Positions 1 through 60,155 of a DNA stretch of 60,155 bases are shown one piece after another. The stretch is from contig CACDLR010000001.1 in assembly GCA_902553695.1 (NCBI GenBank), positions 1 through 60,155 on the forward strand, written 5' to 3'. A program made the translations under genes and the position numbers. The stretch comes from an uncultured Pelagibacteraceae bacterium. Its GTDB lineage: Bacteria; Pseudomonadota; Alphaproteobacteria; Pelagibacterales; Pelagibacteraceae. The notes beneath the pieces are model-generated. The model worked only from the letters and a program-made list of their open reading frames with translations. It had not been told where the DNA came from and did not search any database. Positions within the stretch are counted from its first letter, which is position 1, and the number at the start of each line of letters is the position of its first letter.

Positions 1-1
1 A

Positions 2-169
2 TTAATTTTTACTTTCATTTTTTTTTCGAGCTGTAGTAATCAAGTTTCAAATTTTAATGATACGGAACTAGACATTGATATATATAATAGTGAAATGACA
101 TATGAAAAATTTAAAAAAACTGTTATTGATTATGCAGATAATTCATCTTATCCAAGTTTAACAAATTAA
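2..169 (+). CDS. Small putative lipoprotein, 5' end outside the window
   Basis: Open frame LIFTFIFFSSCSNQ...YPSLTN* with a hydrophobic stretch and lipobox-like SSC; its TAA overlaps the hom ATG. Confidence 0.6.
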   Translation, partial: LIFTFIFFSSCSNQVSNFNDTELDIDIYNSEMTYEKFKKTVIDYADNSSYPSLTN

Positions 170-1461
170 TGATTAATAAAAAAATAAATATTGCTGTTGT
201 GGGACTAGGTCAAGTAGGAAACTATTTGCTCAACGAATTAAATACTAAAAAAAAAGATATAGAACTCAAAACTGGAAAAAAAATCGATGTTGTTGCAATT
301 TCTGCAAAAAACAAAAATAAAAAAAGAAAATTTAAAATAAACAAATCTATTTTTTTTAAAAATCCAATGGACATTCTTAAAAATAAAAAAATAAATATTC
401 TTTTTGAAGTAATTGGTCAAAGCGATGGGATTTCAAAAAAAATTGTAGAAACAGCATTAAAAAATAAAATTCATGTTGTCACTCCTAATAAAGCCTTAAT
501 AGCTAAGCATGGTGATTATTTATCTAAATTAGCTGAAAAAAATAAAGTAAATTTAGAATTTGAAGCATCTGTTGCAGGCGGTATACCAATATTAAGAACT
601 ATTAAAGAGGGTCTGGCTACAAATAAATTGTTTAAAGTTTACGGAATATTAAATGGAACCTGTAATTATATTTTATCGGAAATGGAAAAAACAAAAGACA
701 ACTTTAAAAATGTTCTAAAAAAAGCCCAATCATTAGGTTATGCAGAACCAGGCAATCCAAAACTTGATTTAAATGGTTATGACGCATTTGCTAAAATTAG
801 AATATTATCCTCTTTAGCTTTTAATAAAAAAATATCTAAAAATAAATGTTTAATGGAAGGAATTGAAAACATAGAATATAAAGACATTGAAATTGCATCC
901 CAATTAAACTTCAGAATTAAACTTCTAGGTATTACAGAAATAATTAATGGAAAGTTATTTGAAAGAGTGCACCCATCATTAGTTAACAAAGATAGCTACA
1001 TTGGAAATGTAAATGGAGTAATGAATGCAGTTATTGTAGAGGGTAAACCAATAGGTGAGAGTATTTTACAAGGTGAGGGTGCAGGTCCTGGAGCTACTTC
1101 ATCTGCCCTTATGTCAGATCTATTGTCCATTTTAAGAGGAAATATTAAATTTCCCTTTGGTATACCTGATATTAAAAGAAAAAAACCTTATGCGTATAAT
1201 GAAAAAATATCATCAAATTCTTTATATTTAAGGCTTGAGGTAAAGGACAAACCTGGTGTCTTATCTGAAATTACTAAACTTCTTGCTAATAATAAAATTT
1301 CCATTGAAAGAGTTATTCAAATTCCAAATCATAAAAGAAAATCTGCATCAATTATAATAATCACACATAAAGCTTTAGAAAATAGATCTCAAAATTTAAT
1401 TAGCTTTCTTAAAAAAAATAATAATGTACTTAAAACACCAGTTTTAATTAGACTTTTTTAA
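169..1461 (+). CDS. hom: Homoserine dehydrogenase
   Basis: GLGQVG Rossmann motif, FEASVAGGIP, GILNGTCNYIL, GAGPGATSSA, C-terminal ACT domain (DKPGVL). Confidence 0.96.
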   Translation: MINKKINIAVVGLGQVGNYLLNELNTKKKDIELKTGKKIDVVAISAKNKNKKRKFKINKSIFFKNPMDILKNKKINILFEVIGQSDGISKKIVETALKNKIHVVTPNKALIAKHGDYLSKLAEKNKVNLEFEASVAGGIPILRTIKEGLATNKLFKVYGILNGTCNYILSEMEKTKDNFKNVLKKAQSLGYAEPGNPKLDLNGYDAFAKIRILSSLAFNKKISKNKCLMEGIENIEYKDIEIASQLNFRIKLLGITEIINGKLFERVHPSLVNKDSYIGNVNGVMNAVIVEGKPIGESILQGEGAGPGATSSALMSDLLSILRGNIKFPFGIPDIKRKKPYAYNEKISSNSLYLRLEVKDKPGVLSEITKLLANNKISIERVIQIPNHKRKSASIIIITHKALENRSQNLISFLKKNNNVLKTPVLIRLF

Positions 1462-2363
1462 TGGAAATATACATAAAGCTTTTTGAAGTATTATTTCCTG
1501 TTTTTTTTGTTGTAGGTATTGGATATTATTTGGGTAGAAAAAATCCAAAAATAGACACTACATTTATCACTAATTTTGCTGCTAACATAGGCACTCCTTC
1601 GATGATTGTTTATGCTGTAACTTCGACAGGTATTACGTTTGATATTTTTGCAAATTATTTTTGGTATTATTTATTAGCAATTATATTATTTTCTATAGTA
1701 GGTATAATCACTCTATATATTCTTAAAACTAAGGATATTGTTAGAGAGTTACCACCATTAATTCTCCCAAATACTGGAAATATGGGTTTACCAATTTGTT
1801 TATTTGCATACGGTTCACAAGGTCTTGGTGTTTCTGCAGCAATTTCATCTTTGATAATTTTATTCCATTTTACATTGGGTGTTTTTTTGGCTGATAGAAA
1901 GTTTAATTTTAAAGTAATAACTAAAAATCCTCCATTTTATGCAATTATTTTTTCTGCAATTGTTTTATTTTATGAAATTAAACTTCCTAACTTTATAATA
2001 AATACAACTGAATGGTTAATGTATGCAACAATATTTTTAATTTTAATGTCACTAGGTATTGCTCTAACTAGATTAAAAGTATTCTCTTTAAATAAAGCAA
2101 TTGTTTCTTCAATTTCTAGAATGATTATTGGTCCAATAATAGGTGTTTATTTAATTTATTTTTTTAATTTAAGTGGTTTTGCTGCAGGTGTACTTCTAAT
2201 TCAATGTTCGATGCCGAGTGCTGTTCTAAATTATTTAGTGGCTTCTATATATTCGCCAAAAAAAATTGTAGACTCAGTTGCTAGCACAATAGTGGTTTCT
2301 ACTTTAATGTCCTTTATTACAGTTCCTATAATTGTATTTATTGCTTTAAAATATTTTTCTTAA
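1461..2363 (+). CDS. AEC (auxin efflux carrier/malate permease) family transporter
   Basis: Polytopic membrane protein with NTGNMGLP and SMPSAV motifs. Confidence 0.88.
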   Translation: MEIYIKLFEVLFPVFFVVGIGYYLGRKNPKIDTTFITNFAANIGTPSMIVYAVTSTGITFDIFANYFWYYLLAIILFSIVGIITLYILKTKDIVRELPPLILPNTGNMGLPICLFAYGSQGLGVSAAISSLIILFHFTLGVFLADRKFNFKVITKNPPFYAIIFSAIVLFYEIKLPNFIINTTEWLMYATIFLILMSLGIALTRLKVFSLNKAIVSSISRMIIGPIIGVYLIYFFNLSGFAAGVLLIQCSMPSAVLNYLVASIYSPKKIVDSVASTIVVSTLMSFITVPIIVFIALKYFS

Positions 2364-3211
2364 TGAAGGCAATATTTTTAAATATATCTGCTTGGATAAT
2401 GCTTCCCTTTATGGATGCTATTGCTAAATATTTATCCTCTGAACTACCTTTTTTTCAAATAACATGGGCAAGATACTTCTTTACAGTATTCCTTGTATTT
2501 CCATTTATGTTTTTCTTTTTTAAAGATCAACTTAAATGGACAGAAAATCCAAAATTACAATTTTATAGAGGGTTAACATTATTTTTTGCAAATATTTGTT
2601 TTTTTTATTCAATCTCAATAATATCTATGGCTAAAGCTTTGACATTAGCTTTCGTAGCTCCTTTAATAACAACAATTTTGTCACCTTTTTTCTTAGGAGA
2701 AAAGGTTGGGATTAGAAGATGGTCAGCAGTTATTGTAGGCTTCGTGGGTATACTAATAGTTATTAGACCTGGGTTTATTGAATTTAATTTAGCCAGTTTT
2801 GCAGCTGTAGGCACTGGTTGTTTTTATGGTATATATTTAATTATTACTCGAAAACTACATTCAACTGACAGTCCTTTGCTTACTTTGTTGTTGACTGGCA
2901 TAGTAGGGGCCATAATTGGATCATTTATAGTACCTGTTGTTTGGATTAATCCTACTTTAATACAATGGTCTTGGCTTATAATTATGGGTTTATTTGCTTG
3001 TTTAGGTCATATTTTACTCATTTATTCGTTAAAATATGCTGATGCTTCTAAATTAGCTCCATTTGGTTACATTGAGATACTTCCTAACATTATTTTAGGC
3101 TATTATTTTTTTAATGATTTTCTAGATTTATGGTCTTTTATTGGATTGTTTATAATCATTTCTTCTGGTCTATATGTAATTAGAAGAGAATATATTAATA
3201 AGAATAAGTAA
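2363..3211 (+). CDS. DMT/EamA family transporter
   Basis: About 10 TM segments; FLGEKVGIRRW, IRPG and ASKLAPF motifs. Confidence 0.9.
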   Translation: MKAIFLNISAWIMLPFMDAIAKYLSSELPFFQITWARYFFTVFLVFPFMFFFFKDQLKWTENPKLQFYRGLTLFFANICFFYSISIISMAKALTLAFVAPLITTILSPFFLGEKVGIRRWSAVIVGFVGILIVIRPGFIEFNLASFAAVGTGCFYGIYLIITRKLHSTDSPLLTLLLTGIVGAIIGSFIVPVVWINPTLIQWSWLIIMGLFACLGHILLIYSLKYADASKLAPFGYIEILPNIILGYYFFNDFLDLWSFIGLFIIISSGLYVIRREYINKNK

Positions 3212-3321
3212 ATATATTTGTACTATATATTAAGTTTTTACTTTAATTAATATATATAAAGCATTGTAATTATTGAATATTTTAATCTAATAAAGATCAT
3301 TAATATAATACCGAAAAATTC

Positions 3322-3652
3322 ATGTATTTTAATAAATTTTTTGAAATAAATAAGCAAAATAAAGGTTTTAAAAGAATTTTAAAATTTAACTGAAATTTGC
3401 TTTATTTGATAACTTAAAAAAATCAAATAATAGTTTAAATTTAGGCAATTAATCAATAATTTTACAATTAATTACAAAGCAAACTCTAAAATATTGGTTA
3501 GCTTTGCGTATATAGAATATAGTGATTAAACGGCCATAGAAGGGGCTTATTCAAGAATTATGTTATTACCAGCTCAACTGATAGGAGAAGATAAAAAATT
3601 AACTCTATTTATAAGGATATTTGAAAAAACTGTTGAAAATAAACAATTCTAA
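3322..3652 (+). pseudogene. Probable decayed gene remnant
   Basis: Protein-like frames broken by stops and a frameshift; final TAA (3650-3652) overlaps the ogt stop in the same 4-bp convergent style as intact gene pairs in this window. Confidence 0.35.
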
Positions 3653-3924
3653 AAGCAAATACCCTCCATTTTAAGAAGTTTCTTTTTTGTTTTAATTCCC
3701 CCGGGGCCTGAATAACCACCTAAACCTCCGTCAGATCTTATTACTCTATGACAAGGAACATTGGGGGCATAAGGGTTTTTTCCGACAGCATTTGCAACAG
3801 CTCTTGCTGCTTTCGGTTTTTTTATAGCTTTTGCTACATCTAGATAAGTCCGAAGTTGACCTTTTGGTATTGTTTTAAGATATTTCCAGACTTTGATTTG
3901 AAATTTAGTACCCTTAAAAGTCAT
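3649..3924 (-). CDS. ogt: Methylated-DNA-protein-cysteine methyltransferase (minimal MGMT, 91 aa)
   Basis: FQIKVW..L.TIP.G, ARAVANA and active-site PCHRV; likely start is ATG 3924 rather than 3987. Confidence 0.92.
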   Translation of the reverse strand: MTFKGTKFQIKVWKYLKTIPKGQLRTYLDVAKAIKKPKAARAVANAVGKNPYAPNVPCHRVIRSDGGLGGYSGPGGIKTKKKLLKMEGICF

Positions 3925-3928
3925 AATG

Positions 3929-3974
3929 AAAAAAAACCCCTGTTTCCTTGCACTTTTTACGGTGCAAAGAACAG
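3929..3974 (-). terminator. Terminator-like hairpin plus U-tract at the 3' end of the candidate RNA
   Basis: Stem 3940-3953/3962-3974 followed on the minus strand by GGG and U8. Confidence 0.5.
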
Positions 3975-4117
3975 TTGTTTTTGGCACGTCGTTTTATGCG
4001 CTACCGCCATGCCCACCACTCTACGATTTTAGCGCTACTCCGCAGAGTTTTCTGCCCCCTGAGCTTGAACCTCTCGGTTTTTCCTCAATTGGCCAGTTAA
4101 GAGTTGCCTCTTAAGTT
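3929..4117 (-). ncRNA. Candidate structured non-coding RNA (about 190 nt)
   Basis: 50% GC over 3937-4110 (hand count) in an AT-rich genome; five hairpins; GCAA and GAGA tetraloops on the minus strand; extended -10 upstream; 3' U-tract. Confidence 0.75.
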
Positions 4118-4124
4118 AAAAAAA

Positions 4125-4133
4125 ACAATATCA
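4125..4133 (-). promoter_or_regulatory. Extended -10 element (TGaTATTGT) of the candidate RNA
   Basis: TGn-TAnnnT lying 7 nt before an A at 4117 that precedes the first hairpin. Confidence 0.4.
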
Positions 4134-4222
4134 AACCTTTTATTTAAATGTAATCACTTAATTGTTGTATTTATTAAGTTTTTAACATATTTGAATAGTG
4201 GGGATAATTTATAATTTGGATT

Positions 4223-4399
4223 TTAGTCCATGAATATTAGACCTAAATAGCTTAATGAGAACAAAATGGCTAAAATCGATAAAAAATAAGTTTCTATTGT
4301 TTTTCCATGCTTTTTGTTTTGAATATAAGTTAATATCCAAAATCCAATAGCACTTAATAAAAATATTATGTCAGGAATTTCTCCATCAATTGTACCCAT
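4223..4399 (-). CDS. Unannotated 58-aa two-TM membrane protein
   Basis: ATG..TAA open frame MGTIDGEIPDIIFLLSAIGFWILTYIQNKKHGKTIETYFLSILAILFSLSYLGLIFMD; below the ORF-track length cutoff. Confidence 0.7.
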   Translation of the reverse strand: MGTIDGEIPDIIFLLSAIGFWILTYIQNKKHGKTIETYFLSILAILFSLSYLGLIFMD

Positions 4400-4417
4400 A
4401 TTTTTTAATTTAAACTA

Positions 4418-4446
4418 TTGACATCTAAAATCACTTAATATATTAC
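4418..4446 (+). promoter_or_regulatory. Sigma70-type promoter of the recombinase
   Basis: Perfect TTGACA, 17-bp spacer, then TATTAC overlapping the palindrome's left arm. Confidence 0.5.
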
Positions 4447-4476
4447 TAGTGATAATTAATTGTTATCGATAGTAAT
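4442..4476. repeat. Palindromic putative recombination site (14-7-14)
   Basis: ATTACTAGTGATAA-ttaattg-TTATCGATAGTAAT; arms match 12/14; ends 3 bp before the recombinase ATG. Confidence 0.7.
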
Positions 4477-4479
4477 TGT

Positions 4480-5433
4480 ATGAGTGAATTAACTACTGAA
4501 CTGAAATCGCTGCATGAGGAAACTTTAAACAACCTCAAAAGCTCTAAAGCAAATAATACCTTAAGAGCCTATAAATCAGATTTTAAAGACTTTGGAGCTT
4601 TTTGTTCAAGACATGGATTAAATTCATTACCATCAGAGCCAAAAATAGTTTCTTTATACCTAACCCACCTCTCAAAAAATTCAAAATTAAGTACACTAAG
4701 ACGTAGATTAGTATCAATAAGCATGATTCATAAATTAAAAGGTCATTATCTAGATACAAAACATCCTATAATAGTAGAAAATTTATTGGGAATAAGAAGG
4801 GTTAAAGGTAGTATTCAAAAAGGTAAAAAACCTTTATTAATCAATAATTTAAAGTCAATTATTAATGTAATAAATGAACAAAAAATTCATGAAATAAAAA
4901 AACTTAGAGACAAATCAATAATTTTAATTGGTTTTGGAGGAGGATTTAGAAGAACTGAACTCATTTCAATTAATCATGAGGATTTAGAATTTGTTCCTGA
5001 AGGACTTAAGATAAGTATTAAAAGATCAAAAACTGACCAATATGGTGAAGGAATGATAAAGGGAATTCCCTATTTTACAAACGAAATTTATTGCCCTGTT
5101 TTAAATCTTAAAAAATGGATAGAAATTTCTAAAATTAAGACTGGACCTATTTTTAGAAGGTTTTCAAAAGGTTTAACATTAACAGATAAAAGATTAACAG
5201 ATCAATCAGTAGTTTTAATAATAAAAGAATATTTAAACTTAGCTGGAATTGAAAATAAAAATTTTTCAGGTCATAGCTTGAGATCTGGATTTGCGACAGT
5301 AGCTGCAGAGTCAGGAGCAGATGAGCGTAGTATTATGGCAATGACAGGACACAAAACTACACAAATGGTTAGAAGATACATAAAAGAAGCCAATATATTT
5401 AAAAATAATGCACTTAATAAGCTTAAGATATAA
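4480..5433 (+). CDS. Cre-like tyrosine site-specific recombinase
   Basis: NTLRAY core-binding domain; intact catalytic set FRRTEL, SKTDQ, GHSLR, TGHK, RRY. Confidence 0.93.
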   Translation: MSELTTELKSLHEETLNNLKSSKANNTLRAYKSDFKDFGAFCSRHGLNSLPSEPKIVSLYLTHLSKNSKLSTLRRRLVSISMIHKLKGHYLDTKHPIIVENLLGIRRVKGSIQKGKKPLLINNLKSIINVINEQKIHEIKKLRDKSIILIGFGGGFRRTELISINHEDLEFVPEGLKISIKRSKTDQYGEGMIKGIPYFTNEIYCPVLNLKKWIEISKIKTGPIFRRFSKGLTLTDKRLTDQSVVLIIKEYLNLAGIENKNFSGHSLRSGFATVAAESGADERSIMAMTGHKTTQMVRRYIKEANIFKNNALNKLKI

Positions 5434-5439
5434 TTATAA

Positions 5440-6276
5440 TTAAATTGTAAAAATTGATTGTATTTTACAAGATAAATAACCAAGTATAAATCCAAGAGTT
5501 ACTTTCGGTTCACTCAAAGGTCCATTAAATCTAGTTTTTGATCTTAAATAATATTTCTTAAAGAACTTAGTTGTAATACCCCATTTTTTTAAAAATGTTC
5601 GGTCTCCCCTATTTTGTGTAAAGTTAGTTTTCTTTCTTGTTGTTACTGATCCAAAATGATAAACTTTAAAATCGTTTAAACCTTTAAATAATCGAACACC
5701 TTCTTTCCATAATTTCATGTTAAAATCTGGGTCTGATGCAATACCAGGATTAAACTCTTCACTGAAACCACCTACCTTATCCCACATTTTTTTAGTAACT
5801 AAATGTGGTGCAAAATGAGAACCTTGATGGTCATAAAAATTAATATTTATATATTTTGAAAGGAACTCATCTTCTCTAAATTTATCATATGTTTCGCCAA
5901 AATTATATTTTATATGACCTGAATTAGGTTCAATCATAGTGCCAGATAGATAGAAGCTATCATGATTTATTGAATTAACTTCATCAATTAAAATTTTATC
6001 CCAATTAGGACAAAAATACATATCATCATGGCAGTATAATAAATATTTAAATGAAGATAATTTAGCTGCTTTATTAATAGAAGAACAAAGACCTATATTA
6101 TTTTTAGATTGAGTATATTTGTATGAAGTATTTTTAATATAATCTACCGTACCATCTGAACCATCATTTATATGTAAAATTAATTCATTTTTTAAAAATG
6201 AGTTTTTTTCTAAGCTTTTAATACAGATTTTTAGATATTCTAAATTGTTATAAGTAGGAATAATAATAGAGATCAT
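5440..6276 (-). CDS. Glycosyltransferase family 2
   Basis: ISIIIPTYN, NDGSDGT, HDD and VGGFSEEF motifs. Confidence 0.9.
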   Translation of the reverse strand: MISIIIPTYNNLEYLKICIKSLEKNSFLKNELILHINDGSDGTVDYIKNTSYKYTQSKNNIGLCSSINKAAKLSSFKYLLYCHDDMYFCPNWDKILIDEVNSINHDSFYLSGTMIEPNSGHIKYNFGETYDKFREDEFLSKYININFYDHQGSHFAPHLVTKKMWDKVGGFSEEFNPGIASDPDFNMKLWKEGVRLFKGLNDFKVYHFGSVTTRKKTNFTQNRGDRTFLKKWGITTKFFKKYYLRSKTRFNGPLSEPKVTLGFILGYLSCKIQSIFTI

Positions 6277-6277
6277 A

Positions 6278-8407
6278 TTATGGTTTATGCCATAAATATT
6301 TTTTATTATTTTTTATCTCAAATGTTTTATTGATTATATAATCAGCAACAATAGTTGAATTAAAATATTTCATATATTTCATTTTACCTTTTTTACCTAT
6401 GGATTTACGTAATCTTTCATCATTGGAAATTCTTTCAATTTTCTCAGATAAATCAGAAACATTTTTATAAAATACCATTTCAGTTTCATCAAAAAAATCA
6501 CTATAAGATGTTTTTTCATCAATTAAAGTCACAAGACCATTTCCAATAATTTGGGTAATTCTATCACTACTATAATATTTTATAGGTGTACCTCTACTTA
6601 AATTTAACCCCATCTTGGAATTTGAAATATTTTTAAAATATTGATCAGCCCAAATTGGTTGAATATTATTCATTCCAAATATATCGAATCTGATATTTTT
6701 ACACTTCTGAACTAGATTTTTTATAAACTTTTCTCTATCGTCAGATGATCGACCTTTCAATTTACCCCGATGTACACCATGACTTAATGCAAAAAACACG
6801 TCATTTGAACAGTCTTTATTAAAATTATTTAATATTTCCATAGATTGATCAGCTGGGTTTGGAATAAAAAAACTTTTATATTTATTTGATAAAAAATTAA
6901 TAGCATCTGGTGATGTTGTTAAAAAACTTGTGTCTAATATTTCCGATTTATCTAATATTCTTTTCTTATTTTTATGATAATCGGGTCCTTCTTTATTTAA
7001 TGGATCCAAGAACCATTGTGTAATTTTCAAATTAGAATAATCTTTCTTTAAACTTAACAATACATCTTTCGAAACCATATCTGCATGACCTAAAACAATC
7101 ATATCGGGTCTAAAATGGTAACATGTTTTAATTAATTTATCATTTAAAGTTGAGGATCCATAAAAATCTCTTAATGATTTACCTCTACTCACAATATCTC
7201 TGTCACTGAATTCTAAAACACTGTGTCCTAATCTAATAAAGCCATTATTAATTCTTCTACCTGTATTAAAAAATAATCTTCCATTATGTCTTTCATTAAA
7301 GTTGGTAATATGAAGTATTCTTAAGTTTGAAGCGTCAATAGATAAATTTGGTTTATATATTTTTAAAAGATTATTTCTTACCTCATCAATTTGTTTTGAA
7401 ACATATTCATGAGATAAATAAAAGTTTTTATATGAGAGAGTTTGATAATTATTACGGATTTTAGAATTATTAATTAATTCTTTTACATTTTTATATATTT
7501 CACTGACACTTAAATTTTTTAAAATTATTCCATTTGTTATGGTTTCAGGTAAGCCACCTTTATTACTTATAATAACAGCGCAACCATTTGCAGCAGCCTC
7601 TAAACTTGTTCTGCCAAATGGTTCTTCCCATCGAGAGCATACAACGGCAATACTAGTTTTTTTATAAATATTAATTACATCGTTGTGTTCTTTAAATCCC
7701 AGTTTAATTAACCTTGGATGATTAAACTCTAATTTATCTCTAGGTTCATCTCCAACAACATAGGCTGACCAATTGTTAAAATTATTTAAAACTTTAATTA
7801 TTGCTTTTCCAAAAAGATCATAACCCTTAGATCTATTTAATTTACCTACAAATGTTATGATATTTTTTTTACTTGCAAAATTTATTTTGTTTTTTGTAGC
7901 AGATTGATTTATTACAAGTAATTTTTCACTGTTAATTGCATCAGATTTCATTTTTTGTAAAAATCTTTTTTTTGACCAATTGCTATTAAATATAATTCTA
8001 TAACAATTATTTAATAAAAAAATTCTTTCATTTATAGTTTTAGAACCAGACATTGAAAGTGGATCATTATGAAAATACAAAATATAATTTTTTTCATTAA
8101 GTTCTTTAACAAGATACTTTAAATATATCGGACGATTATGAAGTTCAATTATTTTCGAATTTGTTTTTTTTTCAATATTTATAAATTTATTTACATAATC
8201 TTTATTTTGACTTTGAAATAATTTCTTTTTTGTAATTATGTTAATATATTTATTTCGAAATTTTTTTTTATAATCAGTATAACCGAATACAGTAATATTT
8301 TTTTTAAATTTACTAAATTTTAAAGTATCATTAATAAATAGCGAAACTGCACCTGCATAAGATGGAGAAAAATTTTCTTTAAATGGAAGAAGTATTGAAA
8401 TTTTCAT
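6278..8407 (-). CDS. Fused two-module GT-B glycosyltransferase (GT4 plus CgeB-like)
   Basis: FVGKL..SKG and EEPFGRTSLEA; second module ending LNLSR..YYSSDRI. Confidence 0.88.
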   Translation of the reverse strand: MKISILLPFKENFSPSYAGAVSLFINDTLKFSKFKKNITVFGYTDYKKKFRNKYINIITKKKLFQSQNKDYVNKFINIEKKTNSKIIELHNRPIYLKYLVKELNEKNYILYFHNDPLSMSGSKTINERIFLLNNCYRIIFNSNWSKKRFLQKMKSDAINSEKLLVINQSATKNKINFASKKNIITFVGKLNRSKGYDLFGKAIIKVLNNFNNWSAYVVGDEPRDKLEFNHPRLIKLGFKEHNDVINIYKKTSIAVVCSRWEEPFGRTSLEAAANGCAVIISNKGGLPETITNGIILKNLSVSEIYKNVKELINNSKIRNNYQTLSYKNFYLSHEYVSKQIDEVRNNLLKIYKPNLSIDASNLRILHITNFNERHNGRLFFNTGRRINNGFIRLGHSVLEFSDRDIVSRGKSLRDFYGSSTLNDKLIKTCYHFRPDMIVLGHADMVSKDVLLSLKKDYSNLKITQWFLDPLNKEGPDYHKNKKRILDKSEILDTSFLTTSPDAINFLSNKYKSFFIPNPADQSMEILNNFNKDCSNDVFFALSHGVHRGKLKGRSSDDREKFIKNLVQKCKNIRFDIFGMNNIQPIWADQYFKNISNSKMGLNLSRGTPIKYYSSDRITQIIGNGLVTLIDEKTSYSDFFDETEMVFYKNVSDLSEKIERISNDERLRKSIGKKGKMKYMKYFNSTIVADYIINKTFEIKNNKKYLWHKP

Positions 8408-8648
8408 TTTTAATTTTTTGTCTAAGTTTATAATTATTTTTTAATAAATATTCATACTTCATTGCTTTAGATTTTGAACTAAATTTTTTAAAAAAAATAA
8501 GCTCCCACCTTCTGCCTCTTGTAAATTTTGCTCCTTTATTAGTATTGTGTAATATTATTCTATTAGTAAGATTATTAGTATATCCAACGTATGATATAAT
8601 TTTGTTTTTTTTATGTTTTGATACAATTAGATATACATAATACGTCAT
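8379..8648 (-). CDS. GIY-YIG nuclease family protein (UPF0213-like)
   Basis: YYVY..SYVGYTNNL..R..HN..KGAKFTRGR. Confidence 0.92.
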   Translation of the reverse strand: MTYYVYLIVSKHKKNKIISYVGYTNNLTNRIILHNTNKGAKFTRGRRWELIFFKKFSSKSKAMKYEYLLKNNYKLRQKIKNENFNTSSI

Positions 8649-8748
8649 TTATATAATTACGATCTTAATCATTATGCTTATATATTATGTTAAAAATTAT
8701 TGTATAAAATTAAATATTTTATTTATTATGGTTTAATTCTTATTTGTT

Positions 8749-10197
8749 GTGAAAAAAATATCATTATTAATATTTGTTAGTTTTTCTACTCTAGTTAGTT
8801 TATTTTTAATTTCTCTAACAATTTACCTAAATAGATACTTTGGTGAGGTTAGTCTAACGCAAATAATATTTCATTTAAATTTTGCCAACAATCTCATTGT
8901 AGATTCAGATGAATATATAATAGAAAAATTTATTGAAATTTGTTTATACTTACCTGCGATAATTTATATAATTCTATGTGCTGTTATTTATTTATTAAAT
9001 AAATTTTTATATAAAGATAGTTTAAACAGTTTAATATCCAATAAACTAAAATTATTTTCCTCTTCAATTTTTTTACTGAGCTCAATTTTGTATTTTCTGT
9101 TAAATATAAATATTGGTAACATTAAATTAAATAAATTAGATGTAATTTCTAATTACTATATTGATCCAAAAGATCTTGAATATAATTTCAAAGAAAGTAA
9201 AAATCTGGTGTTAATATATGTTGAATCATATGAAAATATTTTTTCTGATAAATCTATATTTGGAGAAGATTTGCTACAGATGTTCAACACAGATCATTTT
9301 AAAAAAAAAGGATTTAAGGAACTTAATCAAACAATTTTAACTAATTGGACTATAGCTGCCATCGTTGCGTCCCAATGTGGCTTACCTCTTAAAAATGTAG
9401 GTATTTTTTCTTTTGGTAAAAACAAAGGTAAACATCAAAGACAAGTTTTTGGAATGAAACAATTCTTACCAGGTGCAATGTGTTTAAGTGAAATACTTAA
9501 AAAAGGAAATTATAAAAATATTTTTGTTAGTTCACCGAATTTAAGTTTTTCAGGAACTGGAAATTTTTTTAAAACACATGGTTACGACGAATTATATGGT
9601 AAAAAAGAATTTGATAACCTTGGACTGAAATATGAAGGTAAATCATGGGGAAATGGTCCAAATGACAGTTTTTTGTTTAATTTTTCTAAAAATAAAATTG
9701 ATAATTTAATTTCTAGTAGTAAATTTAATCTAACTATATTAACAACAGATACACATGAGCCAAATGGCTATTTAGATCCTAACTGTAAATTAAAAGAAAA
9801 TAATATAAAATCAGTAGTTAAATGTAGCACTGAAGAATTATATAATTTTATTTATTATCTAACAGATAAATATGGAGATAAAATTAATATTGTTGTTGTT
9901 GGAGATCATCAATTTAGATTTAAAAATAATAGTCAGTATGATGGTAAAGATAGAACAATTTTTAATAGATTTATTTCAGATAACCAAAAGATATTTTATA
10001 GAAATAAATTGAATTTTTATGATTTGTTTCCAAGCATAGTGGATTTTATTAACATCAAATACGTTGATAATAAATTAGGCATTGGTGTTTCGGGATTTAA
10101 AAAAATCGATATAAGAGAATACAATAAAAGATATAATCTTTTAGAGGAAAATATATTAAATAGATCAAAATTTTATGAGAACTTTTGGAAAAATTAG
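8749..10197 (+). CDS. Sulfatase-fold phosphoglycerol transferase (OpgB/LtaS-like)
   Basis: N-terminal TMs; NLVLIYVES, WTIA nucleophile Thr, DTHEP and GDH metal ligands. Confidence 0.82.
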   Translation: MKKISLLIFVSFSTLVSLFLISLTIYLNRYFGEVSLTQIIFHLNFANNLIVDSDEYIIEKFIEICLYLPAIIYIILCAVIYLLNKFLYKDSLNSLISNKLKLFSSSIFLLSSILYFLLNINIGNIKLNKLDVISNYYIDPKDLEYNFKESKNLVLIYVESYENIFSDKSIFGEDLLQMFNTDHFKKKGFKELNQTILTNWTIAAIVASQCGLPLKNVGIFSFGKNKGKHQRQVFGMKQFLPGAMCLSEILKKGNYKNIFVSSPNLSFSGTGNFFKTHGYDELYGKKEFDNLGLKYEGKSWGNGPNDSFLFNFSKNKIDNLISSSKFNLTILTTDTHEPNGYLDPNCKLKENNIKSVVKCSTEELYNFIYYLTDKYGDKINIVVVGDHQFRFKNNSQYDGKDRTIFNRFISDNQKIFYRNKLNFYDLFPSIVDFINIKYVDNKLGIGVSGFKKIDIREYNKRYNLLEENILNRSKFYENFWKN

Positions 10198-11008
10198 TAT
10201 TTTTATAATAATTTCTATTTTATTTTTAGGGTGTGATCAAAAATTAGAAGTTACAAAAAATTTTAAAATATCAAATTTTATTTTAGAAATATATAATAAA
10301 CAAAACAAACAAGACTTCTTACTAATTGCTCATGCTGGAGGTGGAATTAATGGATTTAATTACACTAATTCAATAGAAGCAGTAAACAATTCAATATTAA
10401 ATGGTTATAATTTGATAGAAATTGACCTTATAGAAACAAGAGATGCAAAATTAGTTGGCGCTCATGATTGGGATCATTTTAAATCGATATCAAATTGTTG
10501 TAAAAATAATCAAATTCCCTCGTTAAAAGAATTTAAAAATTACAAAATATATAAAGATCTAAGTACTTTAGATTACTCAAAAATAAATGAGATTTTTATA
10601 AAAAATAAAAATTTAATATTGGTTACTGACAAAACAAACAATTTTAAATTAATTAATAGTTTATTTACATTTGATAAAGATAGAATAATTGTTGAAATAT
10701 TTGGTCGGGATAATTATTTCAAGGCAATCGAAGAAAATATTAAAAATCCAATGTATTCAACAAACATAGGTGAATTAGATTTTGTTAAGAAATATAATAT
10801 AAAACTAATTGCTGTACATAGTAAAGATTTTATTGCTAATAAAAATGCATATATAGAATTATCCGAAAATGGAACAATAATATTTGTCTACTCATCAAAT
10901 GACGTAAAATTTATTTACGAAAATAAAAATATAGTAAATTCGTTTTATTCAGATTTTATAGATATTAAAAATAATAAATGTGTATCAAATGTTTGCGAAA
11001 CATATTAA
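10175..11008 (+). CDS. Glycerophosphodiester phosphodiesterase-like exported protein
   Basis: IAHAGGG, YTNS.EA, IEID and HDW motifs; lipobox-like FLGC. Confidence 0.78.
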   Translation: MRTFGKISIFIIISILFLGCDQKLEVTKNFKISNFILEIYNKQNKQDFLLIAHAGGGINGFNYTNSIEAVNNSILNGYNLIEIDLIETRDAKLVGAHDWDHFKSISNCCKNNQIPSLKEFKNYKIYKDLSTLDYSKINEIFIKNKNLILVTDKTNNFKLINSLFTFDKDRIIVEIFGRDNYFKAIEENIKNPMYSTNIGELDFVKKYNIKLIAVHSKDFIANKNAYIELSENGTIIFVYSSNDVKFIYENKNIVNSFYSDFIDIKNNKCVSNVCETY

Positions 11009-11015
11009 TTTATAA

Positions 11016-11090
11016 TGGCGGTCCCTAGGGGAATCGAACCCCTCTTTCATGGATGAAAACCATGTGTCCTAACCGATAGACGAAGGGACC
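11016..11090 (-). tRNA. tRNA-Glu(TTC)
   Basis: Cloverleaf with GGTCCCT/AGGGACC acceptor stem, TTC anticodon, GTTCGA T-loop and encoded CCA. Confidence 0.97.
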
Positions 11091-11135
11091 AGAAAACGTT
11101 CTTCTATTGTAAAATAATAATTTAATCAAGACTAA

Positions 11136-12827
11136 TCAGACTATTGCGTCTTTAATAATTAAATTAAAATCAGTGTTTTTTTGAATATTTTTATTATTAA
11201 TTTGAACAATTAAATCAACTTCTTTTTTAACATTCATTAAACAGTCCCCTAATATTGTATCAATAGCATTAAAAGCATAACAGACACATGATCTTTTATT
11301 TCTGTTAACTATAATGAGTTGTAAATTTGTATCTTTTATTATTTTAATTTTGAGAATTTTATTATTTTTAATTAAAAAAAAAGGATTTATATTGTTATTT
11401 CCAAACGGTTGTAGATTTTGAAGATCATATTTTGCAAAAGTTTTAAGTGAATTAAAATTTTGTTCACCTATGTAAGTCTTAATATTTTCAAAGTTATTAA
11501 ATTGTTTTATATAAATCATATTAAGAAACTTTTTGAAATCATCTAATTTTTCTTTTTTCAACGTACAACCTCCTGCCATTGAATGGCCACCCCCATTGAT
11601 AATAATTTTTTTTTGAATAGCTAAATAAAAAATATTTCCAATATCATAGCCGTTTATTGACCTAGATGAGCACTTAATTAAATTACCAGAGTTTGTTAAT
11701 ATAAAACTTGGTCTGTTATATAATTCGACATAATTTGCAGCGATTATTCCTAATAATCCTTCATTAATATTCTTTTTAAATTCAAAGATGACCTCGTTTG
11801 ATTTTAATTCATTATTATTTTTTAATAGTCTTATTGTTTTTTTTTGAATATTTTTTCTTTTTTCATTTAAATTTATTAGTTGATATTGAATTTTTTCAAT
11901 GTTTGATTTTTTGTTTTCAATTAATAACTTAAATGGTAAATCTGAAAATCCTAATCTTCCGGCTGAATTTATAATTGGTCCTAAAATAAAGCCAATATCA
12001 TTAGATGTGATTTTACTCTTTAAATTAACTAAATTTTTAAGTCTGTTTGATTTAATGCTATTAAATATGTTTAAGGCACTATTTACTATAATTTTATTAT
12101 ACATTCCTAGTGGTACTTGATCGCATACTGTAGCCATTCCTGCGAAAAATAAATACTTATTGAAATCAATCTTTTTCGTGATTTTTAAATAATTAGAAAG
12201 ATATTTAATAAAAAAAAATACCAATGTGGTTGCACAAAAAAAATACTTATTTTCAACTGGGTTTTTTAAGGGATTAATAATAACCGTATTTTTAAATTTT
12301 TCTTTTTGTTGAATTTTATGATGATCAATTATGATGATTTTTAATCCATTGTTTTCTAAAAAGTTAATTTCTTCTATTGAATTTGAGGCACAATCAACAA
12401 ATATTACTAAATTATAATTATTTTTATTAATCAGTTTTTTTAATAATTTAATATTTGGTCCATAACCATCAGTTAAACGTTCTGGTATGTAATAGTCACA
12501 ATTAATTCTGAGTTTTGAAAAATAATCATAAAGTAGATATGTAGATGAATATCCATCGACATCATAATCACCAAAAATAAGTATTTTTTTTTTGTTTTTA
12601 AAACAGTCTAATATAAATTTTCCAGCAGCACTAAAATCCTTATTTTGATAATTAAATTCATAATTTTTTAACTTATTAATAGAATTATAAATTTCTTCCT
12701 CGGTATAATTTTTATCTATAAAAATTTTTGATAGTAAATAAGAAATTTTAAAATTTTGTTTATTTTTGAGGATTAAACGTTCTGGAATATTATTGGTTTT
12801 CCAATTAATTCCATTGATAGATTTCAT
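11136..12827 (-). CDS. recJ: ssDNA exonuclease RecJ
   Basis: GDYDVDG, DGYG, IDHH, INSAGR, GGGHSMAGG and LQPFG motifs. Confidence 0.92.
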   Translation of the reverse strand: MKSINGINWKTNNIPERLILKNKQNFKISYLLSKIFIDKNYTEEEIYNSINKLKNYEFNYQNKDFSAAGKFILDCFKNKKKILIFGDYDVDGYSSTYLLYDYFSKLRINCDYYIPERLTDGYGPNIKLLKKLINKNNYNLVIFVDCASNSIEEINFLENNGLKIIIIDHHKIQQKEKFKNTVIINPLKNPVENKYFFCATTLVFFFIKYLSNYLKITKKIDFNKYLFFAGMATVCDQVPLGMYNKIIVNSALNIFNSIKSNRLKNLVNLKSKITSNDIGFILGPIINSAGRLGFSDLPFKLLIENKKSNIEKIQYQLINLNEKRKNIQKKTIRLLKNNNELKSNEVIFEFKKNINEGLLGIIAANYVELYNRPSFILTNSGNLIKCSSRSINGYDIGNIFYLAIQKKIIINGGGHSMAGGCTLKKEKLDDFKKFLNMIYIKQFNNFENIKTYIGEQNFNSLKTFAKYDLQNLQPFGNNNINPFFLIKNNKILKIKIIKDTNLQLIIVNRNKRSCVCYAFNAIDTILGDCLMNVKKEVDLIVQINNKNIQKNTDFNLIIKDAIV

Positions 12828-13771
12828 TCAATTATATATTTTTTTTGAATTTTATTAACTAGCTTTTGATTATTATGTGTTACAAGTGTTTCGGTGTAAA
12901 AATAATTATCTTTTTTTTCAACACCATTAATAATATCACCCGAAGTTATGCCTGTAGCACAAAAAATTGAGTCACCTTTAGTTATTTCCTTTATGTCATA
13001 TTTTTTATTTAAATCTTTAATTCCCATTTTTTTTGCTCTAAGTATATCTTTATCAGTTTTGAATAAAAATCTGCCCTGAAAATTGCAATTCATAGCATCT
13101 AAAGCAGAAGCAACTATAACACCTTCTGGTCCTCCACCGATACCAAGAAAAATATCGATATCATATTTTTTATCTGAAACTAATAAAGCACCGGTTACAT
13201 CACCATCGGTAATTAACTTAATTTTTACACCCATTCTTTTTAGAGTTTTAATTGTATCTTTGTGTCTTTCTCTATCTAATAAACATACTGAAATATCTTT
13301 AATTTTCTTATTTTTAAAATCTGAAAGATTTTGAATATTTTTTTCAACAGAATAATCTAAATCAATGACCTCTTTTGGTATATTTTGTCCATAAGCAATT
13401 TTATTCATATATGTCTCGGGAGCTTTAAATAAATTTCCTTTTTCAGATATTGTCAAAACAGAAATTGCACCAGGTAAATTTTTAGCTACAAAATTTGTTC
13501 CTTCTACTGGATCTACCGCTATATCAATCATTGGACCTTTATTATTGCCTAATTTTTCACCTATATACAACATCGGCGCCTCATCTAATTCACCTTCACC
13601 TATTACTACCTCACCCTTTATACTCAATTTATTAAGGTTTAATCTCATCACATCTGTTGCGGCTTTATCTGCAACAGTTTTATTTTTTTTTCCAAGATGG
13701 GGATAGCATGCAATTGCAGCTTTTGATGTTATATCAATTAATTTTTCAACTAGATTTTTATTTAATGACAT
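12824..13771 (-). CDS. glpX: Fructose-1,6-bisphosphatase class II
   Basis: VIGEGELDEAPML, DIAVDPVEGT, DGDV, GGGPEGV. Confidence 0.95.
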   Translation of the reverse strand: MSLNKNLVEKLIDITSKAAIACYPHLGKKNKTVADKAATDVMRLNLNKLSIKGEVVIGEGELDEAPMLYIGEKLGNNKGPMIDIAVDPVEGTNFVAKNLPGAISVLTISEKGNLFKAPETYMNKIAYGQNIPKEVIDLDYSVEKNIQNLSDFKNKKIKDISVCLLDRERHKDTIKTLKRMGVKIKLITDGDVTGALLVSDKKYDIDIFLGIGGGPEGVIVASALDAMNCNFQGRFLFKTDKDILRAKKMGIKDLNKKYDIKEITKGDSIFCATGITSGDIINGVEKKDNYFYTETLVTHNNQKLVNKIQKKYIIE

Positions 13772-13779
13772 TAATTAAT

Positions 13780-14769
13780 CTATACAGTTTCTTTTTCGTC
13801 TACAAATTTAAGTTTTGCTTCAAATTCTCTTAATCTTTTATAAACACTTGCTAATTCAATAATAGTAGGCCATGCTTTTAATAAATATTGCATTGAACCC
13901 TCTACTCTACCAAATGCTCTTATTATTTGTTGCATAACACCTAATGTAACAGCTCCGGCAACAATAGCTGGGGCTAAAAAAACATATGCCGACAAAACGT
14001 TTGCTTGTAAATAAGCTATTCTTCCAATATTAAAATACAGATATCTTATATAACTTAAAAAATGTATTCCCCTAACACCGTCAAAAAGTTCTTCGAGGGT
14101 TTTGGGTCTTATTGATCCGTCATCCTCTGCTATAACTAGTATTTTTCTGTAAGCAGCTTCCTTTTTTTGAAGGTCATATTCTACACCGACCAATCTTAAA
14201 ATTAATCCAAGTATAATTAAAAATATTGTGCCTCCTACAGACCATATTAATGCACCAACAATAAGACCATAATCCCAATCTCCAAAAAAAAATATAGGTA
14301 TTGAAATACTTAAACCAAAAAGAATAGGCATAAATTCAAATAATATCATCAACGCTTCAATAAAACTTGTACCTAATGACTCCATTATTCTTGAAAATTT
14401 TATAGTATCTTCTTGAACTCTTTGAGAGGCACCTTCAATCTTGCGAGCTCTATCATAAACACTATGATACCAATCAACCATAGCAGTTCTCCATCTAAAT
14501 AAATAATGAGATGTAAAAAAACTAACTAAAACAGCCACTCCTACATACATGGCGGCCAATAATATAAATGATAATAAACTTGCCCAATATTCTTCAATAG
14601 TAATTGCATTAGGAGCGGATAAAGCTTTTTGTATCATGTCATAAAATTCACCAAACCATTCGTTTATTTTGACATCAATTTTTACTTGTATCCAAAGCGA
14701 TGAAAGTATTATTAAGGTCCCTATCCATGACCATACAAACCAATGTTTTACTGTAAAAAATCTAAACAT
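13780..14769 (-). CDS. sbmA: SbmA/BacA-family peptide transporter
   Basis: FRWRTAM, IEGASQRVQEDT, EAAYRK and SVYKRLREFE motifs. Confidence 0.9.
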   Translation of the reverse strand: MFRFFTVKHWFVWSWIGTLIILSSLWIQVKIDVKINEWFGEFYDMIQKALSAPNAITIEEYWASLLSFILLAAMYVGVAVLVSFFTSHYLFRWRTAMVDWYHSVYDRARKIEGASQRVQEDTIKFSRIMESLGTSFIEALMILFEFMPILFGLSISIPIFFFGDWDYGLIVGALIWSVGGTIFLIILGLILRLVGVEYDLQKKEAAYRKILVIAEDDGSIRPKTLEELFDGVRGIHFLSYIRYLYFNIGRIAYLQANVLSAYVFLAPAIVAGAVTLGVMQQIIRAFGRVEGSMQYLLKAWPTIIELASVYKRLREFEAKLKFVDEKETV

Positions 14770-14771
14770 TT

Positions 14772-15053
14772 CTATTTAATAAAATTATCAGAATAAGATT
14801 TCTTAGTTACTTTTCTTTCCTGAGGTTCAATTAATTCATATTCAATTTTATTTTTTTTTGCATATTCAATAGCTAAATTTTTATTAGTAAATTCCATTTT
14901 TACCTCTGAGTAGGTATCATTTGAACTTTCCCATCCCATTAAAGGGTTTATTGTTGGATCGTTGCTTATAAATTCTAAAACCCATTTATCAAATTTTTTT
15001 AGTCCTGATTGCATAGCTGTTTTGGAGGGTTTATAAATTTTTGCTTTTTTCAT
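14772..15053 (-). CDS. ETC complex I subunit (NDUFS4-like)
   Basis: IYKPSKTAMQSG, NPLMGWESS, SYSDNF; start at ATG 15053 because the longer ORF runs into tRNA-Pro. Confidence 0.92.
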   Translation of the reverse strand: MKKAKIYKPSKTAMQSGLKKFDKWVLEFISNDPTINPLMGWESSNDTYSEVKMEFTNKNLAIEYAKKNKIEYELIEPQERKVTKKSYSDNFIK

Positions 15054-15057
15054 ATAA

Positions 15058-15134
<77 letters not shown>

Positions 15135-15230
15135 AAGAATGTACTAATACATTAGAAATATTAATTTTCAAAGTATATTAAAGAGGTAAAATAAAAGCTT
15201 TTTTATGAGAATCTGCTATATATTTATCAC

Positions 15231-15698
15231 ATGATTGTAACATGCGAAAAATGCTTAAAAACATTTAATATTCAAGATAATTTAATTCCTGATGAAGGTA
15301 GAATGTTACAGTGTGGAAGTTGTAGCTATAAATGGTTTTATAAAGATAAAAAGACAACAATTAAAACTGAAAATGAGACTTCTAAATCAACCATTGTAAA
15401 TGATGCTAAGGAACAAATTGAAAATGATATTAAAAATAATGATGACATAATAATTAATGAAAAGAAAAAACATTCAAATAATATTAAAAAAGATGTAAAT
15501 TTTAAAAAAATTAAGAAAAATCCAAAAATAATAAAAAATACTTTAGTTTTTATAATATCAATAATTGCTATTATCATTTTATTAGATAGTTTTAAGTATC
15601 AGTTGAATAACTTTTTACCTGGACTAAATTCAATATTGAATAATTTATATGAATCATTAAAAGATCTCTCATTATTTTTTAAAGATCTTATAAACTAA
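15231..15698 (+). CDS. MJ0042-type zinc-ribbon membrane protein
   Basis: N-terminal CEKC...CGSC..KW, charged linker, single C-terminal TM. Confidence 0.85.
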   Translation: MIVTCEKCLKTFNIQDNLIPDEGRMLQCGSCSYKWFYKDKKTTIKTENETSKSTIVNDAKEQIENDIKNNDDIIINEKKKHSNNIKKDVNFKKIKKNPKIIKNTLVFIISIIAIIILLDSFKYQLNNFLPGLNSILNNLYESLKDLSLFFKDLIN

Positions 15699-16871
15699 AT
15701 GATTAGAAATATAACAAATTCTTTCAAATGGTTTTTTAAGTTAGAAGCAGCGAGCGGACTTGTTTTGCTTTTCTCAGCTGTTGTAGCTTTATTAATAAGT
15801 AATTCAAATTACGCAAATTTATATTTTGAAACTCTTAATCAATATTTATTTTTAGGAATAAATAATATTGGTTTAAAATTAAGTATTCTACATTGGATAA
15901 ATGACGCATTAATGGCAATATTTTTCTTCTTTGTTACTTTGGAGATTAAAAGAGAATTCATTCAAGGAGAACTTTCAAATATAAAACAGGCAATGTTACC
16001 TATCATAGGTGCTGTTGGTGGAATGTTAATTCCAGCATTAATTTATGTAGCAATAAACTTTGATGATCCAAGAACTTTAAATGGATGGGCTATACCCTCT
16101 GCTACCGATATAGCTTTTTCATTAGGTGTTTTATCATTATTGGGTTCGAGAGTTCCTTTGTCTTTAAAAGTATTTTTAACTGCGTTAGCTATAATAGACG
16201 ATCTGGGTGCAATATTAATTATAGCTATTTTTTACTCTGGGGATTTAAATATATTATATTTATCGTTAATGTTAGGTTCGTTTATTCTACTTTTAATATT
16301 AAATAAATTAAATATAAAAAAATTTCTTCCATATCTTATTGTTGGATTATTTCTTTGGGATTTTACACATAATTCTGGAATACACGCAACTATAGCTGGG
16401 GTTTTATTAGCTATGACAATTCCGCACAGAAAAAAAGAAAAAGATTTTTCGTTGTTAATTAAATTAGAGCATTCAATAAGTCCATATGTTGCTTTTGGAA
16501 TAATGCCATTGTTTGCATTTGCAAATGCAGGTGTTTCTTTAGATGGATTATCTTTAAGTTCACTATTAGATAAAGTTCCATTGGGTATTGTATTAGGTCT
16601 ATTTGTTGGAAAACAACTTGGTGTTTTTATATTTTCCTATATTTCAATAAAATTAAAAATTGCAGAAATGCCAACAAATTCAAATTGGTATAATTTTTAC
16701 GGAGTTGGTGTATTAACCGGAATAGGTTTTACAATGAGTTTATTTGTAGGAAATTTAGCATTCGTGGAAAACGTACAGTATATGGATGGAGTTAAAATTG
16801 GAGTTTTAACTGGGTCACTATTATCCACTTTATTTGGTTATTTCCTGATATTACTAACTCCAAATAAATAA
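15699..16871 (+). CDS. nhaA: Na+/H+ antiporter NhaA
   Basis: WINDALMA, LEIKRE, ATDIAF, IIDDLGA, GIGFTMSLF. Confidence 0.97.
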   Translation: MIRNITNSFKWFFKLEAASGLVLLFSAVVALLISNSNYANLYFETLNQYLFLGINNIGLKLSILHWINDALMAIFFFFVTLEIKREFIQGELSNIKQAMLPIIGAVGGMLIPALIYVAINFDDPRTLNGWAIPSATDIAFSLGVLSLLGSRVPLSLKVFLTALAIIDDLGAILIIAIFYSGDLNILYLSLMLGSFILLLILNKLNIKKFLPYLIVGLFLWDFTHNSGIHATIAGVLLAMTIPHRKKEKDFSLLIKLEHSISPYVAFGIMPLFAFANAGVSLDGLSLSSLLDKVPLGIVLGLFVGKQLGVFIFSYISIKLKIAEMPTNSNWYNFYGVGVLTGIGFTMSLFVGNLAFVENVQYMDGVKIGVLTGSLLSTLFGYFLILLTPNK

Positions 16872-16875
16872 ATGA

Positions 16876-17427
16876 ATGAAATTCATTAAATCAATTTTAA
16901 TTATTTTAATAATGTTTTTTTTTAAAAATAACGTTTTAGCAAGTTATGATAAATTGTTTTATGATTTTTCTATTAATGATATCTCTGGAAAAGAACTAAA
17001 TTTTGTAAATTTTAAAGATAAAGTAATTTTATTAGTCAATACAGCTAGTTACTGCGGATTTACAAAACAGTATGATGATTTACAATTCATTTGGGATAAA
17101 TATAAGGATAAAGATTTTATTGTTTTAGGGGTACCATCAAATTCATTTAATCAAGAAAAAAATTCAAATGATGAAGTAAAAAAATTTTGTGAATTTAACT
17201 TTAATATAACTTTTCCAATTACAGAAATTACCAATGTTAAAGGTAATAATGCTCATCCATTATATAAATGGGCTATTAAAAATTATGGATCCTCTGCTGA
17301 ACCAAAATGGAATTTTCATAAAATTCTTATTAATAAAGAGGGAAAAATTGATGATACATATACATCATTAACAAATCCCAAATCAAAGAAAATTGTTAAT
17401 AAAATTGAAAAATTAATTAATTATTAA
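16876..17427 (+). CDS. Glutathione peroxidase family protein with signal peptide
   Basis: VNTASYCGFT, PSNSFNQE, KWNFHK. Confidence 0.93.
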   Translation: MKFIKSILIILIMFFFKNNVLASYDKLFYDFSINDISGKELNFVNFKDKVILLVNTASYCGFTKQYDDLQFIWDKYKDKDFIVLGVPSNSFNQEKNSNDEVKKFCEFNFNITFPITEITNVKGNNAHPLYKWAIKNYGSSAEPKWNFHKILINKEGKIDDTYTSLTNPKSKKIVNKIEKLINY

Positions 17428-18186
17428 TTTCATACCATCAAACGCAGGATATACAAATTTTGGTAATTTTTTCTTGAGTAGATTATAATCAAGAGAACTA
17501 TGAAGATTTGTTAATATTGTTTTTTTGGGTTTAATTTCATTAACCAACTTTAAAACATTATCTAAATTATAATGAGATGGGTGAGGATCTTCTCTTAAGC
17601 AGTCAATAATAAGATATTCAAGATTTTTAACTTTTGGATAATTTTTTTTTTTAATAAAACTAACATCGCTGGCATATGCAAGTTTATTATTAATTATGTA
17701 GCAAATACTCTTAATTGAACCATGATCAACTTCTAAAGGGATAATATTAATTTTTTTTTTAAGAAAACTGTGTTTTTTTTTTAATTTATATAATTTCATT
17801 ATTGGCGGATAAAAACTCCCAGTTTTTTTAAAACAATATTTAAATGAATTCGTTAAATAATTAGCTGTAGCTTTGTTAGCATAAACAGGAATTTGCTTCC
17901 TATTTTGTAAATAAAAAAATCTTAAATCATTAATACCATGAGTTTGATCTGCATGAAGATGTGTATAAAAAATACAATCTAATCTTTTAACTTTATTGTC
18001 TAGAAATTGTTGACGTATATCTGGTGAAGAGTCAATTAAGAGATTAAAATTTTTTCCAGATATAAGAGCAGAACATCTTGTTCTATGATTTTTAATATTT
18101 TTAGGATCACATTTTCCAAAGTTTCCATCTATTCTTGGTACACCAAGTGAGCTACCACTTCCTAAAATTGTAAATTTTAAAGACAT
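17413..18186 (-). CDS. MBL-fold metallo-hydrolase (PhnP-like)
   Basis: LGSGSSLGVP, THLHADQTHG; conserved position after tatD. Confidence 0.9.
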   Translation of the reverse strand: MSLKFTILGSGSSLGVPRIDGNFGKCDPKNIKNHRTRCSALISGKNFNLLIDSSPDIRQQFLDNKVKRLDCIFYTHLHADQTHGINDLRFFYLQNRKQIPVYANKATANYLTNSFKYCFKKTGSFYPPIMKLYKLKKKHSFLKKKINIIPLEVDHGSIKSICYIINNKLAYASDVSFIKKKNYPKVKNLEYLIIDCLREDPHPSHYNLDNVLKLVNEIKPKKTILTNLHSSLDYNLLKKKLPKFVYPAFDGMKLIIN

Positions 18187-18947
18187 TAATGTGAAAAGAG
18201 TTTATTAAAATTATCTGTTGTAATTTTATCCATATCGGAAAATGTTTGATTTTTAATTTCAGCTAATTTTTCAAGTGTATATTTAATATAACTTGGTTCA
18301 TTTTTCTTTCCTCTCATAGGAATTGGCGCTAAAAACGGACTATCTGTTTCAATAATGATATTTGAGTTAGGAATAAAAGAAAAGGTATTTCTCAACTCTG
18401 TAGAATTTTTAAATGTAATAATTCCACTGGCGGAAAAAAAACAATTAAGTTCTAATAATTTTTTAGCAAATTTGTAAGATCCAGTAAAACAATGCATTAA
18501 AATTTTTAAATCTAGACTCTTATAGTTATTTAAAATCTCAAATGTTTCGTTTTCTGCATTTCGTGAATGTACTATTAAAGGTAATTTTGTCTCTAGACAT
18601 GCATTAATATGATTTTCAAAACTTTTAATTTGATTCTTTTTATCACTATTATTATAATAAAAATCTAAACCTGTTTCTCCTATACCAATAATTTTATTTG
18701 AATATTTAGCGTTTTTAACTATCTCTGATGAAGAAATAGAAATTTTATCTGCTTCATGTGGGTGAATACCAAAAGTTCCATAAATTATGTTGTCCATAAT
18801 TATAATTTTTTTAATATTTTCAAAACTATCAAGATTTGTACAAATGGTAAGAATTTTTGAAATACCTATTTTCTTAGATCTTGCTAAAACCTCATTTATA
18901 TTTTCAAATAACGGATCAATATCTAAATGACAATGAGAATCTATCAT
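18186..18947 (-). CDS. tatD: TatD family DNase
   Basis: IDSHCHL, GIHPH, IGETGLD, HCFTG, ETDSPFL. Confidence 0.94.
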   Translation of the reverse strand: MIDSHCHLDIDPLFENINEVLARSKKIGISKILTICTNLDSFENIKKIIIMDNIIYGTFGIHPHEADKISISSSEIVKNAKYSNKIIGIGETGLDFYYNNSDKKNQIKSFENHINACLETKLPLIVHSRNAENETFEILNNYKSLDLKILMHCFTGSYKFAKKLLELNCFFSASGIITFKNSTELRNTFSFIPNSNIIIETDSPFLAPIPMRGKKNEPSYIKYTLEKLAEIKNQTFSDMDKITTDNFNKLFSH

Positions 18948-20477
18948 TTATTCTACCTTATTAAAAAGAATATTTATTTTATTTATTTTCATTCCATTCT
19001 CGAGATATTGATTATTTTTAATTGTATCAACTTTTATTTTCTTTTCGTTAATATTAAATATATTAAGTACTTTTAATGAGCTATATGGTATCACTGGGTA
19101 TAATAATATAGCAATCTTTCGGATAAGCTCTAAAGAAGTATATATTATTGTATTAAGTCTTTTAAAGTCATTCTTTTTTTTCCATGGTTCTTGATCATTA
19201 AAATATTTATTAGCTAAAAACATTTGATCAACAATAAAATTCATATATGAATTAATATTTTGATTATCGATATAATCCATTAACTTGTCATAATTATTTG
19301 AAAAATTGTTTAAAATATTCAGATCATCGTCTAAAAAATTTACTTTATTTGGTACAGTTAATGATAGATTTTTTTCTGTAAAAGTTAAAACTCTTTGACA
19401 TAAATTTCCAAAGTTATTTGCTAAATCACTATTAATACAAGAAATGAGTTTATCCTTAGAAATGTTGCCATCATTACCAAAAGACACTTCTTTTAACAAA
19501 TAATATCTTAAAGGATCTAGTCCATATTCGTTTATGATCTCAAGTGGATCTAAGATATTTCCTTTTGATTTAGACATTTTTTCATCTCCAGATAAAATCC
19601 ATCCATGTCCGTAGATTCTCTTTGGAAGAGGTAAATCCGCTGCTAATAGAAAAGCAGGCCAATAAACAGCATGAAATCTTAATATATCCTTACCTATCAG
19701 ATGTAAATCGGCAGGCCAAAAGTTTTTGTATAAACTATTTTTAGTGTCAGGATAGTTTAAAGCACTCATATAGTTCGTTAAAGCATCTAACCATACATAA
19801 ATTACATGATCATTATTTGTTGGTACTTTAATTCCCCATGAAAATGATTTTCTGCTAACTGATAAATCTTTTAATCCCGATTTTACAAAGCTTACTACCT
19901 CATTTTTTCTAGATTTTGGCAAAATAAATTTTTTGTTATTTTCATATAATTCAAGAAGTTTATCCTCCCACTTAGAAAGCTTAAAAAAATAAGATTCTTC
20001 CTCTATCCATTCTACAGATGAACCAGATAATTTTGCTACCTTTGAGCCGTTTTTTTCTTCTATGTCGTCTTCTAAATAAAAAGCCTCATCAGAAATTGAA
20101 TACCAGCCTGAATACTTTGAAAGATAAATTTCACCTTTTTTTTCTAATATATTCCACAAATTTTGAACAGATTTATGATGCCTTTTTTCAGTTGTTCTAA
20201 TAAAATCCGTATTTGATAGGTTAAGTGTTTCAGATAAATCTTTAAATGTTTTGCTTATTTCATTACAAAAATCTAAAGGATCTTGATTTTTACCCTCTGC
20301 AGCTTTTTGTATTTTCAGACCATGTTCATCGGTTCCGGTTAAATAAAAAACGTTATAACCATCAATTCTTTTAAATCTTGCAAAAAAATCTGCAACAATA
20401 CTCGAGTATGCGTGACCCATATGAGGCTTGGCAGAAGGATAGTAGATCGGTGTTGTTATATAATAATTTTTACTCAT
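18948..20477 (-). CDS. metG: Methionine-tRNA ligase
   Basis: YITTPIYY, HMGH, YVWLDAL, KMSKS. Confidence 0.97.
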   Translation of the reverse strand: MSKNYYITTPIYYPSAKPHMGHAYSSIVADFFARFKRIDGYNVFYLTGTDEHGLKIQKAAEGKNQDPLDFCNEISKTFKDLSETLNLSNTDFIRTTEKRHHKSVQNLWNILEKKGEIYLSKYSGWYSISDEAFYLEDDIEEKNGSKVAKLSGSSVEWIEEESYFFKLSKWEDKLLELYENNKKFILPKSRKNEVVSFVKSGLKDLSVSRKSFSWGIKVPTNNDHVIYVWLDALTNYMSALNYPDTKNSLYKNFWPADLHLIGKDILRFHAVYWPAFLLAADLPLPKRIYGHGWILSGDEKMSKSKGNILDPLEIINEYGLDPLRYYLLKEVSFGNDGNISKDKLISCINSDLANNFGNLCQRVLTFTEKNLSLTVPNKVNFLDDDLNILNNFSNNYDKLMDYIDNQNINSYMNFIVDQMFLANKYFNDQEPWKKKNDFKRLNTIIYTSLELIRKIAILLYPVIPYSSLKVLNIFNINEKKIKVDTIKNNQYLENGMKINKINILFNKVE

Positions 20478-20489
20478 ATTTATTTAGAT

Positions 20490-21413
20490 TTAAATATTAA
20501 GATATTTATTCTCAAATTTAACAAAAAAACTGTCTAAATCTAAATTAAACTTAATAAATAAATTATTTTCTGCAACTATCTGTAAAAAATTATCATAATA
20601 TTTATAATCTTTTGTGGACGAGTACAATTTTGAAAAATAAATTTCAATATAATTTTGGAAATTATTTGTTACAAATGTGCTCTTTTTGTACGATTTATTA
20701 TCAATTATAAACTTAATAATACTTTTTATACCAGTAGATTTTAAATCAAGATTATTTTCTTGAGTAAAATTAATATGATTAATTAAAAACAAAGGGGAAA
20801 CTATCGATTTAAAGTCACTGTTCAATTGATCATATAAATTTGAATTAAAATATTGGGATATAATATTTTTATTTTCTGAATAATTAAAATTCAATTTATA
20901 AGTAATACATCTAGATTTAATAGTATCATAAATATTTTTATTTATATTTTGAGTAAGTATAAATAAATTCTGTTGACTTGACTCCTCCAAACTTTTAAGT
21001 AGAGCATTAGATGAATTAGCATTAAGATATTCAACACTATCAATCAAAATAATTTTTTTATTATTATCAAATGATGATTTGTTTAAAAAATTAATCATAT
21101 TTCTGATTTGTTCTATTTCAATATGTTTTTTATTTTCATGCTTTGAAATTAAATAAAAGTTGGGATGTGAAAGATTATTTACTAATTTATAAGATATACT
21201 TTCAGAGCTAATTTTATATTCATCTTTATTGTATTTTATTTTTTCATTTTTTGATAACAAATAGTTTATAAAATGAAATGAAAATGTACTTTTACCAATG
21301 CCCTCTTGGCCTGTTAAAAGTAATCTTGTTGGTAATTTATTATTTAAGTCTAAATTAATAAATTCATTGAATAGTTCATTATATGAAAATAATTTTAAAG
21401 AATAATTTAACAT
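20490..21413 (-). CDS. holB: DNA polymerase III delta' subunit
   Basis: GQEGIGKST, NALLKSLEE, TIKSRC; lies between tmk and metG. Confidence 0.88.
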   Translation of the reverse strand: MLNYSLKLFSYNELFNEFINLDLNNKLPTRLLLTGQEGIGKSTFSFHFINYLLSKNEKIKYNKDEYKISSESISYKLVNNLSHPNFYLISKHENKKHIEIEQIRNMINFLNKSSFDNNKKIILIDSVEYLNANSSNALLKSLEESSQQNLFILTQNINKNIYDTIKSRCITYKLNFNYSENKNIISQYFNSNLYDQLNSDFKSIVSPLFLINHINFTQENNLDLKSTGIKSIIKFIIDNKSYKKSTFVTNNFQNYIEIYFSKLYSSTKDYKYYDNFLQIVAENNLFIKFNLDLDSFFVKFENKYLNI

Positions 21414-22030
21414 TATTTTAATAGTTTAGTTATATGATTTAAAACTTTTTTTTTGTTTTCAATTAGTTTTTTATTTGAATCTATAATAACATAATTGGGC
21501 TTATTTTTAGATATTTTTAAAAAACCCCTTTGAACTTTTTGATAAAAATTTATTTTAAAATTATCATATCTATTTCTATTTTTTCTTAATTTAAGTCTTT
21601 TTTTTAAATTTGTCTTATTTACTATATTTATAAATACTAAAGTAGGTTTTATTTTTTTAAGTAATTCTTTATTTATATTAATAATTAATGATTTATTTAA
21701 TCCCATCCCATAGTGTTGATAAGCAATAGTTGAATCTATAAAACGGTCTAAAATAATTATTTTCTTATTATAATTATTTTTAATTACATTTTCGATATTC
21801 TCACTTCTTGCTGCAAAATAAAGCATTAAATCTGTAAATGGATTAAATATATTTTTTTTATTTAATATTAATTTTCGGATTTTTTCAGAATTTTTATTTC
21901 CACCTGGTTCTCTAATTTTAACAAATTTTATTTTTTTTTTGTTTAAAAAAATAGATACAAATTGTGCTAAAGTTGATTTTCCAGATCCCTCAATACCCTC
22001 AAAAACAATTAGAGGTTTTTTACTAGACAT
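21413..22030 (-). CDS. tmk: Thymidylate kinase
   Basis: FEGIEGSGKST, REPGG, DRFIDSTIAYQ. Confidence 0.96.
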   Translation of the reverse strand: MSSKKPLIVFEGIEGSGKSTLAQFVSIFLNKKKIKFVKIREPGGNKNSEKIRKLILNKKNIFNPFTDLMLYFAARSENIENVIKNNYNKKIIILDRFIDSTIAYQHYGMGLNKSLIININKELLKKIKPTLVFINIVNKTNLKKRLKLRKNRNRYDNFKINFYQKVQRGFLKISKNKPNYVIIDSNKKLIENKKKVLNHITKLLK

Positions 22031-23171
22031 CGCCCCATATTAAAAAATTAATTGATCTAATAAGTTTAGTAAATTTGTTAACTTCTTCAATATTTTCGGA
22101 TGCTAATAGATCATGTTTTTCTACTAATTCATCTTTGTAATATATTTTAACTAAACCAACAACTTGATTTTTTTTTATAGGAGCCTTAACAGGACCTTCG
22201 TATTCAAGTAACACTTTTAAATTTCTTAATCTTGCTTTTTGTATAGTCTTATAAATATTCGACTTAAAATGTGTCTTAAGAGTATTTTTTTTTCCTAACC
22301 ATACATCTAAATCTTTAAATGAATTATTTTCATTATAAATTTCAATCGTATCAAAATTTGTTAAGCCATAAGTCAAAAGCCTGGCTGATTGTTTAGATCT
22401 TGATGATTTTGAATTAAAACCGCTGCCTACTGCTATTAATCTCCTTCCTTTTCTAACAACAGATGAAGCTAATGAATATTTTTCTACAGCGAGGTAACCT
22501 GTTTTGATTCCATCGGCACCTATATTTCTATATAAAAGAGGATTTCTGTTTCCTTGTGTAATTGGATCACCGCCCGTTCTATCCCAAGTGAATTCTTTTT
22601 CTGCAAAATATTTATAAAATTCGGGAAAATTTCTAATTAAATAATCAGACATAATCAATATATCCCTCGCGGTAGAATAATTATCAGGGTCGTTTATACC
22701 TGAAGCATTAGAAAAATTTGTGTTATACATACCAATTTCCTGTGCTTTAGATGTCATCATTACAGCGAATTCCTCTTCAGAACCAGCAATCCCTTCTGCT
22801 AAAGTAACACATGCATCATTACCTGATGCAACTATTATACCTCTTAATAAATTTTCTACAGAAACTTCATCTCCAACCATAATAAACATAGATGAATATC
22901 CAGCATTAGCTAGTCTCCAAGCATTTTCAGAAACTAAAAACTTTTCATCTAAACTGAGTTGACCCTTTTTAATTAAATCAAATGCAACAATTGATGTCAT
23001 AATTTTTGTCATAGATGCAGGATATATCGACATATCTGCCTCTTTTTCATAGAGAATTTCTCCTGATAGATAGTCTTGTAATATTGCTGTTTTCGCATCT
23101 AAGTTAAATTCAGCTGTTTTAGATGTTGTTGTTATAAGTAAAATATAACAAATTAAAATTAATTTTCTCAT
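22023..23171 (-). CDS. dacA: D-Ala-D-Ala carboxypeptidase
   Basis: ASMTK, SGN and KTG motifs. Confidence 0.94.
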   Translation of the reverse strand: MRKLILICYILLITTTSKTAEFNLDAKTAILQDYLSGEILYEKEADMSIYPASMTKIMTSIVAFDLIKKGQLSLDEKFLVSENAWRLANAGYSSMFIMVGDEVSVENLLRGIIVASGNDACVTLAEGIAGSEEEFAVMMTSKAQEIGMYNTNFSNASGINDPDNYSTARDILIMSDYLIRNFPEFYKYFAEKEFTWDRTGGDPITQGNRNPLLYRNIGADGIKTGYLAVEKYSLASSVVRKGRRLIAVGSGFNSKSSRSKQSARLLTYGLTNFDTIEIYNENNSFKDLDVWLGKKNTLKTHFKSNIYKTIQKARLRNLKVLLEYEGPVKAPIKKNQVVGLVKIYYKDELVEKHDLLASENIEEVNKFTKLIRSINFLIWGDV

Positions 23172-23929
23172 AGCTTGATTAGTTCTAAATTTTCAAAATA
23201 TAAACTTTCCATTTTTTCAAAGTCTTTTTTTAAAGATTTTATAGATTTATAAGGACCAACAGATAATCGAAAATTATTCAAAGAAGTTTTTTCTATATTT
23301 ATTTTTTTTATATTAGTTTCAGACATAATCCTTTCTTTTACCAGTTTTGCTGAGTCTTCATAATAAAAATTAGCAATTTTAATTATATAATTAAACTTTT
23401 TTGTTGATTTTATGTCTTTTTTTTTAATTTCATTTGAAGAAGAAATATTAGTTATATTTACACCTTCCACAGGAGCCTTATCTGCAACATTTTTTTCCTC
23501 ATCGAAAGTTTTTGCTTTTCCAGCATAAAACACTGAATTTTGATCAACAGATTCTATAAGTATAAACGGTTCATCAAAATTCAAATCTATCTCAATCGCA
23601 ATTCTATTTGAAATAACAGAGTTATAAAAATTTGGATATTTTGATTTACTTTTAACAGTTGCAATAATAGATTTATTGTTAAGTTGATTAGTTATTTTAA
23701 CAGTTGTATCTTTTTTTAAATTTTTTTGAAATACAAGTAAATCTCTATCATTTAATTTTTTATTAACTATCTTTTCTTTAAACAATTCATCTGTATAAAT
23801 TAATGTAAATCCTTGATTTGAATATTTTGTAACGATCTTTGGATCTATTAATTTTTTGCTTCCAAAATTTTGATTTGCACAAGTCGTTACAAAAAAGAGA
23901 ATAAAAACGTAAAAATATTTATAACTCAT
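23168..23929 (-). CDS. RlpA-like lipoprotein with SPOR domain (degenerate DPBB)
   Basis: Lipobox-like TTC, TTVKITN..NNKSI, C-terminal SPOR (RLSVGPY); rlpA position upstream of dacA. Confidence 0.7.
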   Translation of the reverse strand: MSYKYFYVFILFFVTTCANQNFGSKKLIDPKIVTKYSNQGFTLIYTDELFKEKIVNKKLNDRDLLVFQKNLKKDTTVKITNQLNNKSIIATVKSKSKYPNFYNSVISNRIAIEIDLNFDEPFILIESVDQNSVFYAGKAKTFDEEKNVADKAPVEGVNITNISSSNEIKKKDIKSTKKFNYIIKIANFYYEDSAKLVKERIMSETNIKKINIEKTSLNNFRLSVGPYKSIKSLKKDFEKMESLYFENLELIKL

Positions 23930-24917
23930 TTCTAAATTTATCCTTTAAAGTACAAACTGCAAGTGCAAAACGAAGTGATCTGTTCCATTTTAATATTATT
24001 TCATAATTATCATAAATTAGATAAGCTGGTGTATATAGATTTGAGTTCTCAACAATTTCTTTGTCAGGTGTTATTATAGCAACTATTTGGTTATCATCAC
24101 CTAATTCATTTGAATAGTTTTTGATATATTTTTTATAAAAAGAAAGTTTTTTTTTATATTTTATATTTCTTGCCGAATAATTTAAATATTTTGTGGGAAT
24201 TTTTTCATCTAATACCACTTTTGAAAAACATTTATCTTTAGTGTTCCATCCCATTTTTGACAAATAATTAGCTGCAGATGCAAATGAGTCTTCAGCTGAT
24301 TTTAAATCAATTCGATTATCATTATTATAATCTATAGCGTTATTTAAAATAGTTGAAGGCATAAATTGAAAGTTTCCAAATGCACCGGCCCACGATCCAT
24401 ACAACTCATCAGCATTAATTTTTTTATCATCAATTAGCTTTAACGCTATAATTAATTCTTTTGTGAAAAATTCGCTTCTTCTTTTATCAAAACTTAGAGT
24501 AGCTAATGAAGAAAGTATATCCATTTTTCCAAGATATTTACCAAAATTTGTTTCTATACCCATTAGTGATAATAATAGCTCTTTTTCTACATTAAATTTC
24601 TTTTCAACTTGATTAATCAAGTATGTATTTTTTTTATATGTAAGCAACCCAACACTTACTTTTTTATTGTTCGCTCTTTTACCAATATATGTTGAAGTAT
24701 CTTCATAAAATTCAGGTTGGTATCTGTCGTATTCAATTACTTTAGGTAAAAATTTTAAATTTTTAATAATTAAAGATAGGGTTTCATCACTAACACCTTG
24801 TTTTATAGCATATTTCTTAAAATTAATTTTCCATTGGTCAAAATTTTCTGAATAGGCTGTTAACGGTAGCAACGTAAAATATAATATAAATAATAATTTA
24901 AATTTAATTTTTTTCAT
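23919..24917 (-). CDS. Lytic murein transglycosylase (MltB/SltB family)
   Basis: QPEF, GIETNFG, GSWAGAFGNFQFMPS, WNRS; start is 24917 or 24926. Confidence 0.92.
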   Translation of the reverse strand: MKKIKFKLLFILYFTLLPLTAYSENFDQWKINFKKYAIKQGVSDETLSLIIKNLKFLPKVIEYDRYQPEFYEDTSTYIGKRANNKKVSVGLLTYKKNTYLINQVEKKFNVEKELLLSLMGIETNFGKYLGKMDILSSLATLSFDKRRSEFFTKELIIALKLIDDKKINADELYGSWAGAFGNFQFMPSTILNNAIDYNNDNRIDLKSAEDSFASAANYLSKMGWNTKDKCFSKVVLDEKIPTKYLNYSARNIKYKKKLSFYKKYIKNYSNELGDDNQIVAIITPDKEIVENSNLYTPAYLIYDNYEIILKWNRSLRFALAVCTLKDKFRNEL

Positions 24918-25776
24918 ACAAATCAAACAAATATATTATTACAGCAACCCATATTAAAATGAAACCTATTAGCCTATATGTATCAAATGGTTCATTGTAT
25001 AGAAATAACCCCAAAATAAACTGAAAAGTTGGAGTAATAAAAAATAACATTCCTGATGGTCCTAAGCCGGCAAGGTGTACACCTTTTACAAAGAAAAATA
25101 GTGGAATCACAGTCATAGGGCCAGCAATAATTAAAAGGAACGATAATTTTATTGAGTTTATTCCAAAATCTAAATTTCCAGATTCGTATACTAAGTAAAA
25201 TCCAATTATTGCAAAAGGTAATATTACTAAAGACTCTATTAGTAGACCTAAATCTACATCTACATTAATTTTTTTTCTAAATACATTATAGAGCGCCCAA
25301 GAAAAACCAACTGTCAATCCTATCCAAGGAAAATTTTTATAAAAATAAAAAAGATATAAAATAGATAAATTAGTTAAAATTATTGAGAATACTCTTGGCT
25401 TATTTAAAATTTCTTTAAAAAATAAATAACCAAACAAAACACTAAGAATAGGCATAATAAAATAACCGAAACTTGCGTCAACAATTTGGTCAGTTGAAAC
25501 AGCATATATCCAAACAGACCAATTAATAAAAATCAAAAAACCAGTTATAGTTAAATAAAGAATATTTTTTTTACTTTTTAATATTTTTTTTATTTTATTC
25601 CATTTAGAAAGATAAATTGTTGTAATAACTAACATCACCACAGTCCAAATAACTCTATGTAATACAAGTTCAATACTTCCAACGAATGATACTGATCTGA
25701 AATAAATTACACCAATAACACCCCACCAAAATGATCCTAATATTATATATAGAATTCCCTTATTAAATGATGACAT
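24904..25776 (-). CDS. rarD: RarD family EamA transporter
   Basis: HRVIW, INWSVWIYAV, ASFGYFIMP, YNVFRK; start placed at MSSFNKG. Confidence 0.88.
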   Translation of the reverse strand: MSSFNKGILYIILGSFWWGVIGVIYFRSVSFVGSIELVLHRVIWTVVMLVITTIYLSKWNKIKKILKSKKNILYLTITGFLIFINWSVWIYAVSTDQIVDASFGYFIMPILSVLFGYLFFKEILNKPRVFSIILTNLSILYLFYFYKNFPWIGLTVGFSWALYNVFRKKINVDVDLGLLIESLVILPFAIIGFYLVYESGNLDFGINSIKLSFLLIIAGPMTVIPLFFFVKGVHLAGLGPSGMLFFITPTFQFILGLFLYNEPFDTYRLIGFILIWVAVIIYLFDLYEKN

Positions 25777-25946
25777 AGGTATATAGAAAAATTGCAATAA
25801 TTGCAGAGATATTACTATCATTTATCAATAAAAATTTACATCTTTTATTATTTAAAATAGATTTATTGATCATTAAAAAACATGATTATAAAGTGAAATT
25901 TATGAAAATAAATTACCTAGTATTGTATTTATAGGGGTTAAAAAAA

Positions 25947-26738
25947 TTGAAAAAAATCATAATCATTTACATTCTTCTTACATTTGCAGTTTCAGCTGAG
26001 GTTGTTACTACAGAGGGAAATTACAATTATACAGGTAATATAAGTGAAAATGAAGCATGCGCATTGGCAAAAGAAAGGGCTAAACTTAAAGCACTTGAAA
26101 AAGTAATAGGTCAAAAAATTTCTTCAGAAGAATTAGAAAATTGTTCAGAGGTCGATGGAAAAACATCATGCGAAAGAAATCAATTTTTTCTTAGCTCTTT
26201 TAATGGTGAAATTACGCAACTTAAGGAATTAGATAAAGAAATCATTACACAAAAAATTGAAAATTCAAATCAACAAAGCTATATATGTAAAATTAAAATT
26301 CAAACTGAAGTAAAAAAAACAACACAAACTTTAGATAATTCTTTTGATTTTAATGTGAAGTTAAATGAAAAAAATTTTAAACAAGGAGATGAACTAAAAT
26401 TAGAACTTTTACTTAATAAACCTATATTTCTAACTATTTTTCAAATATTGCCATATGAAACTAAAGACTATCAAGTGCATAAAATATTTCCAAATAAATT
26501 AGATCATAAAAATTTTCTAACAGATAAAATTATTTCACTTCCTAAAAAAGCAAAATATGAAATCTATTTTCCAGACAATCTTGATAAAAAGAGTGTCGAT
26601 GAATATTTGTTCTTGATTGGTTCTGAAAAAAAGATCGATTGGTTAGATAAATATACTAAAATTGAAGATTTAAAAAAAGCTTATATTAACGAAAAATTTA
26701 TAATATATAAGTATAAGGAGTATACAATTTATAAATAA
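25947..26738 (+). CDS. Secreted protein with LPP20/FlgT-N-like N-terminus and DUF4384-like C-terminus
   Basis: Signal peptide (AVSA), A..RAKLKALEKVIG helix, FKQGDEL...IFPN; TTG start. Confidence 0.6.
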   Translation: MKKIIIIYILLTFAVSAEVVTTEGNYNYTGNISENEACALAKERAKLKALEKVIGQKISSEELENCSEVDGKTSCERNQFFLSSFNGEITQLKELDKEIITQKIENSNQQSYICKIKIQTEVKKTTQTLDNSFDFNVKLNEKNFKQGDELKLELLLNKPIFLTIFQILPYETKDYQVHKIFPNKLDHKNFLTDKIISLPKKAKYEIYFPDNLDKKSVDEYLFLIGSEKKIDWLDKYTKIEDLKKAYINEKFIIYKYKEYTIYK

Positions 26739-28384
26739 TGAAAAAAATACATAAATTTTTTACAGCGCTAACATTTATATTTTTCATAAGTGTATTTTTT
26801 AATACCACGTCACACAGTCATGGATTTATGAGTGTTATTTCAATTTTCTCATCTGCGATGGCTACTGAACAAACTGCGGAAAAAGAAGTTATAAAAGAAT
26901 TAAAAATAAAAATTTATAATCTTGACTCTGAACCAAAGAAAAGATCTCTTCTACAATCAGATAAAAGCTTTATAAGAGATTTAAAAGATCAATTAAACGA
27001 ACTACAAAAGAAAACTTCAATTGATGAACTTAGAACTGAAATTGAAAAAGAAATTGAAGCACTTGGTGGAAAACCAATAACTAAGGTTACAGAAATTGAT
27101 CGTGATGAACAAATAGTTGCATTAAGAAAACAATTAGAGAACCTAAAAATAATTAAAGCTGAAACTGATGCTGCTAAAAACAAAAAAGAAACAGCTAAAC
27201 TTAAAGCGCTTAAAAAAGAAATAGAAGATAAAATTATAGCATTAGGAGAAGAACCAATTACAAAAAAAAATGAAATTAAAGCTGACCAAGAGCTTAAAGC
27301 CTTACAAAATCAATTAGCTGAACTAGAAGATCTTAAAAAAAATCAAGAAAAAGAGAAAAGACGTGACGCTATTAAAAAAGAAATAGAGGATCAAATTATT
27401 GCTCTTGGAGAAAACCCCATTACAAAAAAAAGTGAATTTTCTGAAGATGAAGAAATTGTTGCACTTGAAAACCAACTAAAAGAGATCAAAAAAAGAAAAG
27501 TTGAAGATTTAGAAAATAAAGTTGAAGAATTAAAAAAACTTCAAGCTGAAAAAGAAAAGAAAGAAAGACTAGATGCGCTTAAAAAAGAAATTGAAGATGA
27601 AATAATTGCATTGGGCGCAGATCCTGTTACTAAAAATCAAGAATTTGCTGAAGACAAAGATGTACAAGCTTTAGAAAAACAATTGGAACAATTAAAAATT
27701 GACGCAGAAAATAAAATTGCAGAAAAAAACTATGAACAAGACAGACAAAAAGTTATACAAGCTGTTAAGCAAGAAATATTAGAGCTTGGAGAAACTCCCA
27801 TATCTGAATTTGAAGTTAATAACGAAGATGATTTCATTAACGCGCTTAAAAACCAAGTTGAAAAGATAAAACAAATTAAAGCACAAGAAGAAAAGGAAAT
27901 TCAAGAGTCTATTCCTAATTGGTTTATAATGATGCCTAAAGCAACTGAAAAAGTAATTTATGTTAGAGGAACAGCAGTTGTTGATAATTTACAAGGTTCA
28001 ATAGATAGCGCTACTAATGCAGCATTAAGAGAGTTAGGTAAAAAACTCGAAACGAGACTAAATTCAAAAGTAGATGAAACAGTTAGACAAGCTGGTATAG
28101 GTGAAGATATATCTACAAAAACTGAAATCGATAGAGTATCAACATTAGTTGTTAAAGAAGTTACAATAAGCGGATATGAAATTGCTGCAACAAAAATGTT
28201 TCAAATGGACAATGGCAAGTATAGAAGTTTTATCTTATTAGAATATCCGGTAGCAAATTTGTATAAAGCCTTCATAAATAGAATTGAAAACTCTGATAAA
28301 ATAAAAGGTAATTTATCCGCTATTAAAGAAACAGATACATTTAAAGAGCTTGAATTTTATGTTTCTGAATTTACTGGTGCTTAA
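26738..28384 (+). CDS. Secreted helical-repeat protein with C-terminal LPP20-like domain
   Basis: N-terminal hydrophobic segment, six LG..P repeats, PNWF...YVRGTA...A...ALREL. Confidence 0.65.
   Translation: MKKIHKFFTALTFIFFISVFFNTTSHSHGFMSVISIFSSAMATEQTAEKEVIKELKIKIYNLDSEPKKRSLLQSDKSFIRDLKDQLNELQKKTSIDELRTEIEKEIEALGGKPITKVTEIDRDEQIVALRKQLENLKIIKAETDAAKNKKETAKLKALKKEIEDKIIALGEEPITKKNEIKADQELKALQNQLAELEDLKKNQEKEKRRDAIKKEIEDQIIALGENPITKKSEFSEDEEIVALENQLKEIKKRKVEDLENKVEELKKLQAEKEKKERLDALKKEIEDEIIALGADPVTKNQEFAEDKDVQALEKQLEQLKIDAENKIAEKNYEQDRQKVIQAVKQEILELGETPISEFEVNNEDDFINALKNQVEKIKQIKAQEEKEIQESIPNWFIMMPKATEKVIYVRGTAVVDNLQGSIDSATNAALRELGKKLETRLNSKVDETVRQAGIGEDISTKTEIDRVSTLVVKEVTISGYEIAATKMFQMDNGKYRSFILLEYPVANLYKAFINRIENSDKIKGNLSAIKETDTFKELEFYVSEFTGA
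26888..27870 (+). repeat. Six approximately 40-aa helix-turn-helix repeats (KKEIEDxIIALGxxPITK...ALxxQL)
   Basis: Visible in the translation; first and last copies are divergent. Confidence 0.85.
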
Positions 28385-28386
28385 TA

Positions 28387-31300
28387 CTATTTATAAGTAA
28401 ATAATACTTTATCTTCATCTCCAGATAGATTTGGTTCCTGTTCTCTATTTTGAGAAAAAGCTTCTTTGCTAACTTTGTCTTTGAGGTAAGCAATCAACTC
28501 TCCATTACTAATTTTTTTATCTTTATTTTTATCCGCCTCTCCTTCCATACCTTTCATTAAATAATATGAAAACATACCATGTTTTGCTTGTTCAATACTA
28601 CCTGATGTTTGATCATTAGCTGATGCAGTAAAAATAGTAAAATTATTTGGTATCTCTTGATCATCTGCAACAATTCTTACAGGTCTTAAGTTTGCAACTA
28701 ATGTTTCTTCATTTCTAGTTTGCCCACTATAACAAGTATCAAAAAACATAGTTACTGATTTAGGGTTAGTTTTCTGTAATAGTTTTATTATTTCACTTCT
28801 AGTAATTGCTGTATCCTCTAATAGACTTGCATCTCCATCTTGAGGTAAAACATACAAATTTTTTCCATCATCAGATGCTAAACCGTGGCCAGCAAAGAAT
28901 AAATAAATATCTCGATTTTCACCACCCACTTGTGGCAACCATAGTTTTAACGCTTTTAGTATTTTTGGACGATTTGCATCTTTATCTACTAACAAATTAA
29001 TATTAGATGGATCTACACCAAGTGCTCTTACTGCGTATTCTCTGAAGGCATTTGCATCTCTATTAGCAAATGCGGCATCTAAATTTGTGAGATATTCATA
29101 TTTTTCAATACCAATTATTATTGCTATTTTATTTCCATCTTTATTAGATTTAACTTTACTAGGAAGTAATTTTTCATAACCTTTTGCAACTTTCATTTCT
29201 TTTAAATCAACATTAATTTTTACATTTTTTTGAGTACTATTATTCCATCTATCTACGGCAACAATGGTTAATTCTTCACCTTCATTTGTATTAATTATAA
29301 AACCTTCAAATAAAAATTCTCCATTTTTGTTAACTTTAATTGGCTGACCATCAACTTCTAAAAAAAAATCACTTTTATCTTTAACTGTTCCTTTCAATTT
29401 ATATGCTTGACTAGTAACCGTTATTGCTTCTGCAATAAGAATTTCGGGAGAATCTTTATCAACATTTAATTCTTTTTTCTTTTTTTCAAATTCCTCTTCA
29501 GCTTCTTTTTTAGCAAGTTCTAATTCAGTAAGCTTTTTCTTTTCTTGCTCTTTTAATTTAGCAATTAGTTCATCTTGTTCTTTAACTTCTTTTGCTTTTT
29601 CTTCAGCTAACCTTAATTCTTGCTTCTTTTTCTCCTCATCTGCTTTCTTTTGAGCTAAAAGTAATTCTTGTTTTTTTCTTTCCTCTTCAGCTTTTTTTTG
29701 AGCTAAAAGTAATTCTTGCTTCTTTTTTTCCTCTTCTGCTTTCTTTTGAGCTAAAAGTAATTCTTGTTTTTTTCTCTCTTCTTCATCTTTTTTCTCAGCT
29801 AAAAGTAATTCTTGTTTTTTTCTTTCCTCTTCAGCTTTTTTTTGAGCTAGTAGTAATTCTTGCTTCTTTTTTTCCTCTTCTGCTTTCTTTTGAGCTAAGA
29901 GTAATTCTTGTTTTTTTCTTTCTTCTTCAGCTTTTTTTTGAGCTAAAAGTAATTCTTGTTTCTTTTTCTCGTCCTCTTTTTTCTTCTTATTTTCATCAGC
30001 TATTTGTTCTTTGGATTTTTCTAATTCTTTTGCTAGTAAAATTCTATTATTCTTGGCTGCAATTAAATAATTATACCAAATTACAGGATATTGACCGCCC
30101 CCCATAATTCTTCTCATATCGACTACTATACATTCGCCGTCTCTTAAACTTAATTTTTTCTTCCTAACATCAAGGTAGCAATTTCTAATAGCATCAAAAC
30201 CACCAAAAACTGTTTTGTTTTTACTAAATCCTTTTATCTTAACTGGATCTTCATAAGAATATTCCCATCCCCAAGCAATTGGTGAGGAAAGTTTTTTTGT
30301 ATGAATATCCTTAGTTAATATTGATAATTCTTTTTTATAATCTATAAAAACAGCAAGTCCAATTGCTTTAATTTTTTTGCCCTTAAATTTTGCATTTTTT
30401 TTGGCATATTTAAGATATCTTTTTTCAATATCTTTATCTGATAATATTAATTTCCATAGCCTGTTAAGATTATCATCACTTTCATCATATTTTGTATATC
30501 TATTTTGTTTAAAATTACTTAAAGATTGAGCTACCTGCTTTTTTTGTTTCTCCGTAGTTTCTATAATATGAAATCTTTTAAAACCTTTGTAATCATAAAA
30601 TTTTGATTTTATATCTACAATCTTATCTACTATTGAAATTTTCCATTGAAATTTAAGATTATCTTCTTTTAATTCAAAAATCTTTTTGTTTTCACTAAAA
30701 GTACCTCTTGAAAGAACATTAAAATTTTTGTCAAATCGGTGATATTCATCAATATTAAAAACATAATATACAGGACCATCACCTCTTAGATCATCAATTA
30801 AAAATGAATAATTCCAGAAAAAAGTTCCACTATATATATAATCTTCCAGAGGTTTTTTTTCTTTTTTATTTATGTCCAATGCAGATTTTAGAGAAACATT
30901 AATTGTTTCATTCTGTTTTTTTTCAACTTTAATATACTTATTTTCTTCAAATTTTTTAATTGCAGATCTTATTTTCTCTTGCTCATCTGTTTTAGCTTGT
31001 GTAAATTCATATCTTCTGTATCCACTGTAATCATAAAATTTAGATTTAATATCTACAATCTGGCTTGATAAAGATATTTTAAATAAAAATTTTTGATTAT
31101 CTTCACTAGTTAAATGATATACATCCGTATTATTGTTTCTTATAACTTTGTAACTACCTTTTGAAACGACTTTATATTCTTTATTTACTCTATAAAATTT
31201 ATCGACATTAAATAAATAATAAACAACTCCATCACCCCTCAGGTCATTCATCTTTAACTGTATGAAATCCCAATAAGCAGTATTATTTCCAACTACATAT

Positions 31301-31935
31301 TTTACTTTTTTATTAATTTTAAACCCAGATTTTAAAGAACTATCTTCATTTGCATCTACTTTTGCATAATTATTATTATTTTTATAATCATAAATTGATT
31401 TATATATAATATTTTCATCTTCATTTGTTACTGATGCAAACTGATATCTTCTATACCCTTTGTAATCATAAATTTTAGATTTTATATCTACTATTTGATT
31501 AGTTGGGGAAACTTTCCATAAAAACTTTCGATTTTCTTCCTTTAATTCAAATACATATTTATTTTTTGTACATTTGAAGGTACCTTTTGAAATAACTTTA
31601 TAATTTTTATCTAGTCTATAATACTGATTAGTCCCGTGTAAATAATATCTTGAATTATCTACCCATGGTTTTCGAAAACTATAATAAACAATTCCATCTC
31701 CTCTCAAATCATTAATTTTAGATGATTTAAGAAAAAAGGATGCTCCTAAGTAATCCATTCCTGGTCCCTCTCTGTCATCTATTCCTTTTTTTTTACTGCA
31801 GTCTGTAAATTTAATATTTTTATCTTTTTTGTTAATTTCAATACCTGAAGTTAACGATTCAGAATATGCGAATGTATTTATGTAAAATAAAAACATAAAT
31901 ACAACATGTACAAGCAGATTTAATATTCGCATCAT
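28387..31935 (-). CDS. Exported caspase-like (peptidase C14) protein with repeats and helical stalk
   Basis: Signal peptide; IAIIIGIEKY, FAGHG, FDTCYSG, HGMFSYYL and ADKNKDKKI motifs. Confidence 0.88.
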   Translation of the reverse strand: MMRILNLLVHVVFMFLFYINTFAYSESLTSGIEINKKDKNIKFTDCSKKKGIDDREGPGMDYLGASFFLKSSKINDLRGDGIVYYSFRKPWVDNSRYYLHGTNQYYRLDKNYKVISKGTFKCTKNKYVFELKEENRKFLWKVSPTNQIVDIKSKIYDYKGYRRYQFASVTNEDENIIYKSIYDYKNNNNYAKVDANEDSSLKSGFKINKKVKYVVGNNTAYWDFIQLKMNDLRGDGVVYYLFNVDKFYRVNKEYKVVSKGSYKVIRNNNTDVYHLTSEDNQKFLFKISLSSQIVDIKSKFYDYSGYRRYEFTQAKTDEQEKIRSAIKKFEENKYIKVEKKQNETINVSLKSALDINKKEKKPLEDYIYSGTFFWNYSFLIDDLRGDGPVYYVFNIDEYHRFDKNFNVLSRGTFSENKKIFELKEDNLKFQWKISIVDKIVDIKSKFYDYKGFKRFHIIETTEKQKKQVAQSLSNFKQNRYTKYDESDDNLNRLWKLILSDKDIEKRYLKYAKKNAKFKGKKIKAIGLAVFIDYKKELSILTKDIHTKKLSSPIAWGWEYSYEDPVKIKGFSKNKTVFGGFDAIRNCYLDVRKKKLSLRDGECIVVDMRRIMGGGQYPVIWYNYLIAAKNNRILLAKELEKSKEQIADENKKKKEDEKKKQELLLAQKKAEEERKKQELLLAQKKAEEEKKKQELLLAQKKAEEERKKQELLLAEKKDEEERKKQELLLAQKKAEEEKKKQELLLAQKKAEEERKKQELLLAQKKADEEKKKQELRLAEEKAKEVKEQDELIAKLKEQEKKKLTELELAKKEAEEEFEKKKKELNVDKDSPEILIAEAITVTSQAYKLKGTVKDKSDFFLEVDGQPIKVNKNGEFLFEGFIINTNEGEELTIVAVDRWNNSTQKNVKINVDLKEMKVAKGYEKLLPSKVKSNKDGNKIAIIIGIEKYEYLTNLDAAFANRDANAFREYAVRALGVDPSNINLLVDKDANRPKILKALKLWLPQVGGENRDIYLFFAGHGLASDDGKNLYVLPQDGDASLLEDTAITRSEIIKLLQKTNPKSVTMFFDTCYSGQTRNEETLVANLRPVRIVADDQEIPNNFTIFTASANDQTSGSIEQAKHGMFSYYLMKGMEGEADKNKDKKISNGELIAYLKDKVSKEAFSQNREQEPNLSGDEDKVLFTYK
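29584..29967 (-). repeat. 8 x 48-bp coding tandem repeat ((K/R)KKQELLLAQKKAEEE)
   Basis: Direct alignment of the units in DNA and protein. Confidence 0.95.
30490..31857 (-). repeat. Three approximately 150-170-aa domain repeats
   Basis: Recurring SL.S...INKK, DLRGDG.VYY and IVDIKSK.YDY.G..R; starts near 31857, 31338 and 30894. Confidence 0.88.
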
Positions 31936-32060
31936 TCAATTATCTTATCAAAAGTTTATAGAATTTTATAGGATCAAACCTTAGTCAGACATAAATAATT
32001 AAATAAATTTATCTGTTTTTTTGTTGAAATTTTAAATTATACTTATAAAACCTTGCTCAC

Positions 32061-32150
32061 GGAGAGATGGCTGAGCGGTTGAAAGCACCGGTCTTGAAAA
32101 CCGGCAAAGGGGCAACTCTTTCCTGGGTTCGAATCCCAGTCTCTCCGCCA
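32061..32150 (+). tRNA. tRNA-Ser(TGA)
   Basis: GGAGAGATGGCTGAGCGG..., TGA anticodon, long variable arm, CCA. Confidence 0.97.
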
Positions 32151-32411
32151 TTAAAGTGGTTTAAAATTAAAAAAACTTTTATAAATTTTATTCATATTTT
32201 GTTTTTTTATATTATTAAAATTCTTGTTCAATTTTATTAAATCTTCATCGCTTAAATTAACAAATTTTTCTAATTCTAATAGCTCCTCATTTGTCATATC
32301 ATTAATAATACTCTTTACAAATGAAGAAATAAGAACATCCATTTCCTTAGTTCCTCTGTAGGATGCCCTGTAAATAATTCTTTTTTTAATATCATCTTTA
32401 TTTATTTTCAT
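32151..32411 (-). CDS. sdhE: Succinate dehydrogenase assembly factor 2
   Basis: KRIIYRASYRGTKEMD motif. Confidence 0.9.
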   Translation of the reverse strand: MKINKDDIKKRIIYRASYRGTKEMDVLISSFVKSIINDMTNEELLELEKFVNLSDEDLIKLNKNFNNIKKQNMNKIYKSFFNFKPL

Positions 32412-32432
32412 AAATCTATATTTATTCTATCT

Positions 32433-34472
32433 ATGAATGATTATGAATATCTTTTATCAGATATTTCAATTTTAAAAGGTGTTGGCAAATCCTTAGTTAA
32501 CAAATTTAAACGTAAAAACATAAATACAATTTTTGATTTAATATTGAGCTTACCAACTAAATATATAGATAGATCAATAGAAACAAAAATTAAGGATCTT
32601 CATATAGGAAAAATACAAACTGTTACAATATTCGTCGAAAAATATAACTTTCCCAGATTAAGAAATCTTCCAAATAAAGTTATATGTTCAGATGATACAG
32701 GAAAATTAGATTGTATTTTTTTTAACTCATATGAAGGTTATATTAAAAAAATTCTCCCCTTAAAAAAATATATTACCATAAGTGGTAAGATAGGTTTTTT
32801 TAGAGGAAGATACCAAATTACAAATCCTAGTCATGTAAATACTGATAAAAATAAGATTAAGAAAATACATTCAAATTATAGTTTAACAGAGGGAATTTCA
32901 GATAATATTTTTAATAAAACCATAAATGAAGCTTTAAACAACTTACCAAAAATGAACGAATGGCTTAATCCTGAAGTTTTAAAAAAATTTGATAATATCA
33001 GCTGGAATGAAGCAATTTTAAACTTACATAATCCGAAAAAAGAAGTTAAAGAAAAAAAATATATTAATAGACTAATTTTTGATGAAATTTTATCAACTTT
33101 TTTAATTAATTCAAATATTAAAAAAAATTTCAAAAGAAAAAAAAAAATACCTAAAAAGATTAATTTTGATTTATCAAGTTTTGTTGAAAAAAATATAGGT
33201 TTTAAATTAACCATAGATCAAAATAGAGCAATTAATGAGATTAATAATGACATTTCATCTAATAAAAGAATGTTTAGACTATTACAAGGTGATGTTGGAA
33301 GTGGAAAAACTATTGTATCAATAATATCAGCTCAAAATGTTATTTTTAATAATTATCAAGTAGCATTTATGGCGCCAACAGAAATACTAGCTAAACAACA
33401 CTTTAATTTATTTAAAAAGATTTTTGGAGAAACATCTAAAGCAAATTTATTAACAGGTAAAACTGAGTATAAAAAAAGAAAAGATATTTTAAAAAGACTA
33501 GAAAATAACGAAATTAAAATAGTTTTTGGAACTCATGCGCTTTTTCAAAACAAAGTCAAATTTAAAAAATTAGGCCTTATTATAATTGATGAACAACATA
33601 AATTTGGTGTTAATCAAAGAAAAAAATTATCTGGGAAAGGAGGTTCAAATTGTGATGTATTAGTTATGTCTGCTACACCCATACCTAGAACAATGATGAT
33701 GACTCTCTATGGTGATATGGATGTTACATTAATTAAATCAAAACCAAAAAATAGAAAAGAAATTGAAACCTATACTAAAGATATTAATAAAATTGATGAT
33801 GTAATAAATTTTATAAAGAGAGAAATTATTAATAATAACCAAATCTTTTGGGTTTGTCCTTTGATTGAAGAATCAAAAAAAGTTGATCACCAATCATCTA
33901 TTGCAAGATATAAATATTTAACCAAAATTTTTAAAGATAAAGTTGGGTTAATACATGGATCTTTAGATAAAAACGATAAAGATCAAATTTTAGAAAAATT
34001 CTTAAATAATAAAATTAAGGTACTTGTTTCTACGACAGTTATAGAAGTTGGTATAGATTTTCCTAATGCAACAGGCATAGTTATTGAGGACTCAAACAAA
34101 TTTGGTTTATCGCAACTTCACCAACTAAGAGGTAGAGTTGGAAGAGGTACAAAACAATCTTATTGTATCCTTTTATTTAAATCTTCATTAAGTGAGAACG
34201 CTAGAAAAAGACTGAAAATTTTGAAATCTTCAACTGATGGTTTTTTAATTGCTGAAGAAGATCTAAAACTTAGAGGATATGGAGATCTTTTAGGTTTTCA
34301 GCAAAGTGGACAAAAAACTTTTAGGCTAGCTGACCCTATATTGAATGAAGATCTTTTTATTTTGGCTGAAAAAGAAATTAATAATATTGAAAAAGATAAT
34401 GGTAAATTGTCTAAATATAATTCATTACTTAAACTATACGATCGTGCTGATATAGTTAATGAATTAATTTAA
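32433..34472 (+). CDS. recG: ATP-dependent DNA helicase RecG
   Basis: QGDVGSGKT, DEQH, SATPIPR, QLRGRVGRG. Confidence 0.96.
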   Translation: MNDYEYLLSDISILKGVGKSLVNKFKRKNINTIFDLILSLPTKYIDRSIETKIKDLHIGKIQTVTIFVEKYNFPRLRNLPNKVICSDDTGKLDCIFFNSYEGYIKKILPLKKYITISGKIGFFRGRYQITNPSHVNTDKNKIKKIHSNYSLTEGISDNIFNKTINEALNNLPKMNEWLNPEVLKKFDNISWNEAILNLHNPKKEVKEKKYINRLIFDEILSTFLINSNIKKNFKRKKKIPKKINFDLSSFVEKNIGFKLTIDQNRAINEINNDISSNKRMFRLLQGDVGSGKTIVSIISAQNVIFNNYQVAFMAPTEILAKQHFNLFKKIFGETSKANLLTGKTEYKKRKDILKRLENNEIKIVFGTHALFQNKVKFKKLGLIIIDEQHKFGVNQRKKLSGKGGSNCDVLVMSATPIPRTMMMTLYGDMDVTLIKSKPKNRKEIETYTKDINKIDDVINFIKREIINNNQIFWVCPLIEESKKVDHQSSIARYKYLTKIFKDKVGLIHGSLDKNDKDQILEKFLNNKIKVLVSTTVIEVGIDFPNATGIVIEDSNKFGLSQLHQLRGRVGRGTKQSYCILLFKSSLSENARKRLKILKSSTDGFLIAEEDLKLRGYGDLLGFQQSGQKTFRLADPILNEDLFILAEKEINNIEKDNGKLSKYNSLLKLYDRADIVNELI

Positions 34473-35098
34473 TTATTATTTTTGTTTTCACTTGTACCTG
34501 CGGAAACTATAAACCTAGATGCTTCTTCAAAAGTCATATCTAAATATTTAATTTCATTTTTTGGAAACATAATCAAAAAGCCACTTGTTGGATTTGGAGT
34601 AGTTGGCACAAATACATTCACCAACTCTGAATTAGTTTTTTTTGCTATTTCTCCTTCATTATCTTTAGTGGCAAACCCGACAGCCCATATACCTTTTCTT
34701 GGATATTCTACAAGAACAACACCTTTTTTTTGTGATCTTTTTTGAGGTGCAAATGTTTCTGTTAATTGACCTATTGCTGAATATATTGATCTTAAAATTG
34801 GAATACGCTTAAGTAAATCATTAAATATTTGTAAAATTTTTTTTCCTATAAAAGATAACGACAAACCCCCTATAATAGTTATAAAAAATATAGTCACTAT
34901 AATTTCAAGTCCTGGGATCTTAAATGGAAGATAATAATTTGGATTTAACTCTTTAGGCAATAGGTTTGAAGACACATCTATAATAAACAATGTCAGGTAT
35001 AAAGTTAGACCTATTGGAATTAATACTACAATCCCTGTTATAAAATAGTTTCTTAATCTTGCAAAAAACGAAATTCTTTTTCTTTTAAATGTAGACAT
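34469..35098 (-). CDS. DUF502 membrane protein
   Basis: LRNYFITG, VEYPRKG, FVPTTPNPTSG. Confidence 0.9.
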   Translation of the reverse strand: MSTFKRKRISFFARLRNYFITGIVVLIPIGLTLYLTLFIIDVSSNLLPKELNPNYYLPFKIPGLEIIVTIFFITIIGGLSLSFIGKKILQIFNDLLKRIPILRSIYSAIGQLTETFAPQKRSQKKGVVLVEYPRKGIWAVGFATKDNEGEIAKKTNSELVNVFVPTTPNPTSGFLIMFPKNEIKYLDMTFEEASRFIVSAGTSENKNNN

Positions 35099-35216
35099 AT
35101 TAACTATAGCTTGAATATATAACAAATAAAATTGCTATAATAAATAAAGCAATTAAAATTTTATTATTAAGGTTCATGGTTGAATTTATATTTATCTATA
35201 TTAAAAATATCGATTA

Positions 35217-36035
35217 ATGAATAGAAGAAAATTTATTAATTTAATTGGCTGTAGTTGCTTGTCTTTTGGACTTCATTCTTGCACTTCTGCGCCAATAACT
35301 GACAGAAAACAGTTAAAATTGATTCCTGAGTCAAAACTAAATGCTCAAGCAGCAGCTATATACGAAAAAGTAAAAGAAAAAGAAAAACTGAGTGATGATC
35401 TAAAAACATTAAATGAAATAAAAGAAATTGGAAAAAAAATAGAGACTTCTGTTAACGCTTATTTTGAACGAGAAAATTTAACTAATCCAACTTCAAATTT
35501 TAACTGGGAGTACATACTAATTGAAAGTAAACAAAAGAATGCATGGTGCATGCCAGGTGGAAAGATTGCGGTTTATACAGGCATACTTGATATCACAAAA
35601 AATACAAACGGCTTAGCGGCAGTAATGGGTCATGAAATTGCTCATGCAGTAGCAAAACACTCTGTGGAGAGAGCAAGTCGTGGTGTTCTACTTCAAACTG
35701 GTACTAGTTTAATTGATATATTTAGTGGTGGAGCCTTAAGTCAAATAAATAGATCGACCGGAATGGACACTGTTGGATTAATTTCATCAATTGGTATTAT
35801 GAATCCATTTAATAGAAAACAAGAAAGCGAAGCAGATTATCTTGGAATGATTTTTTCTTCATTATCTGGTTATGATATTAGAGAAACAGAAAAAATTTGG
35901 GAAAGAATGAAAGAAGCTAACAAAGGTAAAGAGCCCCCTCAATTTATGAGCACTCACCCATCTTCATCAAATAGAATAAAAAATATTCAACAATGGCTTA
36001 ATGAAATTATTATTAAATATCCACCGATTATTTAA
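35217..36035 (+). CDS. M48 family zinc metallopeptidase (Tat-type lipoprotein)
   Basis: NRRKF twin arginine, NAWCMPGG, HEIAH, ESEAD, STHP. Confidence 0.93.
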   Translation: MNRRKFINLIGCSCLSFGLHSCTSAPITDRKQLKLIPESKLNAQAAAIYEKVKEKEKLSDDLKTLNEIKEIGKKIETSVNAYFERENLTNPTSNFNWEYILIESKQKNAWCMPGGKIAVYTGILDITKNTNGLAAVMGHEIAHAVAKHSVERASRGVLLQTGTSLIDIFSGGALSQINRSTGMDTVGLISSIGIMNPFNRKQESEADYLGMIFSSLSGYDIRETEKIWERMKEANKGKEPPQFMSTHPSSSNRIKNIQQWLNEIIIKYPPII

Positions 36036-36040
36036 ATTAG

Positions 36041-36116
<76 letters not shown>

Positions 36117-36163
36117 AACGCGGGTTCTTATAATGAATTTTTTTTTTTAATCAACGCGAAAAA

Positions 36164-37276
36164 TTACAAAATGCCTGAATATTTATTATAGAAATCATCA
36201 AAAGTGCCATTTTTTATATGTTTTCTTATTTGTGACATAAGTTCTTGGTAAAAATTGATATTATTTAAAGTCAACAACATAGATCCAAGCATTTCATTAG
36301 TATTAAATAAATGATTCAAATAATTTTTAGAATACTTGTTTAAATCAAATTTTGTTACATTTTCATCTATTGGATTATTATCTGATTTGTATTCAGAATT
36401 TCTTATATTTATTTTTCCTTTCCAAGTAAATGCCAATCCATTTCTTCCAGATCTGGTAGGTAATACGCAATCAAACATATCTACACCTCTTTTTACAGCT
36501 CCCAATATATCTGATGGTGTTCCAACACCCATTAAATATCTTGGTTTATTTTCAGGCATAAATTCTTTTAATACATCTAAAACATTAAACATTTCAATTT
36601 GAGTTTCACCTACGGCTAATCCACCTACTGCAAATCCATCAAATCCTATTTCTTTTAATGATTGAATTGATTTTATTCTCAGGTCATCAAATAAACCACC
36701 TTGAACAATTCCAAATAGAGCTTTGTGGGGGTTTGAACCAAATCTTTTTTTTGATCTTTCAGCCCAATGCATCGAAATGTCCATTGAATTTTTTATAAAC
36801 TTATAATCGTTTGTTTTTTTAGGACATTCATCCATAACCATAATTATATCTGAATTTAATCCTAATTGTATTTTTATACTTTCTTCCGGACTTAATATAA
36901 ATTTTTTTCCATCAATGTGAGAATTAAAAATTGCTCCAATTTCTCTGTCAATTTTATTTAATTTCGAGAGAGACATTACTTGGAACCCTCCTGAATCAGT
37001 TAATATTGGTAATGAACAATTCATAAAATTATGAAGTCCACCTTGTGATTTTACTCTTTCTAAACCTGGTCTAATCATTAAATGATAAGTGTTTGATAGA
37101 ATAATTTGAGCACCTGTTTTGATTATATCATTAATAAATGCACCCTTTATTGTGGCTTGAGTGCCCACTGGCATAAAGACTGGAGTATCTATATTGCCTC
37201 TATGTGTTTGTATTTGACCTAATCGAGCATAACCATCTTTTTTTATGACATTAAAAGAAAATTTTTTTAATGACAT
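36164..37276 (-). CDS. tgt: Queuine tRNA-ribosyltransferase
   Basis: FMPVGT, NTYHL, TDSGGFQ, GLAVGE, MFDCVLPTR. Confidence 0.96.
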   Translation of the reverse strand: MSLKKFSFNVIKKDGYARLGQIQTHRGNIDTPVFMPVGTQATIKGAFINDIIKTGAQIILSNTYHLMIRPGLERVKSQGGLHNFMNCSLPILTDSGGFQVMSLSKLNKIDREIGAIFNSHIDGKKFILSPEESIKIQLGLNSDIIMVMDECPKKTNDYKFIKNSMDISMHWAERSKKRFGSNPHKALFGIVQGGLFDDLRIKSIQSLKEIGFDGFAVGGLAVGETQIEMFNVLDVLKEFMPENKPRYLMGVGTPSDILGAVKRGVDMFDCVLPTRSGRNGLAFTWKGKINIRNSEYKSDNNPIDENVTKFDLNKYSKNYLNHLFNTNEMLGSMLLTLNNINFYQELMSQIRKHIKNGTFDDFYNKYSGIL

Positions 37277-37287
37277 TAAAAAAATAT

Positions 37288-37845
37288 TTATTCAGATCTA
37301 AAACTAATAATTTTATCTGGATTTGAAACAGAACCGTTAGGACCATCACCTTTAGTAATTTTGTCTATATTTTCCATACCTTCAATAACTTTTCCAAAAA
37401 CTGTATATTGCCTATCTAAATGTGGAGCTGCTTCAAAGCAAATAAAAAATTGACTATTTGCACTATTTGGATCAGATGATCTTGCCATTGATAATGTTCC
37501 ACGGACATGTGGTATGTCATTGAATTCAGCTTTTAAGTCTGGTAAATCAGATCCACCCATTCCCGCTCTTTGTAAATTAAAATTATTATCTGATGAGTTT
37601 CCAAATTTAACATCGCCTGTTTGAGCCATAAAACCATCTATCACTCTATGAAATACAACATTATCATATTTTCCTGAATTTGCTAATTCCATAATTCTGT
37701 TAACATGATTAGGCGCAACATCAGGAAATAATTCTATTTTTACATTACCACTTTTTAATTTTAAAATCATAATATTCTCCTTTGCATTAATGTTTGTAAA
37801 ATTTATTAAAACTAAAAAAAAAAAGATTTTAATTATTATTCTCAT
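37288..37845 (-). CDS. Cyclophilin-type peptidylprolyl isomerase
   Basis: FHRVIDGFMAQTGD, SMAR, ANSQFFI. Confidence 0.95.
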   Translation of the reverse strand: MRIIIKIFFFLVLINFTNINAKENIMILKLKSGNVKIELFPDVAPNHVNRIMELANSGKYDNVVFHRVIDGFMAQTGDVKFGNSSDNNFNLQRAGMGGSDLPDLKAEFNDIPHVRGTLSMARSSDPNSANSQFFICFEAAPHLDRQYTVFGKVIEGMENIDKITKGDGPNGSVSNPDKIISFRSE

Positions 37846-38333
37846 AATTTACTTTTTATCTCTTTAATGACACTCTTTGTAATAAATTTTTTTAAATTAC
37901 CATTTAAAGATGCTATTTCTTTAACTAATCTTGAAGAAATAACTTGATTATCTACATCAGACATTAAAAAAACAGTTTCGATTTTTTCATTCAATTTTCT
38001 ATTCATTCCAGCCAACTGAAACTCATATTCAAAGTCCGATACAGCTCTTAAACCTCTCAATATAACCTTCGATTTAAATTTTTGACATAATGTGGTTGTT
38101 AATGAGGAAAATTTGATTACTTTAATTTTTTTTGATGAAATTTTCATATCTTTGTGCAAGGAATTTTTAATAAGCTTTATTCGTTCTTCAGTTGAGAACA
38201 GGTGGCTCTTTCCACCAACCTCTGAAACAGCTACGATAAGTACGTCAAATAAATTTAATCCTTTTTTAATGACATCAATATGGCCATAAGTAATTGGATC
38301 AAATGTACCAGGGTAAATTGCAATATTCTTCAT
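37842..38333 (-). CDS. coaD: Phosphopantetheine adenylyltransferase
   Basis: YPGTFDPITYGH, RGLRAVSDFEYE. Confidence 0.97.
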   Translation of the reverse strand: MKNIAIYPGTFDPITYGHIDVIKKGLNLFDVLIVAVSEVGGKSHLFSTEERIKLIKNSLHKDMKISSKKIKVIKFSSLTTTLCQKFKSKVILRGLRAVSDFEYEFQLAGMNRKLNEKIETVFLMSDVDNQVISSRLVKEIASLNGNLKKFITKSVIKEIKSKL

Positions 38334-38336
38334 AAA

Positions 38337-40913
38337 TTAAATAAAATTATCATCAATTTTAATTGCAGAAACTACTTTTTCATTATTAGAAAGTTTAATA
38401 ATTCTTACTCCCTGTGTATTTCTACCAGCTATTCTAATTTCTTTAACACTAGTTCTTATAACTTTACCTTTATCTGTAGATATAATTATATCGTCCTCTG
38501 CTGAAACAGGAAATGATGATGAGACGTTGCCATTTCTTTGAGAGGTAACAATATTGATTATCCCTTTTCCTCCCCTATTTGTAACTCTATAGTCAAAATG
38601 TGGTGTTTTTTTTCCATATCCATTTTCAGTGACTGACAATATGAACTTTTCTGCTGATTTTTTATCTATATTTTTTTTCATATTTTTTTTAATGTGATTA
38701 ATAATTGATAAGGAAACAATTTTATCATTTTCAGATAAATTTATTCCTTTTATACCTTTTGACGATCTGCCTTTAAATACTCTAAGTTTACTGGACTCAA
38801 ATCTAATAGATTTGCCTGATTTTGTGCTCAATATAATGTCTTGATCATTTCTACAAATTTGAACACCAGCAATTTTATCGCCAGTGTCCAATTTAATTGC
38901 TATTTTGCCAGCTGAATTAATCGAACTGAAGTCATCTAGATTATTTTTTCTAATCTTACCGTTACTTGTAACAAATATTAAATGATAGTCTTTTTTTTCT
39001 GATATATCCTCTGGAAATGGCATTATCGAGCTTATAGTTTGATGATTTTTCCACTGAAGTAAATTTGAGACAGATTTACCTTTTGAAATAGATGATCCAA
39101 CTGGAATTTTCCAAGCCTTCAACCTGTAAACTAAACCCTCAGATGAAAAAAATAAAACCTGAGTATGAGTGTTAACTGACAATGTTTGAACAACAGAATC
39201 TTCATCTCTTGTTTTAATACCAGCCTTTCCTTTTCCACCTCTTTTTTGTTGTTTAACACTACTAAGCGCACCTCTTTTAATATAACCTTGGAGCGTAACA
39301 GTAATTATAACAGCTTCTTTTTGAATAGTTTCTTCAATATTGTAATTTAGAACTGCATCAATTATTTGTGTTTTTCTTTTTGAAGCATATTTTTCTTTAA
39401 TTTCCTTAAGCTCTGAGCTCATTACTTTATACAATTCCTTTTTAGAAGATAGTATTTTTTTATATTGAGTAATTAATGCTACTAACTTTTTTAGTTCAAC
39501 TTCAATTTCATTTATTCCCAAGGCAGTTAATTTTTGCAACCTAAGTTCTAATATTGCAATAACTTGATCAGTTGAAAACTTATAAGATGTTTTTGATTTT
39601 TTACTTTCAATTAAATTAACTAATTTGCCCGACTTTTTAATAGACCATGCAGATTTTAATAATTTAATTTTAGCATCTTCTGGCGTTGATGAATTACGAA
39701 TAATTTTAATTATTTTGTCTAAGTTGTCTATTGTTACAGATAAACCAATTAATATATGCGCTCTATCCTCAGCTTTTTTTAAATCAAACTTTGTTGCTTT
39801 TGTTATTACTTCTTCTCTGAATTCAATAAAACATTCTAAAAACTTTTTTAGTCCACAAGGTTCTGGTTTTTTGTTTACTATAGCTAATGAGTTAAATCCA
39901 AAAGAACTTTCTATCGATGTATATTTATATAACTGTCGTTTTATAGTTTCTGGTTCAACTCCTTTTTTTAAATCTATTACAACTCTAATTTCTTTTATGC
40001 CTCTTGACTCATCTCTGATATCATTTATACCCTCAATTTTCTTATCTCTTACAAGTTCAGCGATCCTCTCATTTAAAATTGATTTGTTAACTTGATACGG
40101 TATTGATGATATAATCAGTCGTTCTCTTCCATTTTTAATTTGTTCAGTAGATATCTCTCCTCTTATCTTGAAGGAACCTCTTCCATCTTTATATCCTTGT
40201 TTAATTATATCCTTTCCTATAATAATACCACCCGTGGGAAAATCGGGTCCTGGTATTAATTTCATTAATTGGTTTAATTTAATATCTTTATTTTCAATTA
40301 CAGCTAATGTAGCATCTATAACTTCACCTAGATTATGAGGAGGAATACTAGTTGCCATTCCTACAGCTATACCACCAGCACCGTTAACTAAAAGATTTGG
40401 ATATTGTGCTGGAAGAACTTCAGGCTCCTTTTCTGTTTCATCATAGTTGCTTTTAAAATCTACAGTATCTTTATTAATCTCATTAACTAAATGTTGTGAA
40501 ACTTTTGATAATCTACTTTCAGTATATCTCATTGCAGCAGGTGGATCTCCATCAACAGATCCAAAGTTCCCTTGACCTTCTACCAGAGGAAGACTCATGG
40601 AAAAATCTTGGACCATTCTAACAAGCGCATCGTACACAGCCTGATCTCCATGTGGATGGTATTTACCTATGACATCTCCCACAACTCTCGCAGATTTTCT
40701 AAATTGTTTTGACCAATCAAACCCACCTTTGTGCATTGCGTAAATAATTCTTCTATGAACTGGTTTTAAACCATCTCTTACATCTGGCAAGGCTCTACTT
40801 ACAATTACGCTCATTGCGTAAGATAAGTAGGAAGATTTCATCTCCTCATATATTGGTCGAGAAATAGGTTTTTCTGAAAATCTATTAACTTCTGTTAACT
40901 GATCTTTTTTCAT
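38337..40913 (-). CDS. gyrA: DNA gyrase subunit A
   Basis: [23 protein letters not shown] and the GyrA-box QKRGGKG. Confidence 0.97.
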
Positions 40914-41368
40914 TAAAATGGAATTTCGTCATCTAAATCGTTGTTATTTTGCTGATTTGTCTGATCAAAATCATTGTTTTTATTTTGAGAAGTGCTTGCA
41001 ATATTATTTGAATTAGACCCACCCAACATAGTTAATGTCGAATTATAACCCTGTAAAATAATTTCTGTTGAATATTTATCTTGTCCAGTTTGCTCATCCT
41101 TCCATTTCCTGGTAGACAATTGGCCTTCAATATAAACTTGCGCTCCTTTTTTTAAATATTGCTGAACAACATTTACCAGACCTTCATTGAATACAACTAT
41201 ACGGTGCCACTCTGTCTTTTCTTTTTTTTCTCCTGAATTTCGATCTTTCCAAGATTGACTTGTTGCTAAACTTAGCCTAGCGACACTTTTTCCATTAACC
41301 ATTTGTTTAACCTCTGGATCTGCCCCTAGTCTGCCAATTAATTGAACTTTATTTAAACTTCCTGCCAT
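40913..41368 (-). CDS. ssb: Single-stranded DNA-binding protein
   Basis: [21 protein letters not shown] tail. Confidence 0.98.
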
Positions 41369-41447
41369 AAATTAGTAATTTAAAGAATTTTTACTATAAC
41401 ACATTTTACCTTGAATATTAATTTTATTAATCTAAAGCAACTAAATA

Positions 41448-44324
41448 ATGCTTAAAAAGATCCACATAAAAGGTGCAAAAGAGCACAATTTAAAGAATAT
41501 ATCTTTAGAGATTCCAAAAGATAAATTTGTGGTCATAACTGGTCTATCTGGATCAGGTAAATCTTCATTAGCTTTTGATACAATATATGCTGAGGGTCAA
41601 AGAAGATATGTTGAGAGCTTATCTGCTTATGCAAGACAATTCTTGGATAAAATGAAAAAACCCAATGTGGATTTTATTGAAGGTTTGAGTCCTGCGATTT
41701 CTATAGAGCAAAAAAATACATCAAAAAACCCGAGATCAACGGTTGCTACAGTAACTGAGATTTATGATTATATGAGGGTTCTTTACGCTAGAGCAGGTAC
41801 ACCCTTTTCACCATTTACTGGGAAACCTATTGTTTCACAAACAATAAGTCAAATTGTCGACAGAATTAAACAACTTCCTAAAAAATCAACAATTTTTTTA
41901 TACTCACCAGTGGTTAGAGGTAGAAAGGGCGAGTATAGAAAAGAAATTTTATCTTTTAAAAAAAGAGGTTTTAGAAAAATACAAATTGACAACAAAGTAT
42001 ATGATATTGATAAAGCTCCTGATCTAAATAAAAAGTTAAAACATGATATATCAATATTAATTGATAGAATTGTAATTAATTCATCTTTAGGAAATAGATT
42101 GGCAGAATCGGTCGAGACAGCTGTTAATTTATCTAACGGTTTATTATTTGTTGAATATGAAGATGAAACACTACCCAAACAATATCGAAAAATTGAAAAA
42201 ATTATTTTTTCTACAAAATTTGCATGTCCAGAAAGTGGATTTACAATTGAAGAAATCGAACCTAGATTATTTTCGTTTAATAGTCCTTATGGTGCTTGTG
42301 AGGAATGTGAAGGAATAGGTATTAAATTAAATGTTGACCCAAAACTTGTGATTTCAGATGAAAAGAAAACCATATCTGAAGGAGCAATTGTTCCATGGGC
42401 AAAATCTACATCACTTTATTACGCTCAAACTTTAGCATCACTGGCAAAACACTATAAATTTTCTTTAGATGAAAAATGGAAAAATATTCCGAAAAAGATA
42501 AAAGATATTATTTTATATGGCTCCGATGATGAAGAAATTAAGTTTTCATACGATGATGGTTATGAAAAATATTCGCACAAAAAAACCTTTGAAGGTGTGA
42601 TTAATAACTTAGAAAGACGTTATTTAGAGACTGATAGTGAGTGGATGAGAGAAGAAATTTCGCAATATCAATCAGATACAAAATGTGAAAAATGTAATGG
42701 TTATAGATTAAAAGATGAGGCACTCTGTGTTAAAATCGACGATATTAATATAAGTCAAGTAACCGAAAAATCAATAATTGAAGCTAAGGAATGGTTTTCC
42801 TCATTAGAGACAAAGCTTGATTCTACAAGATTAAAAATTGCACAACATATACTTAAAGAAATAAATGAAAGATTAGATTTTCTTTTAAATGTTGGTTTAG
42901 ACTACTTAACTTTATCTAGAGAGTCAGGAACTCTATCTGGTGGAGAATCTCAAAGAATAAGATTAGCATCACAAATTGGATCTGGGTTAACCGGAGTATT
43001 ATACGTGCTAGATGAACCTTCTATAGGATTGCATCAAAAAGATAATATTAAATTAATAGATGCTTTAAAGAGGTTACGAGATCTTGGAAATACTGTAATT
43101 GTAGTTGAACATGATACTGAGACAATGGAAAATTCAGATCACATTATAGACCTTGGGCCTGAGGCTGGTCACAAAGGTGGTGAAATTGTAGCTGAAGGAA
43201 CGTGTGACGAGATCAAAAAAAATAATAATAGTATTACAGGAAAATATCTTTCTAATAAAAGCTTCATACCAGTTCCAAAACAAAGAAGAATAGCTAAACA
43301 CGGAAGATATCTCGAAATACAAAATGCATCTGGAAATAATTTGAAAAATGTTAATTTAAAAATACCCCTAGGCGCTTTTACATGTGTAACAGGGGTATCA
43401 GGTAGTGGTAAATCGACCTTAATACTTCAAACACTTTTTAACGCACTAAATCTATACTTGAATAATAATAAAACTAGAAAAATTCCTTTACCATTTAAAG
43501 GAATTAAAGGAATTGAGTTAATTGACAAAATAATTGATATAGATCAATCTCCTATCGGAAGAACACCAAGATCTAATCCAGCAACATATACTGGTGCTTT
43601 TGGACCTATAAGAGATTGGTTTACAAATTTACCAGAGTCTAAAAGTAGAGGTTATAAACCTGGTAGATTTTCTTTTAATGTTAAAGGTGGAAGATGTGAG
43701 GCTTGTGAAGGTGATGGAGTAATAACTTATGAAATGCATTTTTTACCTGATGTATATATAACCTGTGATGATTGCAAGGGGAGCAGGTATAACCGTGAAA
43801 CACTTGAAATTAAATTTAAGGGTAAAAATATTTCAGATGTTCTAAATATGACTGTTGATGAAGGATGTGATTTTTTTGAAAACATAAATACTATTAGAGG
43901 CAAACTACTTACCCTTAAAAAAGTTGGTTTAGGGTATATAAAAATAGGACAACAGGCAACAACGTTATCAGGTGGAGAAGCACAAAGGATAAAGCTTGCA
44001 AAAGAATTATCAAAAAGATCAACAGGTAGAACAGTATATATATTAGATGAGCCTACGACGGGATTACACCAACACGATATAAAGAAATTATTGGAGATAT
44101 TACATACTTTTGTTGCAACAGGAAATACAGTTATTGTCATTGAGCACAACCTTGACGTAATTAAAACTGCAGACCATATTATTGATATTGGTCCGGATGG
44201 AGGAGTAAAAGGTGGTGAAATTATCGCAGAAGGCAAGCCTGAGGATATAGTCAAAATAGACACAAGTTATACAGGAAAATTTTTAGCACCATTATTAATT
44301 TCTAAATATAAAAAAATTGCCTAA
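41448..44324 (+). CDS. uvrA: Excinuclease ABC subunit A
   Basis: Two GxSGSGKS P-loops, LSGGE signatures, zinc fingers. Confidence 0.98.
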
Positions 44325-44351
44325 ATTTATAATTCATTGTATAAAATTAGC

Positions 44352-44954
44352 ATGACAAGTATTTTACAGTCCTTATCTAAAACAATTCATTTTTCTCTTG
44401 CATTAGCAATAATACTATTTTTGGGACTATATTTTTTAAATGGTGGATTTGATATTGATACTCTATTTTGGAGTTGGCTATTTAGATATATCCATGTAAT
44501 TGTCGGAATAATGTGGATTGGATTACTCTGGTATTTTAATTTTGTACAAATACCTAATATGGCCAAAATTCCAGACGAACAAAAACCTGCTATAGGAAAA
44601 GTAATAGCACCTTCTGCTTTATTTTGGTTTAGATGGGCAGCTCTATTTACAATTATATCAGGATTAATTTTAGCTTACATAAACGGATATGTTCATGATG
44701 CCATGACACTAGGAATTACTTCTGGAGGAGGAAAAAGTACTGCAATAGGGATTGGAATGTGGCTAGGATTAATAATGGCATTTAATGTTTGGTTTGTGAT
44801 ATGGCCAAATCAAAAAAGAGCTTTGGGCATTGTTGATGTAGATGCTGAAACAAAAGCAAAATCTGCAAAGACAGCAATGCTGTTTTCTAGAACAAATACT
44901 TTATTGTCATTACCAATGCTTTTATCCATGGTCGCAGCACAAAACTTATATTAG
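44352..44954 (+). CDS. PuuD (urate hydroxylase)-like membrane protein
   Basis: HVIVGIMWIGLLWYFNF, FRWAA, NVWFVIWPNQK, SRTN. Confidence 0.82.
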   Translation: MTSILQSLSKTIHFSLALAIILFLGLYFLNGGFDIDTLFWSWLFRYIHVIVGIMWIGLLWYFNFVQIPNMAKIPDEQKPAIGKVIAPSALFWFRWAALFTIISGLILAYINGYVHDAMTLGITSGGGKSTAIGIGMWLGLIMAFNVWFVIWPNQKRALGIVDVDAETKAKSAKTAMLFSRTNTLLSLPMLLSMVAAQNLY

Positions 44955-45853
44955 TTTTTTTCTTCTTCTTCTTTTTTTACTACAGTATAATGGTCAACTT
45001 TAAGTTTAACTAAAATAGGATTAGCTATGTATATAGAAGAATATGTACCTATAATGACACCTAAAATCATTGCAAATGAAAAACCTCTTAAAATTTCACC
45101 ACCAAGAAAAAATATTGAAAGTAATGCTAATAATGTTGTGACAGAGGTTAAAATTGTTCTTGATAAAGTTTCATTTATTGATTGATTAGATAAATCAAAA
45201 ATATTTAAATCTATATATTTTCTAAGATTATCACGAACTCTATCAAAAATTACAACAGTATCATTCATTGAATATCCAACAATAGTTAGAACAGCGGCAA
45301 CAATTGATAAATTTATTTCTAAAGATAAAAATGAAAATATTCCTAAAGTTATGATTATATCATGAAATAGAGCAATAATTGCTCCCAAACTAAATTGCCA
45401 TTCAAATCTAATCCAAATATAAAATAACATTGCAGCCAAGGATAAAGAAATTGCTATGATACCAGATTTTAACAGTTCAGAACTAATTTTTGGTCCTACA
45501 TTTTCAACTCTTCTAAAATTTATATTTGGAAATGATTTTGAAACAATATTTTTAAGGTTGCCTATAAATTCTGGATCATTCAAGTTTTGTTTTTGAAATT
45601 TTATTATATAATCTTTATCATTACCGAAATTTTTAACAGTTAAATTTGGTAAATTGGTTTTACTGAATACATCTCTAACTTTGGAAACTGAATGTTCAGA
45701 TGTTTCGATTCTGATTTCAATTAATGTGCCTCCTTTGAAATCAACTCCATAATTAAGACCTTTAAAAAAAAGAAAACATAGTGATATAATTATTAGAATA
45801 GCTGAAATGTAACCAAAGTGTTTGTAATATCTATTAAATTTTATTTTGCCCAT
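44951..45853 (-). CDS. secF: Protein translocase subunit SecF
   Basis: GVDFKGG, VGP, GYSMNDTVVIFDRVR. Confidence 0.96.
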   Translation of the reverse strand: MGKIKFNRYYKHFGYISAILIIISLCFLFFKGLNYGVDFKGGTLIEIRIETSEHSVSKVRDVFSKTNLPNLTVKNFGNDKDYIIKFQKQNLNDPEFIGNLKNIVSKSFPNINFRRVENVGPKISSELLKSGIIAISLSLAAMLFYIWIRFEWQFSLGAIIALFHDIIITLGIFSFLSLEINLSIVAAVLTIVGYSMNDTVVIFDRVRDNLRKYIDLNIFDLSNQSINETLSRTILTSVTTLLALLSIFFLGGEILRGFSFAMILGVIIGTYSSIYIANPILVKLKVDHYTVVKKEEEEKN

Positions 45854-45858
45854 ATTGT

Positions 45859-47412
45859 TTATATTATTTTTTCTTTATCTTTATTTGATTTTACATAAAT
45901 AGAGCTTAATAATCTTGCAATAAAATATACTGAAAATAATGTAGTTACTATTCCGATTCCTAATGTTACCGAAAACCCTTTAATTGGACCCGATCCCATT
46001 AAAAATAAAATTACTGCAGCAATTAAAGTAGTTATATTGGCATCTATAATAGCTGTTCTTGACTTTATATATCCATTATCAAATGCCACCATTTGATTAT
46101 TTTCGTTATAAATTTCCTCTTTTATTCTTTCGAAAATTAGAACATTAGCATCAACGGCCATTCCTACAGTAAGAATTATTCCTGCGATTCCAGGGAGGGT
46201 TAATGTTGCGCCAAATAATGTGAGTATACCGGTAAGTAAAAATAAATTAGTAATTAGTGTTAAATTGGCTATAAGACCAAATACTCTATACTTATAAAAC
46301 ATAAAAAGAACTACTAAACCAAAACCTACAATTAAGGATATTATTCCCGCTTTTATTGAGTCTTTACCTAAATCTGGACCAACCGATCTTTCCTCTATTA
46401 TATTCATTGGTGCAGGTAAGGCTCCGGATCTAAGTAGTAAAGCTAAATCGGTAGCTGACTGAAATGTAAAATCACCACTTATCTGCCCAGATCCTCCAAC
46501 AATAGGCTCTCTTATAGATGGAGCGCTAATTATTTTACCATCTAAAATAATAGCTAATTGTTTTCCAACATTTTCGGTTGTGGCTTTTGCAAATTTTTTG
46601 GAACCTACCCTATCTAAAGTAAAAGATACAATTGTTTGATTATTTTGTGTATCCATTCGAGGCTTTGCATCAATAAGATTGTCACCATTTAATATTATTC
46701 TTTTACTAACTATTGCCTGATCAAGATTGTTGTCAAATTTAAGTATTTCAGTTCCAAAACTGTCATTTTCGTTAGAAGAAACAAATTGAAAAGTTAAATT
46801 TGCTGTTTTACCAAGAAGAGATTTTATTCTGGCAGGATCATCCAGTCCAGGAAGTTCCACTAGTATTCTATTATTACCTCGTTTTAATATATTAGGTTCA
46901 TTTGTTCCAGTCTCATCAACTCTTCTTCTTACTATTTCAACGGCTTGATCTAAAGAAGAAGTATTAAGTAAAACAATTCCATATTCTGATAAATAGATGG
47001 AAAAGTAATTGTTATTATTTTCAACGTTATATTGATAAGATTTAAATTTTTCAAAATAAGGATTAATATCACTTTCTTTATTTTCTAAAATTTCACGTAC
47101 TTGATCAACAGATGAAACATCGCTTTCAAAAAATATTTTATTATTTTCTATTAAAAAATTTTTTGCTTTGATTGATTTATCATTAAATATTTTCTTTAAA
47201 TCAATTAATTTTATTTGAAGTGTTTGAGAAATGATTGGTTGATTATCAATTTCTAATAATAAATAAGAACCACCTTGCAAATCTAAACCAAGATTTATTT
47301 TATTTTTAATAAAATTATCATCAAACTTAAATAAGTTGGATAGAGAAAAATATATTAAAACTAAGGTGATTATAAGTACAGTTATAATTTTAATTTTGGA
47401 AAAATATAACAC
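45859..47412 (-). CDS. secD: Protein translocase subunit SecD
   Basis: LGLDLQGG, LRSGALPA, GMAVDANVLIFERIKE. Confidence 0.96.
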   Translation of the reverse strand: MLYFSKIKIITVLIITLVLIYFSLSNLFKFDDNFIKNKINLGLDLQGGSYLLLEIDNQPIISQTLQIKLIDLKKIFNDKSIKAKNFLIENNKIFFESDVSSVDQVREILENKESDINPYFEKFKSYQYNVENNNNYFSIYLSEYGIVLLNTSSLDQAVEIVRRRVDETGTNEPNILKRGNNRILVELPGLDDPARIKSLLGKTANLTFQFVSSNENDSFGTEILKFDNNLDQAIVSKRIILNGDNLIDAKPRMDTQNNQTIVSFTLDRVGSKKFAKATTENVGKQLAIILDGKIISAPSIREPIVGGSGQISGDFTFQSATDLALLLRSGALPAPMNIIEERSVGPDLGKDSIKAGIISLIVGFGLVVLFMFYKYRVFGLIANLTLITNLFLLTGILTLFGATLTLPGIAGIILTVGMAVDANVLIFERIKEEIYNENNQMVAFDNGYIKSRTAIIDANITTLIAAVILFLMGSGPIKGFSVTLGIGIVTTLFSVYFIARLLSSIYVKSNKDKEKII

Positions 47413-47424
47413 TTAATATATTAA

Positions 47425-47709
47425 TTATTTTTTTACTTCTTGGGTATTTGCTAATGCCTGAATTCCAGTTGCTTTAACAATTTCAACTTTAACATTTTCT
47501 GAAATTATAACTTCAGCTTTTTCTGCATCAATAATTCTTTCTATTGTTCCAACAATTCCACCAGTTGTGATGACTTTATCTCCTCTTTTTAAATTATCTA
47601 CCATTAATTTATGATCTTTAACTTTCTTTTGCTGTGGTCGAATTAAGAAAAAATAAAAAATTACAAATATTAATATTAACGGTATAAATTGCGCTATTCC
47701 TGAATCCAT
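47425..47709 (-). CDS. yajC: Preprotein translocase subunit YajC
   Basis: FYFFLIRPQQK, GDKVITTGG. Confidence 0.96.
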   Translation of the reverse strand: MDSGIAQFIPLILIFVIFYFFLIRPQQKKVKDHKLMVDNLKRGDKVITTGGIVGTIERIIDAEKAEVIISENVKVEIVKATGIQALANTQEVKK

Positions 47710-47755
47710 AAATCTCCTAAATAATGAAATTTTTTATACTATATAAATAAATATC

Positions 47756-49021
47756 TCAACTGCTAATTGGCAAAATTTTATCTATATTATTCATATATGG
47801 TCTAAGAGCATCAGGAATATTTATAGATCCATCTTCAGTTTGATAATTTTCTATAATAGAAATCAGTGTTCTTCCAATCGCAAGACCACTTCCATTAAGA
47901 GTTCCGGTAAATACATTTTCATTTTTAGAGTTTTTATATTTTGAATTCATTCTTCTTGATTGAAATGTTCCACAGGAAGAACAACTAGATATCTCTCTAT
48001 ATTTTTGTTCCGATGGAAGCCAAACTTCGATATCATAAGTTTTCTCTGCGCTAAATCCCATATCACCCGAACATAAAATAATTTTTCTATATGGTAGTTT
48101 TAATTTATCTAATATCATTGTTGCACAATTGGTCATTCGTTCTAGCTCTTCTGAACAATTTTCGGGTTCAACTATACTAACTAATTCAACCTTATAAAAT
48201 TGATGTTGACGTATCATTCCTTTAGTATCTTTACCATAACTACCCGCTTCTTTACGGAAACATGGTGTTGATGCAACTAACCTAATCGGCAGATCACTTT
48301 GTTTTAAAATTTGATTTTTAACCATATTTGTTAAAATTACTTCTGCTGTAGGAATAAGAAATTTTCTACCATCATTTATTTCTAGTTTGATTTCGAACTG
48401 ATCATTTTCAAATTTTGGTAATTGACCTGTGCCATACATTGTACTTTCCGATGCTATTAAGGGAGGAGATATTTCTCTATATCCATTTTCTAATGTATGA
48501 ATATCTAACATAAAATTAGATAATGCCCTCTCTAGCATAGCTAATTTGTCTTTAACAAATACAAATCTAGATCCAGTTGTTTTTGAAGCTAAATCAAAAT
48601 CTAACATGCCAAGTTTTTCTCCAAGCTCGAAATGAGATTTTTCTTTAAAATTTTTTTTTTGAAGATTTCCTTTGGTTTCAATTATTTTATTATCTTTTTC
48701 ATTTGAACCATCTGGAACATCATTATGTGGAATATTTGGAATAGAAGAAAGAAGATTTTCTAATTCGGTTTTAATTTTTATTTGTTCATCTGAAAGTTTT
48801 TTTATTGATGAAGAAATTTCTTTAGATTTCAAAAACATTTTTTCATCTTTTGACTTAGAAATATTTTTTTTTTCTTTTTCTAAATTTTCTTTATCTTGAA
48901 TTAGTTTTCTATTTTTCTTGTCTAAATCGAGGATATTATCGATTTTAGTTGTATTATTTCTCTTTGAAATTTTTTTTTTAAAATTTTCAAAGTTATCTCT
49001 AATATATTTTATATCATGCAT
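47756..49021 (-). CDS. serS: Serine-tRNA ligase
   Basis: LIPTAE, FRKEAGSYG, REISSCS, LNGSGLA. Confidence 0.97.
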   Translation of the reverse strand: MHDIKYIRDNFENFKKKISKRNNTTKIDNILDLDKKNRKLIQDKENLEKEKKNISKSKDEKMFLKSKEISSSIKKLSDEQIKIKTELENLLSSIPNIPHNDVPDGSNEKDNKIIETKGNLQKKNFKEKSHFELGEKLGMLDFDLASKTTGSRFVFVKDKLAMLERALSNFMLDIHTLENGYREISPPLIASESTMYGTGQLPKFENDQFEIKLEINDGRKFLIPTAEVILTNMVKNQILKQSDLPIRLVASTPCFRKEAGSYGKDTKGMIRQHQFYKVELVSIVEPENCSEELERMTNCATMILDKLKLPYRKIILCSGDMGFSAEKTYDIEVWLPSEQKYREISSCSSCGTFQSRRMNSKYKNSKNENVFTGTLNGSGLAIGRTLISIIENYQTEDGSINIPDALRPYMNNIDKILPISS

Positions 49022-49790
49022 TTTCTTCTTCTCTTTGCCGTTTTAAATTTTTGCTTTCAATTATATTTACTGATAAAATTGACAATTCATACAATAATAA
49101 TAGTGGTACCGCTAAACCAATTTGTGTAATTGGATCTGGAGGCGTAAGAATGGCGGCTGCAGCAAAAATAATTACTACAACATATTTTCTTCTTTCTTTT
49201 AAAAATTTAGCGTCAATAAAACCAACTCTAGCTAATAAACTTAATACTATCGGCAATTGAAAACTTAGACCGAATGCAAAAATTAATTTCATTACTAATG
49301 ATAAGTATTCATTCACTTTAGCCTCTAACTGAATTGGCAAATTTGTGCTTAAACCTACACTTTCAAATGATAAAAAAAATTTTATAGCAAGAGGCATGAT
49401 CAAATAGTAAACAAGCATTCCTCCTAATAGAAATAATATAGGTGTTAAAACTAAATATGGCATAATTGCTTTTTTCTCATGTTTATAAAGACCAGGCGCT
49501 ATAAACTTCCAAATTTGAATAAGAATAAATGGGCTAGTAGCAAAAAATGCGGCAAAAAATGAAACCTTTAAGTAAGTAAGAAAAGTTTCTTGTAATGCTG
49601 TAAAAATTAATCTTCTTTCTACGTTGTCATCTTTAACAGCATTTGCATATGGTTCTACCAAAAAACCATAGATATGATCTGAAAAAATATAGCAAATTAT
49701 AAAAAGAACTGCTAAAAAAATTAACGAAGAAATAAGCCTTCGCCTCAATTCAGTTAAATGACTTATAAAACCTATTTCCTTCTCAGACAT
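49014..49790 (-). CDS. tatC: Twin-arginine translocase TatC
   Basis: HLTELRRRL, FIAPGL, TPPD. Confidence 0.97.
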   Translation of the reverse strand: MSEKEIGFISHLTELRRRLISSLIFLAVLFIICYIFSDHIYGFLVEPYANAVKDDNVERRLIFTALQETFLTYLKVSFFAAFFATSPFILIQIWKFIAPGLYKHEKKAIMPYLVLTPILFLLGGMLVYYLIMPLAIKFFLSFESVGLSTNLPIQLEAKVNEYLSLVMKLIFAFGLSFQLPIVLSLLARVGFIDAKFLKERRKYVVVIIFAAAAILTPPDPITQIGLAVPLLLLYELSILSVNIIESKNLKRQREEENA

Positions 49791-50034
49791 TTTTTTTATT
49801 ATTTAAATTATTTTTTGTTTTATTTTGATTTTCATCATTTTCATCATTTTCATAAATATGTTTAGCTTCATCTTCAATAGATGAAACTTCATTTTGAACA
49901 TTTGATACATACCTTTTAACAGTTCCAATCCAACTACCAACTTTTTTTAACATTATAGGAAAATCTTTGGGACCTACTACAATAATTGCTATTGAGGCTA
50001 TTATTAAAATTTCTAACCAGCCAATTTGTGGCAT
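49783..50034 (-). CDS. tatB: Twin-arginine translocase TatB
   Basis: IGWLE..VVGPKDFP; lies between tatA and tatC. Confidence 0.92.
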   Translation of the reverse strand: MPQIGWLEILIIASIAIIVVGPKDFPIMLKKVGSWIGTVKRYVSNVQNEVSSIEDEAKHIYENDENDENQNKTKNNLNNKKNV

Positions 50035-50039
50035 TGGGA

Positions 50040-50240
50040 TTAATTACTATCTTTTGAATCTTTTTTGTCTTCGGAATGATCTTTAGGATTATTATCTTCA
50101 ATAGTATCTGAAGCCATTCCACTTTTAAAGCTTTTTATACCTTTGGCGACATCACCCATTAAACTTGAGATCTTTCCTCTTCCGAATAAAAGTACTACTA
50201 AAATTACAACAATTGCTATTTGCCAAAAACCGATACTCAT
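50040..50240 (-). CDS. tatA: Twin-arginine translocase TatA
   Basis: [20 protein letters not shown]. Confidence 0.95.
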
Positions 50241-50262
50241 ATCTTGTTTATATACTTAATAT

Positions 50263-50979
50263 TTATTTTTTTAAAGGATCTTTTTCAGAAATTTCATCTT
50301 TTGTTAAAGTGTCTTGAAGCATTTCATCTATATTAGAGTAAATATCTTCCTTTTTTCCTTCCTGTTTTTCTTTATAAAATTTTCCAGTTCCAAATATAGA
50401 TCTTTCAATTGATGTAGGATCGATTAATCCAGCAGCACCTAATTCATCGACTGTTGGTAAATCAGAAAGTTTTTGTAGATTGAAATGACTTAGAAAATCA
50501 TCAGTTGTTACATATTGAATTGGTTTTCCAGGAACGTCTTTGCGACCACCTGGTTTAACCCAATTTAGCTCCATAAGTATTTCTAGTGTATTTGTGCCAA
50601 AAGCAACACCTCTAATATCCTCTATTTCAGCTCTGGTTACTGGTTGATGATAAACAATAATTGATAAGGTTTCTACTGCCGCTTTAGATAGTTTTTTTTC
50701 TATTGTTTTTTGTTTAGACAACAAATTTGATAATTTATCAGATGTCCTAAAGGACCATTTATTAGATATACAAACTAAATTAATTCCTCTGTTTGAATAA
50801 AAATATTTTAATTTTTCAAGAGCTTTATCGACGTTTATTTTTTTGGTTATTTTATCCTCAATAGCTTCAACATCCAAAGGTATATTTGAAGCAAAGAGAA
50901 TTGCTTCTATCTCTTTTTCTTGATCAGTTATTTTTGTATCAGGAAATTTTACAATATTATTTTTTTTTGTCTTATTCAT
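50263..50979 (-). CDS. scpB: SMC-Scp complex subunit ScpB
   Basis: IEAILFAS, LSKAAVETL, QPVTRAEIEDIRGV. Confidence 0.95.
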   Translation of the reverse strand: MNKTKKNNIVKFPDTKITDQEKEIEAILFASNIPLDVEAIEDKITKKINVDKALEKLKYFYSNRGINLVCISNKWSFRTSDKLSNLLSKQKTIEKKLSKAAVETLSIIVYHQPVTRAEIEDIRGVAFGTNTLEILMELNWVKPGGRKDVPGKPIQYVTTDDFLSHFNLQKLSDLPTVDELGAAGLIDPTSIERSIFGTGKFYKEKQEGKKEDIYSNIDEMLQDTLTKDEISEKDPLKK

Positions 50980-51712
50980 TATTTCTTATATATATATCAC
51001 CAAAAGTTTTTTCTTGTTTCAATTTTACATTGCCTTCTTTTACTAATTCAAGTGATCCTGCAAATATTCCAGCATTTCCAGTTTTTTTCATTTTAATATT
51101 ATTTTTAAATTCTGATGGAATTAAGTCATTTAAATTTTTCCACTCTGATAATTGGTTTTGAAGTTCTTTGATTCTTTTAATGCCTTCTTCCATTGTAAAG
51201 ACTGGTAATTTGGGAATATTTATTTTTTGGAAATCCTTTGTTGAAATAATTGTTGCATATGTTTTTAATACATCAAAAAGTTTTAAAGAATATTGAGATA
51301 AATTTTTAGAATGAATTTTTGTATTCATTCCTCGTAAAAAAACATCTCGACCTAATCTTTTTCTTTTGAGCATTTGATCTGATAAAAGTCTTATAAGTTC
51401 TAATTTTTTTAACTGAAGCTTAAGTCTTTCAGCAATTTCTAGAGCTTTAAACTCTTCTTCATCATCTAAAGGTAAGAGTAGTTTAGATTTTAAATATGTA
51501 AGCCAAGTAGCCATTAAAAGATATTCAGATGCAATTTCTAAATTTAAATTTTCTGTTTTTGTAATATAAATATTAAATTGGTCAGCAAGTTTAGTAATTG
51601 ATATTTCTTCAAGATTTACTTTTTGAGATTTTGCTAGATCTAAAAGTACATCTAAAGAACCTGAGAAATTATTTAGATCCAGTTGAAATTCTTGAGAATC
51701 AAAATTTGACAT
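50972..51712 (-). CDS. scpA: Segregation and condensation protein ScpA
   Basis: FSGSLDVLL, YLLMATWL.YLKSKLLLP, LELVKEG. Confidence 0.93.
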   Translation of the reverse strand: MSNFDSQEFQLDLNNFSGSLDVLLDLAKSQKVNLEEISITKLADQFNIYITKTENLNLEIASEYLLMATWLTYLKSKLLLPLDDEEEFKALEIAERLKLQLKKLELIRLLSDQMLKRKRLGRDVFLRGMNTKIHSKNLSQYSLKLFDVLKTYATIISTKDFQKINIPKLPVFTMEEGIKRIKELQNQLSEWKNLNDLIPSEFKNNIKMKKTGNAGIFAGSLELVKEGNVKLKQEKTFGDIYIRNNE

Positions 51713-51720
51713 ATTTAAAT

Positions 51721-52674
51721 CTAGCTTAAAAGTTTGTAAAATTCAGATGTTTTTTTAATTACAAAATGATTAACTCTTGGTGCTATTTTAGCTAAATTGT
51801 GCATTTCTCTCATATTAGCATTACAATGCAAGACTAAGTTGCATCCTGATAAATAAGCTTTTCTCACATTCTCATTAAATGAATATTTTAAAGCTTTCAT
51901 GGAAATATCATCTGTTATGATCAAGTTTTTAAAACCTATTTTATTTCTGATATATTTTATGCCTTTGATCGAATGTGTAATACATTCTTTTCTATCTAAT
52001 GCTGTAAAAACAATGTGTGCTGTCATAGCAAAAATAGATTTTTTATTTTTAAAAATTGAAAAGTCATTTTTTTCTAAATACCCTAATGTATTATTAATAT
52101 AAGGGAGTTTTAAATGTGTATCTTTTTTTGACAAACCATGACCAGGGATATGTTTAATTACGGTTCCGATTTGATTTTGGTGAAATAAATCAATTGTAGT
52201 TTTACCAACTTTTTCAATAGTTTTTTTATTATATGAATATGATCTATCACCAATAACTTTGTTAGAAAAACTTCTTCTTAAATCTAATACAGGTACGGTA
52301 TTTATATTAATTCCAATTAAATTTAAAACATATGAAATTTGATTGATATAAACTTTATAATAAAGATTAAATTTTTTATTATTTTTTTCAATAAGGTCTC
52401 CAAAGTATTTTCCTGTAAATATAGAATTATCTATAATACTTTTTAATCTACTTACTCTACCACCTTCTTCATCAATCAATACAGGGTAATTGGAGTCTTT
52501 AAATATTTTTTTTATAGATTTAACAAGTTTATTTGTTTGGTTTATATTTTTAATATTTCGTTGAAAAAGAATAATTCCCCAGGGTTTATGTTTTTTAATA
52601 AAATTATATTCATTCTTAGATAACTTTTTACCCCTGATGCCACATATAAATGATTTTCTTAATTTAATCGTCAC
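51721..52674 (-). CDS. nagZ: Beta-N-acetylhexosaminidase (GH3)
   Basis: DEEGGRVSR, KHIPGHG..DTH, TDDISM. Confidence 0.92.
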   Translation of the reverse strand: MTIKLRKSFICGIRGKKLSKNEYNFIKKHKPWGIILFQRNIKNINQTNKLVKSIKKIFKDSNYPVLIDEEGGRVSRLKSIIDNSIFTGKYFGDLIEKNNKKFNLYYKVYINQISYVLNLIGININTVPVLDLRRSFSNKVIGDRSYSYNKKTIEKVGKTTIDLFHQNQIGTVIKHIPGHGLSKKDTHLKLPYINNTLGYLEKNDFSIFKNKKSIFAMTAHIVFTALDRKECITHSIKGIKYIRNKIGFKNLIITDDISMKALKYSFNENVRKAYLSGCNLVLHCNANMREMHNLAKIAPRVNHFVIKKTSEFYKLLS

Positions 52675-52927
52675 TTTTTAGCAAATCCCAAAAAGAGTAT
52701 TTTTTTTTATTTGAACTATCCTCATTATTTAAATATTTAACAATATTATCTGTATCATTAAACATTTTTGGTAGTTTTGTCTCGTAATTGTTTAAATTAT
52801 CATCAATTAAAGTAAGGTTTCTAAAAGTTTTTTTTTTGTTATTGTCAGAAATATAGAATTTTACTGAAAAAAAAATAAATAAAATAATTACAGTAAAAAA
52901 AATAAAATATTTAACTTCTTTTAACAT
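52664..52927 (-). CDS. Small bitopic membrane protein in the ftsN/SPOR gene position
   Basis: N-terminal TM; overlaps both argS and nagZ. Confidence 0.7.
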   Translation of the reverse strand: MLKEVKYFIFFTVIILFIFFSVKFYISDNNKKKTFRNLTLIDDNLNNYETKLPKMFNDTDNIVKYLNNEDSSNKKKYSFWDLLKSDD

Positions 52928-54660
52928 TACATTCTTTCTGGTGTTGATGCTCCAATAATTTTCATACCCGATTTGATTACATTTGAGATTGCCTTTAAAA
53001 ATATTAACTTGTCATCAGAAATTTTTTCATTATCATCAATGAATCTTTTATTTGGACTTTGTTTTCCCAAATTCCAGTAGGAATGAAATAAAGAAGCTAA
53101 CTCATATAAATAGGTTGGTATTCTGTTTGGTTCTAGTTTTCTGGTAGACATCTCAATACATTTAGGCCATTCAGATATTTTTTTTAGAATTTTTATTTCG
53201 TCATCTGAATATTCAAAATCACTTTTTTTTATTTTTAACTCACTTTCTATATTTTTATTAATATTTCTAAATACCGAGCAAATTCTAGCGTAGCTGTATT
53301 GAACATAATATAATGGGTTGTCCTTAGATTTTTCTATTACATGATCAAAATCAAAATCAAGCTCAACATCATTGCTTCTATTTAACATAATGAATCTTGT
53401 TGCATCCTTACCAACTTCATTAACAAGATCCTCTAGAGTTATATAGTCACCTCTTCTCTTAGACATTTTAAATGGTTTTTTATCTTTAATTAATTTAACT
53501 AGTTGGCTTACTTTGCAAATTAATTTAACTTTAGAATTTGATAAAGCATCTACAGATGAAGAAATTCTCTTAATATATCCTGTATGATCAGATCCTAATA
53601 TATTAATTAAATTATCAAATTTTCTATCTAATTTATTTTTATGATAAGCAACGTCGCTCGCAAAATAGGTCCACGAACCATCAGATTTTTGAAGAACTCT
53701 ATCTTTGTCATCACCAAATTCTGTTGACTTGAAAAGCAATTGTTCACGTTCAACCCAATTATTGGTATTTTCACTCTCTGGAGCTTTAATTTTTCCTTTA
53801 TAAACAAATTTATTTTTTTGAAGTAATTCAACAACTTTTTCTACTTCATTATTTTTTACTATTTGTCTCTCACTAACGAAATTATCGTGCTCAATGCCAA
53901 CACTATTTAAATTGTTTTTTATTATATTCAATGATTCCTCGACAGATAAAACACTCAAATCATTTGAAATTTTTTCAAAATTTTTAAAATCTAAAATTTT
54001 ATTAGATTTTATAATATTTTTTGCAATGTTAATTATATAATCACCGGGATACAAATCATAATTACTGTCAGGAAAAGTCTCTTTGTATAAGATTTCTCGT
54101 ATTCTATAATAAACTGATTTAGTGAAATTGGCTATTTGGTTACCATAGTCATTTACATAATATTCTTTTTTAACCTTGTGCTTATTAAATAATAAAAGAT
54201 TAGAAATGACATCTCCAAGAATTGCACCTCTACAATGGCCAACGTGAAGTGGTCCAGTTGGATTTGCAGATACAAATTCGACTAAATAACTTTTCTTCTC
54301 TTCAAATTCATTAACACCATAAGATTTTGAATTCTTTATTACTCTAATAATAAAGTTAGTCCAAAAAATTTTTTTAAATTTAATATTAATAAATCCTGGT
54401 TTAGCTACTGATACATTATCTATAAGTTCATCATTTTTTTTTATATGTTCAGACAAATATTTTGCTAAATCTATTGGAGATTTTTTGTTTAATTTTGATA
54501 AAACCATTGCTACATTTGTGGATATATCGCTATTAAATTTTAATGGAGGTATTTCAGTTGTAATTACATTTATATTGCTAGGTAAAATTAGTTCTTCTTT
54601 TTTAGATAAATCTAAAAGAATTTTTTTTAACTTAGTTGAAAATTCATCAAAAATGTTCAT
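52927..54660 (-). CDS. argS: Arginine-tRNA ligase
   Basis: EFVSANPTGPLHVGH, KMSKR, YVQYSYAR, PERM C-terminus. Confidence 0.97.
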   Translation of the reverse strand: MNIFDEFSTKLKKILLDLSKKEELILPSNINVITTEIPPLKFNSDISTNVAMVLSKLNKKSPIDLAKYLSEHIKKNDELIDNVSVAKPGFINIKFKKIFWTNFIIRVIKNSKSYGVNEFEEKKSYLVEFVSANPTGPLHVGHCRGAILGDVISNLLLFNKHKVKKEYYVNDYGNQIANFTKSVYYRIREILYKETFPDSNYDLYPGDYIINIAKNIIKSNKILDFKNFEKISNDLSVLSVEESLNIIKNNLNSVGIEHDNFVSERQIVKNNEVEKVVELLQKNKFVYKGKIKAPESENTNNWVEREQLLFKSTEFGDDKDRVLQKSDGSWTYFASDVAYHKNKLDRKFDNLINILGSDHTGYIKRISSSVDALSNSKVKLICKVSQLVKLIKDKKPFKMSKRRGDYITLEDLVNEVGKDATRFIMLNRSNDVELDFDFDHVIEKSKDNPLYYVQYSYARICSVFRNINKNIESELKIKKSDFEYSDDEIKILKKISEWPKCIEMSTRKLEPNRIPTYLYELASLFHSYWNLGKQSPNKRFIDDNEKISDDKLIFLKAISNVIKSGMKIIGASTPERM

Positions 54661-55775
54661 TTAATATTGTTATAAAGTTTAATTGCATATCTATCAGTCA
54701 TGCCTGATATAAAATCAGAAACTGCTCTAAATCCATTAGAATTTAGATTTTCTTTTGAAATATATTTTTGTGGATTTTTTTTTATCTTATTAAATAATTT
54801 TTTTATAATAAGCTTTCCTTTATTATTTTTTCTTAGGACATTTTTATTATTATACATTTTCATTCTTAAAAAATTTCGTATTTCATTTTCAGAATCTTTT
54901 GTTTTTTTCGAGAGATTTACTATTAAAGAGTCAGTTTTTTTAATATCATTTAAAGTTTTGACGTTGTATAAATTTATATTCATTTGTGTATTTTTTATTA
55001 AATCTTTAATCATTAAATCAATCGAGTCTCTTATAATTTGATATGTTGCAATTTTATAGTTTTGTTTATTTATTTTATTTTTATATTTTTTGTAAATATC
55101 TCTAAAAAAATTAATTTCAACTAGCTCTTCCAATTTAAACAAATTTGCATTTATACCATCTTGTATATCATGATTATTATAAGCTATATCATCAGATATT
55201 GCAGAAATTTGAGCTTCTAATGACGGATAAGTATTAAAATAAATCATATTTTTAAAATTTTTAACACCAATCAAGTTATCTACTAATTTTAAATTCTTGA
55301 CTGGTCCATTGTGTTTTATAAGCCCTTCTAAAGTCTCTATTGAGAGGTTTAAACCATTAAATTTAATGTATTTATTTTCTAAAAACATTACTATCCTCAA
55401 GGTTTGTAAATTATGATCAAATCCACCGTATCTGTACATTTCTTCGTTTAAAGATTCTTCCCCTGCGTGTCCAAATGGCGTATGACCAAGATCGTGAGCT
55501 AAACTTAGTGTTTCAGCTAAATCTTCATTCAAATTTAAATATCTTGCGATAGACCTTGCTATTTGAGCAACTTCCATTGAATGTGTTATTCTTGTTCTAT
55601 AATGGTCGCCATCAGTATTAACAAAAACTTGTGTTTTGTGTTTTAATCTTCTGAAAGCTGCACTGTGTATTATTCTATCTCTATCTCTTTGAAAAGGGGT
55701 TCTATATTTAGATATAGCTTCTTTAAATATCCTTCCTTTGCTCTGAAATAATCCAATCTTTGAGTATTTTTTCAT
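54657..55775 (-). CDS. dgt: dGTP triphosphohydrolase-like HD protein
   Basis: RDRDRIIHS, KTQV, RTRITHS, HDLGHTPFGH. Confidence 0.94.
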   Translation of the reverse strand: MKKYSKIGLFQSKGRIFKEAISKYRTPFQRDRDRIIHSAAFRRLKHKTQVFVNTDGDHYRTRITHSMEVAQIARSIARYLNLNEDLAETLSLAHDLGHTPFGHAGEESLNEEMYRYGGFDHNLQTLRIVMFLENKYIKFNGLNLSIETLEGLIKHNGPVKNLKLVDNLIGVKNFKNMIYFNTYPSLEAQISAISDDIAYNNHDIQDGINANLFKLEELVEINFFRDIYKKYKNKINKQNYKIATYQIIRDSIDLMIKDLIKNTQMNINLYNVKTLNDIKKTDSLIVNLSKKTKDSENEIRNFLRMKMYNNKNVLRKNNKGKLIIKKLFNKIKKNPQKYISKENLNSNGFRAVSDFISGMTDRYAIKLYNNIK

Positions 55776-55825
55776 ACTTTAAAATAAAATATTAGGTATT
55801 ATATTAGTAATATCAATGATCGATA

Positions 55826-56143
55826 ATGATAAAAGAAATTAAATTTACAGATAAAGCCCTAAAACAAATAGATATACTCTTGTCAAAAAGAGATAAAGGG
55901 TCTTTTTTTAGAATCGCTATTAAAGGTGGTGGTTGTTCAGGATTCCAATATGAATTTACTTTTGATAACTCAAGAACTGATGAAGATTTAAATTATAAAA
56001 ATATACTAATTGATAAAACATCGGCAGATTTATTAAAAGGATCTGAGGTAGATTTTGTTAATGAATTAATTGGCTCTCAATTTAAGATTTCTAATCCTCA
56101 ATCAAAATCATCGTGTGGTTGTGGTGTTTCTTTCTCCTTATAA
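55826..56143 (+). CDS. erpA: A-type Fe-S carrier (ErpA/IscA/HesB family)
   Basis: GGGCSGFQY and CGCGVSF. Confidence 0.9.
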   Translation: MIKEIKFTDKALKQIDILLSKRDKGSFFRIAIKGGGCSGFQYEFTFDNSRTDEDLNYKNILIDKTSADLLKGSEVDFVNELIGSQFKISNPQSKSSCGCGVSFSL

Positions 56144-56919
56144 TGCTAATTGCATCCTGGAATGTTAATTCTGTACGAGCACGTATTGAAAATATAAAGA
56201 GTTATATTTTAAAATATAAACCTGATATTTTAATGATGCAGGAAATTAAAACAGAAGATCTGAATTTTCCATATGAAATTTTTTCATCTCTATATTATGA
56301 AAGTCATGTATATGGTCAAAAGAGTTATAATGGTGTAGCCATAATTTCCAGAAATAAATTACAAAATATAAGACTTGATTTAATTAAAGACAAATTAAAA
56401 CAAGCAAGAATAATTTCTGCTGAAGTTAATTTTAAAAACAACAATATCCAGTTAATAAATATTTATACACCAAATGGAAATCCTGTTGATACAGAAAAAT
56501 ATGAATATAAAAAAAAATGGCTAGACGATTTGATTAAACAATTAAAAACTTTAATTAAAAAAAATCCAAATATAATTCTTTGTGGAGATTTTAATATAAT
56601 TCCTTCCTCTGAAGACGTTTATAATCCAAAGAGTTTCGAGGATGATGCACTATTTAGACTTGAAATAAGAAAAAAACTAAGAGAAATGATTAATCTTGGA
56701 TTAAATGATGTGTATAGACATTTTTATAAAACAAAGGAAGGTTATACCTTTTGGGATTATATGAGAGGTGCATGGCAAAAAAATAATGGAATGAGAATTG
56801 ATCATTTTTTAGTTTCAAACTCACTAATAGATAAAATTAAATCAGTTAATATCAATAAAGATCCGAGGGGCAGACAAAAACCCTCAGATCATACACCGAT
56901 TGAAATTAAATTAGCTTAA
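56143..56919 (+). CDS. xth: Exodeoxyribonuclease III
   Basis: SWNVNS, QEIK, YNGVA, GDFN, RIDH, SDH; start at the TAATG overlap 56143. Confidence 0.96.
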   Translation: MLIASWNVNSVRARIENIKSYILKYKPDILMMQEIKTEDLNFPYEIFSSLYYESHVYGQKSYNGVAIISRNKLQNIRLDLIKDKLKQARIISAEVNFKNNNIQLINIYTPNGNPVDTEKYEYKKKWLDDLIKQLKTLIKKNPNIILCGDFNIIPSSEDVYNPKSFEDDALFRLEIRKKLREMINLGLNDVYRHFYKTKEGYTFWDYMRGAWQKNNGMRIDHFLVSNSLIDKIKSVNINKDPRGRQKPSDHTPIEIKLA

Positions 56920-57909
56920 CGATTTAATTTTATTAACTAATTCTTTGTTAATATTTCTTGGACCTGTATCCAATCTATTTTTATGCCTTCTTTCACCTGG
57001 CAATCTGACATTACCCATTGATTTCATTTTTTTAAAAAATTTATCTGCGTGTTTATCCCAATTACCATTTGAAGTTTTTTCTGGTGAAATTGCTATAATA
57101 AATTCTCCACCACTTGGTGGACCTCCATCATTATTATCTTTAGCCGCAGTTTCATAACTAAAATTATCTCCTACTAAGGCACCTGCCATCAATTCAACCA
57201 TCATTGCTATTGCTGAACCTTTGTAGCCACCAAAAGGTAACAGCACGCCTCCATCAGCAATTTCTCCAGGATCAGTTGTTTCTTTTCCCTCTTTTGTTAA
57301 TCCTGTTCCAATAGGAACTTTATGTCCTTCCCTTTTTGCAACTTGAACTTCACCCATAGCCATAGATGCTGTAGCCATATCATATACAACTGGTGTCTTG
57401 CCAGGTCTTGGCCAAGCAAATGAAATTGGATTAGTACCAAACAATGGTTTAATTGCACCTGCTGGTGCTACAGCCGGTTTATATGATGTACAAGCAAAAG
57501 CAACTAGACCTTCCTCAGCTAGCCTTTCTGTTTCAGGCCACATAGCAGCCATATGATGAGAATTAGTTATTGCAAGTACCGCAATACCATTTTCTTTTGC
57601 AACCTTAATAAGTTCAGGCAAACCTTTATCAAGAACTACAGGCGCCAAACAATTATTTCCAATTATTTTTATTACAGATTGAGAAATTTTTTTAATTTCT
57701 GGTTTACCTTTTCCATTAATTTTTCCACTTTTCAATCCACTAACATAAGCAGGGAGTCTGAACAAACCATGGGATAATGATCCATCTCTTTCTGCATTTC
57801 TTATTAGATCTGCTAATATAGAAGCTGTTTCATCATCACAACCATTAGATATCAAAGTTTCTTTTGCTAATTTATAAATTTCATCTAAAGAAAGACTCAC
57901 AGTTGACAT
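56911..57909 (-). CDS. Ldh_2-family oxidoreductase (ComC/DpkA-like)
   Basis: SHGLFRL, FGTNPI, DMATAS, FGGYKG, RLPGERR. Confidence 0.9.
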   Translation of the reverse strand: MSTVSLSLDEIYKLAKETLISNGCDDETASILADLIRNAERDGSLSHGLFRLPAYVSGLKSGKINGKGKPEIKKISQSVIKIIGNNCLAPVVLDKGLPELIKVAKENGIAVLAITNSHHMAAMWPETERLAEEGLVAFACTSYKPAVAPAGAIKPLFGTNPISFAWPRPGKTPVVYDMATASMAMGEVQVAKREGHKVPIGTGLTKEGKETTDPGEIADGGVLLPFGGYKGSAIAMMVELMAGALVGDNFSYETAAKDNNDGGPPSGGEFIIAISPEKTSNGNWDKHADKFFKKMKSMGNVRLPGERRHKNRLDTGPRNINKELVNKIKSLS

Positions 57910-57913
57910 AAAA

Positions 57914-59119
57914 TTATTTTACCCTTCCATAAATATCTTGAAATCGAATTATATCTGTTTCTTTTAAAATTGGACCTGTTTGTACTTCAATTATTTTAAC
58001 TGGTTTTTTAAAATAATTTTGAATTCTATGTATTGCTCCTCTAGGAATAAATACTGACTCCTCTGGTTTTTTATAAAATTTTTTTTTATTGATTGTTATC
58101 ATTGGTTTTCCGTCTGTTATCATCCAATGTTCAGATCTAAATTTATGTTTCTGAAGACTTATTGAGGATTTAGAATTTACTGTTAATTCTTTTACAAGAA
58201 AGTTTTTACCAACAAATAAATTAACATATTTGCCCCACGGTCTATAATAGACATTAGTTTTTTTATAATATTTACTTTTATTCTTTTTAAAGATTTTAGA
58301 GATTTCTCTCCAACTACCCAAATCTGACCAAGGCATATCAAGTTTAATAGCGTTTATTTTTTTTGTTTTTTCTAAAATTGCATAATCAAAAGATTTCTCT
58401 ATTGATTTAGAAAATGCACTTTTATTTAAATAATATGTATTATTTTTATATATAGATTTTTTAACAGCCATATTACAGCTTTTAAAAGTTTTAGGTTGAT
58501 ACCTTTTAAAGTTATTAATGATCGAGTCTTTCCTTAAAAAAAACATACCTGAATTCCAATAGCCTTTTTGTTTAATTATTCTTTTTGCTAATATAGTATT
58601 AGGTTTTTCAATAAATTTTGTCACTTTATCAATGTTATTTTTTATTTTTTTTGTTAAAAAATATCCATATTCACTTGAGGGATTGATTGGTTTAATACCA
58701 AAAATAAATATATTTTCATCATCTAAATTAGATTTATTTTTATTAAGAGATTTATTTAAGATGTTAGGTCTTTCTATTAAATGGTCAGCCGCTAAATACA
58801 TTAAAGGTTGTTTTAATGGTATTTCTTTAACTAATGCTGATGACAAAATAGCAGGAGCGGTATTTTTTTTCTCTGGCTCTAAAACAATTTTATATTTTTT
58901 AATTTTATTTTTTTTTAAATATTTCCTAACATCATTTAAATATTTTTGATTAGTACTAATTATAGGGTAATCAAAAATTGGATTTTTTATTCTATCTAGT
59001 GTTTTACTTATAAGTGTCCAACCACCAAAATCTATAAATTGTTTTGCTTGATGGTTTTTTTGGTCTGGCCAAAGTCTGGTTCCCGCTCCTCCACAAAGAA
59101 CAATAGGTCTAATTTTCAT
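57914..59119 (-). CDS. manC: Mannose-1-phosphate guanylyltransferase/mannose-6-phosphate isomerase
   Basis: GGAGTRLWP, NTAPA, WNSGMF, WSDLGSW, cupin RPWG..SLQKH..RSEHW. Confidence 0.92.
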   Translation of the reverse strand: MKIRPIVLCGGAGTRLWPDQKNHQAKQFIDFGGWTLISKTLDRIKNPIFDYPIISTNQKYLNDVRKYLKKNKIKKYKIVLEPEKKNTAPAILSSALVKEIPLKQPLMYLAADHLIERPNILNKSLNKNKSNLDDENIFIFGIKPINPSSEYGYFLTKKIKNNIDKVTKFIEKPNTILAKRIIKQKGYWNSGMFFLRKDSIINNFKRYQPKTFKSCNMAVKKSIYKNNTYYLNKSAFSKSIEKSFDYAILEKTKKINAIKLDMPWSDLGSWREISKIFKKNKSKYYKKTNVYYRPWGKYVNLFVGKNFLVKELTVNSKSSISLQKHKFRSEHWMITDGKPMITINKKKFYKKPEESVFIPRGAIHRIQNYFKKPVKIIEVQTGPILKETDIIRFQDIYGRVK

Positions 59120-60155
59120 TAAATATCTGCGTAAACTTTAACTTCTTCTTTTCCACCTGGATGAGTTGGTGCGCCAAGATAAGCTGGTCCAACTGTTTGT
59201 GCATATTTCCAAAGCGTACCGTTTCCAAAATTTATTTTTTTAGGTTTCCATTTCTTCTTTCTTGCTGCTAATTGCTTTTTTGATAAACGAACGTTTATTA
59301 TGCCTTTTTTAGCATCTATATCAATAATATCTCCATTACGTAAAAGCGCGATTGGACCTCCCACTGATGCTTCTGGACCAACATGTCCAATACAAAAACC
59401 CCTAGTGGCCCCTGAAAATCGACCATCTGTTATCAAAGCCACTTTCTCACCTTTTCCTTGGCCATAAATAGCTCCTGTGGTTTGTAACATTTCCCTCATA
59501 CCTGGACCACCTCTTGGACCTTCGTATCTTATAATAATAATATCTCCATCTTTATATTTTTTATTTTTTACTGCTTTATATGCAGTCTCTTCGTTGTCAA
59601 AACATCTGGCTCTTCCAGTGAATTGTAATTTCTTAAGACCAGCTATTTTTACTATACCTCCATCAGGTGCTAAGTTACCTTTTAATCCAACAACTCCTCC
59701 ATCTGGTGATAATGGATTATTATATTTTCTCATTACTTTTTGTTTAGGATTAAATTTAATTTTTTTTAAATTTTCTTTCATTGATTTTCCTGTGACAGTA
59801 ATACAATCCCCATGTATATATCCACCTTCATATAAAGTTTTTAAAAGCATTGGAACACCACCTGCTTTCCACATGTCTTTCGCAACATATTTTCCACCGG
59901 GTTTTAGATCTGCTAAATATGGTGTTCTTTTAAATATTTTTGCCACATCCATAAGGTCAAATTTGATTCCTATTTCATTTGCTATAGCCGGTAAATGCAA
60001 TGCTGCATTTGTAGAACCGCCGGTAGCTGCAACAATTGTTGCTGCATTTTCAAGTGATTTTTTTGTAACAATATCTCTAGGTCTAATGTTTTTTGATAAC
60101 AAATTCATAACTGCTTTTCCGCTATCCAAAGCATATTTATCTCTTTTGGTATATG
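59119..60155 (-). CDS. ilvD: Dihydroxy-acid dehydratase (5' part outside the window)
   Basis: [37 protein letters not shown]. Confidence 0.96.

What the first reader, a model, noticed from the sequence alone, without database searches (positions are those of the whole stretch)
3929..4117. Unexplained ~190-nt highly structured RNA next to the recombinase
Seen: a 50% GC island. On the minus strand it forms hairpin A UUAAGAG-GCAA-CUCUUAA (4097-4114), arm B UGAG..AACC-GAGA-GGUU..CUCA (4060-4087), 8-bp stem C (4018-4025/4041-4048), stem D (3983-3988/4008-4013) and long stem E followed by U8. GNRA loops and G-U pairs all favour the minus strand, and an extended -10 lies upstream. I see no hallmarks of tRNA, tmRNA, RNase P, SRP or common riboswitches. 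Inference: an independent structured ncRNA, or a leader of ogt, whose ATG is 4 nt past the U-tract.
Basis: partly seen in the sequence, partly recalled or inferred. Interest (0 to 1): 0.85.

Follow-up and report, generated by a model that had tools for sequence, protein, structure and literature searches.

The report
Known RNA IMES-2 with kissing loops
This is a full copy of IMES-2, an already catalogued marine bacterial RNA of unknown function; two of its loops change in step across relatives and so likely pair, and its promoter carries sites resembling those of the replication initiator DnaA, which would link this RNA to chromosome replication.

Summary
The structure is real but not new. Window 3981-4121 (-) is a full-length IMES-2 RNA (Rfam RF02035, 157.4 bits, cut-off 54.7). 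This scan met it before on other genomes. It is a stand-alone, single-copy gene with its own promoter and terminator hairpin, found in 81 of 150 family genomes. It sits in at least four unrelated neighbourhoods, so across the family it is neither an ogt leader nor the recombinase's partner.

Two additions, not found in the papers searched (the original paper was not held). First, the loops of stems C and D covary as a 5-bp kissing helix: the two central pairs hold in 39 of 39 sequences, with 6 matched changes on the tree. Second, DnaA-type 9-mers lie at -90..-55 in 77 of 80 loci, against 5-6% background. One divergent copy lacks both features.

Best mechanism (inferred): a compact folded RNA that binds a housekeeping protein in trans, with output tuned by DnaA. 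The partner and the function are untested.

The parts
3981..4121 (-). IMES-2 RNA core (Rfam RF02035, model positions 1-141)
   Evidence: 157.4 bits, E 2.4e-41; the only copy in the assembly
4097..4114 (-).
   Evidence: 6 counted pairs 100% paired, 4 with two-sided changes; a GNRA-type tetraloop in all 39 aligned rows by inspection
4052..4096 (-).
   Evidence: lower helix 95% paired, 9 of 11 pairs with two-sided changes; apical helix 97.5% paired
4018..4048 (-).
   Evidence: 6 of 6 base-stem pairs with two-sided changes; loop flanks tallied
4031..4036 (-). P3 loop hexamer AGCGCU, first half of the kissing helix
3983..4013 (-).
   Evidence: 7 counted pairs 100% paired, 6 with two-sided changes
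3997..4002 (-). P4 loop hexamer AGCGCA, second half of the kissing helix
3929..3974 (-). Hairpin E plus U8, predicted intrinsic terminator; outside the Rfam model
   Evidence: a long hairpin of varying sequence follows the core in 49 of 49 loci with enough sequence; genus g5 copies have only a weak U-tract
4125..4133 (-). Extended -10 (TG-n-TATTGT); start inferred near 4118
   Evidence: sequence; no RNA-library contig covers 4126-4260, which may also reflect lower conservation
4152..4167 (-). Conserved CAAC-N6-GTGAT element near -35 to -50; binding factor unknown
   Evidence: present in 50 of 50 loci at -33 to -36 from model start; column counts; the promoter ranks first among intergenic sites in G073 and G000
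4190..4207 (-). Two abutting DnaA-type 9-mers (4199-4207 and 4190-4198)
3649..3924 (-). ogt / ATL-type alkyltransferase-domain gene; genus-specific downstream neighbour
   Evidence: PF01035 E 6e-33; TIGR00589
4223..4399 (-). 58-aa membrane-like ORF; abuts ogt directly in G023, which lacks IMES-2
   Evidence: no Pfam hit; three-way alignment
4480..5433 (+). Tyrosine recombinase; neighbour, not partner
   Evidence: PF00589; below XerC/XerD cut-offs; present in genomes without IMES-2

Best explanation
The element is a complete stand-alone IMES-2 RNA gene, and the RNA likely works in trans as a compact folded binder (decoy or scaffold) for a conserved housekeeping protein, with its output likely tuned by DnaA. 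SHOWN: family identity; single copy; four covarying stems; matched changes between the P3 and P4 loops; a terminator-like hairpin; four or more unrelated gene neighbourhoods; DnaA-type 9-mers at a fixed upstream position; presence in RNA libraries. INFERRED: a sigma-70 promoter makes an RNA of about 185 nt (about 4118 to 3930), possibly trimmed to the 140-nt core. P3 and P4, of similar length and adjacent, lock together through a 5-bp loop-loop helix, and the invariant P1 GNRA loop docks elsewhere in the fold. DnaA bound at -85..-65 sets promoter output with replication state. The protein partner is a core protein, because no dedicated gene was found to travel with the RNA. Confidence by step: identity about 0.98, stand-alone gene about 0.93, loop-loop pairing about 0.9, sites bound by DnaA about 0.55, protein-binding role about 0.45.
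For: Rfam hit. 94.5% of cells paired and 31 of 42 pairs with two-sided changes, against 31-42% paired when partners are slid. Kissing pairs 93-132 and 94-131 paired in 39 of 39, with 5 and 17 two-sided changes. Six changes in each loop on a tree built without those columns, always matched. Loop C pairs with loop D in 39 of 39 but with itself in only 22 of 39. Neighbourhoods differ: mnmA, SelO/RmuC, SNase/SRAP, recombinase/ogt. The roughly 290-nt cassette is cleanly absent in G023, 94.7% median protein identity to carrier G073. Boxes in 49 of 50 and 28 of 30 loci against 5-6% background. A matrix trained without the two genus-g1 loci ranks this promoter first in G073 and G000, and its best other hit in G023 and G073 lies in the hemE-PF03618 gap, where Caulobacter has its origin (PMC6393856, passages). 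No Hfq in 5 of 5 genomes, and little conserved sequence is left unpaired once the loops kiss, which argues against antisense action.
Against: No protein partner was identified; the protein-binding step rests on exclusion and analogy. The RNA is missing from 19 of 20 near-complete genus-g1 genomes and from about half the genus (79 of 150 carry it), so it is dispensable. One divergent copy in a closed genome (L229) has lost the P4 kissing loop and shows no upstream boxes. In genus g1 the first box is degenerate (14 of 30 within one mismatch of the recalled consensus). The hemE gap ranks first for box density only in G000 and is not in the top six in G023 or G073. Two copies (L031, L232) break one outer kissing pair. 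On the kissing helix alone, the two pair-count measures did not beat shuffles (180 and 224 of 500), and the sequences are kin. The read evidence is contigs only: no strand, ends or level.
Confidence: 0.45

Rival explanations
1. The loop-loop pairing is between molecules: P3 of one RNA pairs with P4 of the next, building RNA-only dimers or rings like the larger OLE, ROOL and GOLLD RNAs.
For: Covarying kissing contacts of ROOL and GOLLD proved to be intermolecular bridges (PMC12286853, passages). In L229 the P4 loop is replaced by a tetraloop while P3 keeps a self-complementary 8-nt loop that could pair only with another molecule. No protein partner gene was found.
Against: Covariation cannot tell within-molecule from between-molecule pairing. 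P3 and P4 are adjacent and of similar length, which suits a contact within one molecule (inference). Loop C is not self-complementary in 17 of 39 rows. L229 is a single case and may be decaying.
Confidence: 0.2
2. What is selected is partly the DNA: the tandem boxes act as a DnaA-titrating or DnaA-reactivating site (datA or DARS-like; recalled), and transcription of the RNA modulates it.
For: Boxes are kept at a fixed place in 77 of 80 loci across unrelated neighbourhoods. In G000 and G073 the cassette lies at the GC-skew-defined terminus region.
Against: There are only two boxes. The RNA fold itself is under strong pairing selection. The chromosomal position varies: about 234 kb from dnaA in G012, and beside mnmA in most genera.
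Confidence: 0.1
3. A functional stand-in for 6S RNA that binds RNA polymerase.
For: It has a similar size, and no 6S RNA was found in 5 of 5 genomes searched.
Against: No 6S match here even at E 10. It has four or five side-by-side hairpins and no closing stem or central bubble. G023 lacks both RNAs.
Confidence: 0.08
4. A cis leader or attenuator controlling ogt.
For: The ogt ATG is 4 nt past the U-tract. ogt lies downstream in 29 of 30 top genus-g1 loci. A few low-depth RNA-library contigs bridge hairpin E and ogt.
Against: ogt follows in only 2 of the first 50 loci. The next ORF is convergent in 28 of 29 mnmA loci and in all 10 genus-g12 loci. In two g1 loci a small ORF sits between the RNA and ogt. 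ogt persists without the RNA. There is no room for a ribosome-binding site after the terminator.
Confidence: 0.05
5. A guide or cofactor RNA of the adjacent tyrosine recombinase.
For: The recombinase is adjacent in 28 of 30 top genus-g1 loci.
Against: It is not adjacent in 48 of the first 50 loci. The recombinase is present in genomes without IMES-2 and lies about 470 kb away from the RNA in G012.
Confidence: 0.02

Closest known systems
IMES-2 RNA motif, Rfam RF02035 (attributed from memory to Weinberg et al. 2009 Nature; paper not held)
   Same: Full-length 157-bit match with the same four stems.
   Different: Nothing that removes it from the family. The model as printed stops before hairpin E and shows no loop-loop helix, but Infernal models cannot show pseudoknots, so the curators may have drawn it.
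OLE, ROOL and GOLLD homo-oligomeric RNAs (PMC12286853; abstract and passages read)
   Same: Orphan structured RNAs whose kissing loops are supported by covariation.
   Different: They are several hundred nucleotides long and shown by cryo-EM to oligomerise. IMES-2 is 140-185 nt and its oligomeric state is untested.
CcnA of Caulobacter crescentus (PMC8959179; passages read)
   Same: A 182-nt alphaproteobacterial ncRNA associated with DnaA boxes.
   Different: CcnA lies inside the origin, is presumed CtrA-driven and pairs with mRNAs. IMES-2 is not at the hemE gap and has no Rfam or structural match to it.
Parallel-hairpin kissing folds: lysine riboswitch L2-L3 and bacterial SRP Alu domain (recalled, not tested)
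   Same: Two neighbouring hairpins joined by a 5-6-bp loop-loop helix.
   Different: No Rfam match to either at E up to 10. No closing multi-way junction and no conserved downstream gene.
6S RNA (RF00013)
   Same: Stand-alone RNA gene of similar size.
   Different: No match, and a different architecture.

Membership tests
IMES-2 (RF02035) | Covariance-model score above the gathering cut-off, full length | tested here: met
   157.4 vs 54.7 bits, positions 1-141
IMES-2 (RF02035) | Four consensus stems kept by covariation | tested here: met
IMES-2 (RF02035) | Present in marine metatranscriptomes | tested here: met
   contigs laid in 8 of 8 RNA runs from 7 studies; no DNA-run control laid
IMES-2 (RF02035) | Exceptional abundance (recalled) | tested here: inconclusive
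   summed contig depth over the RNA far exceeds the flanks, but the runs were picked with this stretch and depth sums over organisms
Riboswitch or attenuator of ogt | Same-strand downstream gene conserved across the family | tested here: not met
   2 of 50 family-wide loci; 29 of 30 within genus g1 only
Riboswitch or attenuator of ogt | Conserved alternative anti-terminator fold | not tested
   hairpin E sequence is not conserved; alternative folds were not computed
6S RNA | RF00013 match | tested here: not met
6S RNA | Long closing stem with central bubble | tested here: not met
6S RNA | Binds RNA polymerase holoenzyme | not testable with these tools
   needs a pull-down
Hfq-dependent base-pairing sRNA | Hfq encoded by the host | tested here: not met
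   PF17209 in 0 of 5 genomes, 4 of them near-complete
Ornate homo-oligomeric RNAs (OLE/ROOL/GOLLD) | Covarying loop-loop contacts | tested here: met
Ornate homo-oligomeric RNAs (OLE/ROOL/GOLLD) | Large size and Rfam match to those families | tested here: not met
Ornate homo-oligomeric RNAs (OLE/ROOL/GOLLD) | Contacts are between molecules | not testable with these tools
   needs native gel or cryo-EM
DnaA-regulated promoter | DnaA-type 9-mers enriched at a fixed promoter position | tested here: met
   77 of 80 loci vs 5-6% background; absent in L229 by inspection
DnaA-regulated promoter | DnaA binds and changes transcription | not testable with these tools
   needs footprinting and reporters
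CcnA-type origin RNA | Gene lies within oriC | tested here: not met
   the hemE-PF03618 gap is on another contig (C9) in G000; the locus is at the skew maximum in G073

The most novel reading that the evidence does not exclude
IMES-2 is a DnaA-controlled RNA that reports or enforces replication state in the ocean's dominant streamlined bacteria. It folds or self-assembles through a covarying P3-P4 kissing helix. It would be the first catalogued member of a wider, cross-phylum class of abundant structured RNAs transcribed from DnaA-box promoters, which unchecked notes of this scan describe in other phyla.
Probability: 0.25. Interest if true: 0.7.

Novelty: already known. Interest (0 to 1): 0.3.

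Why it matters
The family is catalogued, so the finding as posed is not new. Its function was not found in any paper searched. The two features added here give concrete tests for an orphan RNA: loop-swap mutants for the kissing helix and a DnaA footprint for the promoter. At least one single-contig, 99%-complete genome carries a canonical copy (G491), and G073/G023 form a close pair with and without it. If DnaA control holds, the RNA's level in metatranscriptomes could report replication state in very abundant marine cells.

Tried and rejected
Partner gene by presence/absence: only six ORFs are shared by G073 and G000 and missing or far more distant in G023, none an evident RNA-binding protein. 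Pfam on 35 of the 66 G073-only ORFs of 55-420 aa (I left out those in evident pilus and LPS islands) showed no RNA-binding family, and 15 of the 35 had no hit. RecJ as partner: rejected; it is in 124 of 150 genomes, absent from carrier G073 and present in many non-carriers. Trade-off with the phosphate regulon: no association with PhoU in genus g1 (47/32/36/35, Fisher p 0.32; incomplete genomes, kin). Phage carriage: one exact pattern match in viral contigs, inside a capsid-type ORF, judged chance; one pattern only, so divergent copies would be missed. Wider distribution: 0 of 149 genomes of other families in the class and 0 of 60 in the sister family with my own model R1. A diverged copy in non-carriers: none in G023, G027, G037 or G017; weak hits in G014, of which the best (E 0.02) falls in a coding region and was rejected. 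My first reading that the RNA is rare in the window's genus (1 of 20) was a sampling bias towards closed genomes; a genus-wide draw gave 79 of 150. IMES-2 locus as oriC: rejected. Lack of contig cover upstream of 4126 is not used as proof of the start. Other Rfam families at E up to 10: two weak chance hits only. Meyer 2009 (PMC2704228; outline and passages) and the Red Sea mdRNA-seq paper (PMC5069720; passages) gave no account of this RNA in what I read. RMfam (PMC4333381) and a 2026 sRNA review (PMC13414033), passages only, gave none either.

Full report
OBSERVATION. The island is 46.6% GC against 26.7% for the window. The minus strand folds far better than chance (z -4.7, 0 of 200 shuffles) and better than the plus strand (z -2.4).

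IDENTITY. cmscan gives a full-length hit to IMES-2, RF02035, at 3981-4121 (-): 157.4 bits against a cut-off of 54.7. Nothing else credible appears at E up to 10. It is the only copy in the assembly. The host is inferred to be SAR11 (Pelagibacteraceae) from the small AT-rich genomes, the marine runs and earlier notes of this scan; no call names it. Eight look-alike notes from other genomes were returned, six calling this RNA IMES-2 as their main finding, so the scan has met it before.

DISTRIBUTION. The RNA is in 81 of 150 family genomes, one match each, and in 79 of 150 in the window's genus. It was not found in 149 genomes of other families of the class or in 60 genomes of the sister family using a model built here. 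Genera g14 (0 of 20) and g17 (0 of 12) had none, and neither did 19 of 20 near-complete g1 genomes. These family tallies include one genome flagged unpublished (G068, genus g14). G073 and G023 share 94.7% median protein identity. G073 has the roughly 290-nt promoter-RNA-terminator cassette between the small ORF and ogt; in G023 the two genes abut and no trace of the RNA was found.

NEIGHBOURS. I examined 50 of the 82 hits: the 30 loci returned plus 20 that I picked for divergence. Thirty-five lie behind mnmA, usually facing a convergent gene. Three lie between SelO and RmuC, ten between an SNase gene and a convergent SRAP gene, and two (the window and G073) between the recombinase and ogt. Within genus g1 the picture reverses: in the 30 best-scoring loci, 29 have ogt downstream, 28 have the recombinase and 1 is at mnmA. 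The neighbourhood is therefore lineage history, not function. A long hairpin of variable sequence follows the core in 49 of 49 loci with enough sequence, consistent with a terminator, though g5 copies have a weak U-tract.

TRANSCRIPT. Contigs from 8 of 8 RNA runs laid (7 studies) cover the RNA. In one search the highest cover runs from about 3930 to at most 4125 in three of four runs, including hairpin E; the fourth run (X15) has only low cover throughout. No run covers 4126-4260. A few low-depth contigs bridge E and ogt. Adapter-ended contigs at 3977-3984 in three studies hint at a shorter form ending after P4. These are contigs from runs chosen with this stretch, with no DNA control, so strand, ends and level are not shown.

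STRUCTURE. Alignment A1 holds 39 of the 50 loci; I dropped 11 near-duplicates or N-rich rows. Of 42 named pairs, 31 have two-sided changes and 94.5% of cells pair, against 31-42% when partners are slid. The addition is a loop-loop helix between P3 and P4. The two central pairs are kept in 39 of 39 rows, with six dinucleotide combinations (CG/CG, CA/UG, UG/CA, UA/UA, UU/AA, AA/UU). On a tree built without those columns each loop changes 6 times and the changes always match. Loop C pairs with loop D in 39 of 39 rows but with itself in only 22 of 39. For the helix alone, cells paired, two-sided cells and covariation score beat all 500 shuffles, while the two pair-count measures did not. The 30 g1 loci all keep the majority form and add no variation. 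Against: L031 and L232 break one outer pair. L229, a 69.7-bit copy in a closed genome, has a plain tetraloop on P4 while P3 keeps a self-complementary loop. Both loops open with R-G-Y-A and most close A-rich, which resembles a bulged-G motif; that resemblance is recalled and untested. Whether the curators already knew the pseudoknot cannot be told: the original paper and its supplement were not held, and Infernal output omits pseudoknots.

PROMOTER. Two abutting 9-mers lie 65-88 nt upstream. In 44 of 50 loci one is within one mismatch of the DnaA-box consensus (recalled), against about 0.7-0.8% of 49-nt intergenic windows (the windows differ in size). With the relaxed consensus in a fixed 35-nt window the counts are 49 of 50 and 28 of 30, against 5.1-5.9%. 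The window was chosen on the first 50, so the 30 are the fairer test, though they are kin. A matrix trained without the g1 loci ranks this promoter first in G073 and G000. Its best other hit in G023 and G073 lies between hemE and the PF03618 gene, the position of the origin in Caulobacter (PMC6393856, passages) and Sphingopyxis (PMC4741004, passages). That gap ranks first for box density in G000 but not in G023 or G073. L229 shows no boxes. A second element, CAAC-N6-GTGAT, sits at -33 to -36 from the model start in 50 of 50 loci; its factor is unknown. I noted the boxes before reading notes of this scan that describe other abundant RNAs behind DnaA-box arrays in other phyla. Those notes are unchecked leads, not support.

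MECHANISM. Cis control is excluded by the neighbourhoods. Antisense action is unlikely, with no Hfq in 5 of 5 genomes and the conserved loops occupied. No dedicated partner gene was found. Selection acts on the three-dimensional fold. I therefore favour a compact folded RNA that binds a core protein in trans, with DnaA setting its level (0.45). Next is RNA-only oligomerisation through the same loops (0.2), as in ROOL and GOLLD (PMC12286853, passages). No step of either is shown experimentally.

VERDICT. Already known family, and a textbook copy. No paper on its function appeared in searches of a library that lacks most subscription journals. Interest 0.3, for the testable kissing helix and DnaA-type sites rather than for the RNA call.

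Noticed in passing
window 4445-4473 and 4480-5433: An imperfect inverted repeat with a 7-bp centre sits just before the recombinase ATG and is conserved in 5 of 5 relatives. The recombinase is the only PF00589 gene in 4 of 5 near-complete genomes, and FtsK is present in 5 of 5. The site lies within about 1 kb of the cumulative GC-skew maximum in G023 (674.7 vs 675.2 kb) and G073 (169.0 vs 170.0 kb), and a KOPS-like octamer (recalled) switches strand bias around it. This looks like a single-recombinase dif system. PMC2731167 (passages) states that Pelagibacter ubique has no dif/Xer system. Earlier notes of this scan report the same module.
   Followed up: partly
L229:3077-3204 (-), genome G537: Divergent IMES-2 in a closed genome, in a fifth neighbourhood. 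The P4 loop is replaced by a tetraloop, the P3 loop is an 8-nt palindrome, and there are no upstream boxes. It is either a homodimerising variant or a decaying copy.
   Followed up: partly
window 4114 joined to 4004 or 3987: Contigs of two runs from one study join the RNA's 5' end to points near its 3' end at low depth (table 5c). This could be a circular or concatenated form, or a library artefact.
   Followed up: no
G000 C9:27396-27670; G023 66835-67118: The gap between hemE and the PF03618 gene carries several DnaA-type 9-mers and is the likely replication origin. It is about 31 kb from the skew minimum and 63 kb from dnaA in G023.
   Followed up: partly
window 3649-5433 versus G023 and G073: The recombinase is 88% identical to G023's, against 64-72% for four other genus members, and hairpin E is nearly identical to G073's, although genome-wide median identity to G073 is 68%. 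This suggests recent exchange of this terminus region between lineages.
   Followed up: no
window 11136-12827 (-): RecJ is found in 124 of 150 family genomes but not in 8 of 20 near-complete genus-g1 genomes with this query.
   Followed up: partly
genus g1 tallies: IMES-2 is in 1 of 20 of the most complete g1 genomes but in 79 of 150 of a genus-wide draw. Closed, probably cultured, genomes mostly lack it.
   Followed up: partly
G023 494699 (L095): A weaker match to the tandem-box matrix lies upstream of the HU gene.
   Followed up: no

Follow-up and report, generated by a model that had tools for sequence, protein, structure and literature searches.

Members of the Pelagibacteraceae (SAR11) carry, at the apparent replication terminus, a single tyrosine recombinase gene with a short, near-symmetric site directly upstream of it, and we interpret this pair as a domesticated plasmid resolvase that is predicted, with a probability of roughly 0.85, to resolve chromosome dimers in place of XerCD/dif. 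The pair was noticed in a window of 60,155 nucleotides, contig C1 of a 787-kb assembly (70% complete, 28.6% GC) from an uncultured member of the family, for which a sequence-only reading had proposed a single-enzyme dimer resolution system. That reading named beforehand the genomic observations that would speak against it, namely a locus far from the terminus, canonical XerCD/dif elsewhere or a patchy distribution, and none of them was encountered.

The recombinase ORF (positions 4480-5433, + strand) encodes a 317-aa protein with the Pfam Phage_integrase domain and an N-terminal SAM-like domain, is assigned to a Cre/TnpS/IntA-like clade, and is the sole PF00589 gene of the 787-kb assembly (G000). 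The intact R-K-HxxR-H-Y signature read from the sequence holds across relatives: R157, K184, H265, R268, H291 and Y300 are invariant in all 18 aligned homologues, and R157, H265/R268, H291 and Y300 match the XerD/XerA catalytic motifs in the alignment, while K184 is taken as the catalytic lysine by analogy with Cre. Values of dN/dS between 0.045 and 0.076 in eight pairs denote purifying selection, and the named close homologues, 86-88% identical, belong to Candidatus Pelagibacter. The locus lies in the chromosomal core among housekeeping neighbours, not on a plasmid or transposon, and TnpT, judged at neighbourhood level, is absent from its surroundings.

The predicted recombination site, a single-copy 14-7-14 element with type A arms, occupies positions 4442..4476 (+) and ends 3 bp before the ATG, exactly as first described. 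Its left arm ATTACTAGTGATAA (4442..4455, +) and right arm TTATCGATAGTAAT (4463..4476, +) are conserved inverted repeats, pairing at 12 of 14 positions, and flank the asymmetric 7-bp spacer TTAATTG (4456..4462, +). No second copy, as initially remarked, occurs in the 787-kb, 70%-complete assembly, where the next best place matches at 24/35, and no similar site exists elsewhere in the single-contig genome G013 (next best 25/35). Because this AT-rich assembly holds 106 overlapping matches to inverted repeats of equal quality, the palindrome by itself lies within chance, and the case for the site is therefore built on comparison with relatives. Identity over the site reaches 31-33 of 35 positions in all eight relatives compared, against 11-15 of 30 directly upstream, and on the strength of this cross-genome conservation the predicted site is real.

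A near-symmetric 14-7-14 site was present in 44/44 genomes, and the dif layout of two different arms around a 6-bp centre was not observed. All 44 spacers are 7 bp long (TTAATGG in 28, TTAATTG in 13 and three single variants), and the arms fall into two types whose two sides covary, A (ATTACTAAYGATAA...TTATCAATAGTAAT) and B (TTCCGATAA...TTATCGGAA). Judged from these alignments, a spacer that is kept while the arms covary is what would be expected of a crossover region, not of a plain operator. Type A hosts mostly encode 317-318-aa proteins, 15 of 16 of which fall in one clade, and type B hosts mostly 301-308-aa proteins; genera g1, g5 and g8 each include both arm types. Monophyly of the five g5 proteins, a group picked after viewing the tree, was rejected (p-AU 0.0002), which suggests that gene and site were swapped in place, as a cassette exchanged between lineages. 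In the whole species collection, the 33-bp A-type site was found in 57 records, 55 of them titled Pelagibacter or Pelagibacterales. The exact SAR11 site also lies on a 3-kb contig of a Flavobacteriales MAG (L638), probably a binning contaminant.

Upstream of the gene, a predicted -35 box TTGACA (4418..4423, +), with TTGAC at equal spacing in relatives, is followed after 17 bp by a predicted -10 box TATTAC (4441..4446, +) that overlaps the left arm; TATATT (4439-4444, +) is an alternative -10 box. Since a consensus promoter scanner called no plus-strand recombinase promoter, these boxes are proposed from conservation, and the overlap between -10 box and left arm is present also in the upstream regions of relatives. 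This overlap suggests autorepression, in that the site would cover the recombinase's own promoter. Among other features of the window, an IMES-2 RNA (Rfam RF02035, 157 bits; 3981-4121, -) lies 320 bp left of the site, with a blastn match near the recombinase in just one of 43 other loci. A low-GC pair of sulfatase-like and GDPD-like genes (8749-11008, +) adjoins a tRNA-Glu gene (11016-11090) and runs against the surrounding genes, possibly as a small island.

The gene survey drew on 160 genomes from the order, each with a completeness of 92% or more, comprising 151 Pelagibacteraceae and nine members of a sister family. The recombinase gene was found in 143 of the 151 family genomes, spanning six genera at 54-91% identity; the eight without a match are all drafts of 20-70 contigs, and three of five gene-lacking genomes that were rechecked gave zero PF00589 matches. 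A 17-bp core pattern of the site, searched for in 401 family genomes at least 80% complete, occurred in 342, as a single copy in 341, compared with six genomes for the reversed control. The conservation anticipated from the window is thus near-universal, not patchy, with the proviso that these genomes are kin, so that genome counts are non-independent events; the unpublished G095 is included in the gene, XerD and core-site tallies and the unpublished G209 in the core-site tally, and neither enters into anything else stated here. The two site copies of G225 were considered as a sign of a prophage and this was rejected: the duplicated contig ends carrying the recombinase locus (G225:C1:1-5335 and the end of G225:C3) form a 5,337-bp, 99% identical assembly overlap. 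Two single-contig genomes have the gene in two pieces beside an intact site (G085:C1:571219-572134 and G114:C1:595396-596348), reflecting either assembly error or real loss.

XerC/XerD-level matches are absent from the 151 family genomes, in which the best match to the XerD profile, at 89.5 bits, is the SAR11 recombinase itself. Conversely, the sister family has no recombinase orthologue in its nine genomes, only weak matches, and the exact core site was missing in five of five sister-family genomes, one of which had a one-mismatch match. All nine match the XerD profile at 307-325 bits, scores that fall below the curated cut-off of 329.6, and eight have a second gene at 244-258 bits. Recombinase/site and XerC/XerD are therefore mutually exclusive between the two families examined, in keeping with the proposal that the module stands in for XerCD/dif. 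Excerpts of an earlier survey list P. ubique as having RecA and lacking dif/Xer (PMC2731167). A 2026 preprint, in its accessible part, states that Arctic Pelagibacter isolates carry XerC and XerD; in five of these isolates, however, the sole XerC-profile match was the gene beside the site (41-70 bits), and for this reason the naming probably reflects annotation labels.

The whole-chromosome skew analysis covered one genome, G013, a single contig of 1,343,202 bp, such contiguity being no proof of a closed circle; for NC_007205, a skew peak at 995,771 has been published. Its site, at 617,610, lies less than 2 kb from the peak of cumulative GC skew (615,774 raw, 616,051 detrended), with the gene-orientation peak at 615,802 and the third-codon skew peak at 618,091; the noisier intergenic skew peaks at 658,753, and the raw skew minimum lies 0.501 of a chromosome length away. 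The site precedes the gene in 44/44 single-contig genomes in which dnaA was located, and, measured round the contig, its distance from dnaA is 0.40-0.49 in 43 of the 44; local skew is likewise greater on its left than on its right in 43. The expected terminus location is thereby borne out, the site sitting at the skew switch. In the outlier (G056:C1:662148) the site is 0.86 of the contig from dnaA, yet local skew flips, and a misassembly, a large inversion or a moved dnaA are possible causes.

Within the window, cumulative skew peaks at 5,460. The gene convergence reported in the sequence-only reading stands on the left, where the first four ORFs (the contig end truncates one of them) face the site and the fifth, ogt, faces away, whereas the right-hand count is 40 of 53 ORFs, not 43 of 57. 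FtsK, whose presence was to be checked, is complete with all four domains including gamma, and the KOPS motif GGGNAGGG occurs in G013 nine times on the leading and twice on the lagging strand, a weak polarity beside a gene-strand bias of 64%. As in dif systems, a single non-coding site is found at the GC-skew terminus.

The recombinase scores below the profile cut-offs for XerC (60 bits against 335), XerD (73 against 330), XerS (44 against 267) and XerA. Its predicted fold (pLDDT 73.7, with low confidence over residues 263-317) is of the Cre-type two-domain form, and the top Foldseek ranks are all Cre or Tre (E 5.5e-12 to 4e-8, TM about 0.54), with XerH 34th (E 2e-6) and XerA and XerD also far below Cre; the first place of Cre partly reflects the library, because TnpS and IntA structures were absent among the matches. 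At the sequence level, the closest relatives of the recombinase are plasmid integrases of uncharacterised function (35-43% identity), members of a large family, with 2,595 representatives reaching E 1e-30 or better, that is sporadic in other Alphaproteobacteria, occurring in 13 of 297 genomes outside the Pelagibacteraceae. Bit scores for characterised enzymes are 137 for TnpS of TnXax1, 90 for IntA, 53-61 for sister-family XerC and 47 for Cre. A quick tree built with IQ-TREE from 72 rows, rooted at the midpoint and without bootstrap, in which Cre has a long branch and neither XerS nor XerH is included, separates 65 rows comprising TnpS, IntA, Cre and SAR11 from seven XerC/XerD rows at an SH-aLRT of 100, and groups the 34 SAR11 rows in one clade at 99. 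On these sequence comparisons, the recombinase belongs to the Cre/TnpS/IntA plasmid-resolvase clade and lies outside every Xer family tested. The module was first taken for a domesticated Cre type; a domesticated resolvase remains the preferred reading, with TnpS and IntA, not Cre itself, as the nearest characterised relatives.

The site core is shared with this wider clade. A GATAA-N6..8-TTATC core lies near the gene start in 15 of 28 non-SAR11 relatives examined, and GATAA-N7-TTATC occurs also in the tnpS-tnpT gap of TnXax1. Plasmid and prophage relatives (L478, L480, L553, L554, L555, L366 and L317) each have their own GATAA-N6..8-TTATC site, so that such uncharacterised relatives form a pool of candidate recombinase/site pairs. 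No viral source of the SAR11 recombinase was found, with one partial match and phage records at no more than 29% identity.

The events leading to this arrangement would have been the capture of a plasmid resolvase cassette at the terminus by an ancestor, followed by loss of xerC and xerD. In operation, each site would hold two recombinase monomers on its arms. Once a RecA-dependent crossover has fused the sister chromosomes into a dimer, their two sites would pair at the septum in a homotetrameric synapse, and strand exchange across the 7-bp spacer through Y300 would separate the dimer into two chromosome monomers, the asymmetric spacer setting the direction of recombination. FtsK would bring the sites into simple synapse, much as in the engineered dif::loxP of E. 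coli, in which Cre-loxP replaces XerCD-dif in dependence on FtsK translocation, as set out in excerpts of that report (PMC2680272), and FtsK may be dispensable for activating catalysis. Recombinase bound over the -10 box would repress its own promoter.

Copies of the site also occur in phages. A scan of viral contigs for type A arms alone returned 38 loci; within 3 kb, 37 of these have a terminase gene or the gene upstream of it and no locus has a recombinase, most of these contigs being fragments; the full HTVC106P genome likewise contains no recombinase. The type B scan returned at least 120 loci, of which at least 40 match terminase queries, and others belong to non-SAR11 elements that encode a related recombinase of their own. 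Wherever both terminase genes were seen, the site lies between terS and terL (20/20 and 9/9 loci), and the terL genes of site-carrying phages are closest to those of HTVC106P (58%), the HTVC010P type (52%) and HTVC027P (72%). The arms occur directly upstream of terL in three pelagiphage groups, which lack the enzyme and whose spacers drift. HTVC106P itself (L308:35376-35437) bears a tandem of one B-like and one A-like site, the arms of Greip (L477:2052) are perfect type A, and the arms in these phages are spaced by 6 or 8 bp. In eight further phages, cultured or complete, and in one virus contig from a single cell, the regions examined contain no site; they include the full HTVC010P genome and the terL regions of HTVC027P, HTVC023P, 023Pt_psg01, HTVC028P (where the record extends 424 bp upstream from the terL match), Lederberg, Skadi-5 and DSL-LC04. 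Other products of HTVC106P are an annotated LexA-like repressor and ArfA. A recurring AATACAACC motif lies left of the phage site in L284, L296, L587 and L618, and some type B hosts have its reverse complement GGTTGTATT in the promoter.

The spacers of the phage sites agree with the host consensus in no more than 4 of 37 and 3 of 22 distinct contexts, and over 70 loci they measure 7 bp in 40, 6 in 16 and 8 in 14, never 5 or 9; those of 6 and 8 bp may be unable to recombine. In metagenomes, one 25-bp type B site marked 38 host loci, 14 phage loci and one contig end, and these 53 loci, representing one arm type and one spacer, included no host-phage hybrid junction. An integrated phage was not seen at the host site, a true second copy being present in none of the 342 genomes, and these phage groups have been reported to be lytic and to lack integrases. 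Arms that are conserved around free spacers fit recombination of the phage with itself, or a decoy, better than integration. By analogy with P1, cyclization of a redundant genome by the host enzyme is a tentative reading held at somewhat under even odds; a binding decoy or regulatory role is conceivable yet uncertain, and integration is unlikely.

The fullest version of the phage reading would run as follows. Lytic podoviruses of the HTVC106P-like, HTVC010P-related and HTVC023P types, the commonest of SAR11, would hijack the host recombinase; with arms just past terS, and with headful packaging presumed, both ends of the terminally redundant virion DNA would carry the site, and the host recombinase would circularise the incoming genome, a P1 cyclization with outsourced Cre. 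Tandem A and B sites would widen phage host range, and hosts would swap gene-plus-site cassettes in response. Taken jointly, a natural plasmid-derived Cre/lox-type dimer resolver and this entire hijack are possible but, on balance, doubtful. The phage copies point to a host-phage contact in SAR11 that is undescribed.

Three other explanations of the host locus were weighed. The site could be a mere autoregulatory operator, with a protein that organises or decatenates DNA at the terminus or acts on unseen sites; overlap with the predicted promoter and leader would be enough alone to conserve it, and part of the spacer may be constrained as a transcript leader. We consider this improbable: an operator needs neither a terminus position nor a 7-bp asymmetric spacer in 44/44 genomes, the catalytic set is invariant, and G013 offers no other similar site beyond a 25/35 match. 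Moreover, the identical core is the crossover site of IntA (PMC4928290) and presumably the core site of TnpS (PMC4337579), according to sections of both papers.

Gene and site might instead form an integration platform, attB with its integrase, for phages or islands, or be a mobile-element remnant at the terminus. Plasmid-borne nearest relatives (35-43% identical), phage-borne arms, arm types that cross genus lines and a variable gene directly downstream (GT2 in 18 of 43 loci) would all suit such an origin, and yet the site is single-copy in 341 of 342 positive genomes, the exception being the contig-end duplication. Neither a hybrid among the 53 metagenome loci nor a terminase gene in 43 host loci was found, 37 of 43 loci share hom, two transporters and ogt, and purifying selection on the recombinase is strong, which together make a platform very improbable. 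That the palindrome is a chance product of AT-rich DNA beside an ordinary orphan integrase, as the 106 comparable repeats could invite one to think, has a negligible probability and is refuted by the occurrence of the core in 342 of 401 genomes compared with six for the reversed control, by compensatory arm changes and by the 55 of 57 species-collection records titled Pelagibacter or Pelagibacterales. The predicted dimer resolver thus remains the best explanation.

The gene-site pair is real and probably constitutes a further single-recombinase dimer resolution system, new in print as far as searched. Our literature search, which left most subscription journals outside, returned no published description of the SAR11 system or of the phage sites; the accessible main text of PMC3025954 does not name Pelagibacter, and the accessible parts of PMC7858055 and PMC3861242 hold nothing relevant to the SAR11 system. 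In the excerpts of their paper available, Carnoy and Roten ask how cells without dif/Xer handle dimers, and remark that evidence of loxP/Cre-like substitutes is lacking (PMC2731167). If correct, the present reading would answer their printed question for P. ubique and would add a further independent single-enzyme solution, of plasmid-resolvase descent, in the ocean's most abundant bacteria. In practical terms, the site serves as a terminus marker for SAR11 assemblies, and types A and B offer two related recombinase/site specificities for engineering. The sequence-only reading had also suggested a possibly new orthogonal pair; full orthogonality may be lacking because the B-type arms match the att arms of IntA.

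Among known systems, IMEXs are elements that use the host XerCD at dif, CTX phage being an example. The SAR11 phages resemble them in carrying a copy of the host site with no recombinase found nearby. They differ as tailed podoviruses whose site directly precedes terL, whose spacers are mostly unlike the host's and in which no integration was seen. The P1 record annotates Cre as a cyclization recombinase and places pac inside pacA, about 4 kb from lox; unlike in P1 cyclization, the enzyme acting on SAR11 phage sites would be the host's. Cre/loxP of phage P1 shares with the SAR11 pair one enzyme, near-symmetric arms and an asymmetric spacer, and is the best solved-structure match. Cre is nevertheless only 21% identical (47 bits), short of orthology, and has Trp at the fifth catalytic position, where the SAR11 enzyme has His291; loxP is laid out 13-8-13, the SAR11 site 14-7-14.

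TnpS, the Cre-related resolvase of Tn4651-type transposons such as TnXax1, acts at the rst site, as described in part of PMC4337579. It has the GATAA-N7-TTATC core upstream of its gene and is the better match to the SAR11 recombinase (28% identity, 137 bits, ahead of IntA, XerC and Cre), but resolves transposon cointegrates with the helper TnpT and accessory sites, whereas the SAR11 neighbours are housekeeping genes. IntA of Rhizobium etli p42a, a bidirectional tyrosine recombinase of the same clade, recombines at attA, whose crossover site has arms TCCGATAA and TTATCGGA and a 7-bp spacer (PMC4928290, in part); these arms equal the SAR11 type B arms and the site likewise lies upstream of its gene, although IntA is 26% identical, has another spacer sequence and serves plasmid cointegration, not a chromosomal role.

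The closest functional parallels are XerS/difSL of streptococci and lactococci and XerH/difH of Helicobacter and Campylobacter, lineages without XerCD in which one enzyme has its site beside the gene, in contrast to the 28-bp dif with its 6-bp centre and two different arms (from sections of PMC2731167). They share with SAR11 the single recombinase, the gene-adjacent site and the skew terminus. XerS is of another enzyme lineage, about 356 aa against 317, with a spacer of 6 bp against 7, and XerH, compared by fold alone, is distinct in ranking far below Cre. Collectively, profiles, fold, tree and site core indicate a recombinase with the build of Cre and an origin in the TnpS/IntA lineage, whose way of working would be that of XerS or XerH.
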